Shown in pieces: positions 1 through 64,000 of a DNA stretch of 64,000 nucleotides. Numbering within the stretch: the stretch's first letter is position 1; each line of letters opens with the position of its first letter. Source of the DNA: a phage. The notes under the pieces are model-generated. The model ran no database searches, had not been told where the DNA came from, and worked only from the letters and a program-made list of their open reading frames with translations. Position numbers and translations under genes: made by a program. The stretch lies in the sequence record PZ445517.1, one strand, 5' to 3'.

Positions 1-147
1 CTGAATAACTTCCATTGCGTTATCAGAAAGAGATAAAACCCATGCTCGACGAATTTTATTTTGGTTTTGTGGATTTGATTCAGAACGCACGTGTTTTGGC
101 TGAATATCTTTTACGTCAACAGTATAATTCACAGTAATTTTAGTCAT
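1..147 (-). CDS. hypothetical protein, N-terminal part only (ORF runs off window start)
   Basis: ATG at 145-147 preceded by AAGGTG; open frame to position 1 on minus strand; product not recognised. Confidence 0.35.
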
Positions 148-156
148 AATACACCT

Positions 157-348
157 TTAGTCATAATAATCAGTAACAGTCCAAGCTTCATTTCTATTGG
201 ACATTATTTTTGTATATTCTGCTTTAAATGCATTCCTAAGCATAGATTCAGTAACTATATGCTCTTCATTAGAAAAATTATTTCTCAGAATATATCGTTT
301 TATTTCAGGAAAAGTTAATAAATGCTGTCCAGTTGAATATTCTGCCAC
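157..348 (-). CDS. small hypothetical protein (63 aa)
   Basis: track ORF; position matches the small ORFs between genes 45 and 46 in T4-like phages; start not verified. Confidence 0.35.
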   Translation of the reverse strand: MAEYSTGQHLLTFPEIKRYILRNNFSNEEHIVTESMLRNAFKAEYTKIMSNRNEAWTVTDYYD

Positions 349-358
349 AGTTCCTCCG

Positions 359-366
359 TATAAATA
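359..366 (+). promoter_or_regulatory. T4-type late promoter (TATAAATA)
   Basis: exact TATAAATA 33 nt upstream of the HNH ATG, followed by AAGGAT Shine-Dalgarno. Confidence 0.5.
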
Positions 367-399
367 TGTTTATCACTCGCTGTATCAAAAGGATATGTT

Positions 400-1116
400 A
401 TGAATTATAAACTAATTTATGAAAAGTTAATCTCTAATGCTAAATCTCGAAAACTTGATTGTTATACTGAATCTCATCACATTATACCACGCTGTTTAAA
501 TGGCAGCGATGATGCTTCAAACTTAGTAGATTTAACACCAGAAGAGCACTATGTAGCTCATCAACTTTTAGTAAAAATTTATCCTTCTGAACCAAAATTA
601 GTCTATGCTGCTAACATGATGACAGTTTCTACGAAATACGCTAAACGCAACAATAAAACTTTCGGTTGGATTCGTCGTAAACTCTGGGAAATAGAAAAGA
701 ATAAAGAATTCTCCCAGGAGACACGAAAGAAAATGTCTGATGCAGTAGCTAATAAAGCAAGACTAACTTGTCCTCATTGCGGTAAGTCTGGATTAAGCGG
801 GAATATGAATCGTTGGCATTTTGATAACTGCCCAAATCACCCTAATCCTAAAGTTAGACCACCAATGTCTAAAGAACACAGAAATAATATCTCAAACGGG
901 CTTAAAGCAATCGTTCTTGAAGAAACATCCTGCGAATTCTGCGGAATGATAGGCAAGAAATGCGTTATCGCAGCGCATAGAAATTTCTGCAAGAAAAATC
1001 CAAATGGACGCAAGAAAACTGAAAAGACTGGTACTTGCGTCCATTGTGGTAAAGTTACCACTTTCGGAAATTTATCAAGATGGCATAATGATAACTGTAA
1101 ATATAAACTTAGCTAA
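400..1116 (+). CDS. HNH homing endonuclease with C-terminal triple zinc-ribbon repeat
   Basis: ATG start; N-terminal HHIIPRCLNGSDDASNLVDLTPEEHYVAH motif; three C-x2-CG...RWH.DNC repeats; opposite strand to all flanking early genes. Confidence 0.85.
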   Translation: MNYKLIYEKLISNAKSRKLDCYTESHHIIPRCLNGSDDASNLVDLTPEEHYVAHQLLVKIYPSEPKLVYAANMMTVSTKYAKRNNKTFGWIRRKLWEIEKNKEFSQETRKKMSDAVANKARLTCPHCGKSGLSGNMNRWHFDNCPNHPNPKVRPPMSKEHRNNISNGLKAIVLEETSCEFCGMIGKKCVIAAHRNFCKKNPNGRKKTEKTGTCVHCGKVTTFGNLSRWHNDNCKYKLS

Positions 1117-2797
1117 TCTTAGCTAAACTAAATCTACCAACTTTTTCCATCTGAATATGCTGACCATATTCTTGTGGGTCATGGTCTTTATGTGAAATTA
1201 TGAAGAAGTTGGTATCCTTCAAACCATCTAAAATTTTAGCTACATTTTTAATACCTTCAGCATCAAATGCACCGTCATACACTTCATCAAGAAATAAACA
1301 ACTTATTTTAACACCTGAAACTTTTTCAGCAATATCACGCCAAGTAAATAAAAGAGCAATATCAATTCGCGCTTTTTCACCTTGACTGAATGAAGCATAA
1401 CTAAAATCTTCACGACCACGGGATTTAATTGTCTCATTAAATTCTTCATCTAATGTAAACACATAATCCGCTTCCATTATTTTAAGATAATGGTTAATCT
1501 GCTTATTAAATAATGGAATGTACTTTTTAATAATAGCACCTTTAATACCAGAATCTTTGAGCATATCAGTCAAAATTCCTCGGTGGTATTTTTCCATTAC
1601 TAAATTAGTTTTTGTCTTAACAATTTTATCAAGTTCTTCTTGAAGCAGTGCTATTTCATCAGCATGGTCAATAAACTCAGAAGATGCTTTTTCTATAGCT
1701 GCTTTAACTTTTTTAGCTTTATCTACTGTCGTGATTAGAGATTGCTTTTTATTGCGAATATCATTTGCTAACGACTGCTGGGTTTTAATATTATCTCGGT
1801 ATTCATCAACAAGAACTTTTAAATTATCACGGTGTGTTGAAAGCTGTTCAAACGAATGCGTACATTCAGAAACTTTATCTTTAATTTTAGAAACAACTTT
1901 ATCACCGGAACTTAATTGTGACAAGCAGGTTGGACATAATCCACCTTCGTGATACATATTAATGACTTTATTATACGAGTCAATTTTTGATTTAATTAAA
2001 ACTGCTTCTTGACCGATTTTATTAAATGCATCAGTCGGGTCTTCATCTAAAACAATATTAACTAATCTTTCATTAGCTTCTTCTATTTCCGATTTTAGCG
2101 TTCTAGCTTCTTTTGCCAAATCATCATACATATTTTGAAGACGAGTAAGGTTGTCACCCGTTAATTTTTTCTGGCGTTCAACGTTATCATTATATATTTT
2201 AATTTGTTGGATAATACTATCTTTTTTAACATCAAGCACTTGGTTTTGTGAATTTAATTCACGTATTAGCGCTTTATTAAGCTTATCCATTTCAGCTAAT
2301 GTTCCTACCTCAAGCAGGTCTTCCACAAGCTTTCTTCGCGCAGGGGTCGACAAACCCATGAAAGGGGTATACCCTGCTGTACCAAGAACAACAATCTGCT
2401 TGAAACTGGCATATGACATTCCGATAAGCTGTTCAAATTCTGCTTGGAAATCTTTACTGCTGGCAGATTCATTAAGACGTGTACCGTTAACGGTGATTTC
2501 GAAAACGTTTGGTTTTTGTCCTCTTTTGATATAGTACTTTTTCTCATCATATTCCATCCACAATTCAACTAAAAGTTCTTTCTTATTTGTGCTGTTTATT
2601 AATTGACCTTTCTTTACATCACGAAATGGCTTGCCAAAAAGCCCAAATGTGATGGCTTCTAACATAGTAGACTTACCACCGCCATTTCGGCCAGTAATAA
2701 GAGTTTTTTGAACCTTATCTAATTGAATGTCAATAGGATTTCCACCTACTGACATTATATTTTGATACCTAACTCGGTTTAGTTTAAAATTCTTCAC
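1109..2797 (-). CDS. 46: gp46 recombination endonuclease ATPase subunit (Rad50/SbcC-like)
   Basis: 562 aa; Walker A GRNGGGKST, long coiled-coil, CPTC zinc hook, C-terminal FLDEVYDGAFD; GTG start with AAGGAA SD. Confidence 0.95.
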   Translation of the reverse strand: MKNFKLNRVRYQNIMSVGGNPIDIQLDKVQKTLITGRNGGGKSTMLEAITFGLFGKPFRDVKKGQLINSTNKKELLVELWMEYDEKKYYIKRGQKPNVFEITVNGTRLNESASSKDFQAEFEQLIGMSYASFKQIVVLGTAGYTPFMGLSTPARRKLVEDLLEVGTLAEMDKLNKALIRELNSQNQVLDVKKDSIIQQIKIYNDNVERQKKLTGDNLTRLQNMYDDLAKEARTLKSEIEEANERLVNIVLDEDPTDAFNKIGQEAVLIKSKIDSYNKVINMYHEGGLCPTCLSQLSSGDKVVSKIKDKVSECTHSFEQLSTHRDNLKVLVDEYRDNIKTQQSLANDIRNKKQSLITTVDKAKKVKAAIEKASSEFIDHADEIALLQEELDKIVKTKTNLVMEKYHRGILTDMLKDSGIKGAIIKKYIPLFNKQINHYLKIMEADYVFTLDEEFNETIKSRGREDFSYASFSQGEKARIDIALLFTWRDIAEKVSGVKISCLFLDEVYDGAFDAEGIKNVAKILDGLKDTNFFIISHKDHDPQEYGQHIQMEKVGRFSLAKIS

Positions 2798-3057
2798 AAA
2801 AGATTCCTTTTAATGTATCTTTTAGACCATTCTATCATATCATCATAATCTAAAAAGTATTCATCAAATTCAGCCATGCAAACAACACCTTGTGCTGCTT
2901 TTGATGTGATATAAATTATTCCAACATATCTAGAATCTTCTTCGGTATAATCAATATTTGCTATGAATTCATCATTAATGTCAAATGTCGAAAACTTCAC
3001 AGTATGCATCCTTAATACAAGATACAGCCATATCTCGTAATGATTTAGGTGTGTCAT
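2794..3057 (-). CDS. hypothetical protein (46.1 position)
   Basis: track ORF between genes 46 and 47; start may be an internal Met. Confidence 0.45.
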   Translation of the reverse strand: MTHLNHYEIWLYLVLRMHTVKFSTFDINDEFIANIDYTEEDSRYVGIIYITSKAAQGVVCMAEFDEYFLDYDDMIEWSKRYIKRNLL

Positions 3058-3244
3058 TATCTAAAATGTTGAAGTTAAAAGATACAGCCCAGTCAGTGCA
3101 GACTGTAACCTTTTTAATACAATTATCTTCAACCTCTAGCGGTTCAAACCAATATTCAATAATTTCTTTATGACCAATATCATCTTTTACTTCGCATTCA
3201 AAATGCTGACTCATCATAACATTTTTAAATTCATCAAAAGTCAT
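2981..3244 (-). CDS. hypothetical protein (46.2 position)
   Basis: track ORF; stop overlaps next gene; acidic small protein. Confidence 0.45.
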   Translation of the reverse strand: MTFDEFKNVMMSQHFECEVKDDIGHKEIIEYWFEPLEVEDNCIKKVTVCTDWAVSFNFNILDNDTPKSLRDMAVSCIKDAYCEVFDI

Positions 3245-4260
3245 TGTGTTGCCTCTACATATAGCTGATTCGCATATTGAATAAGTGCTTCACGGTCAGA
3301 ATCAGTGATGTCTGGAATTGCATTAATGTATTCTTCCATCAACGTCTGAAGAGATTGAACTTCAACTTCTTCACTTTCATCTGACTCGACAGAGTTATCA
3401 ATTTTTGACACAACTCGTAATGAATGCACAACTTTTTCTAGTTCAGATTCGAACTTCGTCAGATTTTTGTCTACCTCAGTTACTATAACACGTACTGATA
3501 GATTTGTAAAATCTTTATAGTCAATTTTTCCTTTAAATGGATAATGAATTCTACGATGCCAGGTAGTATTGTTTGGAATAAATTCCATTCGTTCTGTTTC
3601 TGTATCAAACATCCAGAACCCACGAGGGTCATTCTCGTCACCTGCAGTTAGTGTCCATGGTGTCCCAATATATCTGACGTTAGCAGCCTCAGAGATAGTA
3701 TGGAAGTGACCAGACCACACTTCTTTATAAGTCTTAAGGAAATCAGGTTCAAGACCATGAGATTTCATTCCTTTATAAAAATAAAATCCGTTCAGTTCCC
3801 AGTGACCAACGCAAAAAGAAGCAGATGAAGTTTTGATGTGTTCAAGAATTTCACCAGTATTTTCTTCACACATCCAAGGAATTAAATCAATTAAACATCC
3901 GTCAAAATCTACTGTAGTAGGCTTATCATACACTTTAACATTAGGATATTTAGCCAAAAGCTCAGTAGAGGCATTTGGATGCATTACATTTTTATAGTGG
4001 AGATCGTGATTTCCTACAATAGTATGTAATGTAATTCCAGCATCATCAAGCGTTTGAACTATTTCACGAGCGAACTCCATAGTTTTATGTGTGATTGCTT
4101 TTCGCACATCAAAAATATCACCATATTGAATCCATACAGTAATTCCATTTTTCTTAGAATATTCTATCGCTTGCTTAATTCCATCAATTTGAATACCGCG
4201 AATCCACTCATCATCGGCTTTAACGCCTAAATGCCAATCACCTAAATTTAAAATTTTCAT
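3241..4260 (-). CDS. 47: gp47 recombination endonuclease nuclease subunit (Mre11/SbcD-like)
   Basis: 339 aa; phosphoesterase motifs GDWHLG, GDIFD, GNHD, GHFH; ATG verified at 4258-4260. Confidence 0.95.
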   Translation of the reverse strand: MKILNLGDWHLGVKADDEWIRGIQIDGIKQAIEYSKKNGITVWIQYGDIFDVRKAITHKTMEFAREIVQTLDDAGITLHTIVGNHDLHYKNVMHPNASTELLAKYPNVKVYDKPTTVDFDGCLIDLIPWMCEENTGEILEHIKTSSASFCVGHWELNGFYFYKGMKSHGLEPDFLKTYKEVWSGHFHTISEAANVRYIGTPWTLTAGDENDPRGFWMFDTETERMEFIPNNTTWHRRIHYPFKGKIDYKDFTNLSVRVIVTEVDKNLTKFESELEKVVHSLRVVSKIDNSVESDESEEVEVQSLQTLMEEYINAIPDITDSDREALIQYANQLYVEATQ

Positions 4261-4397
4261 ATATCAAGAACCGTCATTGAAATGCAAAATAAAATTATTG
4301 AAATAAACCCATCTGGTGTGCTAAAGAACCCAATCCAACATGCTCTAGTGAATAGATAAAATGCAAGAAAAAGTATCACATATCCAAGAAATATCAT
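4257..4397 (-). CDS. small hydrophobic protein, 46 aa (47.1 position)
   Basis: manually translated MIFLGYVILFLAFYLFTRACWIGFF...; stop overlaps gene 47 ATG (ATGA); below track size cutoff. Confidence 0.35.
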   Translation of the reverse strand: MIFLGYVILFLAFYLFTRACWIGFFSTPDGFISIILFCISMTVLDI

Positions 4398-4420
4398 TAT
4401 ATCAAACTCCGTATAAAGCT

Positions 4421-4438
4421 AAAGGGCCGAAGCCCTTT
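4421..4438 (-). terminator. UUCG-tetraloop hairpin (GGGC-UUCG-GCCC) after a-gt
   Basis: plus aaagggccgaagcccttt immediately after the a-gt stop; A/U flanks. Confidence 0.45.
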
Positions 4439-5639
4439 ATTTTGTAATAATGTCAAACTGTTCTTTAAAGCAGAAGCTTGAATCTTGATGCTGATACAAA
4501 AATTCATATGCTTTTTCTCGCTCACGGTCATAAAGAGCTCGGTCAGATGACAGTTCTTTAATACGTTCAAATGTTGATTCCATATCATTTTCATCAAACC
4601 AAATGATACCGCTATCATGCGAGGTCAAAGGAGTATTATCAACACGGAATTTTAAATTTTCGCCAGTAGATTTCCAAAATACCGGAATTGTTCCACATGC
4701 ACCAAGCTCGAGATGAGTATATTCTAAAGAACGTTGTAGATATTTTTTGTCCAACTTACTCAGCTGATAACCAAATCCGGATTTACTCATGCGTTCAAGC
4801 ATTTCGCTATTTACATAACGGTCAAGAATTTGCGTTGGCAAATTAGGAGCAATTTTAATTTGGTCTACTTGATGAAGACGATAATACTCGTATGGAATTC
4901 CTTTTTCTTTAATAGGAATGAACGCTGGAGAACGTTCCAGACCTTCCATAATAGTACTTAGTCCTGCAGGTTTAAGATGTTTTTCGTGAAAATCAAACAT
5001 CTGATAAAAACCTTTCCATGTAGTCGTACGACCAATCCAACGGTTGATATTCATGTTAATTTCAGAAACATCTTTCCAGTAGGTTGACCGAACCTTCGCA
5101 ATATCCATAGGAGGCTGAAAGTTATATACTGTCGGTGCTTCTTCAATATCATCAAACAGAGAAACTGTTTCTGGATACCATTCTTTCATCAGAACTTTAT
5201 TAAAATCGCCATTATCAGAATGACTAAAAATAACATCAGCTCGACGAACAGTTTCTTCTAATCCCAAATTTCGGCGCAAAGAAAGAGAAGAATGGTCATG
5301 TTGATAAACTACAACACGAACAGAAGGTTTAATGTTATCAATAATTTTTTTATAGTTATTAATAGTGTCTTCTTCAACCGAAGTAGCAGGAACTGAATTG
5401 ATAATTAGAATATCACAATCATTTACCAGCTTAAGTGTTTTATCATATTCTTTTGCCAATAAAACCGGAATTGAAAATGATTTATAATCATGCGCGCAAT
5501 TACGAGTAAATGATTTATCTTTAGCATAAACCAAAGTTACTTCATGACCATTTTTAATAAACCAATCACGTTGCTCAAGAGAAAATTTAGTTACACCACA
5601 ACCTTCAAGACCTCGAGCCATAAAAATACATACTTTCAT
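4437..5639 (-). CDS. a-gt: DNA alpha-glucosyltransferase
   Basis: 400 aa, matches my recall of T4 AGT (FMARGLEGCGVTKFSLEQRDWF...); ATG verified. Confidence 0.92.
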   Translation of the reverse strand: MKVCIFMARGLEGCGVTKFSLEQRDWFIKNGHEVTLVYAKDKSFTRNCAHDYKSFSIPVLLAKEYDKTLKLVNDCDILIINSVPATSVEEDTINNYKKIIDNIKPSVRVVVYQHDHSSLSLRRNLGLEETVRRADVIFSHSDNGDFNKVLMKEWYPETVSLFDDIEEAPTVYNFQPPMDIAKVRSTYWKDVSEINMNINRWIGRTTTWKGFYQMFDFHEKHLKPAGLSTIMEGLERSPAFIPIKEKGIPYEYYRLHQVDQIKIAPNLPTQILDRYVNSEMLERMSKSGFGYQLSKLDKKYLQRSLEYTHLELGACGTIPVFWKSTGENLKFRVDNTPLTSHDSGIIWFDENDMESTFERIKELSSDRALYDREREKAYEFLYQHQDSSFCFKEQFDIITK

Positions 5640-5690
5640 TTAATATCCTCTTTGTTTTGGTTTATTTTACCAAAAATTTATAAAGCAATA

Positions 5691-5708
5691 TAGGAGCCGA
5701 AGCTCCTA
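5691..5708 (-). terminator. UUCG-tetraloop hairpin (GGAGC-UUCG-GCUCC)
   Basis: plus ataggagccgaagctcctat between small ORF and a-gt. Confidence 0.4.
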
Positions 5709-5879
5709 TCCACATAATACGCCATACAGAGGCTCGTTAGAACTTTTAAATTTTATGCGCTTATATGTTATAGTTCCTTCTGCTTTAGCTTTATCATGAG
5801 ACTCTTTAAAGCGTCTCATCATTTCCTCTTTAGAGGAACGAATTTTATTATAATCTATTTCAGAAGTCTGGATGTTCAT
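5706..5879 (-). CDS. hypothetical protein (57 aa)
   Basis: manually translated MNIQTSEIDYNKIRSSKEEMMRRFKESHDK...; ATG at 5877-5879; weak SD. Confidence 0.3.
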   Translation of the reverse strand: MNIQTSEIDYNKIRSSKEEMMRRFKESHDKAKAEGTITYKRIKFKSSNEPLYGVLCG

Positions 5880-5882
5880 CTT

Positions 5883-6089
5883 TCACAGTTGCCACCATTT
5901 TTTGACTTGATAAGAATCAACCCACACTTTCATATTAGGGTCTGCTCTTACAATAGGAGGATTAACTTCTTTAATTGAACTATCATGGTATTCTTTTTCA
6001 GAAATTTTCACACAAAGATGACCATTCAAAGATTCAGTAAATCCTGCATTAATTTTAAGACGCTTGAATTTTACGTGTGTAAGCATCAA
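5883..6089 (-). CDS. hypothetical protein (68 aa)
   Basis: track ORF in a-gt to gene 55 interval. Confidence 0.4.
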   Translation of the reverse strand: MMLTHVKFKRLKINAGFTESLNGHLCVKISEKEYHDSSIKEVNPPIVRADPNMKVWVDSYQVKKWWQL

Positions 6090-6372
6090 TCATATCCTCA
6101 ATCTGTGATCTAGTAGTCTTCCAAAGAATACTAATGAGTTCATCGTTATATGGTTGTTTTAGAATATCCCGACTTTTCTTGATAGCATATTCGTATTGAG
6201 CAAAATTATTGTTTTCAGCTGCAATCTGAGCGTGCTTATAAAGACGATTCAGTTCGCGTTTGTTTTTAGACAATAACTTATTTGCTTTTCTTTCTGCTTC
6301 AAGACGGTTCTTTTCTTCAATAGAAGAAATAAGCTTTTCCACTTCATCATTAATTTCGGGTTTATCAGTCAT
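6055..6372 (-). CDS. hypothetical coiled-coil protein (105 aa)
   Basis: track ORF; K/E-rich helical sequence. Confidence 0.5.
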   Translation of the reverse strand: MTDKPEINDEVEKLISSIEEKNRLEAERKANKLLSKNKRELNRLYKHAQIAAENNNFAQYEYAIKKSRDILKQPYNDELISILWKTTRSQIEDMIDAYTRKIQAS

Positions 6373-6373
6373 A

Positions 6374-6592
6374 TTATTTCTCTAATATAAAATAAAAATC
6401 ATCATCTGTTAAATGATACCGATAGTTTAATTCTACACCATTAGATTTAAAAGCGGTATCATACGGATTTTCTGGATCAATATCAATGTCAAGAGCTAAA
6501 ACTTCCCTGAGATACATTTTAAGTAAATAGGGAATAGCTTCAACTTCAGGTATTTCTTCCAAGAATCCGGAGAGGTTAATCGTTAGCCTCAT
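6374..6592 (-). CDS. hypothetical protein
   Basis: track ORF trimmed to ATG at 6590-6592 ([10 protein letters not shown]...); overlaps the gene 55 stop. Confidence 0.4.
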
Positions 6593-7133
6593 ATAAAAAA
6601 TCCAAACTAGGAGAATCATCTACAACACTTTTCTTTTCAGCCCCCGGTGTTCTATAGGTTGATTCTTCGTAATGCGTCATTTTATCGTAGATGTCTTGAA
6701 TAAAAGTTTCATCTACTAACGCAACCATATCGTCGTCACGGCTGTCATAGACATTGTGAACGAAGTAACTATATTTCTTTGCAACTTCCTTACGTTCTTT
6801 TTTAATACGTTGGACGAATGCATTAAAACAAGCTTGAGTTATATATGCATGTGGGTTTTTATATTTCGTTTCATCAAAATTATGAAGCCCCTTAATAGAA
6901 GCTTCTATACCATCTGCAATCATTTCTTGTTTCCAAGACTGGGTGTATCCTGAAAAGTTGAAACGTTTAGATAAGCCTTCTGCAATAAGCATAATGGCTA
7001 ATCCGATAGTATCATTCTGACGAACTACTTTATTTGGGTCTTTATTATTTGCTAATTCTGTTTTCCAATCAATAATAGCTTGTAAAAGCTCTTTATTGTT
7101 TACGTAATTATATTTAGGCTTAGTTTCTGACAT
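6576..7133 (-). CDS. 55: gp55 sigma factor for late transcription
   Basis: 185 aa from ATG at 7131-7133 ([21 protein letters not shown]...), GAGGTG SD 9 nt upstream; track start was an upstream GTG. Confidence 0.95.
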
Positions 7134-7211
7134 TTTCACCTCTTAGCTCAATTCATAGATCTATTATATCATAATATTTGAAGATCTATCTTAAAGCATA
7201 GAGGATATCAG

Positions 7212-7481
7212 TTATCTAAGTAAACAGTATGCTTGGAATACTTTTTCCATCATCTTTTTAAATTCATGAATATCTATATAATGACTAGTTAGATCAGCAT
7301 GATATAAAAAGTCTAAAAACTTTTCATGTGTGCTAACATATTCGCTTTCATTTAATTCAGAAACATGGCTTTCCCAATATCCAACACCAGTCTTATTTGG
7401 GAAAAATGAAATTTTCATGCATTGATCAACATAGAAAATGCCATAATTTTCAATAGTAATAGAAATATTAATAAATTTCAT
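7212..7481 (-). CDS. hypothetical protein (89 aa)
   Basis: track ORF, 55.x interval. Confidence 0.45.
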   Translation of the reverse strand: MKFINISITIENYGIFYVDQCMKISFFPNKTGVGYWESHVSELNESEYVSTHEKFLDFLYHADLTSHYIDIHEFKKMMEKVFQAYCLLR

Positions 7482-7693
7482 ACATTCATCAGCTTAGCCG
7501 CTCCAAGAGCTGCATCTAGTGAATCAAATTGGTCAACATATTCAATCAATTCGCCGTAATTGGCATATAACCACCATTGGCTAAATTCATACTCAAGGAT
7601 GAATCCATTTCCTTCAATTTGAGTTAAACCAATGTCATTTGTATTTACTTCATACCCAGCGAGACGTAAATCGTTAATAAGAGCTTCGTTCAT
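7478..7693 (-). CDS. hypothetical protein (71 aa)
   Basis: track ORF; stop overlaps next start. Confidence 0.45.
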   Translation of the reverse strand: MNEALINDLRLAGYEVNTNDIGLTQIEGNGFILEYEFSQWWLYANYGELIEYVDQFDSLDAALGAAKLMNV

Positions 7694-7695
7694 AA

Positions 7696-8022
7696 TTATA
7701 CCTTAGTAATTTTCAGGTCTGCAAATTTTTTCTTGCGTTGATTTTTCATGCGACGAATAGTTTTATCGGAAATTTCATGCTTTTGATAAGCTTTAGATTC
7801 TACACCAAAAGCTTTAACATCAAATTCTGACAAGATATATTGAACCAACAATTCACGGATAGTATTACGTCCAATCTTCTGATCATTCTGTTTCATCGTC
7901 TGATGAAGCTCTTTTTCCCATTTATCCAAAATTTGAGGAGTTACAATATCGCCTTTTTCTAGCAAAGAAACTACTTTATCATATGCGTAAGAATTGATGG
8001 CGTTTTTAATTTGAATAGTCAT
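7696..8022 (-). CDS. hypothetical protein (108 aa)
   Basis: track ORF. Confidence 0.5.
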   Translation of the reverse strand: MTIQIKNAINSYAYDKVVSLLEKGDIVTPQILDKWEKELHQTMKQNDQKIGRNTIRELLVQYILSEFDVKAFGVESKAYQKHEISDKTIRRMKNQRKKKFADLKITKV

Positions 8023-8060
8023 ACATTATTCTCAATTACGTTAAAATTTTATTATCCAAA

Positions 8061-8076
8061 AAGGGCCGAAGCCCTT
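8061..8076 (-). terminator. UUCG-tetraloop hairpin (GGGC-UUCG-GCCC)
   Basis: plus aagggccgaagccctt directly after the stop of ORF 8075-8275. Confidence 0.4.
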
Positions 8077-8275
8077 AGCTAAACTTTTTGGCACCCTTCC
8101 AGCCTTCATACATCATTGCGGCTGATATTAATATTGCTCCTGAGCAACTTGAATATTTGTGATTCCAAAACCAGTTTAGAAAAACTTCGTCATCAATACC
8201 TTGGGCTATCATATTTTCAAAGAACTGACGACGAGCTTCGGCAATTCGCTGCGATAATTTAGATTCAGGATTCAT
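8075..8275 (-). CDS. hypothetical protein (66 aa)
   Basis: track ORF. Confidence 0.45.
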   Translation of the reverse strand: MNPESKLSQRIAEARRQFFENMIAQGIDDEVFLNWFWNHKYSSCSGAILISAAMMYEGWKGAKKFS

Positions 8276-8407
8276 TTAAATTTTCCAGTTACCATTTTCA
8301 TCAATAAATTTAATCCAGTCATTTACTGACCACTTAGTTGTATCACCTTTTGGAGTAACATTTAAAGTGTATAACCCCTGCTTAAAAAGCATTCGTTTGA
8401 TATTCAT
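8276..8407 (-). CDS. small hypothetical protein (43 aa)
   Basis: track ORF trimmed to internal ATG with GAGGA SD to remove overlap with upstream gene. Confidence 0.3.
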   Translation of the reverse strand: MNIKRMLFKQGLYTLNVTPKGDTTKWSVNDWIKFIDENGNWKI

Positions 8408-8414
8408 ATTTTCC

Positions 8415-8708
8415 TCAGCTGTAACGATAACACTCGTTTGATTTACGTTTAGCAACTCGTTGAGAAGTATTATAATCAAAATCATCGTCAATGTAAACTG
8501 ATTTTTTCAACTTTCTTACTTCACCGCGTAATTGACGATTTAGCTCATCTTTAACTTCTGAATCAATACCTTTCATTCTACGCCATTTATCTGAGCGAAA
8601 AATGTTTTCAACCATATCTTTATGACTTACACCATCAGGAGCTTTACGCTTTCCGAAATAGTCATAATCACGTACTTTTAAATCTTTACGACGATACGTT
8701 TTACCCAT
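8415..8708 (-). CDS. hypothetical basic protein
   Basis: ATG at 8706-8708 (MGKTYRRKDLK...) overlapping the upstream stop; R/K-rich. Confidence 0.45.
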   Translation of the reverse strand: MGKTYRRKDLKVRDYDYFGKRKAPDGVSHKDMVENIFRSDKWRRMKGIDSEVKDELNRQLRGEVRKLKKSVYIDDDFDYNTSQRVAKRKSNECYRYS

Positions 8709-8877
8709 GGAGTTTAATTTCCTTAGCAACTGAACTAAATACAGCACGATCACAAACCATGCGTTTGTTCCATTTAATCACAGTATAATGAACATCTAGA
8801 TCATCGACTGCTGTAACAATAACGATATGTCCGTTAACACGATAGTACTGGTCAATTTTAATCTCTTTATCAACCAT
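8701..8877 (-). CDS. hypothetical protein (58 aa)
   Basis: manually translated MVDKEIKIDQYYRVNGHIVIVTAVDD...; first gene after the early promoter at 8905-8940. Confidence 0.4.
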   Translation of the reverse strand: MVDKEIKIDQYYRVNGHIVIVTAVDDLDVHYTVIKWNKRMVCDRAVFSSVAKEIKLHG

Positions 8878-8904
8878 ATCAATTCCTCAAAGGTAATTCA
8901 TATG

Positions 8905-8940
8905 TTAATAATACCACGGTTTGAACCTGTTGTAAACAAC
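8905..8940 (-). promoter_or_regulatory. T4-type early promoter
   Basis: minus strand GTTTACA - 17 nt - TGgTATTAT; plus shows ataataccac...tgtaaac. Confidence 0.55.
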
Positions 8941-9016
8941 TTTGTGAAAAATATTTTAGGGAATGATAAGAAAGGAACGATAGCTTAGAATGGTAATATA
9001 CAGAATGTGAGAAAGA

Positions 9017-9033
9017 AAGGCCCAGAGGGCCCG
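9017..9033 (-). terminator. intrinsic terminator-like hairpin after nrdH
   Basis: GGCCC-UCU-GGGCC stem followed by UUUCUUUCU on minus strand. Confidence 0.45.
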
Positions 9034-9035
9034 TC

Positions 9036-9359
9036 TTAATCTTCTATGATATCTCTATCATATCCAAGTGAAATGAGAGTTTCTTTGAAGTGTTTAATGT
9101 TCTTTTGTCTAGAATCATTAATGAAAATGACTGGATAACGAATGTTAAGAGATGTGAATCCAGCGCGTTTAGCAAGAGATACAATCAGTGGACGATCATA
9201 CTCAATCTTACCGTTATTTGTAAGAACTTTATAGAAAGTAAAAGGAGCATTGAGCTCCTTTAGAAGTTTTGTAACTGATTGACATCCAGGACAACGACCT
9301 ACTTCATCTGGAATTCCATAGACTTCAATCTTATTCTTTAAGTTCGAGTTTTGTTCCAC
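9036..9359 (-). CDS. nrdH: NrdH-like glutaredoxin
   Basis: KIEVYGIPDEVGRCPGCQSV redox motif and glutaredoxin fold; no in-frame ATG, start assigned to GTG at 9357-9359 with AAGGAA upstream; start uncertain. Confidence 0.65.
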   Translation of the reverse strand: MEQNSNLKNKIEVYGIPDEVGRCPGCQSVTKLLKELNAPFTFYKVLTNNGKIEYDRPLIVSLAKRAGFTSLNIRYPVIFINDSRQKNIKHFKETLISLGYDRDIIED

Positions 9360-9642
9360 GAGAAATAATTCCTTGGTAAGCCCAATAAGGAGGATTAACA
9401 GAATCCTCACCAGAGTTTTCTTCAGGAAAATAAACCTGGATAACAAATCCAGACGCATCAAAGGTAAAATAAACCGTAGGTAGTTCACCTAACAATTCGG
9501 CACGAGTATTAATTTCTTCGAGATCTCGTTCACGTCCAGCCCAAAAACTAGGATTTAGACTACATTCGTAAAAATAATAGTCATTACCGAACATATCAAA
9601 ACCCTTCCAACTCTCTACCACATACCGCTCAAAACTAATCAT
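9331..9642 (-). CDS. hypothetical protein (103 aa)
   Basis: track ORF; 3-prime end overlaps the nrdH start region. Confidence 0.5.
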   Translation of the reverse strand: MISFERYVVESWKGFDMFGNDYYFYECSLNPSFWAGRERDLEEINTRAELLGELPTVYFTFDASGFVIQVYFPEENSGEDSVNPPYWAYQGIISRGTKLELKE

Positions 9643-9644
9643 AA

Positions 9645-9860
9645 TTAAGCCTTTTTATCAAGAACAGAATTCAGTTTGTTAGTAATTTTATCCAGACGCT
9701 CATTAAACTCACTAGAAGATAAGCCCTTTTCTGGAGAAATTAAACTAATAACGAAAAATATAGCAATAAAAGGAATAAGGAAAATAGCTCCAACTGCCAT
9801 AAACAGAAAGAATGTTACAGTTGTAAGAAAATCAGCTAAACCTTTACGAAATTTATACAT
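9645..9860 (-). CDS. small membrane protein (71 aa)
   Basis: track ORF; central hydrophobic segment FFLFMAVGAIFLIPFIAIFFVISLI. Confidence 0.5.
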   Translation of the reverse strand: MYKFRKGLADFLTTVTFFLFMAVGAIFLIPFIAIFFVISLISPEKGLSSSEFNERLDKITNKLNSVLDKKA

Positions 9861-9975
9861 ATTTTACCCTTAATTAATTAACAAAGCATTGATAAGTACT
9901 AAACTATATTGGGAATAAAATTCTGGACCAAAATGAAAAATCATATCATTTATAGTATCCATAATGCAATTCAAT

Positions 9976-10446
9976 TTAATCATGTTTCCACACCCCATCG
10001 GTATTTGACCAAAGTCGCTGATTATCTGATCCTCGCCACAGCTTTTTAGTCGGAAGATTTTTCTCATACTTCCCATCAATAATAACATCAACATATTTAA
10101 GCATTTCTAGTTGTTTAATATCTTCAAACTTATATCCTGTCCACAACCAAATGCTTTTATTGGGATAAAGATTTTTAATAGTTTGAACCACAGAGTGAAT
10201 CACGTCTCTGTTATCAGGATAAAGAGGGTCACCTCCGGTTATAGTCAATCCTTCTATATAATCATTATTCAAACATTCAATTAATTGTTCTAGTGTTTCA
10301 CCAGTGAATGGAACACCATTTCTAGCATTCCATGTTGATTTATTATAACACCCTTCGCATTTATGCAAACAACCCGTAACGAAAAGAACTGTCCTGCATC
10401 CAGGACCATTAACAAAGCAGCACGGGTATATTCTGTCATAATTCAT
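9976..10446 (-). CDS. nrdG: NrdG anaerobic ribonucleotide reductase activating protein (radical SAM)
   Basis: 156 aa; CxxxCxxC-type cysteine cluster (GCLHKCEGCYN); ATG verified. Confidence 0.95.
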   Translation of the reverse strand: MNYDRIYPCCFVNGPGCRTVLFVTGCLHKCEGCYNKSTWNARNGVPFTGETLEQLIECLNNDYIEGLTITGGDPLYPDNRDVIHSVVQTIKNLYPNKSIWLWTGYKFEDIKQLEMLKYVDVIIDGKYEKNLPTKKLWRGSDNQRLWSNTDGVWKHD

Positions 10447-11275
10447 TTATATATTTCCAATTATAGCCTTCAACACTTTTACGTTCGCCATTTAAACATT
10501 TTAAAATATTTCCTTTGCTAGAAATATTAAAATATTTTGCTGCGTCTGGTATATAATTAAATGTTTTTAAAAGAACACCATCTTTATATGCGCCAAATAA
10601 ATTAAGAGTATATTTTTCTCGAAGACGCTGATGTTTCCTTTTCATAACCTCAGGATTTGCATACGCCAACTTCAATGAATTTCTGTGTTTTTCTTTTACT
10701 TCAGGTTTTTGCATTGCTAACTTAGTTAGCCTGGAAATTTTATTTCTAACTTCGTCAGTTTTCATTGCATTTGACAAATTTAATAAAGTTTTATTTCTAA
10801 CTTCAGGTTTTTGCATTGCTAACTTAGTTAGTTCTCTATGTCTTTTTCTAAAATCGTCATCCTTCCATATATTTTTCGATAATTTTGACATAGAGCGGTG
10901 AAATAATTCCTTTTCACTGGAATACAATTTAAAAATTTCATCCAATTCATCCGCATTAAATCTATCGGTATTCGAGTTTATCATTCTATGAAAGGCATAA
11001 CACATTTTACTATTGCTTGTTTTAGCTAAATAGTAATGAGCTAACGCATGGTCATAATATGACAAATTAACAATATTCCATTTATCTGTTTTATATTCAG
11101 GAAATATAGATTTGGGAAGCACGTGATGTGCTTCCGTTTTTCCTTTTATTTTAGGATTATTATAATTTTTTGTTATCAAATCAACATATGACAATAGTAA
11201 ATCATTATTTTCTTCAAATATTAAAGCTAATTTATCATTCACAAAATCGCAAGGATAAAATCTATCATAATTCAT
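10436..11275 (-). CDS. HNH homing endonuclease with C-terminal tandem DNA-binding repeats
   Basis: 279 aa; EAHHVLPKS...YDHALAH HNH region; 27-bp direct repeat in coding DNA gives LTKLAMQKPEV twice; first 14 codons near-identical to nrdG; ATG verified. Confidence 0.85.
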   Translation of the reverse strand: MNYDRFYPCDFVNDKLALIFEENNDLLLSYVDLITKNYNNPKIKGKTEAHHVLPKSIFPEYKTDKWNIVNLSYYDHALAHYYLAKTSNSKMCYAFHRMINSNTDRFNADELDEIFKLYSSEKELFHRSMSKLSKNIWKDDDFRKRHRELTKLAMQKPEVRNKTLLNLSNAMKTDEVRNKISRLTKLAMQKPEVKEKHRNSLKLAYANPEVMKRKHQRLREKYTLNLFGAYKDGVLLKTFNYIPDAAKYFNISSKGNILKCLNGERKSVEGYNWKYINEL

Positions 11276-13089
11276 TGGTGTTTAACCCTATGCATGATTT
11301 CTTTATTTTTACCGAGATTAAATCCGCGTTCATTCGGATTTCCCAAATAACCACATGTTCTTCTTATTGTGTTCATCTTTTTAGGATCAGTTTCTCCACA
11401 GATAGAACAAACAAATCCGTTTTCAGTAGGAGTCATTTCATGGGTACTTCCGCATGTAAAACACTTATCTACTGGCATATTAACACCAAAATAATCTAAA
11501 TGCTGTGCAGCATAATCCCACACGGCCTCAAGACCTTTTAAGTTATTTTTCATATCTGGAAGTTCAACATAAGAAATGTGACCGCCGGTCGCTATGAAAT
11601 GATAAGGCGCTTCACGAGAAATCTTTTCAAACGGAGTAATATTTTCTTCTACTGAAACATGGAAACTGTTAGTGTACCAGCCTTTATCGGTAACATCCTT
11701 TACACTTCCATATTTTTCTGTATCGAGTTTACAGAAGCGATAACAAAGGTTTTCAGCAGGAGTAGAATACAAGCTAAAAGCAAATCCAGTTCTTTCAGTC
11801 CACTGTTTAAGACGAGCATTCATTTTAGTTAAAATTTCTCGTCCAATATCACGACCTACAAGAATATTCAATTCGTGAATACCAATGTATCCTAGAGACA
11901 CTGAACTTCTGCCATTTTTAAATAACTCAATTATATCGTCATCAGGTTTAAGACGAACCCCGAATGCACCTTCTTGGTAAAGAATAGGAGCAACAGTCGC
12001 TTTAACTCCTTTTAAGGAACTAATTCTACACATCAAAGCTTCAAAACACAAATCCATTCGTTCATTGAACAATTCAACAAATTTCTGTTCATTGAATTGT
12101 GTTCCAATATAAGAATCTAACGCGATACGAGGAAGATTCAGTGTTACAACACCGAGATTATTACGTCCATCAAGAATTTCATTACCAGTCGAATCTTTCC
12201 ATACACTCAAGAAACTACGGCAACCCATTGGAGAAACAGGAATAGATGAACCGGTGATAGCTTTATTATTCTTAACTGAAATAATATCAGGATACATTCT
12301 TTTGCTTGCGCATTCTAGAGCGAGCTGCTTAATATCATAGTTCGGATCGTCTTTATAAAGATTAACACCTTCTTCAACGAACATAACAAGCTTAGGGAAA
12401 ATAGGAGTTATCCCATCACGGCCAAGACCTTTAATACGATTTTTCAGAATTGCTTTCTGAATCATTCGTTCAGTCCAGTCAGTTCCCGTACCAAACGTAA
12501 TTGTTACAAAAGGCGTTTGTCCGTTTGAACTAAAGAGAGTATTTACTTCATATTCATAAGCTTGGAATGCATCGTATACGTCTTTTTCTGTTTTAGATTG
12601 GGCGTAATTCAACGCATCAGCGATTTGCCATTTTTCTGCGTCCTCAATATGTTTTGCATAGGTGCGTTTAACATAAGGAGAAAGTACTTTATCTACATTC
12701 GCAAAAGTCGTTCCGCCATATTGATGAGAAGCAACCTGTGCAGTAATTTGTGCCATAATTGCAGTAGCAACGCCGATTGATTTAGGAGTTTCAATCTGTG
12801 CATTACCGAGCTTAAATCCGTTCTCAAGCATTCCTTTTAAATCTACTAAACAGCAATTAGTAAATGGAAGAGCAGGGGAATAATCAATATCATGGAAATG
12901 GATAATTCCGCTTTCATGCGCTTTCATAATAAAAGACGGGACCATATTTTTGGCAATGTGTTTAGACACAATACCAGCCATAAGGTCCCGTTGAGTTGGA
13001 AAAACACGAGAATCTTTATTAGCATTCTCGTTTAAAAGGTCTTTATTAGTTTTATGAATCAATCCTTCAATTTCTTTTTCAATTGTCAT
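11272..13089 (-). CDS. nrdD: NrdD anaerobic ribonucleoside-triphosphate reductase (intron-less)
   Basis: 605 aa continuous ORF; C-terminal glycyl radical and zinc-ribbon region (CFTCGSTHEMTPTENGFVCSICG, RRTCGYLG); ATG verified. Confidence 0.97.
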   Translation of the reverse strand: MTIEKEIEGLIHKTNKDLLNENANKDSRVFPTQRDLMAGIVSKHIAKNMVPSFIMKAHESGIIHFHDIDYSPALPFTNCCLVDLKGMLENGFKLGNAQIETPKSIGVATAIMAQITAQVASHQYGGTTFANVDKVLSPYVKRTYAKHIEDAEKWQIADALNYAQSKTEKDVYDAFQAYEYEVNTLFSSNGQTPFVTITFGTGTDWTERMIQKAILKNRIKGLGRDGITPIFPKLVMFVEEGVNLYKDDPNYDIKQLALECASKRMYPDIISVKNNKAITGSSIPVSPMGCRSFLSVWKDSTGNEILDGRNNLGVVTLNLPRIALDSYIGTQFNEQKFVELFNERMDLCFEALMCRISSLKGVKATVAPILYQEGAFGVRLKPDDDIIELFKNGRSSVSLGYIGIHELNILVGRDIGREILTKMNARLKQWTERTGFAFSLYSTPAENLCYRFCKLDTEKYGSVKDVTDKGWYTNSFHVSVEENITPFEKISREAPYHFIATGGHISYVELPDMKNNLKGLEAVWDYAAQHLDYFGVNMPVDKCFTCGSTHEMTPTENGFVCSICGETDPKKMNTIRRTCGYLGNPNERGFNLGKNKEIMHRVKHQ

Positions 13090-13559
13090 TTTAAACTCTT
13101 TCTAAGCTGCTTCTTAAATGAAGCTATTAATTGTGTTTTAGTGTCAGATTCATTATATTCAAATCCTCTTTGAAGCATCTCAGCCATCATTTCCTCTTTT
13201 CCTAAACGAGAAAATTCCTTTGATTTATCTCCAACGAAGTTAGGGTGAATATTATTTTGGGTGTAATCGGATTTTAAATAAGTAAGTAAATTTTCTAACC
13301 ATTCAAGATAATCAACGCCTTGTCCCTTTAAGCCGGAACGATTAAATTTGTGCTTCATTTGACCTTCCGCAGCATTGCAAAGATTACAGAGCAATCCACG
13401 TACCTTTCCTGCTTTTGGTCCATTTAATTCATGGTCATGGTCAAGGTGATTAGCTTGAACATCAGGATTTAGTTCTCGTTGGCAAATTAAGCATTTACCA
13501 TTTTGTGCATTATAAAATTTTTGTTTTTCTTCTTTATATAATTTGCCAGTCAATAACAT
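13086..13559 (-). CDS. 49: gp49 endonuclease VII (Holliday junction resolvase)
   Basis: 157 aa; matches my recall of T4 endo VII (MLLTGKLYKEEKQKF...CLICQRELNPDVQANHLDHDHELNG). Confidence 0.97.
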   Translation of the reverse strand: MLLTGKLYKEEKQKFYNAQNGKCLICQRELNPDVQANHLDHDHELNGPKAGKVRGLLCNLCNAAEGQMKHKFNRSGLKGQGVDYLEWLENLLTYLKSDYTQNNIHPNFVGDKSKEFSRLGKEEMMAEMLQRGFEYNESDTKTQLIASFKKQLRKSLK

Positions 13560-13607
13560 AATAAAACCCTTACCTTAAATAGATAAGGGTATTTATTATT
13601 TCAAGTA

Positions 13608-14054
13608 TTAAAACGCTCGGTCAGAAAAAGAAATTTGAGTTTCAAGCCATTCAATATATTCTGCCGCGGCTTGCATTAAATTTCCTTCATAACCATCGTT
13701 ATTTTCTTGTGCAGCTAATTTAGCTAATGCATATGAAATGCGTTCACCTTGAAAAGCGGCTTTAGGTTTATGAATAACTTGATCAACTCGTTCTACGACC
13801 TCTTCAATTTCGCCATTTTCTACTGATTCAGTATTCCACAAGCACCAATACGTAATTGGCTTATCGTAGATGTTAATAATCTTTCCATCAGAAAGTTCAA
13901 TTTCAATAATTCCAGTATCAGGTTCTATATCATCTTCGCATTCTTTTGCAAGTTCACGAACTTTAAAGACAGTACCTGCACTAAGTTCCGGCCAATAATT
14001 ACACAGCCCTTTATCAGCACGATTAATTCTAAACCACTTATCTACTGTAATCAT
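13608..14054 (-). CDS. pin: Pin, inhibitor of host Lon protease
   Basis: track ORF begins with TTG; trimmed to first ATG (MITVDKWFRIN...) with GGAG SD. Confidence 0.8.
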   Translation of the reverse strand: MITVDKWFRINRADKGLCNYWPELSAGTVFKVRELAKECEDDIEPDTGIIEIELSDGKIINIYDKPITYWCLWNTESVENGEIEEVVERVDQVIHKPKAAFQGERISYALAKLAAQENNDGYEGNLMQAAAEYIEWLETQISFSDRAF

Positions 14055-14177
14055 GCCCCATCTCCATATCAATTAAGTCATTTATCGTTGGTTCATTATA
14101 TACTGTTTCTTCATCAGTGTAAACCGGTTCTTCCGGCTCTGGCTCTACTGTTTCCCATCTAGCCGCCCACCAAGGTT

Positions 14178-14498
14178 TTATAGCGTAATCCATTCTCGTA
14201 CTGTCTGAGTTACTACACGTTCACAGGGCTCGACTAGTTCAACAGTCGGAACTGCATAATACCAGTCAGAATGGTAAGAACCTGAGCGAGATTCATTTAC
14301 AGACACATGAACGTTATGTTTTGGACTAAAATAAACGCACTGCCGATATTGGCATTTGCCATCTTGTACCCAATCTTCTATTTCGATAGGTTTAAGATAA
14401 TCCGAAAAATCGAAATCATAATTTTCTGAAAATGCATCGTGGTCTTCGATGATTTCACTCAGAACTGCATCAATATCTAATTTATTTTCAATATTCAT
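14178..14498 (-). CDS. hypothetical acidic protein (106 aa)
   Basis: track ORF. Confidence 0.5.
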   Translation of the reverse strand: MNIENKLDIDAVLSEIIEDHDAFSENYDFDFSDYLKPIEIEDWVQDGKCQYRQCVYFSPKHNVHVSVNESRSGSYHSDWYYAVPTVELVEPCERVVTQTVREWITL

Positions 14499-14508
14499 TT
14501 TTCACCAA

Positions 14509-14703
14509 TTAATTTCGCAATTTATTAAGTTCTTCATAATCAATCCAGGATTCTAGTCCTGACGGCAAATCAGATTCAATTTCCCAAAGAAGCTCTTCAA
14601 TTTTCTGAAGACGATCTAATTCTTCAGCTGGAATAGTAACCATTGATGGAGTTCTTGATACACTAATATCGTAAATCATATTTACCCCAGTTTGACCATA
14701 CAA
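14509..14703 (-). CDS. hypothetical protein (64 aa)
   Basis: track ORF. Confidence 0.4.
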   Translation of the reverse strand: MYGQTGVNMIYDISVSRTPSMVTIPAEELDRLQKIEELLWEIESDLPSGLESWIDYEELNKLRN

Positions 14704-14897
14704 TCACCGTATTTCCACTTAGAAATAGACTTTTCACCATTAGAATAATAAACTTCAAGTTTAGCACGATTATTTTTAATTTGAATAACCTTGGCTGTCA
14801 TCAAAGTTCCATACCCATAGTAAACTGCAACTTCATCACCTACATATACCGCGCTTCCGCGGTAATCGTGAATATAGTCAGTTCCTTCGAGCATCAT
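14682..14897 (-). CDS. hypothetical protein (71 aa)
   Basis: track ORF; stop overlaps next start. Confidence 0.45.
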   Translation of the reverse strand: MMLEGTDYIHDYRGSAVYVGDEVAVYYGYGTLMTAKVIQIKNNRAKLEVYYSNGEKSISKWKYGDCMVKLG

Positions 14898-15157
14898 TTA
14901 AAATATTCTCGCAGTTGGTCAAATCCACCAATATGACTTCCATCAGGAGCAAATACCTGAGGCATTGTCAAGCCGATTTGAGTATCACGACCTAGTTTCG
15001 TTAGAAGCTCAGCGATTTTCTCATCATCAAAAACACCTTTTTCCGGCATAATGTTGATAAATTCAAACGGCTGTTTCTTCACGGTCAAAAGACGTTTTGC
15101 ATTATCGCAATACACACATTTGTGAATGTTGCTATCATAACCATATACTTTAAACAT
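14894..15157 (-). CDS. nrdC: NrdC thioredoxin
   Basis: 87 aa; CVYC redox motif; matches my recall of T4 thioredoxin. Confidence 0.95.
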   Translation of the reverse strand: MFKVYGYDSNIHKCVYCDNAKRLLTVKKQPFEFINIMPEKGVFDDEKIAELLTKLGRDTQIGLTMPQVFAPDGSHIGGFDQLREYFK

Positions 15158-15158
15158 A

Positions 15159-15416
15159 TTATTCCTTAATTCCTAGTACTTGTTTAAAAGTCTCGTCATA
15201 ATCAAGACTTTGGCCCGTTTGTTCTTTATGTTTGTATATAATATCACTTACTTCTGATAGCATATTTTTATATGAACGAGTTAAAGCAGATTTAAGCACG
15301 CTGTATCTATCAGGAAATTTACCATGTTCATTATAATAAGCTATTGCTAATTCACGGACTGCCTTTTCAGCAGTCTCCATATATTCTTTACGCTTGGTCA
15401 TTTTCTTCTCTGTCAA
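15159..15416 (-). CDS. hypothetical protein (85 aa)
   Basis: track ORF. Confidence 0.5.
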
Positions 15417-15684
15417 ATCGGTGTTTACAATGACGACATTTATAACGAAGATTACTAGTCTGCCAATGAACTAATTGTACCTGTTCAGTACCGCATTCAG
15501 GACAATTAGGAACGCTTTTAGAAGCCCTTTCGCGACGTTCAACCATAGCCATAATGGCATCCCAAGCTGGAGGTTTAAAATCTAAATCGTCAGTAACTAG
15601 CAGTCCTTTATCAAACCCAGCGCATGGAGTCCATTCAGGAAAATCTGAAGCTTCGGCAATATCTTCTAATAAACGCTTTTTCAT
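15388..15684 (-). CDS. zinc-ribbon protein (98 aa)
   Basis: CPECG...CRHCKH paired cysteine motifs. Confidence 0.5.
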
Positions 15685-16607
15685 TTCAGTACCTCAATAG
15701 CATCACGTAAACCATTTGCTTTGGCGGTTAAAGCCTTAATAACTTTAGTATGCTCTTCAATCTGTTTTTCAACTTCAATCAAACGGGCACTGAGATATTC
15801 GCGTTCTTCTTTCATAGTATCATTCCCATGATTGGGCTTTGGCGTAGATTTAAATTTACTAGGGTCCTTTAACTTAATAACAACTTTAGTTTCAAACAGT
15901 GAAAGACCATAATTTGTATTATCATCAAAGGATTCAACTACGTCCATTTTAGATAATAACGTGCGAAGATTATAAGTCAAAGAACGAATCGTTTTATTAT
16001 GTTTATTAGCTTCGCACGGTTTCATATATGGAAGATTTTTATATATTTCATGCGGAGCACAAACAATAATTGACAATTCAAATGGTCCATTCTGTGATGA
16101 TGGAATGAATTTAGCTGTAACCCAATCTTTTACATTTACATTAATAGTACGGTCATCGCCATGACAAAACAGTCTACGAGAATGCTTAAAAAGCATATTC
16201 ACGTTATTATTAAATTCATGTGAAAACTCACTAGCAAATTTTTCTTTACTATTTTTAGAAAACCATTCTTCTAAATAAGTTCTTTTCACGTCATTAATAA
16301 TATTAAATGTAACAACATTAGCATTTGATACATTAGTCTCAATGTAGCTTGGATACATAAATTTTTTAACATTATTAACAGCTATCACAGAAGATAGTAA
16401 TCGGGAACGTTTGAACCACTCTAGCAAAGAACCAAGAGAATGTGAATATGCATTTTGTGTATCTTTACAAATATGGTTTTCCCATCCAATATAGTCTAAA
16501 AAATCACGAAGAATATTATTGATTACTGCTCTGTGTCCAATCTGATAACTACGGTGTTTAGTAATAAGACTGTCAAAATAATCAATATAATGTTTACGAG
16601 TTTTCAT
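15681..16607 (-). CDS. hypothetical protein, paralog family member A (C-terminal coiled coil)
   Basis: 308 aa; ATG verified; N-terminus MKTRKHYIDYF; Pro-linker then heptad-like C-terminus. Confidence 0.6.
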   Translation of the reverse strand: MKTRKHYIDYFDSLITKHRSYQIGHRAVINNILRDFLDYIGWENHICKDTQNAYSHSLGSLLEWFKRSRLLSSVIAVNNVKKFMYPSYIETNVSNANVVTFNIINDVKRTYLEEWFSKNSKEKFASEFSHEFNNNVNMLFKHSRRLFCHGDDRTINVNVKDWVTAKFIPSSQNGPFELSIIVCAPHEIYKNLPYMKPCEANKHNKTIRSLTYNLRTLLSKMDVVESFDDNTNYGLSLFETKVVIKLKDPSKFKSTPKPNHGNDTMKEEREYLSARLIEVEKQIEEHTKVIKALTAKANGLRDAIEVLK

Positions 16608-16659
16608 GTTCTTCTCACTTGGTTAATGATTTATGCTCCGAGCCATCCTTGGCTTTAAA

Positions 16660-17661
16660 TTACTTAATTAACTGTAAAGCTTGTTCAAGACGATCCAGGC
16701 GATTAACAGATTCTTCCCAAATCTTTTTAGCCTGCTCATATTCTTTCTGCGCTTTATTAGAAATTTCTAGAACTTCTTTATAAGCTTTTTCTAATGCAAT
16801 AACTTCTGGACGAATTTCTGCCGGTTCAGGCGAATCATCAAGATTATCCATTAGTTCCTCAAGGGTAGTTTCTTCTTTAGGAGTATTCACAATTTCATCA
16901 CATTTTTGTTGGTAAATTTCTTTATCAGTCGGTGAGTACGCACACTTTACTTCACGAAGACTAACTACAATTTTATATCCTTCCCAACCGCATATATTCT
17001 TAAAAGGATATGTATGAATATTTTCTACTGTTTCCATACAAAGTAATGCAGTCTCTAACTGACGAGTTATAGTGCTAGCAATTGAGAAAAATTTATTAAT
17101 ATTCTTTTGGTTAGCGTTTGGTGTAAAAAATCCATAATTCACAAAAATAGCTACTTTATTTTCATCAAGCTCATATTCTTTTACGATAATCATATCAGAA
17201 GCCAAAGGATGAATTTGACGATAATCGCCATAACATAATTTAGAAGCTGATTTTAGAATTTGTCCTTTGAAAAGTCTGAAATTACTAATCCAACGACGAG
17301 TAAAAATATTCTCAGGGTCTTCTTTATTATTAAGATGATAAGAATTAACATCACCGAACCAATTATATCCTACTACATCTTTGGTTCGTTTAATTTCTTT
17401 CCCAAAATTACCAAGAATATCCCGATTAACCAAATATGAAAGAAGACGAGACTCTTTAAAAGTTTTCTTGATAACATCTTTATCTACACGGCTAGAAATT
17501 TTACGAATTTCATGAATAAATTTAGTAGAAGAAACAATACTTGCATCAACACTATTGAGCCATTGATTGATAATAGAAAGAACGATATTTTGACCAAACA
17601 TCGGTATAGCTTTATCATCAATAACGCTATTGAATGATTTGATATATTCGTTACGAGTCAT
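16660..17661 (-). CDS. hypothetical protein, paralog family member B (C-terminal coiled coil)
   Basis: trimmed to ATG at 17659-17661 (MTRNEYIKSF) with GAGGAG SD; upstream track codons are translation of the promoter. Confidence 0.6.
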   Translation of the reverse strand: MTRNEYIKSFNSVIDDKAIPMFGQNIVLSIINQWLNSVDASIVSSTKFIHEIRKISSRVDKDVIKKTFKESRLLSYLVNRDILGNFGKEIKRTKDVVGYNWFGDVNSYHLNNKEDPENIFTRRWISNFRLFKGQILKSASKLCYGDYRQIHPLASDMIIVKEYELDENKVAIFVNYGFFTPNANQKNINKFFSIASTITRQLETALLCMETVENIHTYPFKNICGWEGYKIVVSLREVKCAYSPTDKEIYQQKCDEIVNTPKEETTLEELMDNLDDSPEPAEIRPEVIALEKAYKEVLEISNKAQKEYEQAKKIWEESVNRLDRLEQALQLIK

Positions 17662-17687
17662 ATTAATCTCCTCATTAGAAAGTAAGA

Positions 17688-17722
17688 ACATTATACCACA
17701 TCCTTGTGGCGAAGTAAACTAG
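17688..17722 (-). promoter_or_regulatory. T4-type early promoter
   Basis: minus strand TTTACT - 17 nt - gTATAAT. Confidence 0.55.
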
Positions 17723-18744
17723 TTTAGTGCATTTAGTGCATTGTTCAGTTTAGAACGTTGCTTTGTCAGATTTTGAACCCTTGACTGAGCTTGTTCTAAC
17801 ACCTTTTCAGCTTCTAGCACTTCATTGGTCGCTTTAACGAGTTCATCATCTACTGCCTTAAGAGACTTCTCAATCGCGTCAGCGTGCCATTTTTCTACAG
17901 GTTTAAGACTCGGATTTTCAACAGGAAGAAAATTCACTTTATTGAATTTCCATGCATCATTATTACCTGAACTATACATCCAAAATTTAGAATCGTTTGA
18001 TGAGTAATTGGATAAATTTAAATTTAAATTATCTTGCACTTCTTGCTTTTTCTCTTGCGGGACTTCGTCCTTTCTCAAAAAATCGTATTTAAATGAAACG
18101 ATCATATCAAGTTCATATGTTGTCGTATCTAACTTAAATCGTTCAAAACGAGGTAAAATCTTAGATTGAACAGCAGCAACAACATCCATATACTTAAATG
18201 CTTCTGTCAACTGTGATTTAAGGCATTCACAAATTGAAAGAGAATTTTTTGTATTAGGTTTAAAGCTAATTCGTGCAGTTCTATTATTTTCTTTTAACGG
18301 TCTTACTTCCATCTGAAGAGTATAACCATCAAATTTCAGATTCTTTAAGTTAATATCAGAACCTTTTAATCGACTAGCCGTAGACAAAATTTGCTTTAAT
18401 TGTTTACGGAATAGAGCAATAAATCTCCATTCAAGACGATAATGATTTGGATTAAAAAATCCTGTTGATAAATCAACCTTACTCTGACCAACGCCTTGAA
18501 CAAATAGAGGATTTTTATAATCAATAGTTTTACAGAAATCGGTGAGCTGCTCACGAGCAGTCATTTGTGTAATATATCCCGCTTTACTAAAATGACGTAA
18601 CCATTCACTGCTATTCATATACTTAAAGTGAATATCACGATTAACTTTATCAGGGTCTAAATTATTTTGGCACAAAAATGTCATAACATTACGTGTATAG
18701 CTAGCATTACGAACCATATCTTCAATTTGAGAACGAGTTTTCAT
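17719..18744 (-). CDS. hypothetical protein, paralog family member C (C-terminal coiled coil)
   Basis: 341 aa; ATG verified; N-terminus MKTRSQIEDMV similar to member A. Confidence 0.6.
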   Translation of the reverse strand: MKTRSQIEDMVRNASYTRNVMTFLCQNNLDPDKVNRDIHFKYMNSSEWLRHFSKAGYITQMTAREQLTDFCKTIDYKNPLFVQGVGQSKVDLSTGFFNPNHYRLEWRFIALFRKQLKQILSTASRLKGSDINLKNLKFDGYTLQMEVRPLKENNRTARISFKPNTKNSLSICECLKSQLTEAFKYMDVVAAVQSKILPRFERFKLDTTTYELDMIVSFKYDFLRKDEVPQEKKQEVQDNLNLNLSNYSSNDSKFWMYSSGNNDAWKFNKVNFLPVENPSLKPVEKWHADAIEKSLKAVDDELVKATNEVLEAEKVLEQAQSRVQNLTKQRSKLNNALNALN

Positions 18745-18752
18745 GGTGTTCC

Positions 18753-19640
18753 TTAAGATTTAAGTAAATCAACAATTTTAATTAATTTTTCACGCTCAGA
18801 TTTAGCTTTACTACTCAGTCCAGATAGTCTGAAAATTTCATCATCATATTGCTGAATAGAAATATTCAGCTCTTCAATCTGCTTATTAAAATAATCAATT
18901 TGTTCAGAATGTTTTTCGTTACTACGAACTGGTACAGGTTTTGTAGGCAATTTAGTTGAACTGGATTCATCCGGGCGATAAATTAAAATACAACTTGAAC
19001 CAATAGGGCATTTTGCACCAGATGAATATTCTAATGTTCCGGCTTCTTTTAAAACTTCAAAAGCTAAACAGAGATGATGACCCATATTGACATAATCTGT
19101 AGAGCGAGCTCTGATGTAATAATCATCTCCGCGAATACTAAATTTAAAGCATTTAAGGTCTTCTGTATTATTGGTCTTAAAAATCATTTGTTTATCTAGA
19201 CCTTTAGCTAATCGAGCGCCTAATGCTAATAATCGTCGTTGATTTTCCCACAAATCCGCAATCATTTGATCAAATGATAATTTCGGCATTAGTCGACCAT
19301 AAAGGTCGTATCCTTTATTATAATTGCGAAGGATTTCACTCGCATTAATACGAGACAATGCTCCAATTTTATTAAGGGCTTTCATGATGCGATTAGATAA
19401 ACCCATTCCAGACCCGTTTGTTCGTTGTAAATGTTTATCTAATCCAAACCCAATATCAACTTTAAATTTATCTAAAATTTCAGCATGAACATCTCTGTCA
19501 ATAACATTCAAATCCAAAGTTGGGTTAAATCTATGAAAAAATTTATCTGGCTCTCCACGACGAAGTACAGTCCATTCATTCAATTTTTTATTAACTAAAG
19601 ATTTAATTACTGCATTGACATTATTAATTACGACTGACAT
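18753..19640 (-). CDS. hypothetical protein, paralog family member D (C-terminal coiled coil)
   Basis: track start is TTG; trimmed to ATG at 19638-19640 with GAGGA SD. Confidence 0.55.
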   Translation of the reverse strand: MSVVINNVNAVIKSLVNKKLNEWTVLRRGEPDKFFHRFNPTLDLNVIDRDVHAEILDKFKVDIGFGLDKHLQRTNGSGMGLSNRIMKALNKIGALSRINASEILRNYNKGYDLYGRLMPKLSFDQMIADLWENQRRLLALGARLAKGLDKQMIFKTNNTEDLKCFKFSIRGDDYYIRARSTDYVNMGHHLCLAFEVLKEAGTLEYSSGAKCPIGSSCILIYRPDESSSTKLPTKPVPVRSNEKHSEQIDYFNKQIEELNISIQQYDDEIFRLSGLSSKAKSEREKLIKIVDLLKS

Positions 19641-19694
19641 ATTTTCCTCACTCAATTTCAATTTTACTAAATACGCAGAATATGATGGAAAAGA

Positions 19695-20057
19695 CTATAT
19701 AAGCACCACACACACAGATTGAACTAATACCATTCCAAAGAACCAAACAATATTATCAAACAATGTCTGTTTTACGTCGAAAGGACGTAAACTTACAGTA
19801 ATATTATCGCCTTTTTCTATTGATGAATACATCTCTGGGGAAATATATTCGCTAAATCTATAACCGTCATTGAGTTCATATACAGCAATAAACGATAAAC
19901 TAGATCCCTTTCCTTGAGTTCCTGTAAGGGTATTAACTACAGTAACATCATAATCTTTATAATGCATATAATCATTAATTGCGTAATAACCATATGCAAT
20001 TACTATACATAAACAACATATCAATAAATTCAATCTTTTAATTATCAACTGTTTCAT
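19695..20057 (-). CDS. membrane-anchored or secreted protein (120 aa)
   Basis: N-terminal hydrophobic segment LICCLCIVIAYGYYAI, second at C-terminus. Confidence 0.5.
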   Translation of the reverse strand: MKQLIIKRLNLLICCLCIVIAYGYYAINDYMHYKDYDVTVVNTLTGTQGKGSSLSFIAVYELNDGYRFSEYISPEMYSSIEKGDNITVSLRPFDVKQTLFDNIVWFFGMVLVQSVCVVLI

Positions 20058-20112
20058 AATAATCTCAGTTAAAAGGGCTTAGAACCATTATACCATCCTT
20101 GGTATAAAGCGG

Positions 20113-20640
20113 TTATGCGAGTACCGTCTTTAACCGTTCTTCAAACTTCCGAAGAGTATTCTGGCGTTCAGCTCTTTGCTTTTTGTAAGTTTCAATACGC
20201 TCTGAAATGAGAGTGTATCGTTCATTTACTGATTCTTTCATAAAATCAGGAATTTCACGAGAAGATTTAATCTCGTCAAATTTATCAATAACAGCTTGCT
20301 CTTCAGCAATTAAGTTATCATACATCAAAATATCTTTCTTGATGAACTCAATATCTTCTTGAGTTACACGAGATAATTTAGATGCTTTATCCTTTTTGTA
20401 CTGTTCATTAGTATCACGAGACCAGTGTAATGTACGATTTTTATTCGTATTTTTGTAAATTTCTACAATACCGATCTCATCAATAATAACGATCCAATTC
20501 CAACGAGATTTGTAAATTTGTCCTCCATCAACCGTGATTTCACCTCCGATTGAGATGTCATTAAAGAACTTGCTTTGTGCTTCAGATTTAAATTTACCAT
20601 CATTGTAGTTTACCAAGTTGAAAATATCTTTAGCATTCAT
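20113..20640 (-). CDS. hypothetical protein (175 aa)
   Basis: trimmed to ATG at 20638-20640 (MNAKDIFNLVNY) with GGAGG SD; track extension is promoter translation. Confidence 0.55.
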   Translation of the reverse strand: MNAKDIFNLVNYNDGKFKSEAQSKFFNDISIGGEITVDGGQIYKSRWNWIVIIDEIGIVEIYKNTNKNRTLHWSRDTNEQYKKDKASKLSRVTQEDIEFIKKDILMYDNLIAEEQAVIDKFDEIKSSREIPDFMKESVNERYTLISERIETYKKQRAERQNTLRKFEERLKTVLA

Positions 20641-20664
20641 TTTCTGTTCCTCCGTAGTTGATAG

Positions 20665-20700
20665 TTGTATAGTACCACAGAGGAACGGTCTTGTAAACAA
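20665..20700 (-). promoter_or_regulatory. T4-type early promoter
   Basis: minus strand GTTTACA - 17 nt - TACTAT; 21-bp core shared with promoters at 22105, 25676 and 36935. Confidence 0.55.
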
Positions 20701-21015
20701 CTAAAAGAAACTTCTTTCACAATTTTTTCCACTGAACCACGCGCTCACTGCTTTCTTAGTCTCAGGAGCAGTGTTATCCATAAACCATTCAAAGGCAGCC
20801 TTTTTATGATTCTGGAGAGCTTCTCGGGCTTTAATCTGCTCACGGTCTATTAACACTAACATATGAGCCTTTCTTGTCACCAAGGGCTTCTTATGATTCT
20901 TGGAGTATTCCCAGTCATTTGTCCAACGCATTGTCGTTGCGAACTGAAATACTGCTTCTTTAATTTTAATTTCGTAAATTTCACGAGCCTTTGAGTATAA
21001 CATCATTACCTCCAT
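20701..21015 (-). CDS. hypothetical protein (104 aa)
   Basis: track ORF. Confidence 0.5.
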   Translation of the reverse strand: MEVMMLYSKAREIYEIKIKEAVFQFATTMRWTNDWEYSKNHKKPLVTRKAHMLVLIDREQIKAREALQNHKKAAFEWFMDNTAPETKKAVSAWFSGKNCERSFF

Positions 21016-21104
21016 TTACCAGTTTAATTCTAGTCATCTTTTTGATGGCAGTCCATATAATCTATTTCTGAACTGCCTTTTTGTCATAGAAGGCCTCTTA
21101 TGAA

Positions 21105-22073
21105 TTATTTCAGAAGAGTAACCTCAGCAATTTCTTCCCAACCATTTTTGTCGGTCATAATAAAGTCAGCAAGATAAAGAGCAGTACGCAGTGAAACATT
21201 GCGTAAACGATTAACATTGACTTTCATCCATGATAATGCTTTATAAGTTTCTTCATCAGAAAGACCGCGCTTTTGCATCATGTCAGTTGAAAGAATAACA
21301 TCTTCAACCCTGACCATAATTTCTTCATTAGTGTGAACACCCAAATCCAAATAAACCGAGCGGGACACTAATGCTTGTAAGTGTGGGGCAAGTTTAGTAC
21401 CACGGTCTAATTCGCGGTCAATGTCAACGTTTGTGATAAAAACAATCGTTCCTTTAAATTCAAACTCACGCTCAATGCCTTTTTCTTCTAAGTAAGAAGA
21501 TGCAGTGCTCCAGCAGACTTTACGGGTCTCTCCAGTGTCCAGAGCAGCTTTCAGAAGATTAAGAATGTCCATATCAGAGAAAACATCCACATCATCAATC
21601 AAAAGGACAGAATTCTCTTCACGATTATTCCAAAGCTGCTCATAAAGACCAATACCAGAGATTTTACCATTAATGCTTTTATATTCAATGTATCCATTAT
21701 CATTTGCTTTATTTAAAGCTTTATCTAAAGAATACGTTTTACCAATACCTGCTGCGCCAGAGATAATTAATGAACGAATATTTCCATTAATAATACCATT
21801 CGTCATCATTCCCATAACATTAAATCTTTTATTAATGCGGGTTTTCATATCTTCATATGATTCTTTAACTTCTTCAACTTTTACACCATCATATGAAATA
21901 TCTGATTTGTAAACCCAAACACCACGACGTTTACCGTCAATTTCAACAAAAACTTTACCATCTCCTTGTGCATCTACCGGAGCATTATCTGGGAACCATT
22001 CGCCTAAGAGCTCAAAAGTTCCAGAGATTTCTTTACCGAAGTAGATACCCTTATTGATAGTTACAGTTTTCAT
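21105..22073 (-). CDS. P-loop NTPase
   Basis: Walker A SGAAGIGKTYS and Walker B-like LLIDDVD; trimmed to ATG with GGAG SD. Confidence 0.6.
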   Translation of the reverse strand: MKTVTINKGIYFGKEISGTFELLGEWFPDNAPVDAQGDGKVFVEIDGKRRGVWVYKSDISYDGVKVEEVKESYEDMKTRINKRFNVMGMMTNGIINGNIRSLIISGAAGIGKTYSLDKALNKANDNGYIEYKSINGKISGIGLYEQLWNNREENSVLLIDDVDVFSDMDILNLLKAALDTGETRKVCWSTASSYLEEKGIEREFEFKGTIVFITNVDIDRELDRGTKLAPHLQALVSRSVYLDLGVHTNEEIMVRVEDVILSTDMMQKRGLSDEETYKALSWMKVNVNRLRNVSLRTALYLADFIMTDKNGWEEIAEVTLLK

Positions 22074-22104
22074 TTTATTCTCCAAATCTGTATCAGTTGA
22101 TAGT

Positions 22105-22140
22105 TGTATAGTACCATAAAGCTTTATGCTTGTAAACAGT
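22105..22140 (-). promoter_or_regulatory. T4-type early promoter
   Basis: minus strand GTTTACA - 17 nt - TACTAT. Confidence 0.55.
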
Positions 22141-22165
22141 TTTGTGAAAAAATTTTGAAATAAAA

Positions 22166-22187
22166 AAGGGAGCCCGAAGGCTCCCTA
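22166..22187 (-). terminator. intrinsic terminator (GGGAGCC-UUCG-GGCUCCC + U-run)
   Basis: plus gggagcccgaaggctccc directly after the stop of ORF 22188-23201; U-rich tail on minus strand. Confidence 0.55.
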
Positions 22188-23201
22188 TCATTTATAATAA
22201 CTTCGGTGGTTTTCAAGATAAACCCTCTCAAGGAAGTCATCCCAGAAACCCATGTCTACTTTTTGCTGCATACCGTTTTTAGAAGCTTCAATGGATGCTG
22301 CTTCTACTTGATCGACAACATCTTCCAAAAACTCTTGAACCGTTTTAAATGGATGTTTACCCAACTTCACGTCGAGAATAAATGGAGCATCTTGGAGTGG
22401 ATAAACCAAGTCACCAGTTTTGTAAATTTCCAATAGTTGGAGCCCGCCACGGCAAGCATGACTTAGAGCTTTCCAATCAATGCCTTCATTCGCTTCAGCT
22501 TTACGAGCGCGTTCACCATATTCAGCATCAAGTTTATTCAAAGACTGCTTAAGCTCAATAAGAGAAAGCGTTGTCTGATATTTACGACCCAACACAGTAT
22601 AGAACGTTTGCGGGCCTGTTTTCTCATGATTATGGAATACCCATTCGCAGAATTCGTTTTCTGGAAGACGGTGTTTAATATCTGCAATTTTAGTACGACG
22701 TTGTCCTTGTGTTCCATCTTCTCGGTAATCAACCCACTGATCGGGGATTTGATTAACTACTTTCAATACATCACGCAATGCGGCCAAACGAGAACCCTTA
22801 ACACCATATTTAGAAGCTTGCTTGCGGACATATCCTAAATAGGATTTCATGTTAGTCGTATAAAAACGAGAACGATTGTCTTGGATAAATTTCCACACAT
22901 CAGGTAAATCAGATTTAACCACTAGTTCAGGTGGAGTGTGAAGCATATCCAATGCTACAGTTTCACCATCTGCTGCTAATTTAAAGAAATACTTAAGACT
23001 GTATAGTTCATGGTCAATATCATCTTTAGTGTTTTTAGATGATGTGTTGTTAGTGTTTTTACTCATATGCTCTTTAACATTTCCGATAAGAATATCGCGA
23101 GCAGGAGGAACAAAGATTTCTTTAAAATCCACATCAGATTCTGGAGTAGAAGTTCCATAAAGATGACTACCAAAATAGCTTTTCATTACTGTTTTCATCA
23201 T
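22188..23201 (-). CDS. nucleotidyltransferase-fold protein (Pol-beta-like NTase motif)
   Basis: GSHLYGTSTPESDVDF matches the GS...D.D NTase signature; 337 aa; ATG verified. Confidence 0.6.
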   Translation of the reverse strand: MMKTVMKSYFGSHLYGTSTPESDVDFKEIFVPPARDILIGNVKEHMSKNTNNTSSKNTKDDIDHELYSLKYFFKLAADGETVALDMLHTPPELVVKSDLPDVWKFIQDNRSRFYTTNMKSYLGYVRKQASKYGVKGSRLAALRDVLKVVNQIPDQWVDYREDGTQGQRRTKIADIKHRLPENEFCEWVFHNHEKTGPQTFYTVLGRKYQTTLSLIELKQSLNKLDAEYGERARKAEANEGIDWKALSHACRGGLQLLEIYKTGDLVYPLQDAPFILDVKLGKHPFKTVQEFLEDVVDQVEAASIEASKNGMQQKVDMGFWDDFLERVYLENHRSYYK

Positions 23202-23659
23202 TCAGCCTTATATTCAATAACAGGACATACTTTAGCTTTACGAGCTTTTAAAAATTCGACGATAATAGACTTCTTGGGTTGAATAGGAGGTAAACCTTTA
23301 TACGCCCTATCAATATTTTCTACATGTAAAGCATAATCCTTTTTCCATTTATAATCTTTATATTTTTCATGCAGTTGTGCAGGAATAACAAATGAACCAA
23401 TAATAAGTAAAACAAGCAAAATGGCAAGTATAAATGCTGATGGAATAAGAGTCCATAAACTACTAAAAATAAGCCAACGTTGTAAACTTTCTGCGCAGAT
23501 AATAGTTAGACCTGCGAGTATAGTACATCCAAAAACAGAAACGAAGAATGTAGGAATGGCAATAGACCAAAAATATGCACACAGTGTCTTAGGTCGTTTC
23601 CATTCATCATTAAACATTTTGAATAATTTATAATGCCAAGAGCTTTCATTAATAATCAT
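23198..23659 (-). CDS. integral membrane protein (153 aa)
   Basis: several hydrophobic helices; ATG verified. Confidence 0.5.
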   Translation of the reverse strand: MIINESSWHYKLFKMFNDEWKRPKTLCAYFWSIAIPTFFVSVFGCTILAGLTIICAESLQRWLIFSSLWTLIPSAFILAILLVLLIIGSFVIPAQLHEKYKDYKWKKDYALHVENIDRAYKGLPPIQPKKSIIVEFLKARKAKVCPVIEYKAE

Positions 23660-23661
23660 AA

Positions 23662-24183
23662 TTATCCTTTCATTGAAGGTGTAACAGTTGTTAAATACTT
23701 AATCATAGCTTCAGCTTCTGATTTTGATAATGAAATTTCTCCATTGTTTTGACGAATAGAAATAAAATCAGGGTGACGGTCACCACCAGCTTTCAAAACA
23801 CACATATAGGTATCAGTTTCATCTTCAATATTTGAAATGATTGAAGCAGTTCCGCATGAATGCGGTTTTTGATAAATCAATACAGCTTTTCTTCCGCCAT
23901 TTGACTGTTCATAAACTTTTAATACATCAAACAAATCACTTCTTTTATCAATAGCTAAAATGTTATTTTCATCTTCAATGTTAAATCCTTCGGATACTTC
24001 ATAAAGTGTCACCCATAAATCGTCAATATCAATAACAGCGTTCACTTTTCCATGACTTTCAAGAGCATGACAAATTTTCTTGATTTCGTCATAACTCATT
24101 TTAATAATATCATCTCCTTGAATAAGGAAGATGTCATTTTTAAATTCAACACGAATTAAACCGCTTCCACTTGAAATAAACAT
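23662..24183 (-). CDS. hypothetical protein (173 aa), paralog of 24190-24735
   Basis: C-terminus EAEAMIKYLTTVTPSMKG resembles EAIALKTYLDSVIPTMISK in neighbour. Confidence 0.5.
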   Translation of the reverse strand: MFISSGSGLIRVEFKNDIFLIQGDDIIKMSYDEIKKICHALESHGKVNAVIDIDDLWVTLYEVSEGFNIEDENNILAIDKRSDLFDVLKVYEQSNGGRKAVLIYQKPHSCGTASIISNIEDETDTYMCVLKAGGDRHPDFISIRQNNGEISLSKSEAEAMIKYLTTVTPSMKG

Positions 24184-24189
24184 ATTTCC

Positions 24190-24735
24190 TCACTTTGAAA
24201 TCATAGTTGGAATGACAGAATCAAGATAAGTCTTTAGCGCAATAGCTTCGTCTTTGGTAAATGTAACAATATGTGATCGAAAATCGTCAATTTGGCGAAT
24301 AGTTAAGACATCTCCCTCTTCATAACATTTTGATACATTTAAAAGAGTTTCATCATTCTGATTGCAAGCGTTAGTAATAATAGCATTGCAATTTTTGAGC
24401 CATTTTAAACTATGTTTTCTTTCATTAGAATAATAAAAATATTTAATCTTATCTATAAAACTATCCCAATGGATAACTGATAAGCATATTGACTCGCTTT
24501 CAATATTAAATCCTGGGCATGAAGAATAAAAATGAATTTTATGCTCATCATTAATGCTTACAATTTTATCAGTATAAGGATTTTCAATTTTGGTTAAATG
24601 AATGATTTCACTAGGCGTAAAATACAGCATATCGTCTTCTTGTGTCAAACGATACATATTATTTACTTTTTCTATAGCCAATTCACCAAAAAGTGAACTA
24701 ACTTCTAATACTAATCGTTTCGCCGCTACCGTCAT
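24190..24735 (-). CDS. hypothetical protein (181 aa), paralog of 23662-24183
   Basis: shared C-terminal motif with neighbour; ATG verified. Confidence 0.5.
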   Translation of the reverse strand: MTVAAKRLVLEVSSLFGELAIEKVNNMYRLTQEDDMLYFTPSEIIHLTKIENPYTDKIVSINDEHKIHFYSSCPGFNIESESICLSVIHWDSFIDKIKYFYYSNERKHSLKWLKNCNAIITNACNQNDETLLNVSKCYEEGDVLTIRQIDDFRSHIVTFTKDEAIALKTYLDSVIPTMISK

Positions 24736-24865
24736 TACATACTCCTCTGAATCATATCAATAATGTTGTTCACCAGATTATAAGTAAACATTGGGTAATT
24801 ATATTGAATCACCACATACACAACAAACAAAACTTTCATTCTCTTCTCCTTGGCAGTTGACAAGA

Positions 24866-24900
24866 TTACTATACCATAACCTTGCCAACTTGTAAACCAT
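24866..24900 (-). promoter_or_regulatory. T4-type early promoter
   Basis: minus strand GTTTACA - 17 nt - TATAGT. Confidence 0.55.
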
Positions 24901-25062
24901 TAAATGACGTTTTCGATAAAATTCTGAAGCTTTGTATGAGCATCAACCATGATTTTCATTTCTTCCTTTGCGAAAGCTGTACCTCTTTCACGAGAAGAAC
25001 ATTCATAGTCAGAAACTGCATTAGCATATTCTTCAATTAGCTTCATTAAAAACATCTGCTTT

Positions 25063-25257
25063 TCAGTTTTCATTATTCCACCTAATCATTTCAAGATATT
25101 GAACTAACTTAGCTTTGGATTTATCCAAATCCTTTTTAGCTGCTTCTATACCGTCGTATGAATATCCTTCACAATGCTCAACTGCTAATTGATATGAATC
25201 TATTTCAATATCACGTGCTAATTTAATGATTTTTTCAAACTGTTCGCGTGTTAGCAT
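25063..25257 (-). CDS. small helical protein (64 aa)
   Basis: track ORF; same small-protein family as 25260-25463, 27274-27462, 27459-27644. Confidence 0.4.
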   Translation of the reverse strand: MLTREQFEKIIKLARDIEIDSYQLAVEHCEGYSYDGIEAAKKDLDKSKAKLVQYLEMIRWNNEN

Positions 25258-25259
25258 AC

Positions 25260-25463
25260 TTAAACTCTCGTATTATGATCGATAATTTCATCAAGAAACA
25301 TATCTAACGCTTCTACAGCATTATTAACTTTATCTTCAAGTTCTTCAATACTTTTATTTGCAATGCCTGACGAAAACCAAGCAAAGTCACTAAGTTCCTC
25401 ATCTGCTTTACGAATTAAAGCTACCAATTCCTTAATTTTATCCGCTTGTTCGATACTAATCAT
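25260..25463 (-). CDS. small helical protein
   Basis: trimmed to ATG at 25461-25463 ([13 protein letters not shown]) overlapping the upstream stop. Confidence 0.4.
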   Translation of the reverse strand: MISIEQADKIKELVALIRKADEELSDFAWFSSGIANKSIEELEDKVNNAVEALDMFLDEIIDHNTRV

Positions 25464-25651
25464 TATTCCACCACATATGAAAGAGAGAATATTGCACACG
25501 CCATGTGAGTTGCAACTTCATCACACATATTATAACGTTTCTTAAGAAATTCTACAAGTTCTTCACTAGTAACTTCATCCATGTCGACGAAAAAATCACC
25601 ATTAATGATGACGTAGATATTTCCTTCTTGATTAAGTGCTTCAATTTTCAT
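25463..25651 (-). CDS. hypothetical protein (62 aa)
   Basis: trimmed to ATG at 25649-25651 ([13 protein letters not shown]); track extension is promoter translation. Confidence 0.45.
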
Positions 25652-25675
25652 GATGTTCTCCTCTTTATCCGATAG

Positions 25676-25712
25676 TTGTATAGTACCACAGCTCAAACGG
25701 AAAGTAAACCGG
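25676..25712 (-). promoter_or_regulatory. T4-type early promoter
   Basis: minus strand GTTTACT - 17 nt - TACTAT. Confidence 0.55.
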
Positions 25713-25722
25713 TAAAATGAAA

Positions 25723-25744
25723 AAAGTCTCCCGAAGGAGACTAA
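25723..25744 (-). terminator. intrinsic terminator (UCUCC-UUCG-GGAGA + U-run)
   Basis: plus agtctcccgaaggagact after the stop of ORF 25747-26133. Confidence 0.5.
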
Positions 25745-25746
25745 TG

Positions 25747-26133
25747 TTATTCGAGGGAAAGAAGATACTTACTCTGGTAAAACATTCCAGTAATATCATC
25801 TATCGTGCTTTGGATGGCTGGAGGCATTTCTTTATAAATGCTGTTAGATTGGTCTAGTATGTGATCAATCATTTTAATTGTGTCGGTAGGAAGTTTACTG
25901 GCATCTGGAATTGAAGGTGTGTATTTTCTACCAGAATACCCCAAATATTGCTCACCAAATTTATCAATCAAATCTGGCAACTCGGAGAAAATAAAATCGT
26001 ATGCTTTGTGTCTAGCATAACTTTTAGTTTCAAAATGTGCAGAATGAAAATAAGCTTGTGCAGCCATTAATAAACCTAAGTATTCATCTGCCTTTGAAGG
26101 TTTTCCACTTTGTGAAAAGTCGCTGAATTTCAT
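25747..26133 (-). CDS. hypothetical protein (rI.-1 position)
   Basis: 128 aa; immediately downstream of rI; ATG verified. Confidence 0.55.
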
Positions 26134-26423
26134 TCAGTCTCCAATTTAATGTTCATAATTCTAGCGTATGATTGTGCCATCTCCGCGCCTCGCTCTATAC
26201 ATTCAAAATCAGAAGAGCACGGGTCATTTTTATAGGTCGTTCTCATAAAACTATAGAATTGTTCAGACGATTCTACGCTTTTATTTTCAAAAAGCATATA
26301 AACGTGCCTAATACCAGATTCCATAAATTTATCAAAATGAGGATCGACATTCGCTTCAATCGGTGGAGATAAAACAAATGACAATCCTAGCATGGCAAAT
26401 AGTGCCGTTGCTTTTAAGGCCAT
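26130..26423 (-). CDS. rI: RI lysis-inhibition regulator (periplasmic antiholin)
   Basis: 97 aa; signal-anchor N-terminus; near-identical to my recall of T4 RI. Confidence 0.93.
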   Translation of the reverse strand: MALKATALFAMLGLSFVLSPPIEANVDPHFDKFMESGIRHVYMLFENKSVESSEQFYSFMRTTYKNDPCSSDFECIERGAEMAQSYARIMNIKLETE

Positions 26424-26435
26424 AAAGGCCTCCTA

Positions 26436-26648
26436 TCATTTTTGTCCTGTATTTACTTTATGCCGATGCACGGCCTTAACTTTATCAAGGTATTTTTCAA
26501 AATTTCGCAATCTAGTATAGTCTGCCGGAGATTGGTTGAGTGATACTTCTCGACGCAAAGCTGAAATGATATTTCCAACTTCCCTACGAATTTCATCTAA
26601 TTGAAGCACAGTAAGATTGCGAAGTTGCTTTTCAGTTAATTGTAGCAT
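26436..26648 (-). CDS. hypothetical protein (70 aa)
   Basis: track ORF; ATG verified. Confidence 0.5.
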
Positions 26649-26690
26649 ATATACCCCTTTAGTTAGATAAACCTATTTATAACTTTTGCA

Positions 26691-27272
26691 CTAACCGAGC
26701 TTTTTAGTTAATTCATTCCAATGTTTTCTACACAAAGAAACATAAATTTCATCACCAATACAGATTTGATTACCTTCTTTAACTGGTGATCCATCTTCCA
26801 TTAATCGAGCTGTCATAATCGCTTTTTTACCACAATGACAAACTGCCTTTAGTTCAATAAGTTTATCTGCAATCGCTAAAAGTTCTTTAGAACCTTCAAA
26901 TAATTTTCCAGCGAAATCAGTCCTTAGCCCATAAGCCATAACAGGAACATTATATGTATCAACAATTCGGCTCAATTGATGCACCTGTTCAGTTTTTAAA
27001 AACTGAGCTTCATCTACAAATACGCAATGAATATCTTTTTGTGCTTCAGCCCATTTATAGAACTCGAAAATATCCATATCATCTGTAATAATATTCGCTT
27101 CCTGCTTAATTCCAATGCGAGAAACGACTTCACAGACAGAATCGCGAGTATCAATAGCAGGCTTAAGAACTAATACACTCATTCCACGTTCTTTATAATT
27201 ATGTGCAGCAGTCAAAAGAGAAGCAGATTTTCCAGCATTCATTGCTGCATAAGTAAAAATTAAACTCGCCAT
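26691..27272 (-). CDS. tk: thymidine kinase
   Basis: 193 aa; Walker A AMNAGKSASLL; C-terminal zinc cysteines; ATG verified. Confidence 0.95.
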   Translation of the reverse strand: MASLIFTYAAMNAGKSASLLTAAHNYKERGMSVLVLKPAIDTRDSVCEVVSRIGIKQEANIITDDMDIFEFYKWAEAQKDIHCVFVDEAQFLKTEQVHQLSRIVDTYNVPVMAYGLRTDFAGKLFEGSKELLAIADKLIELKAVCHCGKKAIMTARLMEDGSPVKEGNQICIGDEIYVSLCRKHWNELTKKLG

Positions 27273-27273
27273 T

Positions 27274-27462
27274 TTAGTCCTTAGTTAAATTTTCTAAATA
27301 TGTTTCTAAATCATTTTCAGCTTTATCGATAGATTTTACTAATTCGTAATATGTTTCGGCATCTCCATAATCAGAAGATAATTCAAAAGACAAATCCTTT
27401 TCTAAACTAATAATTTCACCAACTAAAAATAATATTTCGTTCTTTTGTTCGCGAGTAATCAT
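27274..27462 (-). CDS. small helical protein (62 aa)
   Basis: tandem paralog of 27459-27644 (shared EQK..L..L..EI pattern). Confidence 0.45.
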   Translation of the reverse strand: MITREQKNEILFLVGEIISLEKDLSFELSSDYGDAETYYELVKSIDKAENDLETYLENLTKD

Positions 27463-27644
27463 AAGGAATTTATATAATTAATAAGTTCTTGTTCTTTATT
27501 ATCGAATTCTTTAGAAAGTTCTTCGTACTCGTTTGCATTAAAAGGACCGCATTCATCACAAACTTTTTCCAATTCACTATTTTTATCCATAATTTCGTGG
27601 ATAAGAGAAAAGAGTTTGTCTTTTTGTTCTTTGCTTAGGCTCAT
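27459..27644 (-). CDS. small helical protein (61 aa)
   Basis: tandem paralog of 27274-27462; ATG verified. Confidence 0.45.
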   Translation of the reverse strand: MSLSKEQKDKLFSLIHEIMDKNSELEKVCDECGPFNANEYEELSKEFDNKEQELINYINSL

Positions 27645-27814
27645 ATATTAATTTCCAGAAGTTTTAAAATAATTCGCTTTTGCTTAAATATTTCCACAGT
27701 TAAATGATCAGTATCTTTTTGACCAATTCCAATGGCAAAACCTTTATTAACAGCGAGTTCAATTAAATTATCAAGTTCACGTAACACTTCATATTGTAAC
27801 TCAGAACTATTCAT
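27641..27814 (-). CDS. hypothetical protein (57 aa)
   Basis: manually translated MNSSELQYEVLRELDNLIELAVNKGF...; start and stop both in ATGA overlaps with neighbours. Confidence 0.35.
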   Translation of the reverse strand: MNSSELQYEVLRELDNLIELAVNKGFAIGIGQKDTDHLTVEIFKQKRIILKLLEINI

Positions 27815-28023
27815 TTCGGTTTACCTTCTTTAACGAAATCAGGATAAGGATAAAATCCTGAATAAAATCCTTCACCTTTATGATTGATGCATCCTTTATT
27901 AGAACAATAGCACCAATAATCGAAATCACAAGCCATTTCATCGTTGCATAAAGCAAAAACAACCGGCCACTTACACTTTTCACAGTGGGCATTTTTAAGA
28001 ATACTAGTTTGGCTCATAACCAT
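27811..28023 (-). CDS. cysteine-rich small protein
   Basis: track start is TTG; trimmed to ATG (MVMSQTS...); 10 Cys in 70 aa. Confidence 0.5.
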   Translation of the reverse strand: MVMSQTSILKNAHCEKCKWPVVFALCNDEMACDFDYWCYCSNKGCINHKGEGFYSGFYPYPDFVKEGKPK

Positions 28024-28226
28024 GTAACCTTTAAGCAATATTCTTCTACATGTTGTTTACGACCTTTCTTATCAATAAAGGTATATTCAACGAATGTTCC
28101 AATGTAGTCTTTATCTACATCATGTGGACTATTAATTGGGCATTTAGTACGGCAAATGCGTTCCCATTGACGAATAATTACTGCTTTGTTTTTAGGATCA
28201 AACGGATGCGGGTAATGTACTTTCAT
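28014..28226 (-). CDS. hypothetical protein (70 aa)
   Basis: track ORF; ATG verified. Confidence 0.5.
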   Translation of the reverse strand: MKVHYPHPFDPKNKAVIIRQWERICRTKCPINSPHDVDKDYIGTFVEYTFIDKKGRKQHVEEYCLKVTWL

Positions 28227-28677
28227 AATCCACCACTATTAAATCAATATCAGGAGTAAACATGTCGATTAATTTAGAAACCTTATCCCAATCGCCGCCA
28301 GCAATACCACAACCTATGCGTGGAATGTAAATTACCGGTTTAAACAAAAGGGTTTCTGCCTGTAGATTTAATTCTATCATGCAGTTTACTAAAGCACCAT
28401 AATCAAGATTAGGACCCGGTTCGTATTGCGTATACAAATTATAGCATATACTAAATCCTGTGGGATTATGTTTAAAAACAATAGACATATCGCCTAATTT
28501 ATCACGAGAACCGTACTCGGTAGTGGTTTTATCTATTTCTAAAATTTTGGGATAGGCTCTTGCTAATTGACCCGCTACGCCAGAGCCCATTGTGTGGAAG
28601 CAATTGCACCCGTGCGCAATAATATTACCTTGAAGAAATAGGGCGACAATATCGCCCTTGATATATTTTACAATCAT
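28198..28677 (-). CDS. macro-domain protein (ADP-ribose binding/processing fold)
   Basis: 159 aa; N-terminal ...IAHGCNCFHTMGSGVAG... and C-terminal GCGIAGGDW glycine motifs typical of macro domains. Confidence 0.7.
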   Translation of the reverse strand: MIVKYIKGDIVALFLQGNIIAHGCNCFHTMGSGVAGQLARAYPKILEIDKTTTEYGSRDKLGDMSIVFKHNPTGFSICYNLYTQYEPGPNLDYGALVNCMIELNLQAETLLFKPVIYIPRIGCGIAGGDWDKVSKLIDMFTPDIDLIVVDYESTLPASV

Positions 28678-29021
28678 CTAGTACTCAATCCTCGATTATA
28701 AGAATCTACTAAACGGTCAACCATTGAATGACAAGCGGCTTTATCTTTCTCCTCCGCAACTGAGCATTCTAAGGTATTCCACTTTTTAGCATATCGTTTT
28801 AATAATGTATCGTTTTTGTATCTGCTTGATTTATCTCTTTCTCCGTCTTTATATGCATATATTAATTTCTGTGCAAATTCAGCTTGGCATGCTTTATTTT
28901 TCCCACAATAATCTGCCGCAGTGCGGTTTACATATTCTCTAATTTCCGTATATGATGTATCTGCTGACGCAGAAGCAGAAAATGAAATTAATCCTATACA
29001 TAAAACCAAAATTTTAGTCAT
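28674..29021 (-). CDS. secreted/periplasmic protein with signal peptide (115 aa)
   Basis: N-terminus MTKILVLCIGLISFSASASA. Confidence 0.5.
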   Translation of the reverse strand: MTKILVLCIGLISFSASASADTSYTEIREYVNRTAADYCGKNKACQAEFAQKLIYAYKDGERDKSSRYKNDTLLKRYAKKWNTLECSVAEEKDKAACHSMVDRLVDSYNRGLSTR

Positions 29022-29559
29022 TTACTATTTCCAAAAGTTTATTATTTTTAAGGTAGTTAGCCTTTTCTAGGACTTCAGAAGCATATTTAGAACCTGCTTT
29101 AACATTCCATCCCGAATTATAAGAGGATATTGCTTTTCTTATATCGCCCTTATGTATATTTAACCAATAAGAAAGTTCAATGTACGCCCAGGAAGCTGAA
29201 TTGGATCGTTTATTCAACATTCTTTTTATTTCAGCATCAGTCATATTATAACCAAGTTCCTTAACTCTCGCTCGCATAGTAGGCAAATAATTTTGGAACA
29301 TTCCATAAGCGTGATGCTTTGGTTTAGATTTTAAATTAACTCCGCCAGAGCTTTCTTGCCATAAAATGGCTGCCATTATATGACCTAATCCGCTCTTGTG
29401 GATATTTTTATGTGTTTTATATTTTCCATCCTTAGAAAATTGTTCCCCGAATTGATACGCGTAACGCATGTTATCGAGTTGGACATTACTGAAAGTATGC
29501 TCGGAGCTATGTGCCATCATTGAAATGGCCAATAGACCAGCGAGTAGTGCTTTTCTCAT
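29014..29559 (-). CDS. secreted lytic transglycosylase-like protein
   Basis: signal peptide MRKALLAGLLAISMMAHS; LWQESSGG...MFQ motif reminiscent of SLT/lysozyme-like domains. Confidence 0.55.
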   Translation of the reverse strand: MRKALLAGLLAISMMAHSSEHTFSNVQLDNMRYAYQFGEQFSKDGKYKTHKNIHKSGLGHIMAAILWQESSGGVNLKSKPKHHAYGMFQNYLPTMRARVKELGYNMTDAEIKRMLNKRSNSASWAYIELSYWLNIHKGDIRKAISSYNSGWNVKAGSKYASEVLEKANYLKNNKLLEIVND

Positions 29560-29566
29560 GCTTACC

Positions 29567-30028
29567 TCATTGAGTTTTAATTACTGCTTTAGAAGCCTTT
29601 CCTGGTAAACGACGACTGTTAATAATTGCCATCCTACATTGAAGTGACGGGTCTTTGAACTTCTCGTTAGGTTTACAAACTGTAAATCCAAGCCAAAGAT
29701 TTCCATCTGTGATTTCTAAACGTCCAGGACGATATTCAACCCCATCAATAAAATCCTCGTCAATGTCAGGACGCGGAGGCATACTCAGGAATTCATTAAC
29801 TTCTAAAACATGGTCTTTTATTTTATGGAATAATTCAAAAACATATGTCTCATCAATCTCCCGCTGAATTGCGCGATCAAGAAGATGCTGAGAATATTTT
29901 AGATGAAACGATGAGACCCCTGCTGCTTTTGATGCCTCACGAATCTCATTGTTAATTTGACGAAACTCCGACTCAAAGTGACGACGAAGCTTATTTCGAC
30001 GGATAAAAACTTCAGTGTTGATAGTCAT
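29567..30028 (-). CDS. regB: RegB site-specific endoribonuclease
   Basis: 153 aa; matches my recall of T4 RegB; ATG verified. Confidence 0.93.
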   Translation of the reverse strand: MTINTEVFIRRNKLRRHFESEFRQINNEIREASKAAGVSSFHLKYSQHLLDRAIQREIDETYVFELFHKIKDHVLEVNEFLSMPPRPDIDEDFIDGVEYRPGRLEITDGNLWLGFTVCKPNEKFKDPSLQCRMAIINSRRLPGKASKAVIKTQ

Positions 30029-30054
30029 GTTATTCTCCTCTTAACTGATAGAAA

Positions 30055-30088
30055 AATTATACCACAGTCAAGAGGAAAAGTAAACAGT
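30055..30088 (-). promoter_or_regulatory. T4-type early promoter upstream of regB
   Basis: minus strand GTTTACT - 17 nt - gTATAAT. Confidence 0.6.
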
Positions 30089-30366
30089 TATTCTTTAAAT
30101 CTAATCAATTTATTCATAGACTTTGAAACTTCTGCACGGACCTCATGTAGGTTTTTAAGTTGTTCAAGACGTTGCTCATAGTAAGCAATTTCATCTTCTT
30201 CGAGACAGTCCTGTGAATCTTCTTTAAGATAACGTGCATAGTCCTGGAAAGCTTTACGGACTACTTCCTGGAAGTCATCAAGACTTTGAATTTTCTTAGG
30301 AGCGGCAGATACACGACGAGGTGCAGTATAATACTCATAACCAAACCCTGCACTTAATTGAGCCAT
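30088..30366 (-). CDS. hypothetical protein
   Basis: track ORF begins with GTG; trimmed to ATG ([13 protein letters not shown]) overlapping the upstream stop (TAATG). Confidence 0.45.
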
Positions 30367-30632
30367 TAGTATTTTTCCTCTGGTTGGAACACTGCACGAC
30401 AAGCCCACATACTGGCTTCTTTGAGTTTCGTTTTAGCAATATTTAACTGATCGAGGCTTTCAGCATAATTCTTCGCGAGTTCATCATCTTCACACTTATC
30501 TAGTGCTTCCCAGAATTCATCATATAAAGCATCAAAGATAAGTCCTAAACGAACTTCAGCGTCTTTGATAGCATTCACTTTACCGATTTTCTCTTCAGTA
30601 TGCGGCTTATAACCTTTAATGTCTTCAATCAT
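30366..30632 (-). CDS. hypothetical protein
   Basis: trimmed to ATG at 30630-30632 ([11 protein letters not shown]) with GAGGA SD. Confidence 0.45.
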
Positions 30633-30846
30633 ATTTGACTTCCTCACCAGTACATAAATCATATTCAACTAAACGAATAGGTTCATGAATGCCATATCCC
30701 TGAACAGAAATTTCTGTCGTAGGATAAATTCCATCAATATCACCCATATTCCACGCTTCGTTAAATTGCTGTTCGCCTGAATTACTAAACCACTCGGCGA
30801 AAGCATTTAGCACATCTTTAGAACCTTCAATAATTATCTTTGCCAT
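30625..30846 (-). CDS. hypothetical protein (73 aa)
   Basis: ATG overlaps the stop of the GrcA-like gene (TAATG). Confidence 0.45.
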   Translation of the reverse strand: MAKIIIEGSKDVLNAFAEWFSNSGEQQFNEAWNMGDIDGIYPTTEISVQGYGIHEPIRLVEYDLCTGEEVKYD

Positions 30847-31208
30847 TACAAACTCTCGGTGAAGGTACGAGCGATAACGTCGCGCTGCTGTTCCGGAGTC
30901 AGAGAGTTAAAGCGAACTGCATAACCGGATACACGGATGGTCAGCTGCGGATATTTTTCCGGATGCTTAACTGCATCTTCCAGAGTTTCACGACGCAGAA
31001 CGTTAACGTTCAGATGTTGACCACCTTCAACTTTAACTGTAGGCTGTTGCTCAATTTCAATTTCACGGGCATGCAAACCGTAGAAAATTTCTGGGTCTAC
31101 AAAAGAGTCCTCTTTAAAGGTTTTAGAGACAATAATTCGTGCTTGAATACCATCTTCAAAATAAATAGTACCTTTATGTGTGCCTTCAAGAATTTGATAT
31201 GCTTTCAT
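30846..31208 (-). CDS. GrcA/YfiD-like autonomous glycyl-radical cofactor protein
   Basis: 120 aa; C-terminal glycyl-radical motif RVSGYAVRF; last ~60 codons match my recall of E. coli GrcA and use GC-rich host-like codons, unlike the AT-rich 5-prime half. Confidence 0.85.
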
Positions 31209-31215
31209 ATAAACC

Positions 31216-31596
31216 TCAATTAGAAAATAAATTTATCCAAGATTGTTCTTTAATTAAAAATGGCTCAGAATCATATGCCATTAAACTCTGTGTGATTAGT
31301 CCTTTAAAAGGCCCATCAATAAATTCCATGGTAAAATATGGAATTTTATTCATTAGCCGTGCATTAGGAGCAGTACATAAAACTCTGCACCCTTTGAATA
31401 CACCTTTTTGTAATTTGTATTGCTTGGGATAAAATTCGCTCAAAATGTTATTTTTTGCCAAAATTTCAAAATGATTCACCAATTTATTTTTAATAGTTTT
31501 TGGTGAAAAATAAAGATATTCGAAAAGCTGAGTGTCTGTCATCATTGCATTCCGATTACGAAAAACTGTGGACGAGTAATACCACCAATGCAACAT
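31216..31596 (-). CDS. hypothetical protein (126 aa or shorter)
   Basis: track ORF; true start probably an internal Met ([13 protein letters not shown]). Confidence 0.4.
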
Positions 31597-32129
31597 TTAA
31601 TATTACAGCAGCAGTGTACAGTGTCAATATGGACACTATAAATCTTATCCATATCAGGAGATTTGACAGGCTCATCAATTATATATAAAATTCGCGAAAG
31701 CTTTAAACCTCTGAACTTGCTTCCTTTATTACCTATAAAACTGCGCACAGAATCAGTAAATAAACGAAAACGTATATCATCATTAGAATAACGCGAAAAT
31801 TCCTTTTTAATGTTATTTGCAGAAATTTTAGCGTAAGCTGAAGTATTAGAAAGAACAATAACTGTTCCACCGTCATACAACCAATTAGCGGCAAAATTAG
31901 TTACTGCAGTTGATTTACCAGATTGACGTCCACCATCTAGTCGAAGTGTGCAATACTGCTTAAGTAAGTCTTCAAATGGCGGGATATATTCGTTTTTACA
32001 AATTTCTTCTACTCTAGCGTCAGAATGGTGTGTAAAAGCATTCATCAGGGATAGATAAGGACCAGTTAAAAATGTTCTCATTTTCTTCTCTCTAAATTTG
32101 GGCCATTCCATGGCGCATGAATTGTCCAT
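31542..32129 (-). CDS. P-loop kinase-like protein
   Basis: Walker A GGRQSGKST and YIIDEP Walker B-like motif; size typical of small nucleotide kinases; Cys-rich C-terminal tail may be read-through into next gene. Confidence 0.5.
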   Translation of the reverse strand: MDNSCAMEWPKFREKKMRTFLTGPYLSLMNAFTHHSDARVEEICKNEYIPPFEDLLKQYCTLRLDGGRQSGKSTAVTNFAANWLYDGGTVIVLSNTSAYAKISANNIKKEFSRYSNDDIRFRLFTDSVRSFIGNKGSKFRGLKLSRILYIIDEPVKSPDMDKIYSVHIDTVHCCCNIKCCIGGITRPQFFVIGMQ

Positions 32130-32234
32130 TTCTGTATTTACCCATTACCGCACTTGGGCTCGACCTTATTACAGGTTGGCGGGAATCCCTCACAGAATCA
32201 TGAGGTCCAGCTTGTTCCCATATTTCTTATTTGC

Positions 32235-32708
32235 TTATTTGAATGATTTAACGTACTGAATAGAACCTTTACTATTCACAAAGGCAATTTTACCATTTTT
32301 ATTATACATGGTAGCAGTACGCTGATAGCCATAAGTTTGTTTACCAGATTGATAACCAACTAATGCGAAATTATCTTCACCCATTTTATTCTGTTTAGCA
32401 CGAATACGTTCATGACCATGTGCCATAAGAACCTTAGCATCACCAGTTGCAATGGATCGACGAGTTTTTTCATCTTCAACTGTATTAACAAAGTCGTCAA
32501 ATGAATCAAATTTAGCATGAGATTTATTATACAGTTTTCCATCTACTGCATAATTATATCCTTGTACATCCATCTCAACTTCTGTACCATCATCCAATAC
32601 AGCAGTGATTTTCTGACCTTTTTTAAATTTCAAAAGATCAGTAAAAGATTCAGCAATAATTTGAGAATTAATAGCTGCTTCAGTAATAAATTCTTGATAT
32701 GTTTTCAT
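32235..32708 (-). CDS. ipII: internal head protein with N-terminal capsid-targeting sequence (ipII locus)
   Basis: starts MKTYQEFITEA, the conserved CTS; 157 aa. Confidence 0.65.
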   Translation of the reverse strand: MKTYQEFITEAAINSQIIAESFTDLLKFKKGQKITAVLDDGTEVEMDVQGYNYAVDGKLYNKSHAKFDSFDDFVNTVEDEKTRRSIATGDAKVLMAHGHERIRAKQNKMGEDNFALVGYQSGKQTYGYQRTATMYNKNGKIAFVNSKGSIQYVKSFK

Positions 32709-32749
32709 ATGTTTCCTTTAAATGTAAATAGGTCTGAGTATTAGCTTTA

Positions 32750-33331
32750 TTAAGAATTACCGCGGGCTGCATTAGCAACGGCGTAAGCGTACTGAACATT
32801 AGCGTCTTTAAACGTACCTTTAGAGGTATCTAGTTCTGCCTTAAAGCCGCCTTTAGTCATAACCTCGGCGAATTCTTTACGGAAAGCCATTGCATCAAGG
32901 CTTCTCCATGATGATTTGTGCTTGGCGAATTCAAGACCAGCGTAGTTGACAGCCTTAGCTAATTTATTATCAATAACCCATTTACCAGATTTAGGCACAA
33001 ACACCGGGCCTTTCTGTTTAGAGAATAGTTTTAAATTCCAGCGACGAAGGTCACCGTCAGCTTTAACAAAAGCTGCGTCCAAGTTACTAGCAACAACATC
33101 TTGAATATGACCAAATTTAAGCCCATCAACTTCAATATTTAAATCGGTACGCCAGCGAAGTCCTTCCCAAGCGAAGGCTTTAAAGTCGGAAGCCTTTGTA
33201 GCTAAGTACCGTTCAATAGGAGCTGTTTTAGGGTCAAAGCCGTTTCCCGATCGGTAGGTCCACTCATCTTTATTAATGCCTTTGGCCTTTACTACAGAAG
33301 CTTCGGCAATAAATTCTTGATAGGTTTTCAT
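32750..33331 (-). CDS. ipIII: internal head protein IPIII
   Basis: 193 aa; starts MKTYQEFIAEA; size matches T4 IPIII. Confidence 0.85.
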   Translation of the reverse strand: MKTYQEFIAEASVVKAKGINKDEWTYRSGNGFDPKTAPIERYLATKASDFKAFAWEGLRWRTDLNIEVDGLKFGHIQDVVASNLDAAFVKADGDLRRWNLKLFSKQKGPVFVPKSGKWVIDNKLAKAVNYAGLEFAKHKSSWRSLDAMAFRKEFAEVMTKGGFKAELDTSKGTFKDANVQYAYAVANAARGNS

Positions 33332-33389
33332 GTGTATCCTTTAAATGTAATTATTTTAATTAATAATTTATCTCTTCAAGTAACTGTGA

Positions 33390-33424
33390 ATATACTATCA
33401 CAATTCCAAGAGAAAGTAAACGGC
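33390..33424 (-). promoter_or_regulatory. T4-type early promoter upstream of ipIII
   Basis: minus strand GTTTACT - 17 nt - TAgTAT. Confidence 0.5.
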
Positions 33425-33425
33425 T

Positions 33426-34394
<969 letters not shown>

Positions 34395-34398
<4 letters not shown>

Positions 34399-34757
34399 TT
34401 TAATTTCCTGCAATCACTCACAAACTCTTTCATTGATTCATTTTCAATATAAGACATGTAGCTATTATATTCTTTTAATTGTATTTTGTAATCCTTTTTT
34501 CTTTGCCAATTTATTTTAAAATTATCATAATGAAAATATAACATGGTACCAAAGAATGAAAATAATGAAATAATTTTAGTATAGTGAAGTTCACTCCAAA
34601 CTTCTGTTATATTTACTGTGCCGTCGATGTTTAAAATAAGACAGTCAATTAACAATCCAAAAAGACTACCCGCAAGAGCTGCAGCCAACGCCACAGCAAA
34701 AATTAAAAATGACTCATGAAGCGAATATTTGACTTTATTTAGTTTTGGCTTTTGCAT
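34395..34757 (-). CDS. membrane protein (120 aa)
   Basis: two hydrophobic helices; ATG verified. Confidence 0.5.
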
Positions 34758-35131
34758 CGTGATTCCTTAACAAATTTCATAATTTCATCAAATTCATATG
34801 CAGCAAGTTTAAGCTGGTGTTCCTTTTTAATCTTTTTACACTGTGCTTTCCAATCACGTACGCGTTTACGATAATGTCTTCCTTGATACCAGTATCCTAC
34901 CCAATTTACCGGTACTAATAAAAGTGGAACTACCAATGGAAGAATTAGCATTAACACAAGTATTTCGCCAGAATCAATATCAGTCATAACATCTAAAACA
35001 CCTCCAATAATCAATAGAATTACAAATGATATAAGTATAACAGGACCTATTAATACATCAGTAGAAATTATCTGACGCTTTAATTCATACTTCAAAGGTT
35101 TACTTGGAAGGTATAGTGATGGCTTTGACAT
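34739..35131 (-). CDS. membrane protein
   Basis: track start is TTG; trimmed to ATG (MSKPSLYLPSK); two hydrophobic helices. Confidence 0.5.
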   Translation of the reverse strand: MSKPSLYLPSKPLKYELKRQIISTDVLIGPVILISFVILLIIGGVLDVMTDIDSGEILVLMLILPLVVPLLLVPVNWVGYWYQGRHYRKRVRDWKAQCKKIKKEHQLKLAAYEFDEIMKFVKESRCKSQN

Positions 35132-35708
35132 ATTCTCTACATTCCTTAACAAATTTTTCTAGTAATAAATCGCTTTCAAAACTAGGATTTTCCACTAATT
35201 TATCAAAAAGATCATCAACAATAGTTAAGATATTCTTTTTACTAAGAATACGTTTATTTTCATGCTTCGTTTCAGAATCAACTATAAGAGTAAAGAAATA
35301 TTTCTTTCCCTGAAATTTTACTGTAGTATCAATATAGAATAAATTTGACTTTTGTAAGTTACGTTTAAACCATGCGTCACTTAAACTATAAACACCGAGA
35401 TAATCAAAATCGTCGTTTAAATAACAAACTGTCCATTCAGGAGAAATGAAATCAGTAAATTCAACATCAAAATCGCATGTCAATGAATAAATTGATTCAA
35501 TACTGTTAATAAGTATTCCAGGACGTATTAAAGACTTTTTACCTCTGGAAAATCTTCCAGAAAGACTTTCATCAGTTTCATATGAAGAACCCCAATAATA
35601 ATTACGTCCTTCTGCCATACGTTTAAGAGCATTTAGTAATTGGTCTGGAACATCAACCTGTCTTTGGAACTCTTCAAACATTGAATTGAAATCACTTTGC
35701 ATTTTCAT
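35100..35708 (-). CDS. hypothetical protein (202 aa)
   Basis: track ORF; ATG verified. Confidence 0.5.
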   Translation of the reverse strand: MKMQSDFNSMFEEFQRQVDVPDQLLNALKRMAEGRNYYWGSSYETDESLSGRFSRGKKSLIRPGILINSIESIYSLTCDFDVEFTDFISPEWTVCYLNDDFDYLGVYSLSDAWFKRNLQKSNLFYIDTTVKFQGKKYFFTLIVDSETKHENKRILSKKNILTIVDDLFDKLVENPSFESDLLLEKFVKECREYVKAITIPSK

Positions 35709-35727
35709 TCCTATTTACTCCAAGTAA

Positions 35728-35745
35728 TAGGGGCCGAAGCCCCTT
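35728..35745 (-). terminator. UUCG-tetraloop hairpin (GGGGC-UUCG-GCCCC)
   Basis: plus ggggccgaagcccc between ORFs. Confidence 0.4.
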
Positions 35746-35749
35746 ATCA

Positions 35750-36342
35750 TTATTTCAGAGAATTAATATATTCCTGAACATCGGCAGAGGTAGTTTCAAC
35801 CCCAGAAATATTACCATTAAAGGTTTCAACTCGAGCAAGAGTATCTTCAATATCAACCTTAGTCAGTGCTGCAATTTCAACTACATCATCAGCAGTACTA
35901 ATTCCAAGTGCATTCGCTGCACGAGTTTCACGGATATATTCCAATTTAACTGCAAGTTCTTGGCGAGCATCATCTAACTCAACTACTTTCTTGGCGATTT
36001 CAATTCGCATTTCAGCATAACCATCAGCTTTAGTAGTCAACTGATCAGCTGTTCGACGATATAGTAAACCAAGTTTAGCATGCATTGTTACATCTTGACC
36101 TTCAGAAAGAAGCTTGCGAATTTCACGCTCTTTTGATTCGGCCTGCTTATTCTTTTCGACAATAAGTTCACGAATACGCTTTTCTTCGTTAATAGATTTA
36201 ACGGAAGCAGTTTTTAGGTCTTTAATCTTATCAAGTAGTTTTGCTGCTGCAGCAGTATACTGTTCTTCAACAGATAGATTTTAGCCATAGCAGAACCAAG
36301 TTTAGTGCGAATAAACTCAACAATTTTCTTCAGTGTGTTCAT
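35750..36342 (-). pseudogene. coiled-coil protein gene split by a frameshift
   Basis: ATG at 36340-36342 with AAGGA SD opens a 42-codon frame ending 36214; an overlapping frame is protein-like from 36280 but has no start codon until ATG at 36085; shift lies within 36217-36280. Confidence 0.45.
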
Positions 36343-36385
36343 AGTATTTCCTTAGGTTGATTAAGATTTAAAATCCGTGAGAGTA

Positions 36386-36562
36386 TTATACTCCGGATAG
36401 TTTGTAAACTATTTCAACATCGCCTTTTGCTGCTTTATAACCTTCAGCCCAAGATATAACCGAGTTTTTATCTGAAGATTCAAATTCTGGCATTGGGCTT
36501 TCGCCAATGTTCACGCAGTATGTTTCTTCATTTTCGTCGAACCAAATAATTAAAGTAGTCAT
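36386..36562 (-). CDS. hypothetical protein (58 aa)
   Basis: manually translated MTTLIIWFDENEETYCVNIGESPMPEF... Confidence 0.35.
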   Translation of the reverse strand: MTTLIIWFDENEETYCVNIGESPMPEFESSDKNSVISWAEGYKAAKGDVEIVYKLSGV

Positions 36563-36630
36563 TTATTTCTCCGTTTCTGTATTTGTTTTGATAAGTCTAT
36601 AATAACACCGTCCTTGGTGTTTGTACACAA

Positions 36631-36894
36631 TTATTTCATATTATTGAAATATTCTTCTGCGATTTCGTCGTTATCATGGTAAACTTTAGAAGACAGTTTA
36701 ACATAACCTTCAGCAGTGAACATATTAATCACAACCTTTACAGTATACCACTGACCATCTTCATTACCCATTACTGCGTAAGTTTCAAACATCGGATGAT
36801 CAGGACCGATAACTTTAATATCATTCACTGTACGACCAAAATCTTCTGAAACACATTTCATAAAGAAGTTGAACAGTTCGCCGTAATTATCCAT
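36631..36894 (-). CDS. hypothetical protein (88 aa)
   Basis: trimmed to ATG at 36892-36894 (MDNYGELFNFF) with GGAG SD. Confidence 0.5.
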   Translation of the reverse strand: MDNYGELFNFFMKCVSEDFGRTVNDIKVIGPDHPMFETYAVMGNEDGQWYTVKVVINMFTAEGYVKLSSKVYHDNDEIAEEYFNNMK

Positions 36895-36934
36895 TTCATT
36901 CTCCAAGTTGTTTTTCTGTATCAGTAGTTGATAG

Positions 36935-36970
36935 TTGTATAGTACCATGGAAGAATAGGGATGTAAACAG
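36935..36970 (-). promoter_or_regulatory. T4-type early promoter
   Basis: minus strand GTTTACA - 17 nt - TACTAT. Confidence 0.55.
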
Positions 36971-37102
36971 TTTTGTGAAAAATTTTTTAAAAAGTTTTGG
37001 GGAATTCTAGGGCAGGGAGGGCAATTAAAGGATAGGATAATATATTATAAAGGATAGAAACTAAATGATGCCTAGAGAGGCCCGGAAAGGCCTAAATACC
37101 AA

Positions 37103-37130
37103 AAAGCCCCGACCAAAAGGTTGGGGCTAA
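37103..37130 (-). terminator. intrinsic terminator-like hairpin
   Basis: minus-strand GCCCCAACC-UUUU-GGUCGGGGC followed by UUUUUGG, just after the stop at 37136. Confidence 0.5.
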
Positions 37131-37135
37131 GAATG

Positions 37136-37610
37136 TTATTTGATTTGTTTAGCAGACCAAATGCGGTCTTTAATAATTTTTTGGATGTCTTCAACATACT
37201 CAAGAGAGTGAGCATGTGGGTTATCTTTGAAACTATAAGCACGAGCTAGCTTTTGGCCTTCAGTTTTGATTACTAAAAGCTCTTTAAGGATAGCTTCATA
37301 TTTGGAGATAATTCCTTTAACAATATTTTTTTTCTTGCGTAGCTTTAGGATCTGCTTTAGGAGCAGGTTTACCTGAAGCCTTTGCAAAAGCAGCGCCAGT
37401 AGCAACTAAACTTTTCCAGGCCATACTAACAGCATTCCCCGTAAATCCTTCTGCTTTCATATCACGAGCAAATTGGAATCGTGATTCATCGGAAGCATCT
37501 TTATAGGAATATTTACCCGCGGCAATGGCAGCTTTTGCAACAGCTTGAATTTCAGTGCTAGATGCTTCATTTAACACCGCTTCATTTAAAAATTGAGCAT
37601 ATGATTTCAT
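37136..37610 (-). CDS. CTS-bearing internal-protein-like gene split by a frameshift at an A8 run
   Basis: ATG ORF 37317-37610 starts MKSYAQFLNEA; continuing frame 37136-37405 has no ATG and begins at TTG; the frames switch at the A8 run 37326-37333. Confidence 0.5.
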
Positions 37611-37658
37611 CTTATTTCCTGTTTTAATTCGTGGTTTTAATATACTTATTTATACTAA

Positions 37659-37686
37659 AAAGCCCCAACCTTTCGGCTGGGGCTAA
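37659..37686 (-). terminator. GNRA-loop hairpin, sequence-related to the hairpin at 37103-37130
   Basis: minus-strand GCCCCAGCC-GAAA-GGUUGGGGC; shares the agcccca...ggggct arms with the downstream hairpin. Confidence 0.4.
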
Positions 37687-37734
37687 GCCTTGCGGCAACC
37701 TTGTCGGGGTTCCACCTGCTAAGGCAAGTGTTTG

Positions 37735-37827
37735 TACGAAACGCCGGGATTCGAACCCGGTTATTAAGCAGTTGACGCTACTCAATATTTTTAAAAGGCC
37801 ATATCTCGACCATATCCGAACGTTCCG
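37735..37827 (-). ncRNA. tRNA-like element (possible stable RNA or degenerate tRNA)
   Basis: canonical T-arm CCGGG-TTCGAAT-CCCGG and a 7-bp acceptor pairing (CGGAACG/CGTTTCG with one G-U), but ~93 nt long with no canonical anticodon arm. Confidence 0.35.
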
Positions 37828-38000
37828 TCAAAAACGCTACTCGGCTTATGGCAAAGATATTTCCTCGAATCGATAATTCGGTGCGCCGTTTCTGCTGTGA
37901 TATAAGGGGGCATTAGCAGATCGTAAAGATTTGTTAATGCCAGTCCTTAAACAGGGAACATCAGTCCGACGACTTGCCGGTAGCGACCCGGCTTCTTGTC

Positions 38001-38076
38001 TGGTCGAGGCAGTAGGGATCGAACCTACGACCCAGGACTTAGAAGGTCCTTGCTCTTCCTTCTGAGCTATGCCTCG
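38001..38076 (-). tRNA. tRNA-Arg (anticodon UCU)
   Basis: manual cloverleaf: acceptor CGAGGCA/TGCCTCG, D-stem GCTC/GAGC, anticodon loop CT-TCT-AA, T-loop TTCGATC, encoded CCA. Confidence 0.85.
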
Positions 38077-38080
38077 GATT

Positions 38081-38155
38081 TGGCGGACGTGATAGGATTC
38101 GAACCTATAACCAATCGCTTAACAGGCGATCGCTCTGCCATTGAGCTACACATCC
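38081..38155 (-). tRNA. tRNA-Asn (anticodon GUU)
   Basis: acceptor GGATGTG/CACGTCC, anticodon stem ATCGC/GCGAT with loop CT-GTT-AA, T-loop TTCGAAT, encoded CCA. Confidence 0.8.
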
Positions 38156-38159
38156 AAAT

Positions 38160-38246
38160 TGGTGGGGAGTGATGGAGTCGAACCACCCGAGTCGCAATGA
38201 CAATGGATTTACAGTCCACACCGCTACCTCTACGGGATAACTCCCC
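38160..38246 (-). tRNA. tRNA-Tyr (anticodon GUA), class II long variable arm
   Basis: acceptor GGGGAGT/ACTCCCC, anticodon loop CT-GTA-AA, 15-nt variable arm, T-loop TTCGACT, encoded CCA. Confidence 0.75.
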
Positions 38247-38255
38247 AAATTAATT

Positions 38256-38330
38256 TGGTGGCCCTGGGTGGAATTGAACCACCATCTGGCGATTATGAGT
38301 CGCTTGCTTGAACCTTCCAGCTACAGGGCC
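38256..38330 (-). tRNA. tRNA with anticodon CAU (Ile2 lysidine-type or Met)
   Basis: acceptor GGCCCTG/CAGGGCC, anticodon loop CT-CAT-AA, T-loop TTCAATT, encoded CCA. Confidence 0.75.
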
Positions 38331-38339
38331 AAATTTTTC

Positions 38340-38822
38340 TTATTTTATGTAATATTTATTTAAAAACTTTCTAGCTTGAGTATGGCTAACATTTATAGCG
38401 TTTGCATAATTTTTAATAAAACCTCGTTCATCCATATTAAAATTTTCTAATATTTTTAATCGTCTAATTATCTCATCTTGGCTTAAGGTACTTGCATTAT
38501 TTTTAGAAATTTTTTCTAAAGACTGCACTGAGTGTTTTCGACCATTAAAATTAAAATTTTTAGGTTTTGGAGGAAATCTATCATTTAGTCTCGCATCTTT
38601 TGTATTTTGATTATTAGTTGCGCAATATATGTTATTTAATGAGTATGGTCCTTTATCACCAAAACGACACATACAGTATTCATGACCCTTTCTTCCACGC
38701 TTATCATAATTTCCTGTTGATTTCCACCAATTTAACCACTCATCAAAAGTTAAATTCCATTCAATGTTTCTACGTATAGCAGAATTCCGCTGAGAAATAT
38801 ATTTTGCATAATCTTCTTTCAT
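38340..38822 (-). CDS. hypothetical protein between the two tRNA subclusters, possible DNA-binding or endonuclease-like
   Basis: ATG at 38820-38822; Cys/His-containing N-terminal half (GHEYCMCRFGDKG) and helix-turn-helix-like C-terminus; no clear HNH or GIY-YIG signature. Confidence 0.5.
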   Translation of the reverse strand: MKEDYAKYISQRNSAIRRNIEWNLTFDEWLNWWKSTGNYDKRGRKGHEYCMCRFGDKGPYSLNNIYCATNNQNTKDARLNDRFPPKPKNFNFNGRKHSVQSLEKISKNNASTLSQDEIIRRLKILENFNMDERGFIKNYANAINVSHTQARKFLNKYYIK

Positions 38823-38869
38823 CACAAATTTCTCTACTTATTACATGCACTAAGCTAAATCAGCAAAAC

Positions 38870-38959
38870 TGGCGGAGGCGATAGGATTTGAACCTATGAG
38901 TCGCCGGAGCGACTGCCGGTTTTCAAGACCGGTGCATTAAACCACTCTGCCACGCCTCC
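38870..38959 (-). tRNA. tRNA-Ser (anticodon UGA), class II
   Basis: acceptor GGAGGCG/CGCCTCC, anticodon loop CT-TGA-AA, long variable arm, T-loop TTCAAAT, encoded CCA. Confidence 0.85.
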
Positions 38960-38961
38960 AG

Positions 38962-39035
38962 TCTCCATACAAGGATTTGAACCTTGGACCTCCTGATCCC
39001 AAATCAGGCGCTCTACCAAACTGAGCTACACGGAG
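38962..39035 (-). tRNA. tRNA-Pro (anticodon UGG)
   Basis: D-arm GCTCAGTTTGGTAGAGC, anticodon loop TT-TGG-GA, T-loop TTCAAAT; acceptor pairs with two G-U; CCA not encoded. Confidence 0.8.
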
Positions 39036-39045
39036 TAAATTAAAT

Positions 39046-39119
<74 letters not shown>

Positions 39120-39124
39120 AAATT

Positions 39125-39211
39125 TGGTGCGAGAAGTGGGACTCGAACCCACAAGGAAATCATTCCGCAGCATTTTAAGTGCTGTGCCTTTACCAATTTG
39201 ACCATTCTCGC
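39125..39211 (-). tRNA. tRNA-Leu (anticodon UAA), class II
   Basis: acceptor GCGAGAA/TTCTCGC, anticodon loop CT-TAA-AA, long variable arm, T-loop TTCGAGT, encoded CCA. Confidence 0.85.
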
Positions 39212-39217
39212 TCTATA

Positions 39218-39826
39218 TTATTTATTACGTGAAAAAGATTGTTCTATCAATTCTGGACACTTTCGTTCTATCCATTTTCTAGCTTTTTGTGGGCTTATAC
39301 CTATTATTTTAGCAGCTTTACTAACCCATCCAAATTTAGAATAATCGATTTTAACTAATTCTTCGTAAATTTCATCAGTTAAAATCTTTTCATTAATATT
39401 TACCAGTAAATGATATAATTTATTATCATTAGCAATTTTAATGAATCTTTTATAGTTTCCGCCTTTACTTAAACCTAATGAAGTAATTGCAGATGATATA
39501 GTAGCCGAATTTAATAATGCGTTTAAAATTTCTTCATCACTAACATTATAACGCTTTTTATTATTTTTAATATTTTTACCAGCAAAAGTATCAGTTTGCG
39601 AATGGCAATTTGGACATAATAATCTTAAATTTGATTTAAGATGATTTTTATTATTTCCATCAATATGGTCTAATTGCAGAACAATATGCTTATTTTGCCA
39701 TTTTGAAATTTTACAAATTGCACACTCATATGGAAAAATATTTTCTTTTATTATTTTGTCTTTCAGCTTTCCTGTACTAAAATTTGGATGTTTTCCTTCA
39801 AAAATTTCAGCTAATTTAGTATCCAT
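39218..39826 (-). CDS. HNH homing endonuclease
   Basis: LQLDHIDGNNKNHLKSNLRLLCPNCHSQTD HNH motif plus CAIC zinc pair; track start is TTG, trimmed to ATG (MDTKLAEIF); abuts tRNA-Leu. Confidence 0.8.
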   Translation of the reverse strand: MDTKLAEIFEGKHPNFSTGKLKDKIIKENIFPYECAICKISKWQNKHIVLQLDHIDGNNKNHLKSNLRLLCPNCHSQTDTFAGKNIKNNKKRYNVSDEEILNALLNSATISSAITSLGLSKGGNYKRFIKIANDNKLYHLLVNINEKILTDEIYEELVKIDYSKFGWVSKAAKIIGISPQKARKWIERKCPELIEQSFSRNK

Positions 39827-39936
39827 AATATAATTCCCAATTATTAACAAAGGCTCTCAAACAAGAACCCTTGATGATAGAGGGTATTAATCAGTGCGGT
39901 ATGAGTTAATAATAACAAATAATTCTTAAAGCATAT

Positions 39937-40230
39937 TTACCATTTATGATAATACATATTTACGATGCATTCAAGACCCAAAGGATTCTTGAAAATATCA
40001 TATTCAAGAGGACCTTTTTCTGTTTCAATAAAGAAATCAAAATTTACTGTATTAAATTTACGGTCTTCCTTCACTAATTTAACTTGAGAAGATGAACGGT
40101 CAACATAAACCTTTTCAACTTCAAAACATGTTAAAATGCCATAATCATCAATCAAGGCTTTAGCTGCTTCTTGATCATATTTATATCCATTTTCAATGGA
40201 TGATACTTTAGCATAAAGAATCATTATCAA
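39937..40230 (-). CDS. hypothetical protein (97 aa)
   Basis: track ORF. Confidence 0.5.
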   Translation of the reverse strand: MIMILYAKVSSIENGYKYDQEAAKALIDDYGILTCFEVEKVYVDRSSSQVKLVKEDRKFNTVNFDFFIETEKGPLEYDIFKNPLGLECIVNMYYHKW

Positions 40231-40637
40231 CCTTCATCAACAATAGTATGAGTATGGGCATTTACGATTTGCCACCAGTCGAAACGATTGGAACCATAAT
40301 CTGGTTTATTTTCATTCTCTTTAATGATATCACGCAGTTTATCTTCTGTTTCAGCATACGCAATTAAATCATCATATCCGCCACAAGGATAATAATTATC
40401 ACCTGCGAATAAAAGAAAATTTACCTTAGATGGATTTACGTAATAATGGTCTTTAGGATATTTAGTTCCTCTCCAATCAGTTACTTCAACATAACGGTAA
40501 GAAAATCCATTTTTACTTTCAATCCAACTCCACGCTTCAAAAGGAGTATTAAAAACTTTATCAGGTATTAAATTACCTTCAAAATGAGAAGGATTTGCAT
40601 AATCCCCGGCATAAACATAATATTCGTTAATACTCAT
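40227..40637 (-). CDS. hypothetical protein (136 aa)
   Basis: track ORF; stop overlaps next start. Confidence 0.5.
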   Translation of the reverse strand: MSINEYYVYAGDYANPSHFEGNLIPDKVFNTPFEAWSWIESKNGFSYRYVEVTDWRGTKYPKDHYYVNPSKVNFLLFAGDNYYPCGGYDDLIAYAETEDKLRDIIKENENKPDYGSNRFDWWQIVNAHTHTIVDEG

Positions 40638-40823
40638 TTATTCACCTTTAGAAATTTTATCCATAACAATAGCAATTAAACCAATTAAAAATGCTACTAC
40701 AAGTGAAAACACATTTTCTGCTGTAGTTAATAATCCGCATATAAATCCAACAAACATTGAAAAACTAAAAGCGGAAGCAGAAATTGCAATAGCAACATTT
40801 CGAATTAATTCACAACGTTTCAT
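40638..40823 (-). CDS. small membrane protein (61 aa)
   Basis: ATG verified with GAGGAG SD; two hydrophobic segments. Confidence 0.5.
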   Translation of the reverse strand: MKRCELIRNVAIAISASAFSFSMFVGFICGLLTTAENVFSLVVAFLIGLIAIVMDKISKGE

Positions 40824-40849
40824 TTTATTCTCCTCAGTAGTTGATAGGG

Positions 40850-40884
40850 TAATAATATCACACTACTACCCTACTGTAAACAAT
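40850..40884 (-). promoter_or_regulatory. T4-type early promoter
   Basis: minus strand GTTTACA - 17 nt - TATTAT. Confidence 0.55.
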
Positions 40885-41109
40885 TTATTCAACACCAGCG
40901 GCTTTCAAAAGTTTTTTAAGATTGGCAACACCTTGAGCAGAAAATGTGACCTTGCCACCTTTTTCACTGATAGAACCAACCAATTTAGCAAGTTTATCAT
41001 TAGGAATTTTTTTAAAATCAGCCAATGTTCCATCAAAGGTTTTTGAAACAAAAGGCAGTTCATCTTCATGTCTTTTAGCTTCTGCAATAAATTCTTGATA
41101 TGTTTTCAT
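40885..41109 (-). CDS. ipI: internal head protein IPI-like (CTS-bearing)
   Basis: ATG at 41107-41109 gives MKTYQEFIAEAKRH...; longer track ORF is upstream read-through. Confidence 0.7.
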   Translation of the reverse strand: MKTYQEFIAEAKRHEDELPFVSKTFDGTLADFKKIPNDKLAKLVGSISEKGGKVTFSAQGVANLKKLLKAAGVE

Positions 41110-41143
41110 TTTAGTTTCCATTTGGATGTTTTGTTTTGATAGG

Positions 41144-41180
41144 GTAATAGTATCACTACTAAAACCCCGTGTAAACAACT
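41144..41180 (-). promoter_or_regulatory. T4-type early promoter (internal-protein cassette)
   Basis: minus strand GTTTACA - 17 nt - TACTAT; same leader family as 41510 and 41840. Confidence 0.55.
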
Positions 41181-41194
41181 TTGTGAAAAATTTA

Positions 41195-41482
41195 TTACAA
41201 AAGATTTTTAGCAATAATCTTGAGATGTGCCGCAGAAATGTGTTTAGCTTTAAACAACGCAGTTTCTTCAGCAGGAGAGATAACGATTGTAGCACCATCC
41301 TTTTTAGCAGACCACCCATCGCCTAGGTAAACAGTACCTTTGATTTCTTCGCCATCAACCAGACTAATCATTGGTTTACCTTCTCGTCCTTTATTTGCTT
41401 TAATAACTTCAGAAGTAAGAGTAGCTTCGGTAATAGTAGAAACCGGGGTAGTTGTAGAAGTAAATTCTTTGAAAGTTTTCAT
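41195..41482 (-). CDS. CTS-bearing internal-protein-like gene (95 aa)
   Basis: starts MKTFKEF (CTS variant); ATG verified; ~70 nt upstream identical to the next cassette. Confidence 0.6.
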   Translation of the reverse strand: MKTFKEFTSTTTPVSTITEATLTSEVIKANKGREGKPMISLVDGEEIKGTVYLGDGWSAKKDGATIVISPAEETALFKAKHISAAHLKIIAKNLL

Positions 41483-41509
41483 TTTATTTTCCTAATTAAT
41501 TTTGATGAG

Positions 41510-41545
41510 GTAATAGTATCACTACTAAAACCCTATGTAAACAAC
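41510..41545 (-). promoter_or_regulatory. T4-type early promoter (internal-protein cassette)
   Basis: minus strand GTTTACA - 17 nt - TACTAT. Confidence 0.55.
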
Positions 41546-41554
41546 TTTGTGAAA

Positions 41555-41812
41555 TTATTTTAAATCTTCTAATCGTTTCTTCATCTTAGAACCGTTCTTA
41601 GCGATTTCGCCTGCATCAGAGCATAATGCTAAAAGCGCTTTAACTTTAGTTTGGTCTCCTTTAAAAGATGAAGGATCAACAGCAGCAGCAAGTTCTTTAA
41701 TACGAGAGAAAAGACGCTCAGCTTCAGCTAAAGCCATTCCAAGCTTTACTTCCATACCGCGGGAAGATTCAGTAATAGTAGTTTTTGTAGCAAACTCTTT
41801 GAAAGTTTTCAT
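41555..41812 (-). CDS. CTS-bearing internal-protein-like gene (85 aa)
   Basis: starts MKTFKEF; ATG verified; upstream region duplicates that of 41195-41482. Confidence 0.6.
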   Translation of the reverse strand: MKTFKEFATKTTITESSRGMEVKLGMALAEAERLFSRIKELAAAVDPSSFKGDQTKVKALLALCSDAGEIAKNGSKMKKRLEDLK

Positions 41813-41839
41813 TTTATTTTCCTAATTAATTTTGATGAG

Positions 41840-41875
41840 GTAATAGTATCACTACCTCATCAGTATGTAAACAAC
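41840..41875 (-). promoter_or_regulatory. T4-type early promoter with 10-bp inverted repeat flanking the -10
   Basis: minus strand GTTTACA - 17 nt - TACTAT; TGATGAGGTA...TACCTCATCA inverted repeat spans the -10. Confidence 0.5.
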
Positions 41876-41884
41876 TTTGTGAAA

Positions 41885-42569
<685 letters not shown>

Positions 42570-42570
<1 letters not shown>

Positions 42571-43295
42571 TATAGTACCTTTAGTGTATTTTTAATTTTA
42601 GAAAAAAGTTCTTCAAGAGAACCATCGTTTGTAATTACTAAATCACCATCACGAATTGGCAATCCAGCTTCTGTAATATGTGTATCATTGGATTTTTGAC
42701 CAGGACGAACTACATGAATTACTGTAGCACCCATCGCCCTAGCCGCATCCATTTCATGATCTTGACGAGTATCAGGAACGATATAATAATCATAACCTGA
42801 GTTAAATTTATCAAGATAATCTAAAGCAAATAATTTTACCCAATACATGCGGTCGAAGTTATTAACAATCAAATCCGTACCTAGGGCTTGCATCAGACGA
42901 CGGACTGACCATTGATCTTCAATATTATTTATAACGTCAGCAATCTTGTTAAATGCTACGAAATTAACTGATTCTTTTCCTTCGTCATCAAAAACAAACA
43001 CACCTTTAATTGGGCTTTTACTATTAAGATAGCAAAATGCTTGTTCCATAATAGTAATTACTTCTAATTTAGTCAGATTTAAATTAGTCTCACGATCATA
43101 GTCAATTCCTTCAAACTCTTTACGAGTTAAGCAAGGATAGTCAGTGTTTGCAGCAAATACGCCCCATGCATAAGCCAATGCATCTTTAATAGGACCAGCA
43201 AGTTGATATTTAACTGCAGAATAATTATTCATGATAAAATCTGCAGTAGTATCTTTTCCACTACGCTTTACACCACTTAAAAAGATTAATTTCAT
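42570..43295 (-). CDS. 1: gp1 deoxynucleoside monophosphate kinase
   Basis: 241 aa; Walker A GVKRSGKDT; ATG verified. Confidence 0.95.
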
Positions 43296-43344
43296 ATGTT
43301 TCTCCTCAAATTTAGTTAAGATTATAACACATGAAACTGAAGCA

Positions 43345-43875
43345 TTAAACTTCTGCTATAATTTTACCATCTTTTTCTACTTGAAAATACGTATAAGGAA
43401 TCGTTGCTGTACATACTAAAGCTGGGTCTGAATCTTCAGTGTAGCTAAATTCTACTTCAGACAAGTCAGAAACCCAAGGCTTATAAAAATTTATTGACAT
43501 TACAATTTCAGTTTTACTATTATCTAAAATGTAAAGCGTAATGTATTCAGGACCTGTTTTTTGGGCAGTATTTTCACCTGTAAGATAGTTGCTAGTTCCT
43601 AGCATCCATTCATACATTCCTATCCACGACTTAAGCTCTTCATCAACTATAAATCTCACAATGAGTGGGTCGTACTCAAATGTAACACCTGGACGTTGTG
43701 CTCGGCCCAGTCCAAACGGCCCAGTCACGGTATCAGTAACAGGTATTCTAATTCCTGGAATAGGAACTGATTGAGCATTTAAAGTAAAAGCAGATGTAGT
43801 ATTACTATGTGGTATTGATACTACAAAGTTAGTTGTATTTGCTTGGTTAAAAATTTGTTGCAGAGCTTGTGACAT
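43345..43875 (-). CDS. 3: gp3 tail tube terminator/sheath stabiliser
   Basis: track start is TTG; trimmed to ATG at 43873-43875 (MSQALQQIFNQ) with GAGGA SD, 176 aa. Confidence 0.88.
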   Translation of the reverse strand: MSQALQQIFNQANTTNFVVSIPHSNTTSAFTLNAQSVPIPGIRIPVTDTVTGPFGLGRAQRPGVTFEYDPLIVRFIVDEELKSWIGMYEWMLGTSNYLTGENTAQKTGPEYITLYILDNSKTEIVMSINFYKPWVSDLSEVEFSYTEDSDPALVCTATIPYTYFQVEKDGKIIAEV

Positions 43876-43981
43876 ATATTCCTCATAATGCTTTATAAAT
43901 GTTGGTGGTATAATGGGTCTAAGTCCCTTCCATTCAATTCCAATTAGAACAAACAATAGAAAAGAATGGAAGATAATAGAA

Positions 43982-44806
43982 TTAGATATTTGACCAGACT
44001 TTGTTTGCAGAGAAACGTTTTCCTTTTGAAACGAACTGCTGAAGTGGCATTAACACAACGTTCGCCCAGTCTTTTGGGGCGATTTCAACTAGGCTACCCA
44101 TGATATTACCGGGTATATATGCCTTAATCATTTGGTCTGCACCCCTAAATCCTTTCACTTGACTCCAATCAATTTTCAATTTCGTTTTATTAGTAATAGT
44201 AGGTGTATTTGCATATTGCTTTAAAAGCTCTTCTAGAAATTGCTGACGAGCTTTAGGTGGAATATAGTGCAAGTTCAATCCGTACATTAAATTGTGTTTA
44301 CCTAAACCAAGGTAAATTATCAAAGGAAATTTATCCCAATAAGGAAGAGTTTCCTTGTGTTTAGCATCATAAGCAAAAGCATATATTCGTCCCGGCTGCG
44401 GGCGAACAACTTTATGTCCTTTTACTTGCTTAATAGTTTCAGCAAACCACTTTCTGGTTTTATTATTAATTGCTGCGCCTTCATTACGAATTTTATCACG
44501 CAATGTTTGTCTGAATGAATTTATCATAAGCAGTTGTCTTTCTTGCTTATTGAGTTTATTCATTGGTTTTGATTCAAGCTTTTGAATCTTTTCGGCTGTT
44601 TTAATTCCTGAAGCATATTTTGACATTGCCGAAGTAAACGTAGAGTATTTGATTCCTCTTTCTTCAGCAAATTGCTTTCCTGTCATTCCTTTTGCTTTGG
44701 CCTTTTTGTATTCAAGACCTATCTGAATCCATTTCTTTTCGTTTAATGATTGCTTAACCTTTGGAACTTGGGGAGTGCTTTCATTAATTATTTGAAAAAT
44801 AGCCAT
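43982..44806 (-). CDS. 2: gp2 DNA end-protector protein
   Basis: 274 aa; ATG overlaps gene 4 stop (TAATG). Confidence 0.9.
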
Positions 44807-45258
44807 TATGCCCCCTTAAAGCCAAGAGCTCGTAATCCATCTTCTGTTAGAATTCTAAATTTTATTCCACGCTTTTCAGCTAAAGATTGCGCTGCTTTCC
44901 ATTTGTCGGTATTAACAGAATATGTATAAATTTCATTCATAAATCTTTTCTTCGCTGCGGTTGTTAGATGTGCTGGTTTAACCGGCGGTTGTGTTTCTTT
45001 TTTAGGTTTTATTTCAATAAAAAATTCTTGTCCAGAAGAATCTTTCATCCAAATATCCATGAAGTATCTACGTTTTTTCCCTTCTGCATTACAAAAATAA
45101 GGAATTACTGCTGTTTCACTACCCCATGCAATAATTTCTGGATTTTTATCTAACCATTCAAAAAAGAATTTTTCCCAATTTGATCTATACGTAATTTTTT
45201 TAGGGTCACCTCTATATTTTGATATATTTTTAGGAACCCATTTTCCAGAATATGCCAT
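44806..45258 (-). CDS. 4: gp4 head completion protein
   Basis: 150 aa; ATG verified with AAGGAG SD. Confidence 0.9.
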
Positions 45259-45269
45259 TGGATTCTCCT

Positions 45270-45277
45270 TATAAATA
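45270..45277 (+). promoter_or_regulatory. T4-type late promoter (TATAAATA) for gene 53
   Basis: exact TATAAATA 28 nt upstream of gene 53 ATG; AGGAGG SD follows. Confidence 0.6.
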
Positions 45278-45284
45278 GATAATA

Positions 45285-45292
45285 TATTTATA
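45285..45292 (-). promoter_or_regulatory. T4-type late promoter (TATAAATA) for gene 4
   Basis: minus-strand TATAAATA 27 nt upstream of gene 4 ATG; divergent to the gene 53 promoter. Confidence 0.55.
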
Positions 45293-45305
45293 AACAGGAG
45301 GGCCC

Positions 45306-45896
45306 ATGCTCTTTACATTTTTTGATCCGATTGAATATGCGGCCAAAACGGTGAATAAAAACGCGCCGACTATTCCTATGACAGATATTTTTAGAAACTA
45401 TAAAGACTATTTCAAACGCGCTCTTGCGGGATATCGCTTACGTACTTATTATATTAAAGGTTCACCACGCCCGGAAGAATTAGCAAATGCTATATATGGA
45501 AATCCACAGTTGTATTGGGTTTTATTGATGTGTAATGATAATTATGATCCGTATTATGGATGGATTACTTCGCAAGAAGCTGCTTATCAAGCATCTATAC
45601 AAAAATACAAAAATGTAGGTGGAGACCAAATAGTATATCACGTGAATGAGAATGGTGAAAAATTTTATAATTTAATATCATACGATGATAATCCATATGT
45701 TTGGTATGATAAAGGCGATAAAGCTAGAAAATATCCTCAATACGAAGGAGCACTTGCTGCTGTTGATACGTATGAAGCTGCTGTTCTTGAAAATGAAAAA
45801 CTTCGTCAAATAAAAATAATAGCAAAATCAGACATCAATTCATTTATGAACGACCTTATACGTATAATGGAGAAATCTTATGGAAATGATAAGTAA
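45306..45896 (+). CDS. 53: gp53 baseplate wedge protein
   Basis: 196 aa; first gene of plus-strand late block; ATG verified. Confidence 0.93.
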   Translation: MLFTFFDPIEYAAKTVNKNAPTIPMTDIFRNYKDYFKRALAGYRLRTYYIKGSPRPEELANAIYGNPQLYWVLLMCNDNYDPYYGWITSQEAAYQASIQKYKNVGGDQIVYHVNENGEKFYNLISYDDNPYVWYDKGDKARKYPQYEGALAAVDTYEAAVLENEKLRQIKIIAKSDINSFMNDLIRIMEKSYGNDK

Positions 45897-47607
45897 TAAC
45901 CTCAACTGGTTTGTTGGTGTTGTTGAAGATAGAATGGACCCATTAAAATTAGGTCGTGTTCGTGTTCGTGTGGTTGGTCTGCATCCACCTCAAAGAGCAC
46001 AAGGTGATGTAATGGGTATTCCAACCGATAAATTGCCATGGATGTCAGTTATTCAACCGATAACTTCTGCAGCAATGTCTGGAATTGGAGGTTCTGTTAC
46101 AGGGCCAGTAGAAGGAACTAGAGTATATGGTCATTTTTTAGACAAATGGAAAACTAACGGAATTGTCCTTGGAACGTATGGTGGAATAGTTCGCGAAAAA
46201 CCTAATAGACTTGAAGGATTTTCTGACCCAACTGGGCAGTATCCTAGACGTCTAGGAAATGATACTAACGTATTAAACCAAGGCGGAGAAGTAGGATATG
46301 ATTCGTCTTCTAATATTATCCAAGATAGTAATCTAGACACTGCGATAAATCCCGATGATAGACCGCTATCAGAGATTCCAACTGATGATAATCCAAATAT
46401 GTCAATGGCTGAAATGCTTCGCCGTGATGAAGGATTAAGACTAAAAGTTTATTGGGACACAGAAGGATATCCGACAATTGGTATTGGTCATCTTATCATG
46501 AAGCAACCAGTTCGTGATATGGCCCAAATTAATAAAGTTTTATCAAAACAAGTTGGTCGTGAAATTACAGGAAATCCAGGTTCCATTACAATGGAAGAAG
46601 CCGTAGCTTTATTTGAACGTGATTTGGCTGATATGCAACGTGACATTAAATCACATTCTAAAGTTGGCCCAGTTTGGAAAGCAGTTAATCGTTCTCGTCA
46701 AATGGCGTTAGAAAATATGGCATTTCAGATGGGTGTTGGCGGTGTAGCTAAATTTAACACAATGTTAACTGCTATGTTAGCCGGAGATTGGGAAAAAGCA
46801 TATAAAGCCGGACGCGATTCATTATGGTATCAACAAACAAAAGGCCGTGCATCCCGTGTTACCATGATTATTCTTACAGGGAATTTGGAATCATACGGTA
46901 TTGAAGTGAAAACGCCAGCTAGGTCTTTGTCAGCAATGGCTGCTACTGTAGCAAAGTCTTCTGACCCGGCTGACCCTCCTATTCCGAATGATTCAAGAAT
47001 TTTATTCAAAGAACCTGTTTCTTCATATAAAGGTGAATATCCGTATGTTCACACAATGGAAACTGAAAGCGGTCATATTCAGGAATTTGATGATACCCCT
47101 GGGCAAGAACGATACAGATTAGTTCATCCGACTGGAACGTATGAGGAAGTATCACCATCAGGAAGAAGAACGAGAAAAACTGTTGATAATTTGTATGATA
47201 TAACAAATGCTGATGGTAATTTTTTGGTAGCCGGCGATAAAAAGACTAACGTCGGTGGATCAGAAATTTATTACAACATGGATAATCGTCTTCACCAAAT
47301 AGATGGAAGCAATACGATATTTGTGCGCGGCGACGAAACTAAGACGGTTGAAGGTAATGGAACTATCCTAGTCAAAGGTAATGTTACTATTGTAGTTGAA
47401 GGCAATGCTGACATTACAGTTAAAGGAGATGCTACCACTTTAGTTGAAGGAAATCAAACTAACACAGTAAATGGAAACCTTTCTTGGAAAGTTGCCGGGA
47501 CAGTTGATTGGGACGTTGGTGGTGATTGGACAGAAAAAATGGCATCTATGAGTTCTATTTCATCTGGTCAATACACAATTGATGGATCGAGGATTGACAT
47601 TGGCTAA
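45880..47607 (+). CDS. 5: gp5 baseplate hub with tail lysozyme and beta-helix spike
   Basis: 575 aa; internal lysozyme domain (MAEMLRRDEGLRLKVYWDTEGYPTIGIGHL); C-terminal VxGxxxxx beta-helix repeats. Confidence 0.97.
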   Translation: MEMISNNLNWFVGVVEDRMDPLKLGRVRVRVVGLHPPQRAQGDVMGIPTDKLPWMSVIQPITSAAMSGIGGSVTGPVEGTRVYGHFLDKWKTNGIVLGTYGGIVREKPNRLEGFSDPTGQYPRRLGNDTNVLNQGGEVGYDSSSNIIQDSNLDTAINPDDRPLSEIPTDDNPNMSMAEMLRRDEGLRLKVYWDTEGYPTIGIGHLIMKQPVRDMAQINKVLSKQVGREITGNPGSITMEEAVALFERDLADMQRDIKSHSKVGPVWKAVNRSRQMALENMAFQMGVGGVAKFNTMLTAMLAGDWEKAYKAGRDSLWYQQTKGRASRVTMIILTGNLESYGIEVKTPARSLSAMAATVAKSSDPADPPIPNDSRILFKEPVSSYKGEYPYVHTMETESGHIQEFDDTPGQERYRLVHPTGTYEEVSPSGRRTRKTVDNLYDITNADGNFLVAGDKKTNVGGSEIYYNMDNRLHQIDGSNTIFVRGDETKTVEGNGTILVKGNVTIVVEGNADITVKGDATTLVEGNQTNTVNGNLSWKVAGTVDWDVGGDWTEKMASMSSISSGQYTIDGSRIDIG

Positions 47608-48136
47608 TATACTTCCAATGAGCGCTGATTTAGGAGAATCCATGGAAGGTTCTTCTATCGACGTCACCTTTACCGCTCAATTAGAAACAGGTGAAACGTT
47701 AGTATCTATAAATATAACTAGTTACGAAGAAACTCCTGGGGTTTTAGTAGAAGAAAATCGCTTATATGGAACATATGAATCTGTGTTTGGATTTGGAAAT
47801 GACGCATTGAAATATCGTTTAGGCGATGAATTTAAAACTGCTGCTTCATGGGAAGACCTTCCAACTGATTCTAATACTCAGTTATATTTATGGAAAGCTC
47901 CTCAAAATCTCCAGAAGACATTCACTTACGAAGTAACATTAATATATGACTACCAAGAACAAAGCGAATCTGGAGGTTCTGGTAGTAATTCTAGGTCATC
48001 TTCTGATACTACTGAACCGACAGATCCTCCTGCTCCAGTAAGAAAAACACTCGTTAAAAATTATACTAAAACTATAGTTGGAAATTGGAGTCGTTGGGCT
48101 AATAAATTGAGAAGCTATGTGTATGAGAGGTCATAG
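47582..48136 (+). CDS. 5.1: gp5.1-like protein
   Basis: track ORF begins with TTG; first ATG at 47582 overlaps gene 5 end; start uncertain. Confidence 0.55.
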
Positions 48137-48430
48137 ATGTCAGGATTAAGTTATGATAAGTGTGTTACTGCTGGCCATGAAGCGTGGCCTCCAACAGTTG
48201 TGAATGCTACACAAAGTAAAGTATTCACTGGAGGAATTGCTGTTCTCGTAGCAGGCGATCCAATTACAGAACATACAGAAATTAAAAAGCCGTATGAAAC
48301 ACATGGCGGAGTGACACAACCTAGAACTTCTAAGGTATATGTCACTGGAAAGAAAGCTGTTCAAATGGCTGATCCAATATCATGCGGTGATACTGTGGCT
48401 CAGGCATCATCTAAAGTATTCATTAAATAG
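48137..48430 (+). CDS. 5.4: gp5.4 PAAR-repeat spike tip protein
   Basis: 97 aa immediately after 5.1; ATG verified. Confidence 0.85.
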
Positions 48431-48438
48431 GATTTAAA

Positions 48439-50421
48439 ATGGCAAATACCCCTGTAAATTATCAATTAACAAGAACAGCAAATGCTATTCCCGAGATATT
48501 CGTCGGGGGTACGTTTGCTGAAATAAAACAAAACCTCATTGAATGGCTTAATGGCCAAAATGAATTTTTGGATTATGATTTTGAAGGCTCAAGATTAAAC
48601 GTTCTGTGTGACCTTTTGGCTTATAATACGCTGTACATTCAGCAGTTTGGTAATGCTGCTGTGTATGAAAGCTTTATGCGTACTGCTAACTTACGAAGTT
48701 CAGTTGTTCAGGCTGCACAAGATAACGGATATTTACCTACTTCAAAATCCGCTGCGCAGACCGAAATTATGTTAACATGCACCGACGCATTGAATAGGAA
48801 TTACATTACTATTCCTCGCGGAACTCGCTTTTTAGCATATGCAAAAGATACTTCTGTTAATCCATATAACTTCGTTTCTACCGAAGACGTTATTGCTATT
48901 CGTGATAAAAATAACCAATATTTTCCACGTTTAAAATTGGCCCAGGGACGTATAGTAAGAACTGAAATCATTTATGATAAATTAACACCTATTATCATTT
49001 ATGATAAAAATATTGATAGAAACCAGGTTAAATTATATGTTGATGGAGCGGAATGGATTAACTGGACGAGAAAGTCAATGGTTCATGCTGGTTCAACATC
49101 AACGATTTACTATATGCGTGAAACTATTGATGGAAACACTGAATTCTATTTTGGTGAAGGTGAAATTTCTGTTAATGCTTCTGAAGGAGCTTTGACTGCT
49201 AATTATATTGGAGGTCTTAAACCTACTCAGAACTCTACGATTGTTATTGAGTACATCAGTACTAATGGCGCTGACGCGAACGGAGCAGTCGGATTTTCAT
49301 ACGCAGATACATTAACAAATATAACTGTCATCAATATTAATGAAAATCCAAACGATGACCCAGATTTTGTTGGGGCAGATGGTGGCGGTGATCCGGAAGA
49401 TATTGAGCGTATTCGCGAATTGGGTACTATTAAACGCGAAACTCAGCAACGATGCGTAACTGCGACTGACTACGATACATTCGTTTCAGAGAGATTCGGT
49501 TCTATTATTCAAGCTGTTCAAACTTTCACTGATTCTACTAAACCTGGGTATGCATTTATTGCTGCTAAACCTAAATCAGGTCTGTATTTAACTACCGTAC
49601 AGCGCGAAGATATTAAAAATTATCTCAAAGACTATAATTTAGCTCCTATTACGCCATCAATTATTTCTCCTAATTATCTTTTTATTAAGACTAATTTAAA
49701 AGTCACATATGCTTTAAATAAGCTACAAGAATCCGAACAGTGGCTCGAAGGTCAAATAATTGATAAAATTGATCGCTATTATACCGAAGATGTAGAAATT
49801 TTTAACTCATCTTTCGCTAAATCTAAGATGTTGACATATGTAGATGATGCAGATCATTCTATCATTGGTTCATCAGCGACAATTCAAATTGTTCGTGAAG
49901 TACAAAACTTCTATAAAACGCCTGAAGCAGGTATTAAATACAATAATCAAATAAAAGATCGTTCTATGGAATCTAATACGTTTTCATTTAATTCTGGACG
50001 AAAGGTTGTAAATCCTGATACTGGTTTAGAAGAAGATGTATTATATGACGTTCGTATAGTATCAACAGACCGAGATTCTAAAGGAATTGGTAAAGTTATT
50101 ATTGGTCCATTTGCTTCTGGCGATGTTACAGAAAATGAAAACATTCAGCCGTATACAGGCAATGATTTTAACAAATTAGCAAATTCTGATGGACGCGACA
50201 AATACTATGTTATCGGTGAAATAAATTATCCGGCTGACATGATTTATTGGAATATCGCTAAAATTAATTTAACATCTGAAAAATTTGAAGTTCAGACTAT
50301 TGAATTATATTCTGACCCAACCGATGATGTTATCTTTACTCGCGATGGTTCACTGATTGTATTTGAAAATGACTTACGTCCACAATACTTAACTATCGAT
50401 TTGGAGCCTATATCACAATGA
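48439..50421 (+). CDS. 6: gp6 baseplate wedge protein
   Basis: 660 aa; size and order as in T4. Confidence 0.95.
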   Translation: MANTPVNYQLTRTANAIPEIFVGGTFAEIKQNLIEWLNGQNEFLDYDFEGSRLNVLCDLLAYNTLYIQQFGNAAVYESFMRTANLRSSVVQAAQDNGYLPTSKSAAQTEIMLTCTDALNRNYITIPRGTRFLAYAKDTSVNPYNFVSTEDVIAIRDKNNQYFPRLKLAQGRIVRTEIIYDKLTPIIIYDKNIDRNQVKLYVDGAEWINWTRKSMVHAGSTSTIYYMRETIDGNTEFYFGEGEISVNASEGALTANYIGGLKPTQNSTIVIEYISTNGADANGAVGFSYADTLTNITVININENPNDDPDFVGADGGGDPEDIERIRELGTIKRETQQRCVTATDYDTFVSERFGSIIQAVQTFTDSTKPGYAFIAAKPKSGLYLTTVQREDIKNYLKDYNLAPITPSIISPNYLFIKTNLKVTYALNKLQESEQWLEGQIIDKIDRYYTEDVEIFNSSFAKSKMLTYVDDADHSIIGSSATIQIVREVQNFYKTPEAGIKYNNQIKDRSMESNTFSFNSGRKVVNPDTGLEEDVLYDVRIVSTDRDSKGIGKVIIGPFASGDVTENENIQPYTGNDFNKLANSDGRDKYYVIGEINYPADMIYWNIAKINLTSEKFEVQTIELYSDPTDDVIFTRDGSLIVFENDLRPQYLTIDLEPISQ

Positions 50422-53400
50422 CAGTAAAAGCACCTTCAGTCACTAGTCTCAGAATTTCCAAGTTATCCGCAAATCAGGTGCAAGTACGCTGGGATGACGT
50501 TGGTGCTAATTTCTACTATTTTGTAGAAATCGCTGAGACAAAAACAAACTCGGGGGAAAATCTCCCGAGTAATCAATACAGATGGATTAACTTAGGATAT
50601 ACTGCAAATAACAGCTTCTTTTTTGATGATGCTGATCCATTGACATCATACATTATCAGAGTAGCTACAGCTGCGCAAGATTTTGAGCAGTCTGATTGGA
50701 TTTATACCGAAGAGTTTGAAACTTTTGCTACAAATGCTTATACATTTCAAAACATGATTGAAATGCAATTAGCCAATAAATTCATTCAGGAAAAATTTAC
50801 TCTTAATAATTCTGATTATGTTAATTTTAATAATGACACTATAATGGCTGCATTGATGAATGAATCATTTCAATTCAGCCCATCGTATGTTGATGTTTCA
50901 TCAATAAGTAATTTTATTATTGGTGAAAATGAGTATCATGAAATACAAGGTTCTATTCAGCAAGTATGTAAGGATATTAACCGAGTTTATTTGATGGAAT
51001 CAGAAGGAATTCTATATCTTTTTGAGCGCTATCAACCTGTAGTTAAAGTATCCAATGATAAAGGACAAACCTGGAAAGCTGTAAAGCTCTTCAATGACCG
51101 TGTAGGATATCCTTTATCTAAGACAGTATATTACCAATCTGCGAACACAACATACGTTCTAGGATACGACAAGATTTTCTACGGCCGTAAATCTACTGAT
51201 GTTAGATGGTCAGCTGATGATGTCAGATTTAGTTCGCAGGATATAACATTTGCTAAACTTGGTGACCAATTGCATCTAGGATTTGATGTAGAAATTTTTG
51301 CCACTTATGCGACTTTACCAGCGAATGTATACCGCATTGCAGAAGCTATTACTTGCACCGATGATTACATTTACGTTGTCGCCAGAGACAAAGTTAGATA
51401 CATAAAAACGAGTAATGCACCTATAGATTCTGATCCATTATCTCCAACATATTCGGAAAGACTTTTTGAACCTGATACAATGACTATAACTGGAAATCCT
51501 AAAGCAGTATGCTATAAAATGGATTCTATCGGTGATAAAGTTTTTGCTCTTATTATTGGTGAAGTTGAAACATTAAATGCTAATCCTAGAACATCAAAAA
51601 TAATTGATTCTGTTGATAAAGGAATATATGTTTTAAATCATGACGAAAAAACATGGAAAAGAGTTTTTGGTAATACCGAAGAAGAAAGAAGACGTATTCA
51701 ACCCGGATATGCGAATATGTCAACTGATGGTAAATTAGTTTCTCTGTCTTCGAGTAATTTTAAATTTTTAAGTGATAATGTTGTTAATGACCCTGAAACT
51801 GTGGTGAAATATCAGTTAATCGGTGCTGTTAAATATGAATTTCCACGTGAATGGTTAGCTGATAAGCATTATCATATGATGGCATTTATAGCAGATGAAA
51901 AATCTGATTGGGAAACTTTTACGCCTCAGCCGATGAAATACTATGCAGAACCATTCTTTAACTGGTCTAAAAAATCTAACACACGCTGTTGGATAAACAA
52001 CTCTGACAGAGCTGTAGTAGTTTATGCTGATTTAAAATATACCAAAGTTATTGAAAATTTTCCAGAAACATCGCCAGATAGATTAGTTCATGAATACTGG
52101 GATGACGGCGATTGCACTATAGTAATGCCAAATGTTAAATTCACGGGATTTAAAAAATATGCGTCTGGGATGCTTTTTTATAAATCTTCTGGTGAAATAA
52201 TTTCTTACTATGATTTTAACTATCGAGTGAGAGACACGGTTGAAATAATTTGGAAGCCAACTGGAATATTTTTAAAAGCATTTTTACAAAACCAAGAGCG
52301 TGAAACTCCTTGGTCACCGGAAGAAGAGCATGGATTAGCTGATCCTGATTTAAGACCATTGATTGGCACAATGATGCCTGATTCTTATTTGCTACAGGAT
52401 TCTAATTTTGAGGCATTCTGCGAAGCATATATTCAGTATCTTTCTGATGGATATGGAACTCAGTATAATAATTTACGAAATTTAATTCGTAATCAATATC
52501 CGCGAGAAGAGCATGCATGGGAATATTTGTGGTCAGAGATATATAAAAGAAACATTTATTTAAATGCTGATAAACGTGATGCTGTTGCAAGATTTTTTGA
52601 ATCACGTAGCTATGATTTTTATTCTACTAAAGGAATTGAAGCATCATACAAATTTCTTTTTAAAGTTCTTTATAATGAAGAAGTTGAAATTGAAATTGAA
52701 TCTGGGGCTGGTACTGAATATGATATAATCGTTCAATCTGATTCTTTGACTGAAGATTTAGTAGGACAAACGATTTATACAGCTACAGGAAGATGTAATG
52801 TTACTTATATAGAAAGAAGCTATTCCAATGGCAAATTGCAATGGACCGTAACTATTCATAATCTTTTGGGAAGATTAATTGCCGGTCAAGAAGTTAAAGC
52901 AGAAAGACTCCCTAGTTTCGAAGGCGAAATTATTCGCGGGGTTAAAGGAAAGGATTTGCTTCAAAATAATATAGACTATATTAATAGAAGTCGATCATAT
53001 TATGTAATGAAAATTAAATCCAATTTACCTTCTTCCCGCTGGAAATCTGACGTTATTCGTTTTGTTCATCCAGTAGGATTTGGATTTATAGCAATTACTC
53101 TTTTAACAATGTTTATTAATGTCGGTTTAACTCTTAAACATACAGAGACTATAATTAATAAATACAAAAACTACAAATGGGATTCTGGATTGCCTACTGA
53201 ATATGCTGATAGAGTAGCTAAATTAACTCCAACCGGTGAAATTGAGCATGATTCAGTAACAGGCGAAGCAATTTATGAACCTGGCCCAATGGCGGGTGTA
53301 AAATATCCTCTTCCTGATGACTATAATGCTGAAAATAATAATTCAATATTTCAAGGTCAATTGCCGTCTGAACGACGTAAATTAATGAGTCCTCTATTTG

Positions 53401-53516
53401 ATGCATCTGGAACAACATTTGCACAATTTAGGGATTTAGTTAATAAACGTCTAAAAGATAATATAGGAAATCCAAGAGACCCTGAAAATCCAACACAGGT
53501 TAAAATAGATGAATGA
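50418..53516 (+). CDS. 7: gp7 baseplate wedge initiator
   Basis: 1032 aa; ATGA overlap with gene 6. Confidence 0.95.
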   Translation: MTVKAPSVTSLRISKLSANQVQVRWDDVGANFYYFVEIAETKTNSGENLPSNQYRWINLGYTANNSFFFDDADPLTSYIIRVATAAQDFEQSDWIYTEEFETFATNAYTFQNMIEMQLANKFIQEKFTLNNSDYVNFNNDTIMAALMNESFQFSPSYVDVSSISNFIIGENEYHEIQGSIQQVCKDINRVYLMESEGILYLFERYQPVVKVSNDKGQTWKAVKLFNDRVGYPLSKTVYYQSANTTYVLGYDKIFYGRKSTDVRWSADDVRFSSQDITFAKLGDQLHLGFDVEIFATYATLPANVYRIAEAITCTDDYIYVVARDKVRYIKTSNAPIDSDPLSPTYSERLFEPDTMTITGNPKAVCYKMDSIGDKVFALIIGEVETLNANPRTSKIIDSVDKGIYVLNHDEKTWKRVFGNTEEERRRIQPGYANMSTDGKLVSLSSSNFKFLSDNVVNDPETVVKYQLIGAVKYEFPREWLADKHYHMMAFIADEKSDWETFTPQPMKYYAEPFFNWSKKSNTRCWINNSDRAVVVYADLKYTKVIENFPETSPDRLVHEYWDDGDCTIVMPNVKFTGFKKYASGMLFYKSSGEIISYYDFNYRVRDTVEIIWKPTGIFLKAFLQNQERETPWSPEEEHGLADPDLRPLIGTMMPDSYLLQDSNFEAFCEAYIQYLSDGYGTQYNNLRNLIRNQYPREEHAWEYLWSEIYKRNIYLNADKRDAVARFFESRSYDFYSTKGIEASYKFLFKVLYNEEVEIEIESGAGTEYDIIVQSDSLTEDLVGQTIYTATGRCNVTYIERSYSNGKLQWTVTIHNLLGRLIAGQEVKAERLPSFEGEIIRGVKGKDLLQNNIDYINRSRSYYVMKIKSNLPSSRWKSDVIRFVHPVGFGFIAITLLTMFINVGLTLKHTETIINKYKNYKWDSGLPTEYADRVAKLTPTGEIEHDSVTGEAIYEPGPMAGVKYPLPDDYNAENNNSIFQGQLPSERRKLMSPLFDASGTTFAQFRDLVNKRLKDNIGNPRDPENPTQVKIDE

Positions 53517-54513
53517 TTCAAGTGTTATCTATCGTGCGATAGTTACTTCAAAATTTAGAACAGAAAAAATGTTGAATTTTTATAATTCAATTGGAAGTGG
53601 TCCGGATAAAAACACTATCTTTATTACATTTGGAAGATCAGAACCGTGGTCATCAAACGAAAATGAGGTGGGATTTGCCCCACCTTATCCCACCGATTCT
53701 GTATTAGGTGTAACTGACATGTGGACTCATATGATGGGAACCGTGAAGGTTCTTCCATCTATGCTTGATGCAGTTATTCCTCGTCGAGATTGGGGAGATA
53801 CTAGATATCCGGATCCATACACATTTAGAATTAACGATATTGTAGTGTGTAACTCAGCTCCTTACAACGCTACCGAATCAGGCGCAGGCTGGTTAGTATA
53901 TCGTTGTTTAGATGTTCCTGATACCGGAATGTGCTCAATCGAGTCTTTAACTAATAAGGATGAATGCCTTAAGCTAGGTGGAAAATGGACTCCTTCTGTT
54001 AGGTCAATGACTCCTCCTGAAGGTCGAGGAGACGCGGAAGGAACAATCGAACCTGGAGACGGGTATGTATGGGAATATCTTTTTGAGATTCCGCCTGATG
54101 TATCTATAAACAGATGCACGAATGAATATATCGTGGTTCCTTGGCCTGAGGAATTAAAAGAAGATCCGACTAGATGGGGGTATGAAGATAACCTCACTTG
54201 GCAGCAAGATGATTTTGGATTAATTTACCGGGTTAAGGCAAATACTATTCGTTTTAAAGCATACTTAGATTCAGTTTATTTTCCTGAAGCTGCATTGCCG
54301 GGAAATAAAGGATTTAGACAAATATCGATAATCACGAATCCTCTTGAAGCTAAAGTTCATCCAAATGACCCAAACGTTAAAGCTGAAAAGGATTACTATG
54401 ATCCGGAAGATTTAATGAGGCATTCGGGCGAAATGATTTATATGGAAAATAGGCCACCTATTATTATGGCAATGGACCAAACAGAAGAAATCAATATTCT
54501 GTTTACATTTTAA
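53509..54513 (+). CDS. 8: gp8 baseplate wedge protein
   Basis: 334 aa; size and order as in T4. Confidence 0.95.
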   Translation: MNDSSVIYRAIVTSKFRTEKMLNFYNSIGSGPDKNTIFITFGRSEPWSSNENEVGFAPPYPTDSVLGVTDMWTHMMGTVKVLPSMLDAVIPRRDWGDTRYPDPYTFRINDIVVCNSAPYNATESGAGWLVYRCLDVPDTGMCSIESLTNKDECLKLGGKWTPSVRSMTPPEGRGDAEGTIEPGDGYVWEYLFEIPPDVSINRCTNEYIVVPWPEELKEDPTRWGYEDNLTWQQDDFGLIYRVKANTIRFKAYLDSVYFPEAALPGNKGFRQISIITNPLEAKVHPNDPNVKAEKDYYDPEDLMRHSGEMIYMENRPPIIMAMDQTEEINILFTF

Positions 54514-54516
54514 ATT

Positions 54517-54545
54517 AAGGGAGCCCATGGGCTCCCTTTTTCTTT
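54517..54545 (+). terminator. intrinsic terminator after gene 8
   Basis: GGGAGCC-CAUG-GGCUCCC hairpin followed by UUUUUCUUU. Confidence 0.6.
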
Positions 54546-54552
54546 ATAAATA
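54545..54552 (+). promoter_or_regulatory. T4-type late promoter (TATAAATA) for gene 9
   Basis: exact TATAAATA 25 nt upstream of gene 9 ATG. Confidence 0.6.
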
Positions 54553-54576
54553 CTATAAACTCATAAGGAAACCGCT

Positions 54577-55443
54577 ATGTTCATTCAAGAACCAAAGAAA
54601 TTGATTGATACCGGCGAAATTGGTAACGCTTCTACTGGTGATATCTTATTCGACGGTGGTAATAAAATTAATAGTGATTTTAACGCAATTTATAACGCGT
54701 TTGGCGATCAGCGTAAAATGGCAGTAGCAAATGGCACTGGTGCTGACGGCCAAATTATCCATGCTACTGGATATTATCAAAAGCATTCTATCACAGAGTA
54801 CGCAACTCCAGTAAAAGTTGGCACTAGACATGATATTGATACCTCTACTGTAGGTGTTAAAGTTATCATTGAAAGAGGAGAACTCGGTGACTGTGTTGAA
54901 TTCATTAATTCTAACGGATCGATATCAGTTACTAATCCTTTAACAATTCAAGCCATTGATTCAATTAAAGGTGTTTCGGGTAATTTGGTAGTAACTAGCC
55001 CATATAGTAAAGTTACTTTACGTTGTATTTCATCTGATAATTCTACGTCAGTTTGGAATTATTCTATTGAAAGTATGTTTGGCCAAAAAGAATCACCGGC
55101 CGAAGGTACATGGAATATTTCTACATCTGGGTCAGTTGACATTCCATTGTTTCATCGTACTGAATATAACATGGCTAAATTGTTAGTTACATGCCAATCA
55201 GTAGATGGAAGAAAAATTAAAACGGCAGAAATAAATATTCTTGTAGATACTGTTAATTCAGCGGTCATTTCTTCTGAATATGCTGTCATGCGAGTTGGGA
55301 ATGAAACCGAAGAAGACGAAATCGCTAATATTGCATTTAGTATTAAAGAAAATTATGTAACAGCGACTATAAGTTCTTCAACTGTCGGTATGAGAGCAGC
55401 AGTTAAAGTTATCGCTACGCAGAAAATCGGGGTGGCTCAATAA
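54577..55443 (+). CDS. 9: gp9 baseplate wedge, long tail fibre socket
   Basis: 288 aa; size and order as in T4. Confidence 0.95.
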   Translation: MFIQEPKKLIDTGEIGNASTGDILFDGGNKINSDFNAIYNAFGDQRKMAVANGTGADGQIIHATGYYQKHSITEYATPVKVGTRHDIDTSTVGVKVIIERGELGDCVEFINSNGSISVTNPLTIQAIDSIKGVSGNLVVTSPYSKVTLRCISSDNSTSVWNYSIESMFGQKESPAEGTWNISTSGSVDIPLFHRTEYNMAKLLVTCQSVDGRKIKTAEINILVDTVNSAVISSEYAVMRVGNETEEDEIANIAFSIKENYVTATISSSTVGMRAAVKVIATQKIGVAQ

Positions 55444-57248
55444 TGAAACAAAATATTAATATCGGTAATGTTGTTGATGATGGTACCGGTGACTACCTGC
55501 GTAAAGGTGGTATAAAAATAAATGAAAACTTTGATGAACTTTATTATGAACTTGGTGATGGAGATGTTCCATATTCAGCCGGTGCCTGGAAAACTTATAA
55601 TGCTTCATCTGGACAAACACTAACGGCAGAATGGGGAAAATCATATGCCATTAATACTTCGTCTGGAAGAGTAACTCTACAACTTCCTAAAGGAACTGTT
55701 AATGATTACAACAAGGTAATTAGAGCTAGAGACGTATTCGCTACATGGAACATCAATCCAGTTACTTTAGTAGCTGCTTCTGGAGATACAATTAAAGGGT
55801 CGTCATCATCGGTTGAAATTAATGTTCAATTTAGTGATTTAGAGTTAGTTTATTGCGCTCCAGGACGTTGGGAATATGTCAAAAACAAACAAATTGACAA
55901 AATTGTTAGTTCAGATATTAGTAATGTAGCTCGCAAAGAATTTTTAGTTGAAGTTCAAGGACAAACTGACTTTTTAGATGTTTTCAATGGAACTAGTTAT
56001 AATGTCAATAACATCAGAGTAAAACATCGTGGTAACGAATTGTATTACGGCGATGTATTTAGCGAAAACAGTGACTTTGGCTCTCCGGGCGAAAATGAAG
56101 GCGAATTAGTTCCTCTTGATGGATTTAATATTAGGCTAAGACAGCCATGTAATATTGGTGACACCGTTCAAATTGAAACATTTATGGATGGTGTATCACA
56201 ATGGAGAAGTTCATATACAAGACGCCAAATAAAAGTACTAGATTCAAAACTAACATCAAAGACTTCATTAGAAGGAAGTATTTACGTTACTGATTTATCA
56301 ACGATGAAATCAATTCCATTTTCCGCTTTTGGATTAATTCCTGGTGAACCTATTAATCCTAATTCTCTTGAAGTTCGTTTTAATGGAATTTTACAGCAAC
56401 AAGCTGGAACAGCTGGATATCCTCTGTTTTTGTGTGAAGGCGCTAATTCAGATACGCAAGAAGGATGTATATCTCTTGGCGGCGAATGGAAAGAATCAAA
56501 CACGGATTATTCTATAGAATATGAAGACGGAAAACCTATCAGTCTTTTATTTGATAGAAAATTTGAATCCGGCGACATTATCGTTATAACATGGTTCAAT
56601 AACGATTTAGGAACTCTTTTAGAAAAAGATGACATTATTGAATTAACAGATGACCGTTATGTTAGCAAAGGATCATCTACTGAAGTTACTGGTGATGTGG
56701 CCTTAACAGATTTTGATAAAATCGGTTGGCCAAATGTTGAAAAAGTTGATTCTTATACTAGAACGTATAATTCAATATCATCTATTTTCGACAGCATTTA
56801 TCCTGTTGGTTCAATTTATGAAAATGCTATAAATCCAAATAATCCGGCGACTTATATGGGATTTGGTTCATGGAAATTATTTGGTAAAGGACGAGTTTTA
56901 GTAGGATGGAATGATGATGTTACGGATCCAAACTTTGCTTTAAACAATAATGATTTAGATTCTAGCGGAAATCCTTCACATACTGCCGGTGGAACAGTTG
57001 GAACAACAACAGTGACACTTGAGAATGCAAATCTTCCTGCGACTAAAACTGATGAAAGGGTTTTAATTGAAGACGAAAATGGATCGGTTATTATTGGAGG
57101 TTGCCAATATGACCCAGACGAAACTGGTCCTATATATACAAAATATCGTGAAGACTACGCAACAACAAACTCTTCACATACTCCTCCTGCTAATATTAGT
57201 AATATTCAACCGTCTATTACTGTATACCGTTGGATAAGGATTGCATAA
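55443..57248 (+). CDS. 10: gp10 baseplate wedge, short tail fibre attachment
   Basis: 601 aa; ATGA-type overlap with gene 9. Confidence 0.95.
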
Positions 57249-57907
57249 TGAGTTTACTTAATAATAAAGCGGGAGTTATTTCCCGCTTAGCAGATTTTCT
57301 TGGTTTTAGAACTAAGAAAAATGATATTTCGGTTATGAATAATCAGCCAGTAGGTGCTGTAACAATTTCACAAATAGCAAAAGGTTTTTATGACCCAAAT
57401 GTAGAATCTGCTATTAATGATGTTAGAAATATGGCAGAGCAACAAGTTGGAGCTGTATTAGTTAATATAAGCGGCGTATCTCCTACTGGTGTGCAGCAAA
57501 CAGACTATTGGTCATTTGAAGGAACTGTTACTGATACTTCAGCCAAACCGGGTGACCCAGTTATTGTTAACATGTTTGGTATTCCAGTTAAAGCTACTAA
57601 CGGAATGACTTCAATTGAATTTACCAGTGCCGTTAGAATAGCTCTACAGGAAATGGTTGCAAAATTTATTGCAATTGATTCATTTGAAGACCATCCTACA
57701 ATAGGAAATAAAATACAAGTTAAGTATTTAGATAACCAAGAACATATCTTAGAACAATACTCTGATAAAGGAATTACTTTCAAACAAGAAATAATTTCTC
57801 CTTCTAAACCTGGATACGGAACTTGGCAATTATTAGGTGCGCAAACTGTTACGCTAGATAGTCACACACAACCTACGGTATTTTATTATTTTGAGAGAAT
57901 AGCATGA
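57248..57907 (+). CDS. 11: gp11 baseplate wedge, short tail fibre connector
   Basis: ATG at 57248 gives 219 aa ([17 protein letters not shown]); track extension begins with TTG. Confidence 0.93.
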
Positions 57908-59454
57908 GTAACAATACATATCAGCACGTATCAAATGAATCAAAATATGTTAAATTCGATCCTACTGGATCGAATTTTCCTGACACTGTCACGACAGTGC
58001 AGTCTGCATTATCAAAAATAAGTAATATCGGCGTAAATGGTATTCCTGATGCAACTATGGAAGTTAAAGGAATAGCAATGATTGCGTCAGAGCAAGAAGT
58101 TTTAGATGGAACTAATAATTCTAAAATCGTTACGCCAGCTACATTAGCAACAAGATTACTATATCCAAATGCTACTGAAACTAAATATGGTTTAACGCGT
58201 TATTCAACAAATGAAGAAACATTAGAAGGCTCAGATAATAATTCATCAATAACGCCGCAAAAACTGAAATACCACACTGACGATGTGTTCCAAAATAGAT
58301 ATTCGTCTGAGTCATCAAACGGGGTTATTAAAATATCATCTACACCTGCAGCTTTAGCTGGAGTTGATGATACTACGGCGATGACTCCGCTAAAAACCCA
58401 AAAACTTGCAATAAAATTAATTTCACAAATAGCTCCTTCCGAAGATACTGCATCAGAATCTGTGAGAGGTGTAGTTCAATTATCTACTGTTGCGCAAACT
58501 CGTCAAGGAACTCTCCGCGAAGGATATGCAATTTCTCCGTATACCTTTATGAATTCTGTTGCAACACAAGAATATAAGGGTGTTATACGTTTAGGAACAC
58601 AATCGGAAATTAACAGTAATTTAGGAGATGTTGCAGTAACAGGTGAAACACTAAATGGTCGAGGAGCTACTGGTTCTATGCGTGGAGTAGTTAAATTAAC
58701 GACGCAAGCCGGTATTGCCCCTGAAGGTGATAGCTCTGGTGCATTAGCATGGAACGCAGATGTAATTAATACTCGTGGTGGACAAACTATTAACGGTTCT
58801 TTAAATTTAGACCATCTTACAGCAAACGGAATTTGGTCGCGCGGCGGAATGTGGAAAAATGGCGATCAACCTGTTGCCACTGAAAGATATGCGTCCGAAA
58901 GGATTCCAGTTGGAACTATTATGATGTTTGCAGGTGATTCAGCACCTCCAGGTTGGATTATGTGCCACGGCGGAACCGTGTCAGGAGATCAATATCCTGA
59001 TTATAGAAACGTAGTTGGAGGAAGATTTGGTGGGGATTGGAATAATCCAGGGATTCCTGATATGCGAGGTCTTTTCGTCAGAGGAGCTGGCACGGGCGGT
59101 CATATTTTAAATCAACGTGGACAAGATGGTTATGGGAAGGATAGACTTGGCGTAGGATGTGACGGAATGCATGTTGGTGGTGTTCAGGCACAACAAATGT
59201 CATACCATAAACATGCTGGTGGTTGGGGAGAATACCAAAGACATGAAGCTCCATTTGGCGCGTCAGTTTATCAAGGATATCTTGGAACTAGAAAATATTC
59301 CGACTGGGATAATGCTTCATACTTCACTAATGATGGATTTGAATTGGGTGGACCGAGAGATGCCCTTGGTACACTTAATCGTGAAGGATTAATTGGTTAT
59401 GAAACTAGACCATGGAATATATCATTAAACTATATTATTAAAGTTCATTACTAA
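57904..59454 (+). CDS. 12: gp12 short tail fibre
   Basis: 516 aa; Gly/Thr-rich repeats; C-terminal receptor-binding region. Confidence 0.95.
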
Positions 59455-59463
59455 GGATTACAA

Positions 59464-60921
59464 ATGATTGAATTAAAAGAGTTACCTTTTGTTGATAGCG
59501 TTCCTGACGAAGGTCAGGAACGTATTTCATGGATTAAAAATGGTGAAGAAATATTAGGAGCTAGTACTAAGTATGGAAATGATGGATCAATGAATAGACC
59601 AATTGTTTCCGTGTTTAAAAACGTCGAGGTTCTTGATGAAAATGTGGGAATTCTTAAAACTGCCATTGAAACATCACAGAAAGATATTAAAACAATTCAA
59701 GGAGTTTTAGATGTATCAGGAGATATAGAAGCACTATCGCAGATCAGTGTTAATAAAAATGACATATCGAATTTAAAGACACTTACTAGTGAACACACTG
59801 ACATATTAACTGGAACTAATAATACAGTTGACAAAATTATTGCTGATATAGGTCCATTTAATGATGAAGAAAACTCTGTTTATAGAACAATTAGAAATGA
59901 TTTACTGTGGATTAAACAGGAATTAGGACAATATTCTGGCCAAGACATTAACGGTCTTCCTGTTGTTGGTAATGCTAGCACAGGAATGAAACATAGAATA
60001 ATAACAAATAGCACATTATTATCTTCACAAGGCATTCGTTTAAGCGAATTAGAAAATAAATTTACTGAATCTGACGTAGGATCATTAACTGTTGAAGTTG
60101 GTAAATTACGTGATGAACTTGGTAATAAACCGGTAGATTTTGGACCAAATATTTATAATAGATTAAACGCTATAGATGATAAACAAACTTTAATAAATTC
60201 TGATATAGCAGAAATTAAATCTTCTATTGGATACCCAGAAAATGTTTCTATAATAACAGAAATTAATAATAACAAAAGCAGCATTGAATCTATTAATAAT
60301 GAATTAAATCAGAGTGAAGGTGTTAAACAGCGCTTAACGGCTATTGAAACTTCTATAGGTTCAGATGATATTCCTTCTAGTATTAAAGGAAAAATTAAAA
60401 ATCACACAACTTCTATTGAGTCTTTAAACGGAATTGTCGGTGAAAACACTTCGTCTGGTTTAAGAGCGAATGTTTCGTGGTTAAATCAAATTGTTGGAAC
60501 TGACTCCAGCGGAGGACAACCGTCTCCTTCTGGATCTCTATTAAATAAAGTTTCAGTGCTTGAAGGAGAAGTTTCAGTTTTAAACAATAATGTTCAAAAT
60601 ATACAAGTTGAAATAGGAAATAATAGAACAGGAATTAAAGGTCAAGTTATTGAACTTACTTCACTTATAAATGGAAATAATCCTGACGGATCAACTGTTG
60701 AAGAACGAGGATTAACTAATTCTGTAAAAACGAATGAAACTAACATTGCGGCAGTCACACATGAAGTAAATACAGCTAAAGACAATATATCCTCTTTACA
60801 GAGCAGCGTTCAAGCTCTACAAGAAGCAGGTTATATTCCTGAAGCTCCAAAGGATGGTCAAGCTTACGTTCGTAAAGACGGCGAATGGGTACTACTTTCT
60901 ACCTTTTTATCACCAGCATAA
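59464..60921 (+). CDS. wac: fibritin (whisker antigen control) with C-terminal foldon
   Basis: 485 aa coiled-coil; C-terminus [27 protein letters not shown] is the foldon motif. Confidence 0.96.
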
Positions 60922-60922
60922 C

Positions 60923-60942
60923 ATGGGGCCGCAAGGCCCCAA
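60923..60942 (+). terminator. GNRA-tetraloop hairpin after wac (RNA end/stability element)
   Basis: GGGGCC-GCAA-GGCCCC directly after the wac stop; no strong U-run. Confidence 0.4.
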
Positions 60943-60952
60943 AGGATTTTAA

Positions 60953-62654
<1,702 letters not shown>

Positions 62655-62695
62655 TAAATATTATAAACTAATTAAAGCCCAGATTAGGAGAAATC

Positions 62696-64000
<1,305 letters not shown>

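Follow-up and report, generated by a model that had tools for sequence, protein, structure and literature searches.

The window analysed here is a stretch of 64,000 nucleotides from a T4-type phage, 100% identical to phage T4_ev240. All four of the small ORFs that a preliminary description had grouped together as one family were present on its minus strand, and they correspond to mobD.3, mobD.4, tk.1, and tk.2 of T4. To these four ORFs we add a fifth copy, mobD.2a, so that the mobD locus holds a triplet, and all five paralogues are members of the already catalogued Pfam family DUF7438 (PF24219). The elements of the two loci, in window coordinates, are the following:

24900..25073, minus strand: mobD.2a, 57 aa, DUF7438; shares 11 nt with the 3' end of mobD.3
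25063..25257, minus strand: mobD.3, 64 aa, DUF7438 (Pfam and PHROG 653)
25070..25082, minus strand: first copy of GGTGGAATAATGA, 13 nt; ribosome-binding site and start codon at the mobD.3/mobD.2a junction
25260..25463, minus strand: mobD.4, 67 aa, DUF7438; its start codon overlaps the stop codon of mobD.5 by 1 nt
25460..25472, minus strand: second, exact copy of GGTGGAATAATGA, 13 nt; mobD.5/mobD.4 junction
25463..25651, minus strand: mobD.5, 62 aa, no DUF7438 match; PHROG 3024
25680..25709, minus strand: early-type T4 promoter 5' of mobD.5 (TTTACT, 17 nt spacer, TGgTACTAT)
25725..25742, minus strand: terminator-like hairpin closing the rI.-1 unit, directly before the mobD.5 promoter
27274..27462, minus strand: tk.1, 62 aa, DUF7438; ATGA overlap with tk.2
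27459..27644, minus strand: tk.2, 61 aa, DUF7438; ATGA overlap with the upstream ORF at 27641-27814

In the early operon at mobD, mobD.5 comes first and is followed by mobD.4, mobD.3, and mobD.2a, in that order. The promoter hexamers ahead of mobD.5 are our own reading of the sequence and reach 8/12 in a simple promoter scan, which is below the detection level of that scan. The terminator-like hairpin on the far side of this promoter has a stem of 7 bp with 4 G-C pairs and is followed by TTTTTTCATTT. For mobD.4, we judged the start codon to be the ATG that gives a protein of 67 aa, and the longer ORF with a GTG start to be wrong, because the ATG overlaps the mobD.5 stop codon and the homologues begin with MISIEQ.

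All five proteins scored above the PF24219 gathering cut-off of 25 bits, with 64.1 bits for mobD.3, 56.7 for mobD.4, 56.2 for tk.1, 69.4 for tk.2, and 56.5 for mobD.2a, and the matches covered positions 1-57 of the 57-position model in four members and positions 1-56 in mobD.2a. The members are single-domain proteins of 57-67 aa. PHROG 653 was matched by mobD.3, mobD.4, tk.1, and tk.2, whereas mobD.2a matched PHROG 2758 and is thereby placed in a separate group by PHROG, in contrast to Pfam, which unites all five. In their length and in their N- and C-terminal motifs, the window proteins showed no difference from DUF7438, PHROG 653, or PHROG 2758. When the members were left out of an HMM one at a time, the left-out protein always ranked first among ~1180 non-training ORFs of the window, with E-values of 1.5e-6, 3.7e-8, and 1.6e-4 for three of them and of 0.012 for mobD.4 and 0.12 for mobD.2a, the latter two being marginal results from a model trained on four sequences only.

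Pairwise similarity was assessed by comparing Smith-Waterman scores with those of 2000 shuffles. The highest similarity was that between Tk.1 and Tk.2 (30% identity, z=8.6), and none of the 2000 shuffles reached the score of this pair or those of MobD.3 with Tk.2 (z=7.3) and of MobD.3 with Tk.1 (z=6.4). The values for MobD.4 were z=3.0 with Tk.1 and z=3.4 with Tk.2, and for the adjacent MobD.3 and MobD.4 the same comparison revealed no significant similarity (z=1.2, the score being reached in 283 of 2000 shuffles); these two proteins are linked only through profiles. The proposal of a single family for the four ORFs is therefore upheld by end-to-end Pfam matches, by the leave-one-out models, and by the shuffle tests. 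A lack of significant similarity on formal pairwise alignment, which the preliminary description had named as refuting it, was seen for MobD.3 with MobD.4, but most pairs scored above the shuffles. The claim of tandem pairs at two loci is correct for tk, but at mobD the supposed pair is part of the triplet with mobD.2a.

The reported span of the family extended to 27814 and thereby took in the ORF at 27641-27814, which we do not count as a member, as it had no Pfam match and an hhalign probability of 2.5%. Two other neighbours were also rejected: rI.1, with no Pfam match and an hhalign probability of 17.8%, for which the pairing with Tk.1 (z=4.7 in the Smith-Waterman shuffles) was the only one so raised, and mobD.5, which had no DUF7438 match and a pairwise z of at most 0.3 against every member. 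An HMM scan of the whole T4_ev240 genome recovered only the five members and, weakly (E=0.013), a candidate near pseT, which lacked Pfam support and was set aside. Pfam, NCBIfam, and PADLOC revealed no enzyme or additional domain in the DUF7438 members, and NCBIfam, PADLOC, and Rfam returned nothing meaningful. The family itself is no new sequence feature, being catalogued in Pfam and in PHROGs, and our search of the literature on DUF7438, PF24219, PHROG 653, tk.1, tk.2, and mobD.3 turned up no study of function.

The predicted fold of each member, at ~60 residues, is an antiparallel two-helix hairpin. We constructed AlphaFold2 models of the best-scoring member, Tk.2, and of the most divergent one, MobD.2a, and both were confident two-helix hairpins, with helices at residues 5-30 and 37-60 (pLDDT 91) and at residues 4-30 and 36-56 (pLDDT 93), respectively, in agreement with the helical bodies proposed earlier. 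Conservation at the N-terminus is defined by an M-(I/L)-T-x-E-Q helix cap and an I/L-x-x-L-(V/I)-x-x-I heptad and at the C-terminus by a family-wide L-x-x-(Y/F)-(L/I)-E-x-(L/I) motif, and the N- and C-terminal motifs lie side by side where the hairpin is open. Positions 11, 14, 15, 18, 54, 57, and 58 were hydrophobic in 96-100% of the sequences, and the fold alone, through the hydrophobic heptad and the helix cap, could account for all of the strongly conserved positions. Subfamilies differ at the loop end and at solvent-exposed positions, most of which are acidic, and the length of the mobD.4 loop is not constant across phages. Net charge was between -2 and -11 in 27 of 28 aligned sequences and the remaining one was basic, for an overall range of -11 to +1. 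The acidic character that had been ascribed to the family is thus well marked in Tk.1, Tk.2, and MobD.4 (-8 to -10) but weak in MobD.3 (-3) and MobD.2a (-2).

Comparison with solved structures by Foldseek returned only generic helical hairpins, with E-values of at least 0.87, and a profile search against PDB sequences yielded nothing beyond generic or non-significant matches. Among viral models, Foldseek matched only uncharacterised phage proteins, and the matches with the best E-values (1-17) were mostly to phages of Enterobacterales. The best solved-structure matches, CsoR/FrmR and ZraP, share the antiparallel helical hairpin geometry (TM-score 0.7-0.84), but with E-values of at least 0.87, 3-17% identity, and no conservation of the metal-binding residues, the resemblance is generic. 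Rop forms a homodimeric four-helix bundle and binds RNA kissing complexes, and for DUF7438 the heptad pattern suggests the same assembly. The Rop hairpin (PDB 1ROP), a helix-loop-helix of 60-63 residues, is of the same size as the DUF7438 members and gave Foldseek TM-scores of 0.82-0.86, but an hhalign probability of 0.06%, obtained with a Rop query sequence verified against PDB entry 1ROP, rules against homology.

T4-like phages carry 2 to 5 DUF7438 copies per genome. The mobD.2a gene is frameshifted in the T4 reference sequence and intact in the window, in RB7, and in T4D. The Tk.2 proteins of the window and of RB7 were only 55.7% identical, with flanking genes 96-100% identical, and the tk.2 allele was swapped between these otherwise near-identical genomes. 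A chimera of Tk.2 and Tk.1 and a fusion of MobD.3 to NrdC.11 (MobD.3::NrdC.11) exist in the wild. Across genera, distinct subfamilies are maintained, and the tk locus of Citrobacter phage Merlin contains other DUF7438 subfamilies. A DNA-level search revealed no long repeat between the paralogues, and identity within one locus was not above identity between loci. The preliminary description had called the tk-proximal pair clearly a tandem duplication; the high similarity of Tk.1 and Tk.2 agrees with a duplication, but "clearly" is too strong for an event that is old rather than recent.

Outside the T4-like phages, Pfam confirmed members in Jerseyvirus SB3, at 61 bits, and in Kuravirus SU10, at 53 bits. 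Searched by tblastn, the SB3 protein had matches in 172 phage records, of which 170 are from Salmonella phages; the records listed are of Jerseyvirus size. For the SU10 protein there were 249 matching records, and 64 of these showed at least 60% identity; the rest were weaker, and those listed among them are T4-type genomes. Judged by these matches, DUF7438 is common to T4-like, Jerseyvirus, and Kuravirus phages, three unrelated groups of virulent phages of Enterobacteriaceae.

The dN/dS ratios across the members were 0.05-0.36, with 0.11 for mobD.3 against RB7, which indicates purifying selection on every copy. In T4 omics data, RNA is early for all members, and protein was detected for MobD.3 and MobD.4, as early proteins, and for Tk.1 and Tk.2, as middle proteins (PMC9697503 supplement). 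The mobD.5 promoter is active 3 min after T4 infection, a transcript from it at that time having been used in PMC1702504, and together with the early RNA for MobD.3, MobD.4, Tk.1, and Tk.2 this supports their earlier designation as early genes. Published transposon sequencing of T4 and Bas37 (HIDEN-SEQ preprint) found every copy to be non-essential, and the loss of a single copy had no fitness effect on K-12. The conditional comparisons considered here revealed no phenotype for T4 single insertions on RexAB or in a library-versus-library control, and none for Bas37 single insertions on CFT073 and a second clinical isolate (CFE299 by sheet order); for DarTG2, tk.4 is the only hit named in the main text. 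In that preprint, tk.4, which in the window is located ~0.55 kb upstream of tk.2, is identified as the anti-DarTG2 factor AdfM and nrdC.1 as an anti-Septu factor. Several neighbours of DUF7438 genes have recently proved to be counter-defence factors. Like DUF7438, the known T4 counter-defence and host-takeover proteins Dmd, AdfM/Tk.4, and NrdC.1 are small, early, and non-essential and have their genes in the same variable early regions, but we found no sequence or fold relation between them and DUF7438, and in contrast to DUF7438 their targets have been demonstrated.

The reading that we favour, with a chance just short of even, is that the DUF7438 members overlap partly in function and bind a host factor, perhaps to counter host defences. 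They would be accessory, non-enzymatic proteins made within the first minutes of infection and acting by stoichiometric binding; the size of ~60 aa, the heptad pattern, the fold-type conservation, and the mostly acidic charge all point to binding rather than catalysis. The conserved hydrophobic stripe, formed by the heptad a and d positions and by extra e positions 15 and 58, may either join two hairpins in a four-helix bundle like that of Rop or dock onto a helix of the partner, and it is the heptad pattern, compatible with a bundle, that suggests dimerisation or docking. The variable acidic surface would then choose the partner. A host protein is the likelier partner, rather than one specific to the phage, because three unrelated virulent enterobacterial lineages keep DUF7438, and the likeliest job would be to neutralise or redirect a factor of the host, perhaps one of its defence proteins, because copy number and alleles turn over fast and counter-defence genes are found nearby. 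Proximity to such genes is weak evidence, since small accessory genes make up most of a T4 early region. The paralogues may be partly redundant or may be specialised by target. The host-takeover or anti-defence role suggested at the outset is only a prior expectation, neither confirmed nor excluded, because redundancy among the paralogues could mask an effect. A bolder version, possible but doubtful, would make these proteins diversifying, partly redundant inhibitors of a host defence or regulatory protein, exchanged horizontally among T4-like, Jerseyvirus, and Kuravirus phages, with specificity set by the loop-end surface and with a redundancy that blinds single-gene screens.

Alternatively, the proteins may serve the phage's own machinery as adaptors or regulators, acting for instance on nucleotide-metabolism enzymes such as thymidine kinase. 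In T4, RB7, SP18, Yersinia phage P8, and CUA3, the gene immediately 5' of tk belongs to DUF7438, Merlin has a member no more than 0.4 kb from tk, inspection of the junction in the window revealed that the tk.1 stop codon ends 1 nt before the tk start codon, and the Kuravirus SU10 member shares one operon with a dNMP kinase and an exonuclease. We nevertheless consider this explanation unlikely, given that the mobD locus has no such neighbour, that the Jerseyvirus copy lies amid small early ORFs with no tk gene, that little replication or nucleotide-metabolism machinery is common to the three lineages, and that tk itself is also non-essential in the HIDEN-SEQ transposon sequencing. If adjacent paralogues were instead obligate partners, heterodimeric four-helix bundles of Tk.1 with Tk.2 and of MobD.3 with MobD.4 would be the functional units, an arrangement in keeping with the heptad pattern, which suits bundle formation, and with the adjacent, translationally coupled genes, which favour equal amounts. 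However, Tk.2 is present without Tk.1 in RB7, Bas37, SP18, P8, and CUA3, MobD.3 is present without MobD.4 in SP18, P8, and CUA3, and Kuravirus and Jerseyvirus have one copy each within the ~10 kb scanned around the match. Since paralogues occur alone, homodimers or monomers must suffice, and obligate partnership is quite improbable.

Nor do we see more than a slight chance that these genes are evolutionary leftovers of little present function, carried along in a region marked by frequent recombination and by the traffic of homing endonucleases. The non-essentiality of all copies, the existence of pseudogene, chimera, and fusion variants, and the gain and loss of mobD and other ORFs in the region would all fit such an origin, but every copy is under purifying selection, the proteins are detected in infected cells (PMC9697503 supplement), distinct subfamilies are kept across genera, and the family is found in many Jerseyvirus- and Kuravirus-type genomes. 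The charge of the proteins raises a further explanation, in which they would imitate nucleic acids through their acidity, or bind RNA or DNA in the manner of Rop, with nucleic-acid-binding proteins or RNA as their targets. Three of the five members carry a net charge of -8 to -10 over ~60 aa, and Rop is of the same size and architecture, with a Foldseek TM-score of 0.82. This explanation is very doubtful in view of the lack of a sequence relation to Rop by hhalign, the Foldseek E-values of ~4, the variation of charge within the family, which reaches the basic side, and the nature of the conserved positions, which are structural and form no charged surface.

DUF7438 is unusual in that it is multi-copy within a genome, varies in copy number among close relatives, and is common to unrelated virulent phages that infect the same hosts. 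On these three grounds it is a reasonable candidate for a module of host interaction that would escape single-gene screens. To our knowledge, more than 100 early genes of T4 are still without a known function. For practical applications, the present analysis provides a target list of five genes together with their subfamilies and their conserved and variable surfaces.

A last observation concerns GGTGGAATAATGA, which occurs in two exact copies in the 64 kb, compared with 0.14 expected by chance, and reached two or more copies in none of 100 shuffles. The two copies flank mobD.4 and mobD.3, one on each side.

The preliminary description had grouped four small ORFs, arranged as two tandem pairs, into one family of helical proteins. 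These ORFs are located in the early region, in the interval from nrdC.11 to vs on the minus strand, and the 3.3-kb stretch around them was 100% identical to Escherichia phage T4_ev240, with 98-99.5% identity to T6, JK38, and slur07. Named by comparison with the annotated T4 reference (NC_000866), and with the addition of a fifth gene absent from the original list, the family members are:

24900-25073, minus strand, mobD.2a (57 aa)
25063-25257, minus strand, mobD.3
25260-25463, minus strand, mobD.4
27274-27462, minus strand, tk.1
27459-27644, minus strand, tk.2

The proteins of mobD.3, mobD.4, tk.1, and tk.2 all matched PHROG 653 and the whole 57-position model of PF24219 (DUF7438), at 56-69 bits against a Pfam cut-off of 25 bits. 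MobD.2a matched PF24219 at 56.5 bits and PHROG 2758, its tie to DUF7438 coming by profiles only. The five proteins are thus DUF7438 by membership, three at the mobD locus and two at the tk locus; genes and family alike were already catalogued. Homologues of mobD.4, mobD.3, and mobD.5 are labelled 'molybdopterin-guanine dinucleotide biosynthesis protein MobD' in several records (RefSeq T4 and E. coli assemblies among them), which looks like an annotation error derived from the gene name mobD.

Smith-Waterman scores were compared with those of 2000 composition-preserving shuffles, and the observed score was reached in none of the shuffles for Tk.1/Tk.2 (z 8.6), MobD.3/Tk.2 (z 7.3), and MobD.3/Tk.1 (z 6.4), in 10 for MobD.4/Tk.2 (z 3.4), and in 26 for MobD.4/Tk.1 (z 3.0). 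For the neighbours MobD.3 and MobD.4 the pairwise likeness was not significant in this test (z 1.2, 283/2000). When each member was left out of the training set of a profile HMM, it was recovered every time as the top non-training ORF among the 1185 ORFs of the window (E-value range 3.7e-8 to 0.12). The refuting condition given in the preliminary description, a lack of significant pairwise similarity, therefore did not hold, and we concluded that the family is real, confirming the original observation and extending its membership from four to five. A six-frame search of the whole T4_ev240 genome with an HMM of 28 family sequences recovered exactly these five. Pfam and profile tests rejected as members rI.1, mobD.5, and the ORF at 27641-27814, though the last falls within the span first described; Tk.1 and rI.1 (26436-26648) may be distantly related, with a z of 4.7 (2/2000 shuffles) but a weak profile comparison (probability 17.8%). 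Outside the window, the family HMM also scored one weak candidate (E=0.013):

L004 2947-3174 (LR597657.1 133843-134073), 76-aa ORF near the pseT and spanin genes, beginning MISWHQFEHLKGLI and terminating in LHDYIQSLVEKNK

This ORF was without a Pfam match and may be a distant, longer relative.

AlphaFold2 confidently modelled both Tk.2 (helices 5-30 and 37-60, pLDDT 91) and the most divergent copy, MobD.2a (helices 4-30 and 36-56, pLDDT 93), as two-helix hairpins. Across the 28 family sequences M1 was strongly conserved and position 2 was always hydrophobic, helix 1 started with T (79%), E (89%), and Q (82%), a hydrophobic heptad including a near-invariant Leu14 was conserved, and helix 2 ended in a conserved L-x-x-(Y/F)-(L/I)-E-x-(L/I), the hairpin geometry placing the two conserved segments side by side at its open end. 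The T-x-E-Q element is probably a helix N-cap. The (S/T)xEQxxK(I/L)xxL pattern originally noted thus represents mostly a signature of the fold rather than a catalytic motif. The bodies described as acidic and helical were helical in both models, and net charge was -8 to -10 in Tk.2, Tk.1, and MobD.4 but only -3 in MobD.3 and -2 in MobD.2a, so that acidity holds weakly for the last two. Besides heptad positions a and d, positions 15 and 58 carried a hydrophobic residue in all sequences and position 12 in 71% of them, a stripe broader than a single hairpin requires, which hints at either dimerisation into a four-helix bundle or docking onto a partner. The best structural analogues, among them FrmR/CsoR, ZraP, and the ColE1 regulatory protein Rop (1ROP), were generic hairpins with E-values of 0.87 and above. 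Homology to Rop was rejected (hhalign probability 0.06%), but Rop is of the same size and acts as a dimeric four-helix bundle, and so offers a useful mechanistic analogy.

The genes of the mobD locus follow a candidate early promoter, in the order mobD.5, mobD.4, mobD.3, and mobD.2a, with these features on the minus strand:

25742-25725, minus strand, terminator-like hairpin closing the rI.-1 unit
~25709-25680, minus strand, T4 early-type promoter upstream of mobD.5, its hexamers read from the sequence
25460-25472, minus strand, exact 13-mer GGTGGAATAATGA at the mobD.5/mobD.4 junction and the mobD.4 start codon
25070-25082, minus strand, exact 13-mer GGTGGAATAATGA at the mobD.3/mobD.2a junction and the mobD.2a start codon

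The mobD.4 start codon overlaps the mobD.5 stop by 1 nt, mobD.4 and mobD.3 are separated by 2 nt, and mobD.3 and mobD.2a overlap by 11 nt. The two 13-mer copies, 390 nt apart and flanking mobD.4 and mobD.3, had a chance expectation of 0.14, and two or more copies appeared in 0/100 shuffles; the repeat may reflect a ribosome-binding site in common, a remnant of the duplication register, or a site of recombination. At the tk locus, tk.2 and tk.1 show ATGA overlaps, are without clear ribosome-binding sites, and are followed by the tk start codon 1 nt past the end of tk.1, an arrangement that points to translational coupling. The early expression proposed for these genes was borne out by T4 data, in which the RNA of all five is classed as early, while the protein class is early for MobD.3 and MobD.4 and middle for Tk.1 and Tk.2, with no protein call for mobD.2a (PMC9697503 supplement), and in which the mobD.5 promoter transcript, 3 min into infection, served as a control insensitive to RegB (PMC1702504).

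Copy number varied among phages.

DUF7438 members found within the stretch scanned of each phage
This window: five
T4 reference: four intact copies and a mobD.2a with a frameshift
T4D (HIDEN-SEQ annotation): full-length mobD.2a (174 nt)
RB7: tk.2 without tk.1; mobD.4, mobD.3, and mobD.2a; extra member RB7_101
Bas37: tk.2 without tk.1; mobD.4, mobD.3, and mobD.2a (judged from annotated gene order and lengths)
SP18, Yersinia phage P8, and CUA3: one copy per locus, tk.2 and mobD.3
Citrobacter phage Merlin: a tk-locus pair, one of the two unannotated, and a weak third

The unannotated Merlin gene (7370-7555 of its scanned stretch, 61 aa, 47.9 bits) has Merlin119 and Merlin118 as its neighbours on either side. 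In the T4 reference (3997-4178 of its scanned stretch) mobD.2a is annotated at 38 aa because a frameshift puts the N- and C-terminal halves of the 57-aa protein into two frames; the frameshift reflects strain variation or else an error in sequencing, and the gene is intact in the window and in RB7. Clustering gave at least eight subfamilies, with subfamily independent of locus, and dN/dS against RB7 and SP18 was 0.05-0.36 for every copy, which indicates real genes under purifying selection. The Tk.2 proteins of the window (27459-27644) and RB7 (5501-5686 of its stretch), both Tequatrovirus genomes, were 55.7% identical amid flanking genes 96-100% identical, and RB7 lacks tk.1. Synonymous change in tk.2 was saturated (dS 1.26, dN/dS 0.28). 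The tk locus has thus undergone a cassette-like replacement of alleles, with an old allele imported by recombination rather than fast local evolution. Two metagenome proteins look like recombination deletions in wild phages, one (P0016, 50 aa) combining an N-terminal helix from Tk.2 with a C-terminal helix from Tk.1 and the other (P0020) an N-terminal half from MobD.3 with the NrdC.11 C-terminus. Tk.1 and Tk.2 had been called clearly a tandem duplication; their paralogy stands, but a DNA-level search found no long repeat left, and the duplication is therefore plausible but ancient.

DUF7438 is a small family: among 1.84 billion representative proteins, a profile search found 38 matches at E ≤ 0.001. 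The short ones (~50-76 aa) were nearly all DUF7438; the matches also took in a few long proteins, most of them through several short stretches. Pfam confirmed members in Kuravirus SU10 (gp025, 53 bits) and Jerseyvirus SB3 (SB3_049, 61 bits). With the SB3 protein, tblastn matched 172 phage records, 170 of them Salmonella phages, those among the matches listed being Jerseyvirus-sized (~41-43 kb); with the SU10 protein it matched 249, of which 64 were at ≥60% identity, and among the matches listed these were E. coli phages of 69-79 kb, the weaker ones being T4-type genomes. Matches among predicted viral structures were all to uncharacterised proteins, the best E-values (1-17) mostly from Enterobacterales phages. 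Retention in three unrelated virulent lineages, which share hosts but little machinery, suggests a host component as the target of the proteins, and is the strongest argument for it.

Searches of Pfam, NCBIfam, PADLOC, and sequences of solved structures related DUF7438 to no family of known function, and our literature search found no functional study of these genes. In a genome-reduction study, T4 deleted from nrdC.11 through mobD.3 stayed viable (PMC9825161). In the HIDEN-SEQ transposon-sequencing preprint (10.1101/2025.11.20.689424), mobD.2a, mobD.3, mobD.4, tk.1, tk.2, and their Bas37 counterparts are non-essential, with adjusted p-values of 1.0, in the rows covered, for all five in the T4 library-versus-library control, for tk.1 and tk.2 on RexAB, and for the Bas37 counterparts on CFT073 and a second host (by sheet order CFE299). 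Knock-outs of single copies therefore show nothing so far, though five paralogues may still share a role. Of the interpretation put forward at the outset, paralogy and early expression are upheld, but the host-takeover or anti-defence role is as yet no more than a reasonable prior. As the best-supported mechanism we tentatively propose, giving it nearly though not quite even weight, that the hairpins would bind a host factor stoichiometrically, as partly redundant proteins with diversified specificity surfaces. The outcome is a target list for multi-copy deletion and interaction experiments.

The same preprint reports tk.4 (AdfM) as an anti-DarTG2 macrodomain and the sole hit on DarTG2, and nrdC.1 as an inhibitor of Septu. 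The tk.4 gene lies ~0.55 kb upstream of tk.2, and Kuravirus SU10 also has a macrodomain gene, ~3.5 kb from its DUF7438 gene. The tk.2-tk.4 interval (27641-28226, minus strand) holds three ORFs compared with one in the T4 reference, given here together with tk.4:

27641-27814, minus strand, 57-aa ORF (PHROG 3452)
27811-28038, minus strand, 75-aa Phage_zn_bind protein (PF23895)
28014-28226, minus strand, true tk.3 orthologue (DUF7202)
28198-28677, minus strand, tk.4 macrodomain gene

Beside the DUF7438 triplet is a second duplicated family, the tandem paralogues mobD.1 (181 aa, 23662-24183) and an adjoining ORF (173 aa, 24190-24735), both on the minus strand and both matching Pfam T4_y05I_N and T4_y05I_C ('y05I-like putative transcription factor'). 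The T4 reference (2430-3209 of its stretch) carries the mobD homing-endonuclease gene between nrdC.11 and mobD.1; the window is without it at 22188-24735 and has in its place a 153-aa ORF (23198-23659) that looks hydrophobic, together with the extra y05I paralogue.

Follow-up and report, generated by a model that had tools for sequence, protein, structure and literature searches.

The window analysed here is a stretch of 64,000 nucleotides of phage DNA (PZ445517.1) in which one gene appears to consist of two kinds of sequence, a phage-like 5′ half and a host-like 3′ part. This locus raises the question whether the host-like part was copied from the grcA gene of the host and, if so, between which nucleotides, from which donor and how many times. 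A sequence-only reading of the window had recognized a GrcA-like glycyl-radical gene at 30846-31208 and suggested its gene conversion with host grcA. The open reading frame, the Pfam Gly_radical domain of its product and the match of the latter to the structure 6OWR confirm the identification of the gene. The features of the locus are the following.

30846..31208, minus strand: coding sequence of vs.6 (Y06I), GrcA-like autonomous glycyl-radical cofactor, 120 aa (list of open reading frames)
31032..31208, minus strand: phage-type 5′ half, gene nt 1-177, residues 1-59 (GC content and lack of a nucleotide match in E. coli)
30864..31031, minus strand: patch, gene nt 178-345, residues V60-T115; host origin supported by identity to grcA (167/168 nt)
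30924..30926, minus strand: codon of Gly95 in the RVSGY motif, predicted radical site (translation and alignment to YfiD 6OWR)
30846..30863, minus strand: phage-type tail, the final five codons (FTESL) and the stop codon (codon alignment)
31214..31217, minus strand: Shine-Dalgarno-like GAGG, 5 nt upstream of the vs.6 ATG, overlapping the vs.7 stop codon (direct reading)
30625..30846, minus strand: downstream gene vs.5, clade-specific flank; its start overlaps the vs.6 stop (list of open reading frames and T4 annotation)
31216..31596, minus strand: upstream gene vs.7, clade-specific flank (list of open reading frames and T4 annotation)

Identity of the gene and its product

The gene is 100% identical to that in the record of Escherichia phage T4_ev240, where its annotation reads autonomous glycyl radical cofactor, and 92-99% identical to its counterparts in ~650 records of Tequatrovirus and Mosigvirus. 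In the T4 reference the ortholog is vs.6 (NP_049730, protein Y06I), which is likewise flanked by vs.7 and vs.5. It is identical to the window gene at 354 of 363 nucleotides, the 9 differences leading to three residue replacements (Q54P, V60I and R73H in the T4 reference), and the surrounding region is 96.7% identical. The window gene is thus the T4-type vs.6/Y06I ortholog, and everything described below concerns the Y06I gene proper. The sequence-only reading had cited T4 Y06I as a known homologue with the role of a spare glycyl-radical domain; the role is indeed reported, but the window gene turns out to be the ortholog of Y06I itself and not a separate relative of it. The stop codon of vs.6 and the start codon of vs.5 overlap as TAATG, and the final codons of vs.6 overlap the ribosome-binding region of vs.5.

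The product carries the Pfam Gly_radical domain (PF01228) at residues 60-101 with a score of 67.2 bits against the cutoff of 22.2, and aligns with the NMR structure of E. coli YfiD (PDB 6OWR) over residues 22-120 with an E-value of 7e-42. The PDB match to pyruvate formate-lyase (PFL) is restricted to the last ~63 residues of the enzyme (697-759), and the 120-residue protein has no glycyl-radical-enzyme barrel. The NCBIfam GrcA equivalog model TIGR04365 (IPR011140) is matched by residues 20-120 (profile positions 25-126) with 154.9 bits, below the curated cutoff of 170, and this shortfall is explained by the diverged N-terminal half. Judged by sequence, the protein is clearly a GrcA homologue and, by the curated equivalog measure, a member of a diverged phage subfamily.

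The counterparts of Gly95 are Gly102 in GrcA and Gly734 in PflB (PMC8683613). In YfiD the disordered residues 1-60 help it to bind cleaved PFL, while residues 61-127 form a structured module with the fold of PFL 693-759, which carries the radical glycine and inserts into PFL (PMC8683613). Both YfiD and T4 Y06I are activated by PFL-activating enzyme and restore oxygen-cleaved PFL (Wagner et al. 2001, as reported in PMC8683613). The window protein would be a spare glycyl-radical part of the same kind as Y06I, the tested T4 protein differing from it at the three residues given above.

The host-like patch, its limits and its donor

A BLASTN search of 5,426 complete E. coli genomes gave a match of gene nt 178-363 to grcA in all of them with 96.8% identity, whereas nt 1-177 had no match in any. 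The codon alignment narrows this down considerably. Over nt 178-345 only one of 168 nucleotides differs from E. coli grcA, namely nt 195 (window position 31014; CAT in place of CAC). The near-identity expected by the earlier reading is therefore found, and it is far higher in the 3′ than in the 5′ half; the boundary placed near 31031 also proved exact. In the last five codons the protein (F-T-E-S-L) is still that of GrcA but all five codons differ synonymously from grcA, and the GAG AGT spelling within this tail is common to Slopekvirus and Pseudotevenvirus. The host-like stretch is thus a patch within the gene rather than a 3′ end added by fusion, so that the "host-like 3′ half" of the earlier reading holds as far as 30864 and fails for the phage-type tail. 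The tract extends from nt 178 to about nt 345-356 and ends before the stop codon, the 3′ end of identity to E. coli lying at nt 347, 350, 353 or 356 in different phages. Among the phages compared, the E. coli base at nt 178 occurs in that of the window alone, and in some sibling phages the 168-nt patch shows no difference from E. coli.

At the protein level residues 60-120 are identical to E. coli GrcA residues 67-127 (61 residues, the RVSGY motif among them), in agreement with the earlier reading that the last ~60 codons encode the GrcA C-terminus. The patch itself (V60-T115, corresponding to V67-T122 of GrcA) spans almost the whole structured glycyl-radical domain including Gly95.

Composition changes at the same boundary. 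The GC content of the 5′ half is 34.5%, equal to the window mean (34.7%), and that of the patch is 50.0%, which places it in the top 0.64% of all 168-nt windows and more than 3 standard deviations above their mean. This computation bears out the GC break along the gene as well as the description of the N-terminal half as diverged and AT-rich. The CTG/CGT/CCG-rich codons noted before are likewise concentrated in the patch (patch versus 5′ half: CTG 5 and 0, CGT 4 and 1, CGC 2 and 0, CCG 3 and 0). Non-optimal host codons, e.g. GTA, AAG, TAT and CAA, are also reproduced in it.

The best match among the 5,426 complete genomes, 96.8%, is the value expected with nt 195 mismatched, so that no complete E. 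coli genome appears to carry 195T. This base is present, together with 204A and 336T, in two metagenomic Escherichia-like grcA alleles. The other parts of the 64-kb window have no megablast match to any E. coli chromosome. The sole further match is that of the phage tRNA cluster, which is ~85% identical to tRNA arrays on plasmids of ~100-110 kb.

To find the donor, 81 bacterial grcA genes taken from a genome collection at species level were compared with the patch. Escherichia comes closest (98.8-100%), the next genera reaching at most about 91-92%. The phage relatives permit a further comparison, in which the window gene was aligned with E. coli grcA and a phage outgroup (Jiaodavirus, Slopekvirus or Pseudotevenvirus) and the informative sites were counted. 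Sites in nt 151-177 at which the window gene shares its base with only one of the two number 10-12 for the outgroup and 2 for E. coli; within the patch the corresponding numbers are 0-1 and 20-27. The informative sites switch from phage to host at nt 178.

The N-terminal half has its own history. Its 59 residues alone have no match in Pfam or NCBIfam, and in T-even phages the 5′ half is clade-specific (10 fixed differences). A profile of this half from T4-like phages aligned with that of the bacterial GrcA N-terminal half gives an hhalign probability of 89% (E = 2.2e-6, 48 columns, 31% identity). It is ~31% identical to bacterial GrcA, 7 residues shorter, and diverged from the disordered N-terminus of the latter. 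Since the two N-terminal halves are homologous, an existing phage homologue was overwritten, rather than a host fragment having been fused to an unrelated reading frame. This homology and the phage-type final five codons contradict a fusion in which an unrelated phage ORF received its 3′ end from the host, and that origin is rejected. The identity, the donor specificity and the homologous N-terminal half support the view that the patch arose by host-to-phage gene conversion from E. coli grcA, as the earlier reading had it.

Three other origins of the patch have to be weighed. Convergence under selection would require that constraint on the radical domain together with host-optimal codons recreated the host sequence. 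The domain does show extreme protein-level conservation across bacteria and phages, and grcA is highly expressed and its codon usage biased. A control is offered by Pseudotevenvirus (locus L109, leB and Nando), in which 56 of 56 residues (EGGQH to RTF) are those of E. coli GrcA and the nucleotides are only 84-85% identical. The same protein at ~85% nucleotide identity excludes protein-level selection as the cause. Moreover, the patch keeps non-optimal host codons, and its identity to the host starts and stops abruptly; on these three grounds convergent codon usage is rejected and we regard it as highly improbable. Transfer in the opposite direction, in which E. coli would have acquired the 3′ half of grcA from a T-even phage, deserves mention because exchange both ways has been proposed for cyanophage psbA (PMC1484495). 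However, it would leave a host-like patch of 50% GC within a phage of 35% GC. The 3′ half of E. coli grcA is 87-92% identical to that of other Enterobacteriaceae, in line with 81-89% for the 5′ half, and the phage sequences nest inside Escherichia. The host GC and codon usage of the patch and the ordinary divergence of the E. coli 3′ half set the direction from host to phage; phage-to-host transfer is rejected on the patch GC, this ordinary divergence and the nesting, and has very little to recommend it. Least credible of all is an artefact, i.e. host DNA in phage assemblies or consensus polishing with host reads. Assemblers can in fact join phage and host through such a repeat, since in one contig of metagenomic origin (L176, OCHD01000040.1) phage sequence is continuous, by way of the patch, with E. 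coli DNA from downstream of grcA. Yet the patch is present in ~640 independent phage records, including the 8-kb T4 record X04567; it lies in frame within a phage gene, has phage-specific flanks and in many phages carries private variants, and for these reasons an assembly artefact is rejected.

Probable recurrence of the conversion among T-even phages

Essentially all records of Tequatrovirus and Mosigvirus carry the patch, ~640 of them with at least 95% identity to E. coli. Compared with the E. coli 168-nt patch, 391 phage records are at least 99% identical (many of them 100%, including T2) and 252 are 95-99% identical, while the 5′ halves in the same phage set range down to 88% identity. 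Recurrence was examined on a sample of 19 genes with full sequences and on the database identity bands. In the 19 genes the 5′ half, vs.7 and vs.5 define two clades, T4-type and Mosigvirus-type. Synonymous divergence (dS) was obtained from protein-guided codon alignments, as the flanks contain indels. Between the clades it amounts to 0.4-1.1 in vs.7, 0.25-0.58 in the 5′ half of vs.6, 0-0.16 in the patch and 0.7-2.2 in vs.5. In the pair L096 and L101, for example, none of the 42 synonymous sites of the patch differ, compared with ~72 of 133 in the flanks (Fisher P 3e-12).

The fixed differences between the clades draw the borders of this island. There are 10 of them in gene nt 1-177, the last at nt 170; none in nt 178-357; and 14 in nt 358-423, the first at nt 360 (0 in the patch region versus 24 in the flanks; Fisher's test, P 1.3e-6). 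On both sides the limits of the low-divergence island coincide with those of phage-host homology, which is predicted by host templating and not by phage-phage exchange.

Patch variants point to more than one donor allele. In one phage, PD112, the patch contains 204A, 285A and 336T, and these are precisely the sites which separate the grcA of E. coli O157:H7 TR01 from the SK1144 allele; the grcA allele of the other phages differs from the TR01 allele at the same three patch sites. Three further differences, private to PD112, separate it from the closest E. coli allele found, which points to an unsampled donor. A scan of metagenomes for T-even vs.6 added five complete phage copies; most of what it found was bacterial grcA, which served as a source of host alleles. 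Six of the eight variants of Escherichia-like grcA alleles recur among the 25 synonymous phage-patch variants (126 possible; hypergeometric P 7.5e-4), with P 0.03 for transitions and P 0.02 for transversions taken by class. Some of the shared variants are transitions and could reflect recurrent mutation.

The dS island, the fixed differences, the shared variants, the end points and the PD112 haplotype, considered together, indicate at least two independent host-to-phage events at the patch, which extends the earlier proposal of a conversion to repeated conversions. Templating of the patch by the host is probably a continuing process. Against this stands the possibility of a single host-to-phage event in the T-even ancestor, followed by spread through phage-phage recombination in co-infection with no further role of the host. 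T-even phages recombine freely, all T-even-type records have the patch, and the variants 195T and 219C occur in both 5′ clades, which crossovers inside an identical patch could yield. Phage-phage exchange, however, gives no reason why the island should end within a few bases of the host-homology limits (nt 170 and nt 360). It also has to accommodate the three-site haplotype of PD112 from another E. coli allele, and several phages of both clades in which all 168 nt are those of present-day E. coli, with flanks at dS 0.5-2. We therefore consider a single event unlikely. Recombination between phages within the patch could certainly redistribute variants and may account for part of the pattern.

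Repeated templating by the host is thus preferred. Very probably vs.6 is an old phage grcA-like gene, an internal tract of ~170 bp of which has been overwritten more than once by the chromosomal grcA of Escherichia, and whose product is a spare part for PFL. The gene as a whole would go back to an ancient grcA-like copy carried by phages, and the tract would have been replaced by homologous recombination (gene conversion) with the chromosome. The overwriting would have been repeated in Tequatrovirus and Mosigvirus, where the flanks are strongly diverged and the tract is 97-100% identical to E. coli, and different phages hold haplotypes of different E. coli grcA alleles. T4 degrades the host DNA and uses hydroxymethyl-cytosine, so that host-to-phage recombination is expected to be rare. 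Unpatched relatives share with E. coli grcA exact runs of only 15-31 nt. Such runs may suffice for rare homologous exchange during infection, when fragments of host DNA and the phage recombination system are present together. Once in place, a perfect homology of 168 bp would make later exchanges with the host far more frequent, and this self-reinforcement would explain why the patch stays near the host sequence while the flanks drift. The patch would then evolve in concert with the host gene. The identity, the breakpoints, the direction, the low-divergence island and the several donor alleles are direct results of the comparison, and the biochemical function was established for T4 Y06I in the literature; the recombination machinery, these dynamics and any selective benefit are inferred.

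The limits of the tract fit such a scheme. Its 5′ limit would be set by the end of nucleotide homology between phage and host. At the 3′ side, conversion across the stop would change TAATGG to TAAGGC with loss of the vs.5 start codon, and phage-host homology is absent beyond the stop codon; both fit a 3′ limit just before it. As to function, the C-terminal glycyl-radical module of the 14-kDa product would be activated by the PFL-activating enzyme of the host and would replace the oxygen-cleaved C-terminus of host PFL. Fermentative metabolism would thereby be sustained in an infected cell that meets traces of oxygen.

Related systems and consequences

The gene and the biochemistry of its product have been described before; what appears to be new is the recurrent host-templated patch, a clean and quantifiable case of gene conversion from a host to a virulent phage in the best-studied group of phages. 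To our knowledge, since T4, the textbook virulent phage, destroys the DNA of its host and modifies its own, natural gene flow from the E. coli chromosome to T-even genomes is usually held to be negligible. A 168-bp block with 97-100% host identity in hundreds of phages, bearing signs that different host alleles have templated it repeatedly, is concrete evidence of such flow. In the literature on Y06I, vs.6 and grcA in T4-like phages no description of a host-identical tract or of its recurrence was found, and an earlier remark in the T4 genome review (PMC150520) is possible. There vs.6 figures either in a genome comparison, among the conserved ORFs and with its Gly_radical domain (PMC1524935), or as the Y06I that was tested biochemically.

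The closest known parallel is provided by the photosynthesis genes psbA and psbD of cyanophages. Like vs.6, they are auxiliary metabolic genes of T4-like phages with a homologue in the host, an intragenic mosaic and a break in composition. Zeidner et al. reportedly described intragenic recombination between host and phage in these genes in 2005. Patchy GC content and segments clustering with the host have been interpreted as an exchange of psbA/psbD segments between host and phage (Sullivan et al. 2006, PMC1484495). In vs.6, unlike psbA/psbD, there is one sharply bounded block of 168 bp that is 99-100% identical to a single host species, and the phages are strictly virulent coliphages which degrade host DNA. 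The direction from host to phage is clear, and there is a measurable island of near-zero synonymous divergence with donor-allele haplotypes.

GrcA-like genes with a lineage-specific N-terminal half and a conserved C-terminal half are also found in Jiaodavirus, Slopekvirus, Pseudotevenvirus, Karamvirus, T5-like Demerecviridae and in phages of Aeromonas and Vibrio. In the T4-like genomes among them, including the other T4-like genera, the gene lies between the same neighbours as vs.6. Unlike that of vs.6, the C-terminal halves in these phages reach no more than 72-90% identity with the bacterial grcA genes sampled. The exception is a subgroup of Jiaodavirus (ATCCa, phiKp_22 and L177), which reaches 94% identity to a Raoultella allele. 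Compared with their siblings among the Klebsiella Jiaodaviruses, ATCCa and L177 have 3 differences in the first 177 nt and 12-15 in the following 168 nt, and 10-11 of these 12-15 differences match the Raoultella grcA allele. Altogether 17 Klebsiella phage records are 90-95% identical to this allele (best 94.0%), the donor being approximated here by a Raoultella MAG. This subgroup probably has a host-derived tract of its own, which makes it a second case.

A broader reading, which we put forward tentatively, is that the vs.6 patch acts as a standing recombination interface between virulent T-even phages and E. coli, re-templated from whichever grcA alleles the phages meet, and that the same applies to the Klebsiella Jiaodaviruses with Klebsiella/Raoultella grcA. 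If this is true, re-templating would be frequent enough for the haplotype of the patch to record the recent host history of the phage, and the patch would be a natural and measurable reporter of gene flow from the host to lytic phages. In any case it offers a defined locus at which the rate, tract lengths and enzyme requirements of this exchange may be measured with marked alleles, and vs.6 illustrates how an auxiliary metabolic gene may evolve in concert with its counterpart in the host. The identity also has practical consequences. Host-prediction tools may over-interpret an exact nucleotide match between vs.6 and grcA, and the shared repeat can mislead metagenome assemblers into building phage-host chimeras, of which contig L176 looks like an example.

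The window and the T4 reference

The sequence of the window differs from that of the T4 reference (NC_000866), the two being 96.7% identical over window positions 28000-33000. The vs.6 gene of the window has a sole identical record, T4_ev240. At residues 54, 60 and 73 of Vs.6 the window encodes Q, V and R, and the T4 reference P54, I60 and H73, the last of which falls within the domain that is otherwise host-identical.

Phage-host junction in a metagenome contig

Contig L176 (OCHD01000040.1, 170,927 bp; locus 701-1754) carries, in this order, phage vs.7, a phage-type 5' half of vs.6, the patch and the E. coli DNA located 3' of grcA. The E. coli-side segment is 100% identical and comprises the grcA 3' UTR, the terminator and eamB. 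The passage from phage to E. coli sits ~1.7 kb from the contig end. Most likely the contig is an assembly chimera, joined via the 168-bp repeat that is common to phage and E. coli; it is possible that the same order of segments records a genuine phage-host recombinant molecule.

GrcA-like genes in Klebsiella phages, and three features of the window

A Jiaodavirus subgroup made up of L263 (Klebsiella phage ATCCa) and L177 owes most of its differences from sibling phages to the 3' half of the gene (nt 178-345). There a Raoultella grcA allele is matched at 10-11 of the 12-15 sites differing from siblings, which suggests that these Klebsiella phages carry a host-derived tract of independent origin.

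Three features of the window were also noted:

38001-39211, - strand: eight clustered tRNA genes (Arg, Asn, Tyr, Met, Ser, Pro, Gly, Leu)
58818-59103: another local peak in GC, reaching at least 50% over stretches of 168 nt, inside the ORF 57904-59454 (+)
30840-31223, + strand: 127-aa ORF antisense to vs.6

A part of the tRNA cluster, about 157 nt long (window ~38095-38251), is 83-85% identical to tRNA arrays carried by plasmids of ~100-110 kb in 255 E. coli genomes; no match to the cluster was found on any E. coli chromosome. The GC maximum lies in an ORF for a glycine-rich product of 516 aa and gave no megablast match in E. coli, and therefore was ruled out as a second host patch. The antisense ORF is known solely from a mechanical listing of ORFs, and there is no sign of its being a gene.

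GrcA-like genes beyond the T4-type phages

Some IMG/VR "viral" contigs (L166-L175, L124) bear full-length pflB-like genes or bacterial-type grcA, that of L124 being 91% identical to a Yersinia allele. These contigs may represent bacterial or prophage-flanking DNA, not phage genes.

GrcA-like spare-part genes are common across unrelated virulent phage groups, namely T5-like Demerecviridae (L014, L015, L138-L163), an Aeromonas phage (L013/L135) and phages of ~350 kb (L121-L123). Their N-terminal half is particular to each group, and their C-half shows 72-80% identity to bacterial grcA. In the T5-like phages the GrcA-like gene is adjoined by a tRNA-Met gene.

Follow-up and report, generated by a model that had tools for sequence, protein, structure and literature searches.

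What are the P-loop gene, its partner ORF and the GC-rich leader at positions 31216-32234 of the phage record PZ445517.1, and have they taken the place of denV? The window, which is the whole stretch of 64,000 nucleotides that was analysed, comes from a Tequatrovirus, and it is 100% identical to T4_ev240 over the 2 kb compared. The first-pass annotation had read the locus as a horizontally acquired replacement of denV with a kinase-like gene. Phylogenetic distribution, synteny and RNA covariation suggest that the region is probably a conserved T-even block, vs.8-vs.7(-vs.6), with a conserved structured RNA in front of it. The protein-coding part is ordinary, and its annotation could be tidied at the vs.8 start and at the vs.8/vs.7 boundary. 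The earlier remark that the leader looks odd was correct, and the leader is the most interesting part of the locus.

The absence of denV from the 64-kb window was confirmed (best tblastn match of T4 DenV, E 1.0), and T4 does carry denV at the corresponding position. T4 also has vs.8 and vs.7, as orthologues in the same order and with the same ATGA junction, directly 3' of denV; therefore, the pair is no substitute for denV. The vs.8 and vs.7 are conserved T-even genes, native to these phages and adjacent to denV in T4. The gene order vs.8-vs.7-vs.6, located 3' of the Ip/denV cassette, is common to T4, RB32, slur14, and T4_ev240. The cassette upstream varies (ipII plus denV, denV plus Ip4, or Ip4 alone); the vs.8/vs.7 pair is constant. 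The denV gene is missing from the window because this variable cassette holds an Ip4-type internal virion protein gene (32235-32708, minus strand; Pfam DUF7412, E 6e-96; Ip4 in RB32), not ipII and denV. This neighbour had been taken for ipII; T4 ipII and the Ip4-type protein share a weak similarity (33% identity over 79 aa, from residue 1 in both). The next gene of the block is vs.6 (30846-31208, minus strand), which encodes a GrcA-like glycyl-radical protein (Pfam Gly_radical, E 2e-18) and is annotated as vs.6/GrcA in T4 and RB32. This GrcA-like protein has been discussed previously (PMC1524935). Two Klebsiella phages of the set PKO111, KpnM6E1, and AlbertHofmann have one additional ORF between vs.7 and the GrcA-like gene.

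The proposal that a kinase- or zeta-toxin-like module, possibly frameshifted, was acquired horizontally and took the place of denV draws on the Walker A and B motifs, the size typical of a small kinase, and the window without denV. This proposal is already refuted by the T4 synteny, and the remaining evidence leaves it scarcely tenable. The vs.8 gene is present once in each of 1010 phage records, all T4-like among the matches listed; its C-terminus and the ATGA junction are conserved. The Walker B motif is of the hhhhDE type. No Pfam kinase or Zeta_toxin match was obtained even at E<=10, and the top structure matches include helicase and terminase ATPases without any kinase; profile and fold searches thus rule out a nucleoside/nucleotide kinase or a zeta toxin. 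The first-pass annotation had named a conserved, characterised T-even set as a finding that would refute it. The pair is conserved, but the genes are uncharacterised: both PHROG families (1488 for vs.8 and 2049 for vs.7) are labelled 'unknown function', and a literature search returned nothing biochemical or genetic on either protein.

Both ORFs that had been described are present on the minus strand, at 31542-32129 (195 aa) and 31216-31596 (126 aa), and the suspicion of a mis-set boundary was correct for one of them. The 55-nt overlap between the two is an artefact, created by running the second ORF back to the first ATG upstream. The vs.7 start that is conserved, an ATG at 31545, gives a CDS of 109 aa (31216-31545) with a 4-nt overlap (ATGA, 31542-31545) with the vs.8 stop; this start is annotated in T4_ev240, RB32, PKO111, KpnM6E1, and AlbertHofmann. 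The conserved vs.8 start is M17 of the 195-aa ORF, giving a CDS of 179 aa (31542-32081). The in-frame extension of 16 codons (32082-32129) has no protein-level conservation and belongs to the 5' leader; the family begins with M(R/K)TFLT, and the frame over this segment varies among phages (MCQGMAQ.. in PSD2001, MRHG.. in P0026, and the 219-aa annotation in T4 through an 8-nt insertion). The T4 reference Vs.8 starts 40 codons further upstream, within the RNA module, and that start is not conserved. A Cys-rich, junk-like 3' end with a possible frameshift had also been described for vs.8. The Cys-rich stretch is a variable loop, followed by the invariant C-terminus FFVIGMQ; the corresponding (L/Q)FFVIG(M/T/V)Q is nearly invariant in the family alignment, and this claim fails.

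The window Vs.8 shows 92% identity over 195 aa to T4 Vs.8 (NP_049732; tblastn, E 4e-121) and matches the whole phrog_1488 profile (E 2e-79). The window Vs.7 is 100% identical to T4 Vs.7 (NP_049731) and matches phrog_2049 (E 4e-54); the Pfam family precomputed for its homologues is PF26834. The vs.7 gene lies directly 3' of vs.8, with the 4-nt overlap, in RB32, PKO111, KpnM6E1, and AlbertHofmann, and homologues were found 3' of vs.8 at most T4-like loci examined. By its sequence context, vs.7 is a conserved downstream partner gene of vs.8, predicted to be translationally coupled through the ATGA. The Vs.7 structure model is poor (pLDDT 66, pTM 0.48) and offers no functional clue. The vs.8 family is small, with only 50 cluster representatives at E<=1e-3 among 1.84 billion proteins, and its members are mostly about 140-185 aa. 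In one T2 record (PV958097), vs.8 is frameshifted by two 2-nt deletions.

The GGRQSGKST and YIIDEP motifs noted previously are present in Vs.8 and fall in columns of the family alignment that rank among the most conserved, which supports its assignment as a P-loop NTP-binding protein. Counting from the conserved start M1 of the 179-aa form, a Walker A of the pattern GxxxxGK[ST] was found at G50-GRQSGK-S57, with D49 to K56 invariant in 19 sequences. The Walker B (hhhhDE) is L132-YIIDE-P138, in which E137 is invariant and D136 nearly so. R113 and R124 are also invariant, and FFVIGMQ forms a conserved C-terminal strand. In the AF2 model (pLDDT 82), Vs.8 is a single stand-alone RecA-like (ASCE) domain of the helicase/terminase class, with a five-stranded α/β predicted fold. 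The Foldseek search against the PDB matched helicases, the P74-26 terminase ATPase, and the phi29 packaging ATPase, the nearest folds being SF2 helicase domain 1 and the phage terminase ATPases; these matches concern a very common domain and are modest in Z and TM (TM about 0.45). Weak sequence matches agree with this fold: the phrog_2 large terminase (3.6e-6), and AAA_14, AAA_30, and Terminase_6N below threshold. A search with the vs.8 profile among the sequences of solved structures was uninformative, its hits to a TraD-like coupling protein and an SRP receptor being marginal (E about 0.05). Searches of NCBIfam and PADLOC returned nothing significant; the PtuA AAA hit (E 0.007) reflects P-loop similarity only.

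The comparison with characterised ATPases sets Vs.8 apart from them. The terminase and packaging ATPases (T4 gp17 N-domain 2o0h, Sf6 gp2, P74-26 TerL, and phi29 gp16) differ from Vs.8, which is only 179 aa, has no subdomain II, and is encoded in an accessory-gene block rather than the packaging module. A large terminase was rejected: the Terminase_6N match, at 14.2 bits, is below the cut-off of 22 and covers the Walker A region only, and the protein ends 40 residues past Walker B, without a C-terminal RNase-H-like nuclease domain. The first RecA domains of SF2 helicases (DEAD-box DDX1/DDX20, Mfd, and RIG-I-like) share 8-16% sequence identity with Vs.8, where no Q, Ia, Ib, or IV-VI motif could be identified. 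A full SF1/SF2 helicase was also rejected, since the model has one domain and not two tandem RecA-like domains. Some GenBank records label vs.8 and vs.7 as RegB; this was rejected for vs.8 (BLASTP against the RegB of the window, E 10; no RegB Pfam match). The labels 'RegB domain' and 'DNA packaging protein' could thus be corrected.

We infer that Vs.8 binds and hydrolyses ATP, with K56 in Walker A and D136/E137 in Walker B as the residues responsible. It probably acts as a homo-oligomer or together with Vs.7, because a lone RecA-like domain cannot complete an active site or translocate; R113 or R124 is a candidate trans-acting arginine. The substrate is expected to be DNA or RNA, and the role to be accessory and, given the frameshifted T2 gene, non-essential. 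Structural analogues of equal size, also uncharacterised, were found across many large phages, and Vs.8 joins these stand-alone mini RecA-like ATPases.

The leader had been described as unusually GC-rich, and this was borne out: the GC content is 0.46 over 32130-32234 and 0.54 over the 80-nt core at 32140-32219 (minus strand), against a window mean of 0.35. The core ranks in the top 0.4% of 80-nt windows by GC, and the others that high are mostly in the tRNA/stable-RNA region. Comparative analysis indicates that this core is an 80-nt RNA module on the gene strand, with two covarying helices around an almost invariant loop. The helix P1 pairs 32215-32219 with 32181-32185; P3 pairs 32174-32179 with 32142-32149, with an AA bulge; and a hairpin, P2, is formed by 32200-32205 and 32188-32193. 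The near-invariant loop UGUAAUAAGGUCGAGCCnnnGyGC (32150-32173; UGUnnnAAGGUCGAGCC...GCGGUAA) lies within P3. The covariance model R1 has a single match in the window (99 bits, E 7e-23). The module is conserved in nucleotide sequence regardless of which gene lies upstream and of the reading frame, and two types, A and B, differ by 17 nt in length.

Compensatory changes on both sides were found in all five pairs of P1 and in all three pairs of outer P3. In the covariation score, for which the starting alignment was anchored by eye and A7 was fitted to the model, both of which favour the structure, 95% of cells are paired; none of 500 shuffles reached the observed value, and slid controls were 16-62% paired. 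The U-G pairs fit the gene strand only. Compensations within lineages, taken from unambiguous alignments, include GGGAA/UUCCC to GGGAG/CUCCC (L021), AAAGG/CCUUU to AAAGC/GCUUU (L017, L034) or AAAGA/UCUUU (L026), CCUCA/UGAGG to CCUUA/UAAGG (L042), and GAAUG/CAUUC to GAGUG/CACUC (L053). The single-sequence MFE of the leader is no better than that of shuffles (z -0.17), and MFE folding recovered P1 and P3 in some lineages only. When run on a plain MAFFT alignment, in which the 5' strands were out of register, RNAalifold did not find P1; the helix emerged only once the alignment was trimmed to the module. The interior loop is too invariant in sequence for its pairing to be testable. A pseudoknot between (C)GACC and GGUC(G), and other pairings within the invariant loop, were rejected as unsupported outside the T4-like phages or untestable.

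The module matched no Rfam family. Rfam 15 gave nothing credible at E<=10 over 30500-33000, no match at E<=1 for L005/L006, and none at E<=10 for the spacer of Pseudomonas phage PsgM04F. A tRNA or tmRNA was rejected with ARAGORN, which finds none at the leader. A host origin was rejected with 5,426 E. coli genomes, none of which matched, and no exact 20-mer was found in 185,579 bacterial and archaeal species genomes. A literature search found no paper describing the module.

The 3' part of the leader (32082-32139, minus strand) is conserved in T4-like phages only, across both module types. It contains a GGA...ATG(Y)GCC start-like site and a hairpin (GCCAUGGAAUGGC, 32102-32114), followed by the vs.8 ribosome-binding region; RNAalifold predicts a GCC/GGC stem here. 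The window phage has an 8-codon uORF at 32092-32118. In AlbertHofmann, which has no 5' module, this 3' part is retained, with an early-type promoter immediately before it.

The T4 reference annotation of 219 aa implies that the leader codes the N-terminal 40 residues of a longer Vs.8, as NP_049732 begins at an ATG within the module, in a frame that T4 keeps open. However, the frame is closed in the window phage and in RB32/slur14-type phages, with an 8-nt indel relative to T4, and the 17-nt difference between types A and B also speaks against coding. About 30 nt are invariant at all three codon positions, and the changes in P1 and P3 are pairwise compensatory. Moreover, the start motif and usual length of the vs.8 family speak against these residues, and the same sequence lies in non-coding tRNA spacers of other phages. 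A coding leader is thus very improbable.

The module was found in about 1000 T4-like phage records, T4 included, where the reference annotation reads it as coding. In these phages it is almost always directly upstream of vs.8, and homology among phages with differing upstream cassettes resumes exactly at its 5' end. No promoter-like site was found between Ip4 and vs.8. Some T4-like loci have tandem or second copies, including copies ahead of internal-protein genes; AlbertHofmann has vs.8 and no module. The module core is also present in Vequintavirus, PsgM04F, and metagenomic phages, within tRNA clusters. At 16 of the 17 loci that are not T4-like, the module has tRNA genes of the same strand close by, at distances of up to about 1.4 kb and mostly no more than 0.7 kb; in L050 the module is 18 nt downstream of a tRNA-like gene. 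FV3 and the L036/L040 group have a perfect sigma-70 promoter downstream of the module, and PsgM04F has no same-strand ORF of at least 25 aa over or after it.

A general function is argued for by the presence of the module in tRNA clusters of unrelated phages with different hosts. The module would then be an autonomous functional RNA rather than a specific regulator of vs.8, probably released or kept as a stable structured piece of transcript. It may be bound by a factor that is highly conserved between hosts; candidate partners of the loop are tRNA itself, a tRNA-processing or tRNA-targeting enzyme, and RNA polymerase. In T4-like phages, it might also mark the point where homology resumes past the variable cassette. 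We tentatively suggest that the module could be the founder of an undescribed phage ncRNA family, whose loop either binds a universally conserved partner of tRNA biology or transcription, or is catalytic.

The near-constant position before vs.8 within T4-like phages fits equally well with a 5'-UTR element that acts in cis on the translation or stability of the vs.8-vs.7-vs.6 mRNA; a riboswitch, an operator bound by a protein and a stabiliser of the 5' end are examples. T4-like phages of several genera have the module directly 5' of vs.8, irrespective of the preceding gene; PKO111 has an early-type promoter just 5' of the copy ahead of vs.8; and helices closing an invariant loop resemble an aptamer. 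However, elsewhere the module lies among tRNA genes, where there is no ORF for it to control, or has a promoter downstream of it, and copies occur in tandem and ahead of internal-protein genes. AlbertHofmann has vs.8 without it, and the T2 record retains an intact module (89 bits) before its vs.8 pseudogene. There is also no evident expression platform: a terminator was not found, and 58 nt separate the module from the start codon. A cis-acting role is possible, but rather unlikely. The put RNAs of phage HK022 are processive antiterminator RNAs. A similar activity might carry transcription on from the variable cassette into the vs.8-regB block, or through arrays of tRNA genes. The two stems with few nucleotides between them, the constant location on the transcribed strand with long arrays of co-directional genes or tRNAs to follow, the independence from the identity of the downstream gene, and an invariant core suited to binding a conserved host enzyme are all consistent with this. 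The support is purely positional, and no downstream terminators that need suppression were identified; we consider antitermination improbable.

Conservation mainly at the DNA level is equally improbable; the module would then anchor recombination, or mark a cassette boundary, in the hypervariable Ip/denV region, much like the PeSLs, and have no RNA function. Homology does resume exactly at the module, copies do flank internal-protein genes, and PeSLs are known to mediate such shuffling (PMC4122927). However, an anchor would need identity, not compensatory pair changes or U-G pairs on one strand; the leader has no PeSL promoter TTTACW-N17-TAYWAT; and the core is common to unrelated phages in another genomic setting. 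A small self-cleaving ribozyme for transcript processing, comparable to the theta (HDV-like) ribozymes, would account for the compact module, the invariant core, and the same-strand association with phage tRNA clusters, including the 18-nt spacing in L050; the theta ribozymes show that phages use such elements (PMC10879173). This is more doubtful still, since no Rfam ribozyme family matched at E<=10, and manual threading of an HDV-like fold found no P1 partner for CGAGCCC and no C in the would-be L3.

T4 is the best-studied phage, yet it has a conserved covarying RNA without an Rfam family, annotated as protein-coding. If the proposal is true, this would be a new functional RNA in T4, concealed by an over-extended protein annotation, and would also occur in Vequintavirus, Pseudomonas, and uncultured phages, whose copies are set within tRNA arrays and larger, ornate non-coding regions. 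The function of the module is directly testable by T4 genetics. The GOLLD and ROOL are large phage-encoded structured RNAs. The module would extend the short list of phage structured RNAs, which includes rnaC, rnaD, and the theta ribozymes.

The resemblance to known elements is partial. The theta ribozymes are also compact and on the same strand as phage tRNA genes, but lie within about 5 nt of the tRNA (PMC10879173), whereas the module is usually tens to hundreds of nucleotides away; their nested double pseudoknot could not be fitted by hand, and there is no match to an Rfam HDV family. The PeSL cassettes of T4-type phages consist of a short stem-loop and the early promoter TTTACW-N17-TAYWAT (PMC2839356, PMC4122927). 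Both PeSLs and the module are conserved intergenic elements bordering variable cassettes in hyperplastic regions; the module differs in being promoterless, two-helix, and covarying, with an invariant 24-nt loop, and in its presence in non-T4 phages. The T4 rnaC and rnaD (species 1 and 2) are small GC-rich T-even RNAs, likewise without an assigned function, and share their location within the tRNA cluster, on the strand of the tRNA genes, with the copies of the module in other phages. A paralogue of rnaC/rnaD was rejected, as they have no similarity to the module or to its FV3 and PsgM04F relatives. In contrast to rnaC and rnaD, the module of T4-like phages is located in an mRNA leader, about 6 kb from the tRNA cluster.

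The 2 kb at 30800-32800 are 100% identical to Escherichia phage T4_ev240 and share 96-99% identity with many Tequatrovirus genomes. All genes lie on the minus strand, in transcription order (5' to 3') nudE, e (lysozyme), ipIII-like, Ip4-type, spacer, 195-aa ORF, 126-aa ORF, GrcA-like, vs.5, vs.4, vs.3, and regB. The gene before the 153-nt spacer (32235-32708, -), taken for ipII in the first-pass annotation, encodes an Ip4-type internal protein (DUF7412). The three genes past the spacer are named vs.8, vs.7, and vs.6 in RB32; T4 has the order e, ipIII, ipII, denV, vs.8, vs.7, vs.6, with denV near this position as the first-pass annotation says. T4 Vs.8 and Vs.7 match the window with 92% and 100% identity (tblastn). 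The vs.8 and vs.7 genes are already known, conserved, uncharacterised T-even ORFs, and only their fold assignment and corrected boundaries are new.

As claimed, no DenV homologue was found by tblastn anywhere in the 64-kb window. The two ORFs had been read as a possible horizontally acquired replacement of denV; T4 has vs.8 and vs.7 beside denV. Differences among the four phages compared are confined to the region upstream of the leader, with ipII and denV in T4, a short internal protein, denV, and Ip4 in slur14, Ip4 directly after e in RB32, and ipIII and Ip4 in the window phage; the first base of the GC-rich module is exactly where nucleotide homology among them starts again. This variation and the restart of homology indicate that the absence of denV within the window is, by sequence comparison, a polymorphism of the hypervariable internal-protein cassette, of which vs.8 and vs.7 are the conserved flank and not an insert. 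The lack of v gene function in T2 and T6 is long established.

The first-pass annotation was mostly ordinary as written and wrong in its central interpretation; its remark on a GC-rich leader was the productive part, and led to a candidate new phage RNA family that is present in T4 itself. The 80-nt core has a GC content of 0.54 versus a window mean of 0.35, within the top 0.4% of 80-nt windows; most other windows as GC-rich lie in the tRNA/stable-RNA region. About 125 nt downstream from 32219 are almost identical in T4, RB32, slur14, and the window phage. A 38-44-nt core was found by blastn, with 89-95% identity, in Vequintavirus (FV3, Murica, naswa, slur16) and Pseudomonas phage PsgM04F, in unannotated DNA within tRNA gene clusters and on the tRNA strand. 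Pattern scans of IMG/VR and metagenomes identified further T4-like variants, and also unrelated contigs of 38-148 kb. E. coli genomes do not contain the core, and none of 185,579 bacterial and archaeal species genomes contains its exact 20-mer. No Rfam 15 family matched the module in any context examined, and no prior description was found in Rfam 15 or the searchable literature, although it may have been mentioned elsewhere.

The lineages compared share one structural plan: helix P1 (5-6 bp), which surrounds both a loop often starting with AAGC and an optional hairpin P2, and then helix P3, with 1-4 nt between P1 and P3. In P3, (CC)N-ACC pairs with GGU-AA-N'(GG), closing the loop UGUnnnAAGGUCGAGCCnnnGyGC. 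In a first alignment of 30 distinct sequences, anchored by eye, all five P1 pairs vary on both sides, the P3 pair N:N' is seen as AU, UA, UG, and CG, and 95% of the cells are paired. None of 500 shuffles matched the observed score, and sliding the partners by 1-3 columns reduced pairing to 27-62%. Searched with the covariance model of this alignment, the window yields a single site (32140-32219, -; 99 bits) and the collected loci yield 45 sites. The result holds in the larger alignment of these 45 sites, fitted to the covariance model, in which the outer P3 pairs covary (3/3). Several compensations could be read between close relatives, whose alignment is unambiguous: GGGAG/CUCCC in locus L021, AAAGC/GCUUU in L017 and L034, AAAGA/UCUUU in L026, GAGUG/CACUC in L053, and, in P2, CCUUA/UAAGG in L042. 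The U-G pairs are compatible with the gene strand only, the two sequence types of the T4-like module (A and B) differ in length by 17 nt, and different phages have different open reading frames across the module; therefore, the module cannot owe its conservation to protein coding on either strand. The single-sequence folding energy is unremarkable, and inside the P3 loop there is too little variation for pairing to be analysed. One GenBank record presents the P2 hairpin as a terminator, but the hairpin lacks a following U-run. Neither a promoter nor an intrinsic terminator was predicted in the window spacer upstream of vs.8.

The identity and the structure of the module have been demonstrated, whereas its function is what we infer. 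The evidence favours, as the most likely reading, an autonomous RNA module, which T4-like phages would carry in the vs.8 leader, over a dedicated vs.8 regulator. In T4-like phages the usual position is before vs.8, and a cis-regulatory role there seems unlikely, though it deserves some weight. Second copies occur before internal-protein genes (PKO111, locus L029, copies at 967-1063 and 1506-1585; locus L017, 10343-10439) or in tandem (L060, 8968-9064 and 9103-9176; L058, 5207-5303 and 5096-5168). In non-tandem two-copy T4-like phages, one copy precedes an internal-protein gene and the other vs.8; the two copies of one phage can differ in sequence type. T2 retains the module ahead of a vs.8 gene that is itself broken. 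AlbertHofmann carries vs.8, but of the leader only the 3' part is present, immediately preceded by an early-type promoter. Downstream of the module, FV3 and its relatives have a perfect TTGACA-17-TAAAAT promoter, so in these phages the module does not serve as a 5' UTR for the following gene; in PsgM04F it is neither covered nor followed by any same-strand ORF of 25 aa or longer.

For the autonomous module, near-perfect conservation in phages of Escherichia, Klebsiella, Salmonella, Yersinia, and Pseudomonas points to a partner that may be conserved across these hosts. Same-strand tRNA genes lie near the module in 16 of 17 loci of non-T4-like phages, at most about 1.4 kb away and mostly within 0.7 kb (18 nt in L050). 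This home in tRNA arrays points to a possible link with tRNA biology, or with the transcription and processing of the arrays. Other candidate readings are a put-like antiterminator, a ribozyme, and a recombination anchor acting purely at the DNA level; the module differs from PeSL cassettes, T4 rnaC and rnaD, and theta ribozymes.

In PsgM04F-like phages and in viral contigs of 46-70 kb, the module lies within a 0.5-0.85-kb non-coding stretch beside tRNA genes (L051, about 5100-5960, -; L006, 1372-1866, +; also L053, L054, L059, and L062). In L051 the stretch begins just downstream of a strong sigma-70-like promoter. Repeats of a long hairpin unit (CACAACAGGUAAGAGCAYUG ... CAGUGCUCUUnCCGUUGUG) occur in the stretch, as does the conserved junction GAAAGCAAA. 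It resembles a large ornate RNA, or several RNA units in an array, and no Rfam match was found for it. Vequintavirus-like phages (FV3, locus L005, 1380-1470) also have, upstream of the module, a second short conserved motif, CCCyUAGAGGGCUUGAWAGUGC, which flanks the module on either side in the L036/L040 group. GACG-tetraloop hairpins are another recurring element around this region (FV3, L036/L040 flanks).

Both ORFs and both Walker motifs of the first-pass annotation are present. The first 16 codons of the 195-aa ORF (31542-32129, -) are not conserved as protein, and every full-length relative starts with M(R/K)TFLT (here M17; 179 aa, 31542-32081). The suspected mis-set boundary was real; the suspected frameshift was not. 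The Cys-rich 3' end, described as junk-like, is a variable, poorly conserved loop (low confidence, pLDDT below 50 at residues 160-167), after which the protein ends in the near-invariant strand FFVIG(M/T/V)Q, showing that the reading frame is uninterrupted. The 55-nt overlap of the two ORFs exists in the mechanically extended ORFs only: the annotated, conserved start codon of vs.7 (31216-31545, -) is the ATG at 31545, which shares ATGA with the vs.8 stop. RB32, PKO111, KpnM6E1, and AlbertHofmann have this 4-nt overlap in their annotations too. It suggests that the genes may be translationally coupled, favouring co-production of Vs.8 and Vs.7, which might be physical partners. The vs.7 gene lies downstream of vs.8 in several lineages of T4-like phages. 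Vs.7 has a conserved core (G-P-F-K-G ... A-P-N ... E-F-I-x-G-x-x-K-G-h-h-T-x-S-L) and no family match in local profile libraries; its structure prediction was too uncertain to use.

The T4 vs.8 annotation (NP_049732, 219 aa; NC_000866, locus L004, 5254-5913; equivalent to window 32082-32200) begins within the RNA module. A T4-specific 8-nt insertion, by eye a near-tandem repeat (CTTATAGAG twice) and absent from RB32, slur14, and the window phage, shifts the frame and adds 40 codons. These codons owe their existence to the insertion and the family does not conserve them, so the annotated start probably lies too far upstream. An 8-codon uORF, MRHGMAQI (32092-32118, -), with its own GGA Shine-Dalgarno-like site, shortly precedes the vs.8 start; it overlaps the conserved hairpin GCCAUGGAAUGGC, and its ATG is in frame with vs.8 in other phages.

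The vs.8 family is small, with 50 cluster representatives (E<=1e-3; 1.84 billion proteins searched), most of about 140-185 aa. The gene is single copy in each of 1010 phage records, all T4-like among the matches listed. Invariant residues are D49-GGRQSGK, E137, R113, R124, K146, and Y148; D136 is nearly so. Profile searches gave sub-threshold P-loop matches (AAA_14, AAA_30, Terminase_6N), and PHROG its own family plus a weak match to large terminases. The AlphaFold model on the family alignment is confident (pLDDT 82, pTM 0.83), with a single five-stranded alpha/beta domain. The protein had been likened in size to small nucleoside/nucleotide kinases; no such kinase stands near the top of the fold matches. 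A terminase was rejected (no nuclease domain, profile below threshold), as was a helicase (no second RecA domain); with these absences and this fold, the modelled Vs.8 is best described as a putative stand-alone mini RecA-like ATPase. It would act as an oligomer or with a partner, since a lone RecA-like domain needs a neighbour to complete its site. Many uncharacterised structural analogues of 145-175 aa occur among predicted viral structures, from Proteus, Vibrio, Aeromonas, Stenotrophomonas, Dickeya, Erwinia, and Acinetobacter phages and Pseudomonas jumbo phages.

Homologues of vs.8 and vs.7 are mislabelled in public records as 'endoribonuclease', 'RegB domain-containing protein', or 'DNA packaging protein' (GenBank MH051915, KU925172, MW749001, MN850590, and MZ502379; homologous proteins P0004, P0006, and P0070). 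Direct comparison of vs.8 with RegB gave no detectable similarity, so the RegB label was rejected and looks like a mis-annotation propagated from the adjacent regB. In the T2 record (PV958097, locus L067, 701-1236), vs.8 carries two 2-nt deletions, is annotated as separate short ORFs, and is probably a pseudogene; the deletions make it dispensable at least in this record, in which vs.7, vs.6, and the RNA module are all intact.

Elsewhere in the window, GC-rich 80-nt windows at 37649-37778 and 37930-38000 (-) lie just past the tRNA-Arg gene, at the place occupied in T4 by the stable RNAs rnaC and rnaD, of which they are presumably homologues. A 540-nt gap (38331-38869) divides the eight-tRNA cluster into two groups; the T4 tRNA cluster holds the homing endonuclease gene segB inside.

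Follow-up and report, generated by a model that had tools for sequence, protein, structure and literature searches.

In the window, the 64,000-nt stretch of phage DNA that was analysed, a short open reading frame on the minus strand stops after 42 codons, and an overlapping, protein-like frame continues for 176 codons without a start codon at its beginning. The first-pass annotation took the region (35750–36342) for a coiled-coil protein gene split by a frameshift and offered a sequencing error, a recent pseudogenisation or a recoding site as the cause. The question is which gene is split, and which of these causes applies. We consider it highly probable that e.6, a conserved accessory gene, is present in the region as a real loss-of-function allele of very recent origin, which arose by an ordinary slipped-strand event in a dispensable gene.

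Identity of the gene and its reading frames

The sequence of the window matches record LR597657.1 of Escherichia phage T4_ev240 with 100% identity; adding 30290 to a window position gives the position in this record. T4_ev240, a T4-like phage, is a natural isolate that came from the gut virome of an infant, its name does not denote an evolved T4, and its genome is only approximately 96–97% identical to those of its nearest relatives. This phage and its companions came from the faecal viromes of 1-year-olds in the COPSAC2010 cohort and were obtained by plaque isolation, without an enrichment step, on E. coli MG1655 hsdR or E. coli C. The isolate genomes were annotated with RAST, and that of T4_ev240 was assembled from Illumina MiSeq reads with SPAdes (PMC6969025).

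In T4, the orthologue of the region is gene e.6 (AF158101, 69312–69905), which encodes a "conserved hypothetical protein" of 197 aa with unknown function; the UniProt name of the family is [quoted passage not shown]. The gene is annotated as a single 594-nt CDS in T4, phiD1, teqhad, PhiZZ6, and T2, and in these five genomes, as in the window, it lies upstream of e.5-e.4-e.3 on the same strand. The window region was 95–98% identical to the single-ORF e.6 in about 500 Tequatrovirus records, and the phiD1 orthologue, used as the query, matched PHROG 1203 over residues 1–197 (E = 1.5e-87). The protein restored by the addition of one A was identical to T4 e.6 at 196 of 197 residues. The sole difference, E100D, is private to the T4_ev240 allele.

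The reading frames were found as the first-pass annotation had described them. An ATG at 36342–36340 (minus strand) follows the Shine-Dalgarno (SD) sequence AAGGA at 36349–36353 (minus) with a 6-nt spacer; both were read directly from the sequence, and the AAGGA was invariant in the alignment with phiD1 and T2. This start opens ORF1 (36214–36342, minus; 42 codons and a stop), in whose product the first 21 residues are native to e.6 and the last 21 are out of frame. The second frame (35750–36280, minus; 176 codons and a stop at 35750–35752) encodes e.6 residues 22–197 in an undecayed form. The sole ATG, GTG, or TTG in this frame between 36280 and 35750 is the ATG of Met87 at 36085, at which a 111-aa ORF begins as the C-terminal remnant (35750–36085, minus). 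This ATG is not preceded by a well-spaced SD sequence; a GAAGG ends 13 nt before it. The stop probability per codon, calculated from the base composition (34.7% GC), was 0.074, and a 176-codon open stretch would occur by chance with P of approximately 1.3e-6 under this base-composition model. Across its six frames, the window contains 8607 stop-to-stop stretches, of which only 40 are as long as this. The 176-codon open −1 frame is no chance pattern. Members of the e.6 family have an uninterrupted ORF of 195–203 codons, in place of which the window contains the 42-codon ORF and the start-less frame. Judged from its reading frames, the window copy is a disrupted allele of the e.6 family and not a functional member.

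The GenBank record of T4_ev240 annotates only the 111-aa remnant, as "Phage host specificity protein (ACLAME 1259)". This label is carried by many e.6 records and appears to be an automatic RAST/ACLAME name without support here. The correct description of the locus is "e.6, disrupted by a frameshift". The same record leaves the orthologue of e.4 (130 aa in relatives) unannotated, which corresponds to the ORF at 34739–35152 (minus). Between the e.6 stop and the e.5 start, the minus-strand transcript contains a GGGGC-UUCG-GCCCC hairpin with a C(UUCG)G tetraloop (35729–35744), and no T-run follows it on the coding strand. From its sequence, this hairpin looks like the stable T4 intercistronic hairpins and not like a terminator.

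No sequence match for e.6 was found in Pfam, NCBIfam, or PDB. The fold of the protein was predicted with an AlphaFold2 model built with 42 homologues (mean pLDDT 75.7). The model comprises an N-terminal helix of low confidence (residues 2–22), a hairpin of two long helices (residues 25–80 and 86–145) with block-mean pLDDT values of 71–97 that exceed 90 through the centre, and short C-terminal helices. The long helical hairpin agrees with the coiled-coil protein proposed in the first-pass annotation. The eight best Foldseek PDB matches of the model were Vipp1/PspA, and residues 4–143 of e.6 gave a weak collinear sequence alignment with residues 4–145 of Vipp1. The predicted arrangement of an N-terminal helix, a helical hairpin of approximately 120 residues, and short C-terminal helices would resemble PspA, Vipp1 (IM30), and ESCRT-III. 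PspA_IM30 (Pfam PF04012) matched none of the 42 e.6 members, and the sequence-profile matches to Vipp1/PspA in PDB were not significant (E = 1.5–3.4 for the Vipp1 chains; hhalign probability 29%).

The one-base deletion and its alleles in metagenome contigs

The first-pass annotation had placed a single-base indel between 36217 and 36280, predicted a joined protein of approximately 197 aa, and suggested an alignment to orthologues. The alignment with phiD1 and T2 revealed GCT AAA AAT CTA (A5) in the relatives and GCT AAA ATC TAT (A4) in the window. The missing A thus falls in the run at 36279–36282 (minus), at the upstream edge of the proposed interval, and shifts the frame after Lys21; adding one base gives a protein of 197 aa, the length of the orthologues. 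The e.6 gene was 594 nt long in all 59 relatives examined, which were sampled evenly down a ranking of 503 records, and 593 nt long in the window. A 61-nt query centred on the A4 run found an exact match in one of 500 GenBank records, T4_ev240 itself, and the best of the other matches spanned 62 nt. Moreover, the deletion was private to the window in a comparison with five relatives (5/5). The first-pass annotation had named orthologues with two ORFs as the observation that would refute it; such an arrangement was absent from the orthologues, and the split was missing in 499 of the 500 related records. The number of private frame-breaking indels over approximately 37 kb of aligned sequence was 3 in the window and 2–19 in each of the five relatives, which indicates that the assembly is not unusually indel-rich.

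We looked up the allele by exact sequence using the 42-aa frameshift product, the 111-aa remnant with D100, and the intact 197-aa protein with D100. The 42-aa product was also called on Logan contigs, which are assembled from raw reads. Four contigs were 100% identical to the window without gaps and contained A4: a 5,960-nt contig of Logan SRR14001074, a section of 11,127 nt taken from the 166,912-nt scaffold of ENA ERZ28596887 (SAMN18354265), 2,811 nt of ENA ERZ28602068 (SAMN18354281), and 1,379 aligned nt of Logan SRR14000869 (L009, L011, L012, and L013 in our contig list). A fifth contig, ENA ERZ28602639 (SAMN18354289; L014), differed from the window by 0 mismatches and a single gap in 15,419 aligned nt, and the gap is the e.6 run, which is A5 in this contig. 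It encodes an intact 197-aa e.6 with the private D100. The A5 tract of L014 and the A4 tract of the window, L009, L011, and L012 are accordingly the ON and OFF lengths in one clonal background. The reproduction of A4 by different libraries and assemblers, together with A5 on an identical background, indicates that the deletion is real, very recent, and polymorphic in one clone. Judged from the assemblies, A4 and A5 segregate within one clone of a natural gut phage.

The study label "LIXU21-1" and the accession range SAMN183542xx suggest, by naming only, that the metagenomes are COPSAC2010 infant samples (PRJNA715601; Kapa library, NovaSeq) and thus come from the cohort of the isolate. If this link is correct, the contigs provide a culture-independent view of the same natural population, which argues against a mutation from laboratory propagation. 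The contigs may represent the same faecal sample or cross-sample carry-over instead of separate children, in which case they confirm the A4 allele without showing its spread.

A second homopolymer frameshift lies approximately 1 kb upstream on the same strand, at 37326–37333 (minus) within 37136–37610. The run is A8 in the window, A7 in teqhad and PhiZZ6, and interrupted in phiD1, and it is the sole 8-base homopolymer in the window. It splits the 157-aa homologue of phiD1 g140 (PHROG 2280, unknown function) into a 97-aa ORF (37317–37610) and a shifted remainder. All contigs of the clone that extend across this lesion contain it, the one with the intact e.6 among them, which means that the lesion is older than that in e.6 or possibly partly rescued by slippage at A8. 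Furthermore, a private 1-nt insertion relative to the five relatives is located at approximately 22705 in an nrdC.11-like gene (ORF 22188–23201, minus). The 337-aa ORF is intact despite this insertion, and a nearby compensating change must therefore exist.

Constraint on e.6 and the cause of the split

Pairwise dN/dS values among six e.6 alleles (those of the five relatives and the restored window copy) were 0–0.063 at dS of 0.05–0.16. The homologues, which are 48–88% identical, occur across Straboviridae infecting Escherichia, Klebsiella, Pectobacterium, Serratia, Yersinia, and Aeromonas, and all 42 of them are single proteins of 195–203 aa. These values indicate that e.6 is normally under strong purifying selection. 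Of the four private substitutions in the window copy, three are synonymous, and the 176 codons downstream of the lesion are free of stops, which indicates that the frameshift is too recent for any decay. In a CRISPRi-ART dCas13d knockdown screen with 7 guides, T4 e.6 was scored "Not Fit" (PMC11879866, supplementary file 15), which denotes no measurable fitness effect in the laboratory host. The lack of a fitness effect upon knockdown explains how a phage with this lesion can be viable. Dispensability under laboratory conditions was shown for T4 and, by analogy, would extend to T4_ev240.

Broken copies of e.6 were also seen in metagenome contigs of unrelated wild T4-like phages (L015, L016, L017, L018, L021, L022, and L024). 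These included +C at gene nt 140, A5 to A4 in a different run at nt 129–133 on two distinct backgrounds, E74 changed to a stop, and −1 at nt 256. Two contigs match e.6 only from gene nt 109 and nt 168 onwards, respectively. All of these alleles are broken at sites other than the A4 run of the window, and some of them could be assembly errors in low-coverage contigs. Among annotated genomes, e.3 of PhiZZ6 is annotated as two CDSs (L007, 21587–21948), and nrdC.4, nrdC.6, and nudE/e are annotated as split or fused in T2 (LC348380, L008). In the T-even group, accessory genes split by frameshifts are thus common, whether the splits are real or artefactual.

The following course of events would account for the allele. 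One A was lost from the A5 run at codons 21–22, which leaves A4, and the sequence context points to slipped-strand mispairing in phage DNA replication as the probable route. Ribosomes that initiate at the normal SD sequence and ATG leave the frame after Lys21 and terminate at codon 43. The remaining 176 codons, including the whole predicted helical hairpin, have no start before Met87, and because Met87 lacks a properly spaced SD sequence, they are probably untranslated. The truncation would thus entail loss of e.6 function. The phage would tolerate this loss owing to the dispensability of the gene in the laboratory, as found for T4 and presumed for T4_ev240. The mutant A4 and the ancestral A5 coexist in an otherwise identical clone, in faecal samples that are probably from the infant cohort of the isolate.

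Of the three causes offered in the first-pass annotation, recent pseudogenisation was borne out by the A4 run in independent assemblies, the A5 run on an identical 15.4-kb background, and the undecayed downstream frame, whereas the other two lost ground. If the split were a sequencing or assembly artefact, the true sequence would be A5 with an intact e.6, and one A would have been dropped in the consensus. The site is a homopolymer, the A8 run 1 kb away contains a second private indel, the downstream frame is as pristine as an error would leave it, and one contig of the same clone has A5, all of which fit such an error. However, A4 occurs in four contigs from two other pipelines (ENA scaffolds and Logan) and from SRR/SAMN data other than those of the isolate, and the private indels in the window are few overall. 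Illumina indel errors at runs of 4–5 bases are rare. The isolate genome is itself a MiSeq and SPAdes product (PMC6969025). We regard an artefact as very unlikely. Even less probable, to the point of being extremely unlikely, is programmed recoding, in which −1 ribosomal frameshifting or transcriptional slippage on the A4 template would still yield full-length e.6. The shift needed to rejoin the frames is indeed −1, the downstream frame is intact, the gene is under strong purifying selection, and the overlap offers two single-tRNA re-pairing sites for a −1 shift and no others, AAC to AAA at 36240 and AAG to AAA at 36222. A shift at either site would nevertheless replace native residues with 13–19 out-of-frame residues, and the native protein would be made only if tRNA-Lys slipped at the run itself, from AAA to UAA. 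No slippery heptamer X_XXY_YYZ in the zero frame was found in ORF1, and the 90 nt downstream gave a plain MFE of −11.1 kcal/mol without a shuffle control. RNA-polymerase slippage needs an A/T run of about 8–9 or more, and a transcriptional slippage site was rejected, the run being far too short at 4 bases. The two-frame arrangement is not conserved: it occurred in 0 of the 59 sampled relatives, which are single-ORF, and 499 of the 500 records differ from the A4 segment. The A5 allele in the same clone also marks A4 as a fresh mutation and not an evolved signal.

The alternatives above dispute that the lesion is real or that it inactivates the gene. Another accepts both and attributes the allele to selected loss or on/off switching, in which inactivation of e.6 is advantageous in some hosts and A4 and A5 alternate and are maintained by selection in the gut. 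An e.6 that is, for example, costly or sensed by host defence would, as a proposal, favour inactivation. In favour of this reading, A4 and A5 share an identical background, the isolate and four metagenome contigs all have A4 as their consensus, other wild lineages contain independent e.6 lesions (those listed above at nt 140, at nt 129–133 on two backgrounds, at E74, and at nt 256), and strong conservation combined with laboratory dispensability is typical of conditionally useful accessory genes. Against a neutral loss, the very strong purifying selection on e.6 across Straboviridae makes a natural loss somewhat unexpected. On the other hand, a 5-base run is no high-rate switch, the site is used by no other lineage among the 500 GenBank records, split accessory genes are annotated in PhiZZ6 and T2 as well, and the metagenome samples may lack independence. 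On balance we consider selected loss or switching improbable. A narrower version, in which a possibly PspA/Vipp1-like e.6 is reversibly switched off by a one-base slip and is costly or defence-triggering in some gut E. coli, we rate as quite improbable; if it is true, the A4/A5 polymorphism in one clone would be a snapshot of such selection in infant guts.

The reading that we prefer, a recent slipped-strand loss of e.6, describes an event that is ordinary in kind and lies in a known gene, and its main value is in annotation and quality control. As this allele illustrates, a search of independent public assemblies for the allele-specific ORF products can resolve a suspected homopolymer error without recourse to reads. 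The results also indicate that e.6, conserved and strongly constrained in Straboviridae, can yet be lost in a wild, infective gut phage, in agreement with the knockdown in T4. Functional study of e.6, which these findings mark as an accessory gene of conditional use, would be worthwhile.

Comparison with known frameshift systems

Programmed −1 frameshifting is exemplified by E. coli dnaX (A AAA AAG) and by the G/GT tail-chaperone genes of tailed phages. The e.6 locus of the window resembles these systems in having two overlapping frames that a −1 shift could join. It differs from them in that it has no slippery heptamer, its overlap is not conserved, its relatives are single-frame, and the native protein would need the shift at one exact codon. 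Phase-variable contingency loci are a second point of comparison, as the ON (A5) and OFF (A4) states of e.6 differ only in homopolymer length in a clonal background. The tracts of contingency loci usually have 7 or more repeats, whereas that of e.6 has 4–5 bases, does not recur in the 499 other genomes, and gives no evidence of repeated switching.

A third comparison is with the Streisinger-type slipped-strand frameshifts at short homopolymers in T4, which include those of the lysozyme gene e and those at A-run hot spots in rII. The e.6 allele differs from these in coming from a wild gut phage and not from a laboratory cross, and in affecting a gene without a known function or phenotype. Like them, it is a single-base loss in an A run of a T-even gene that shifts the frame and leads to an early stop. 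The change is also reversible in principle by the regain of one A, and both states occur on one background.
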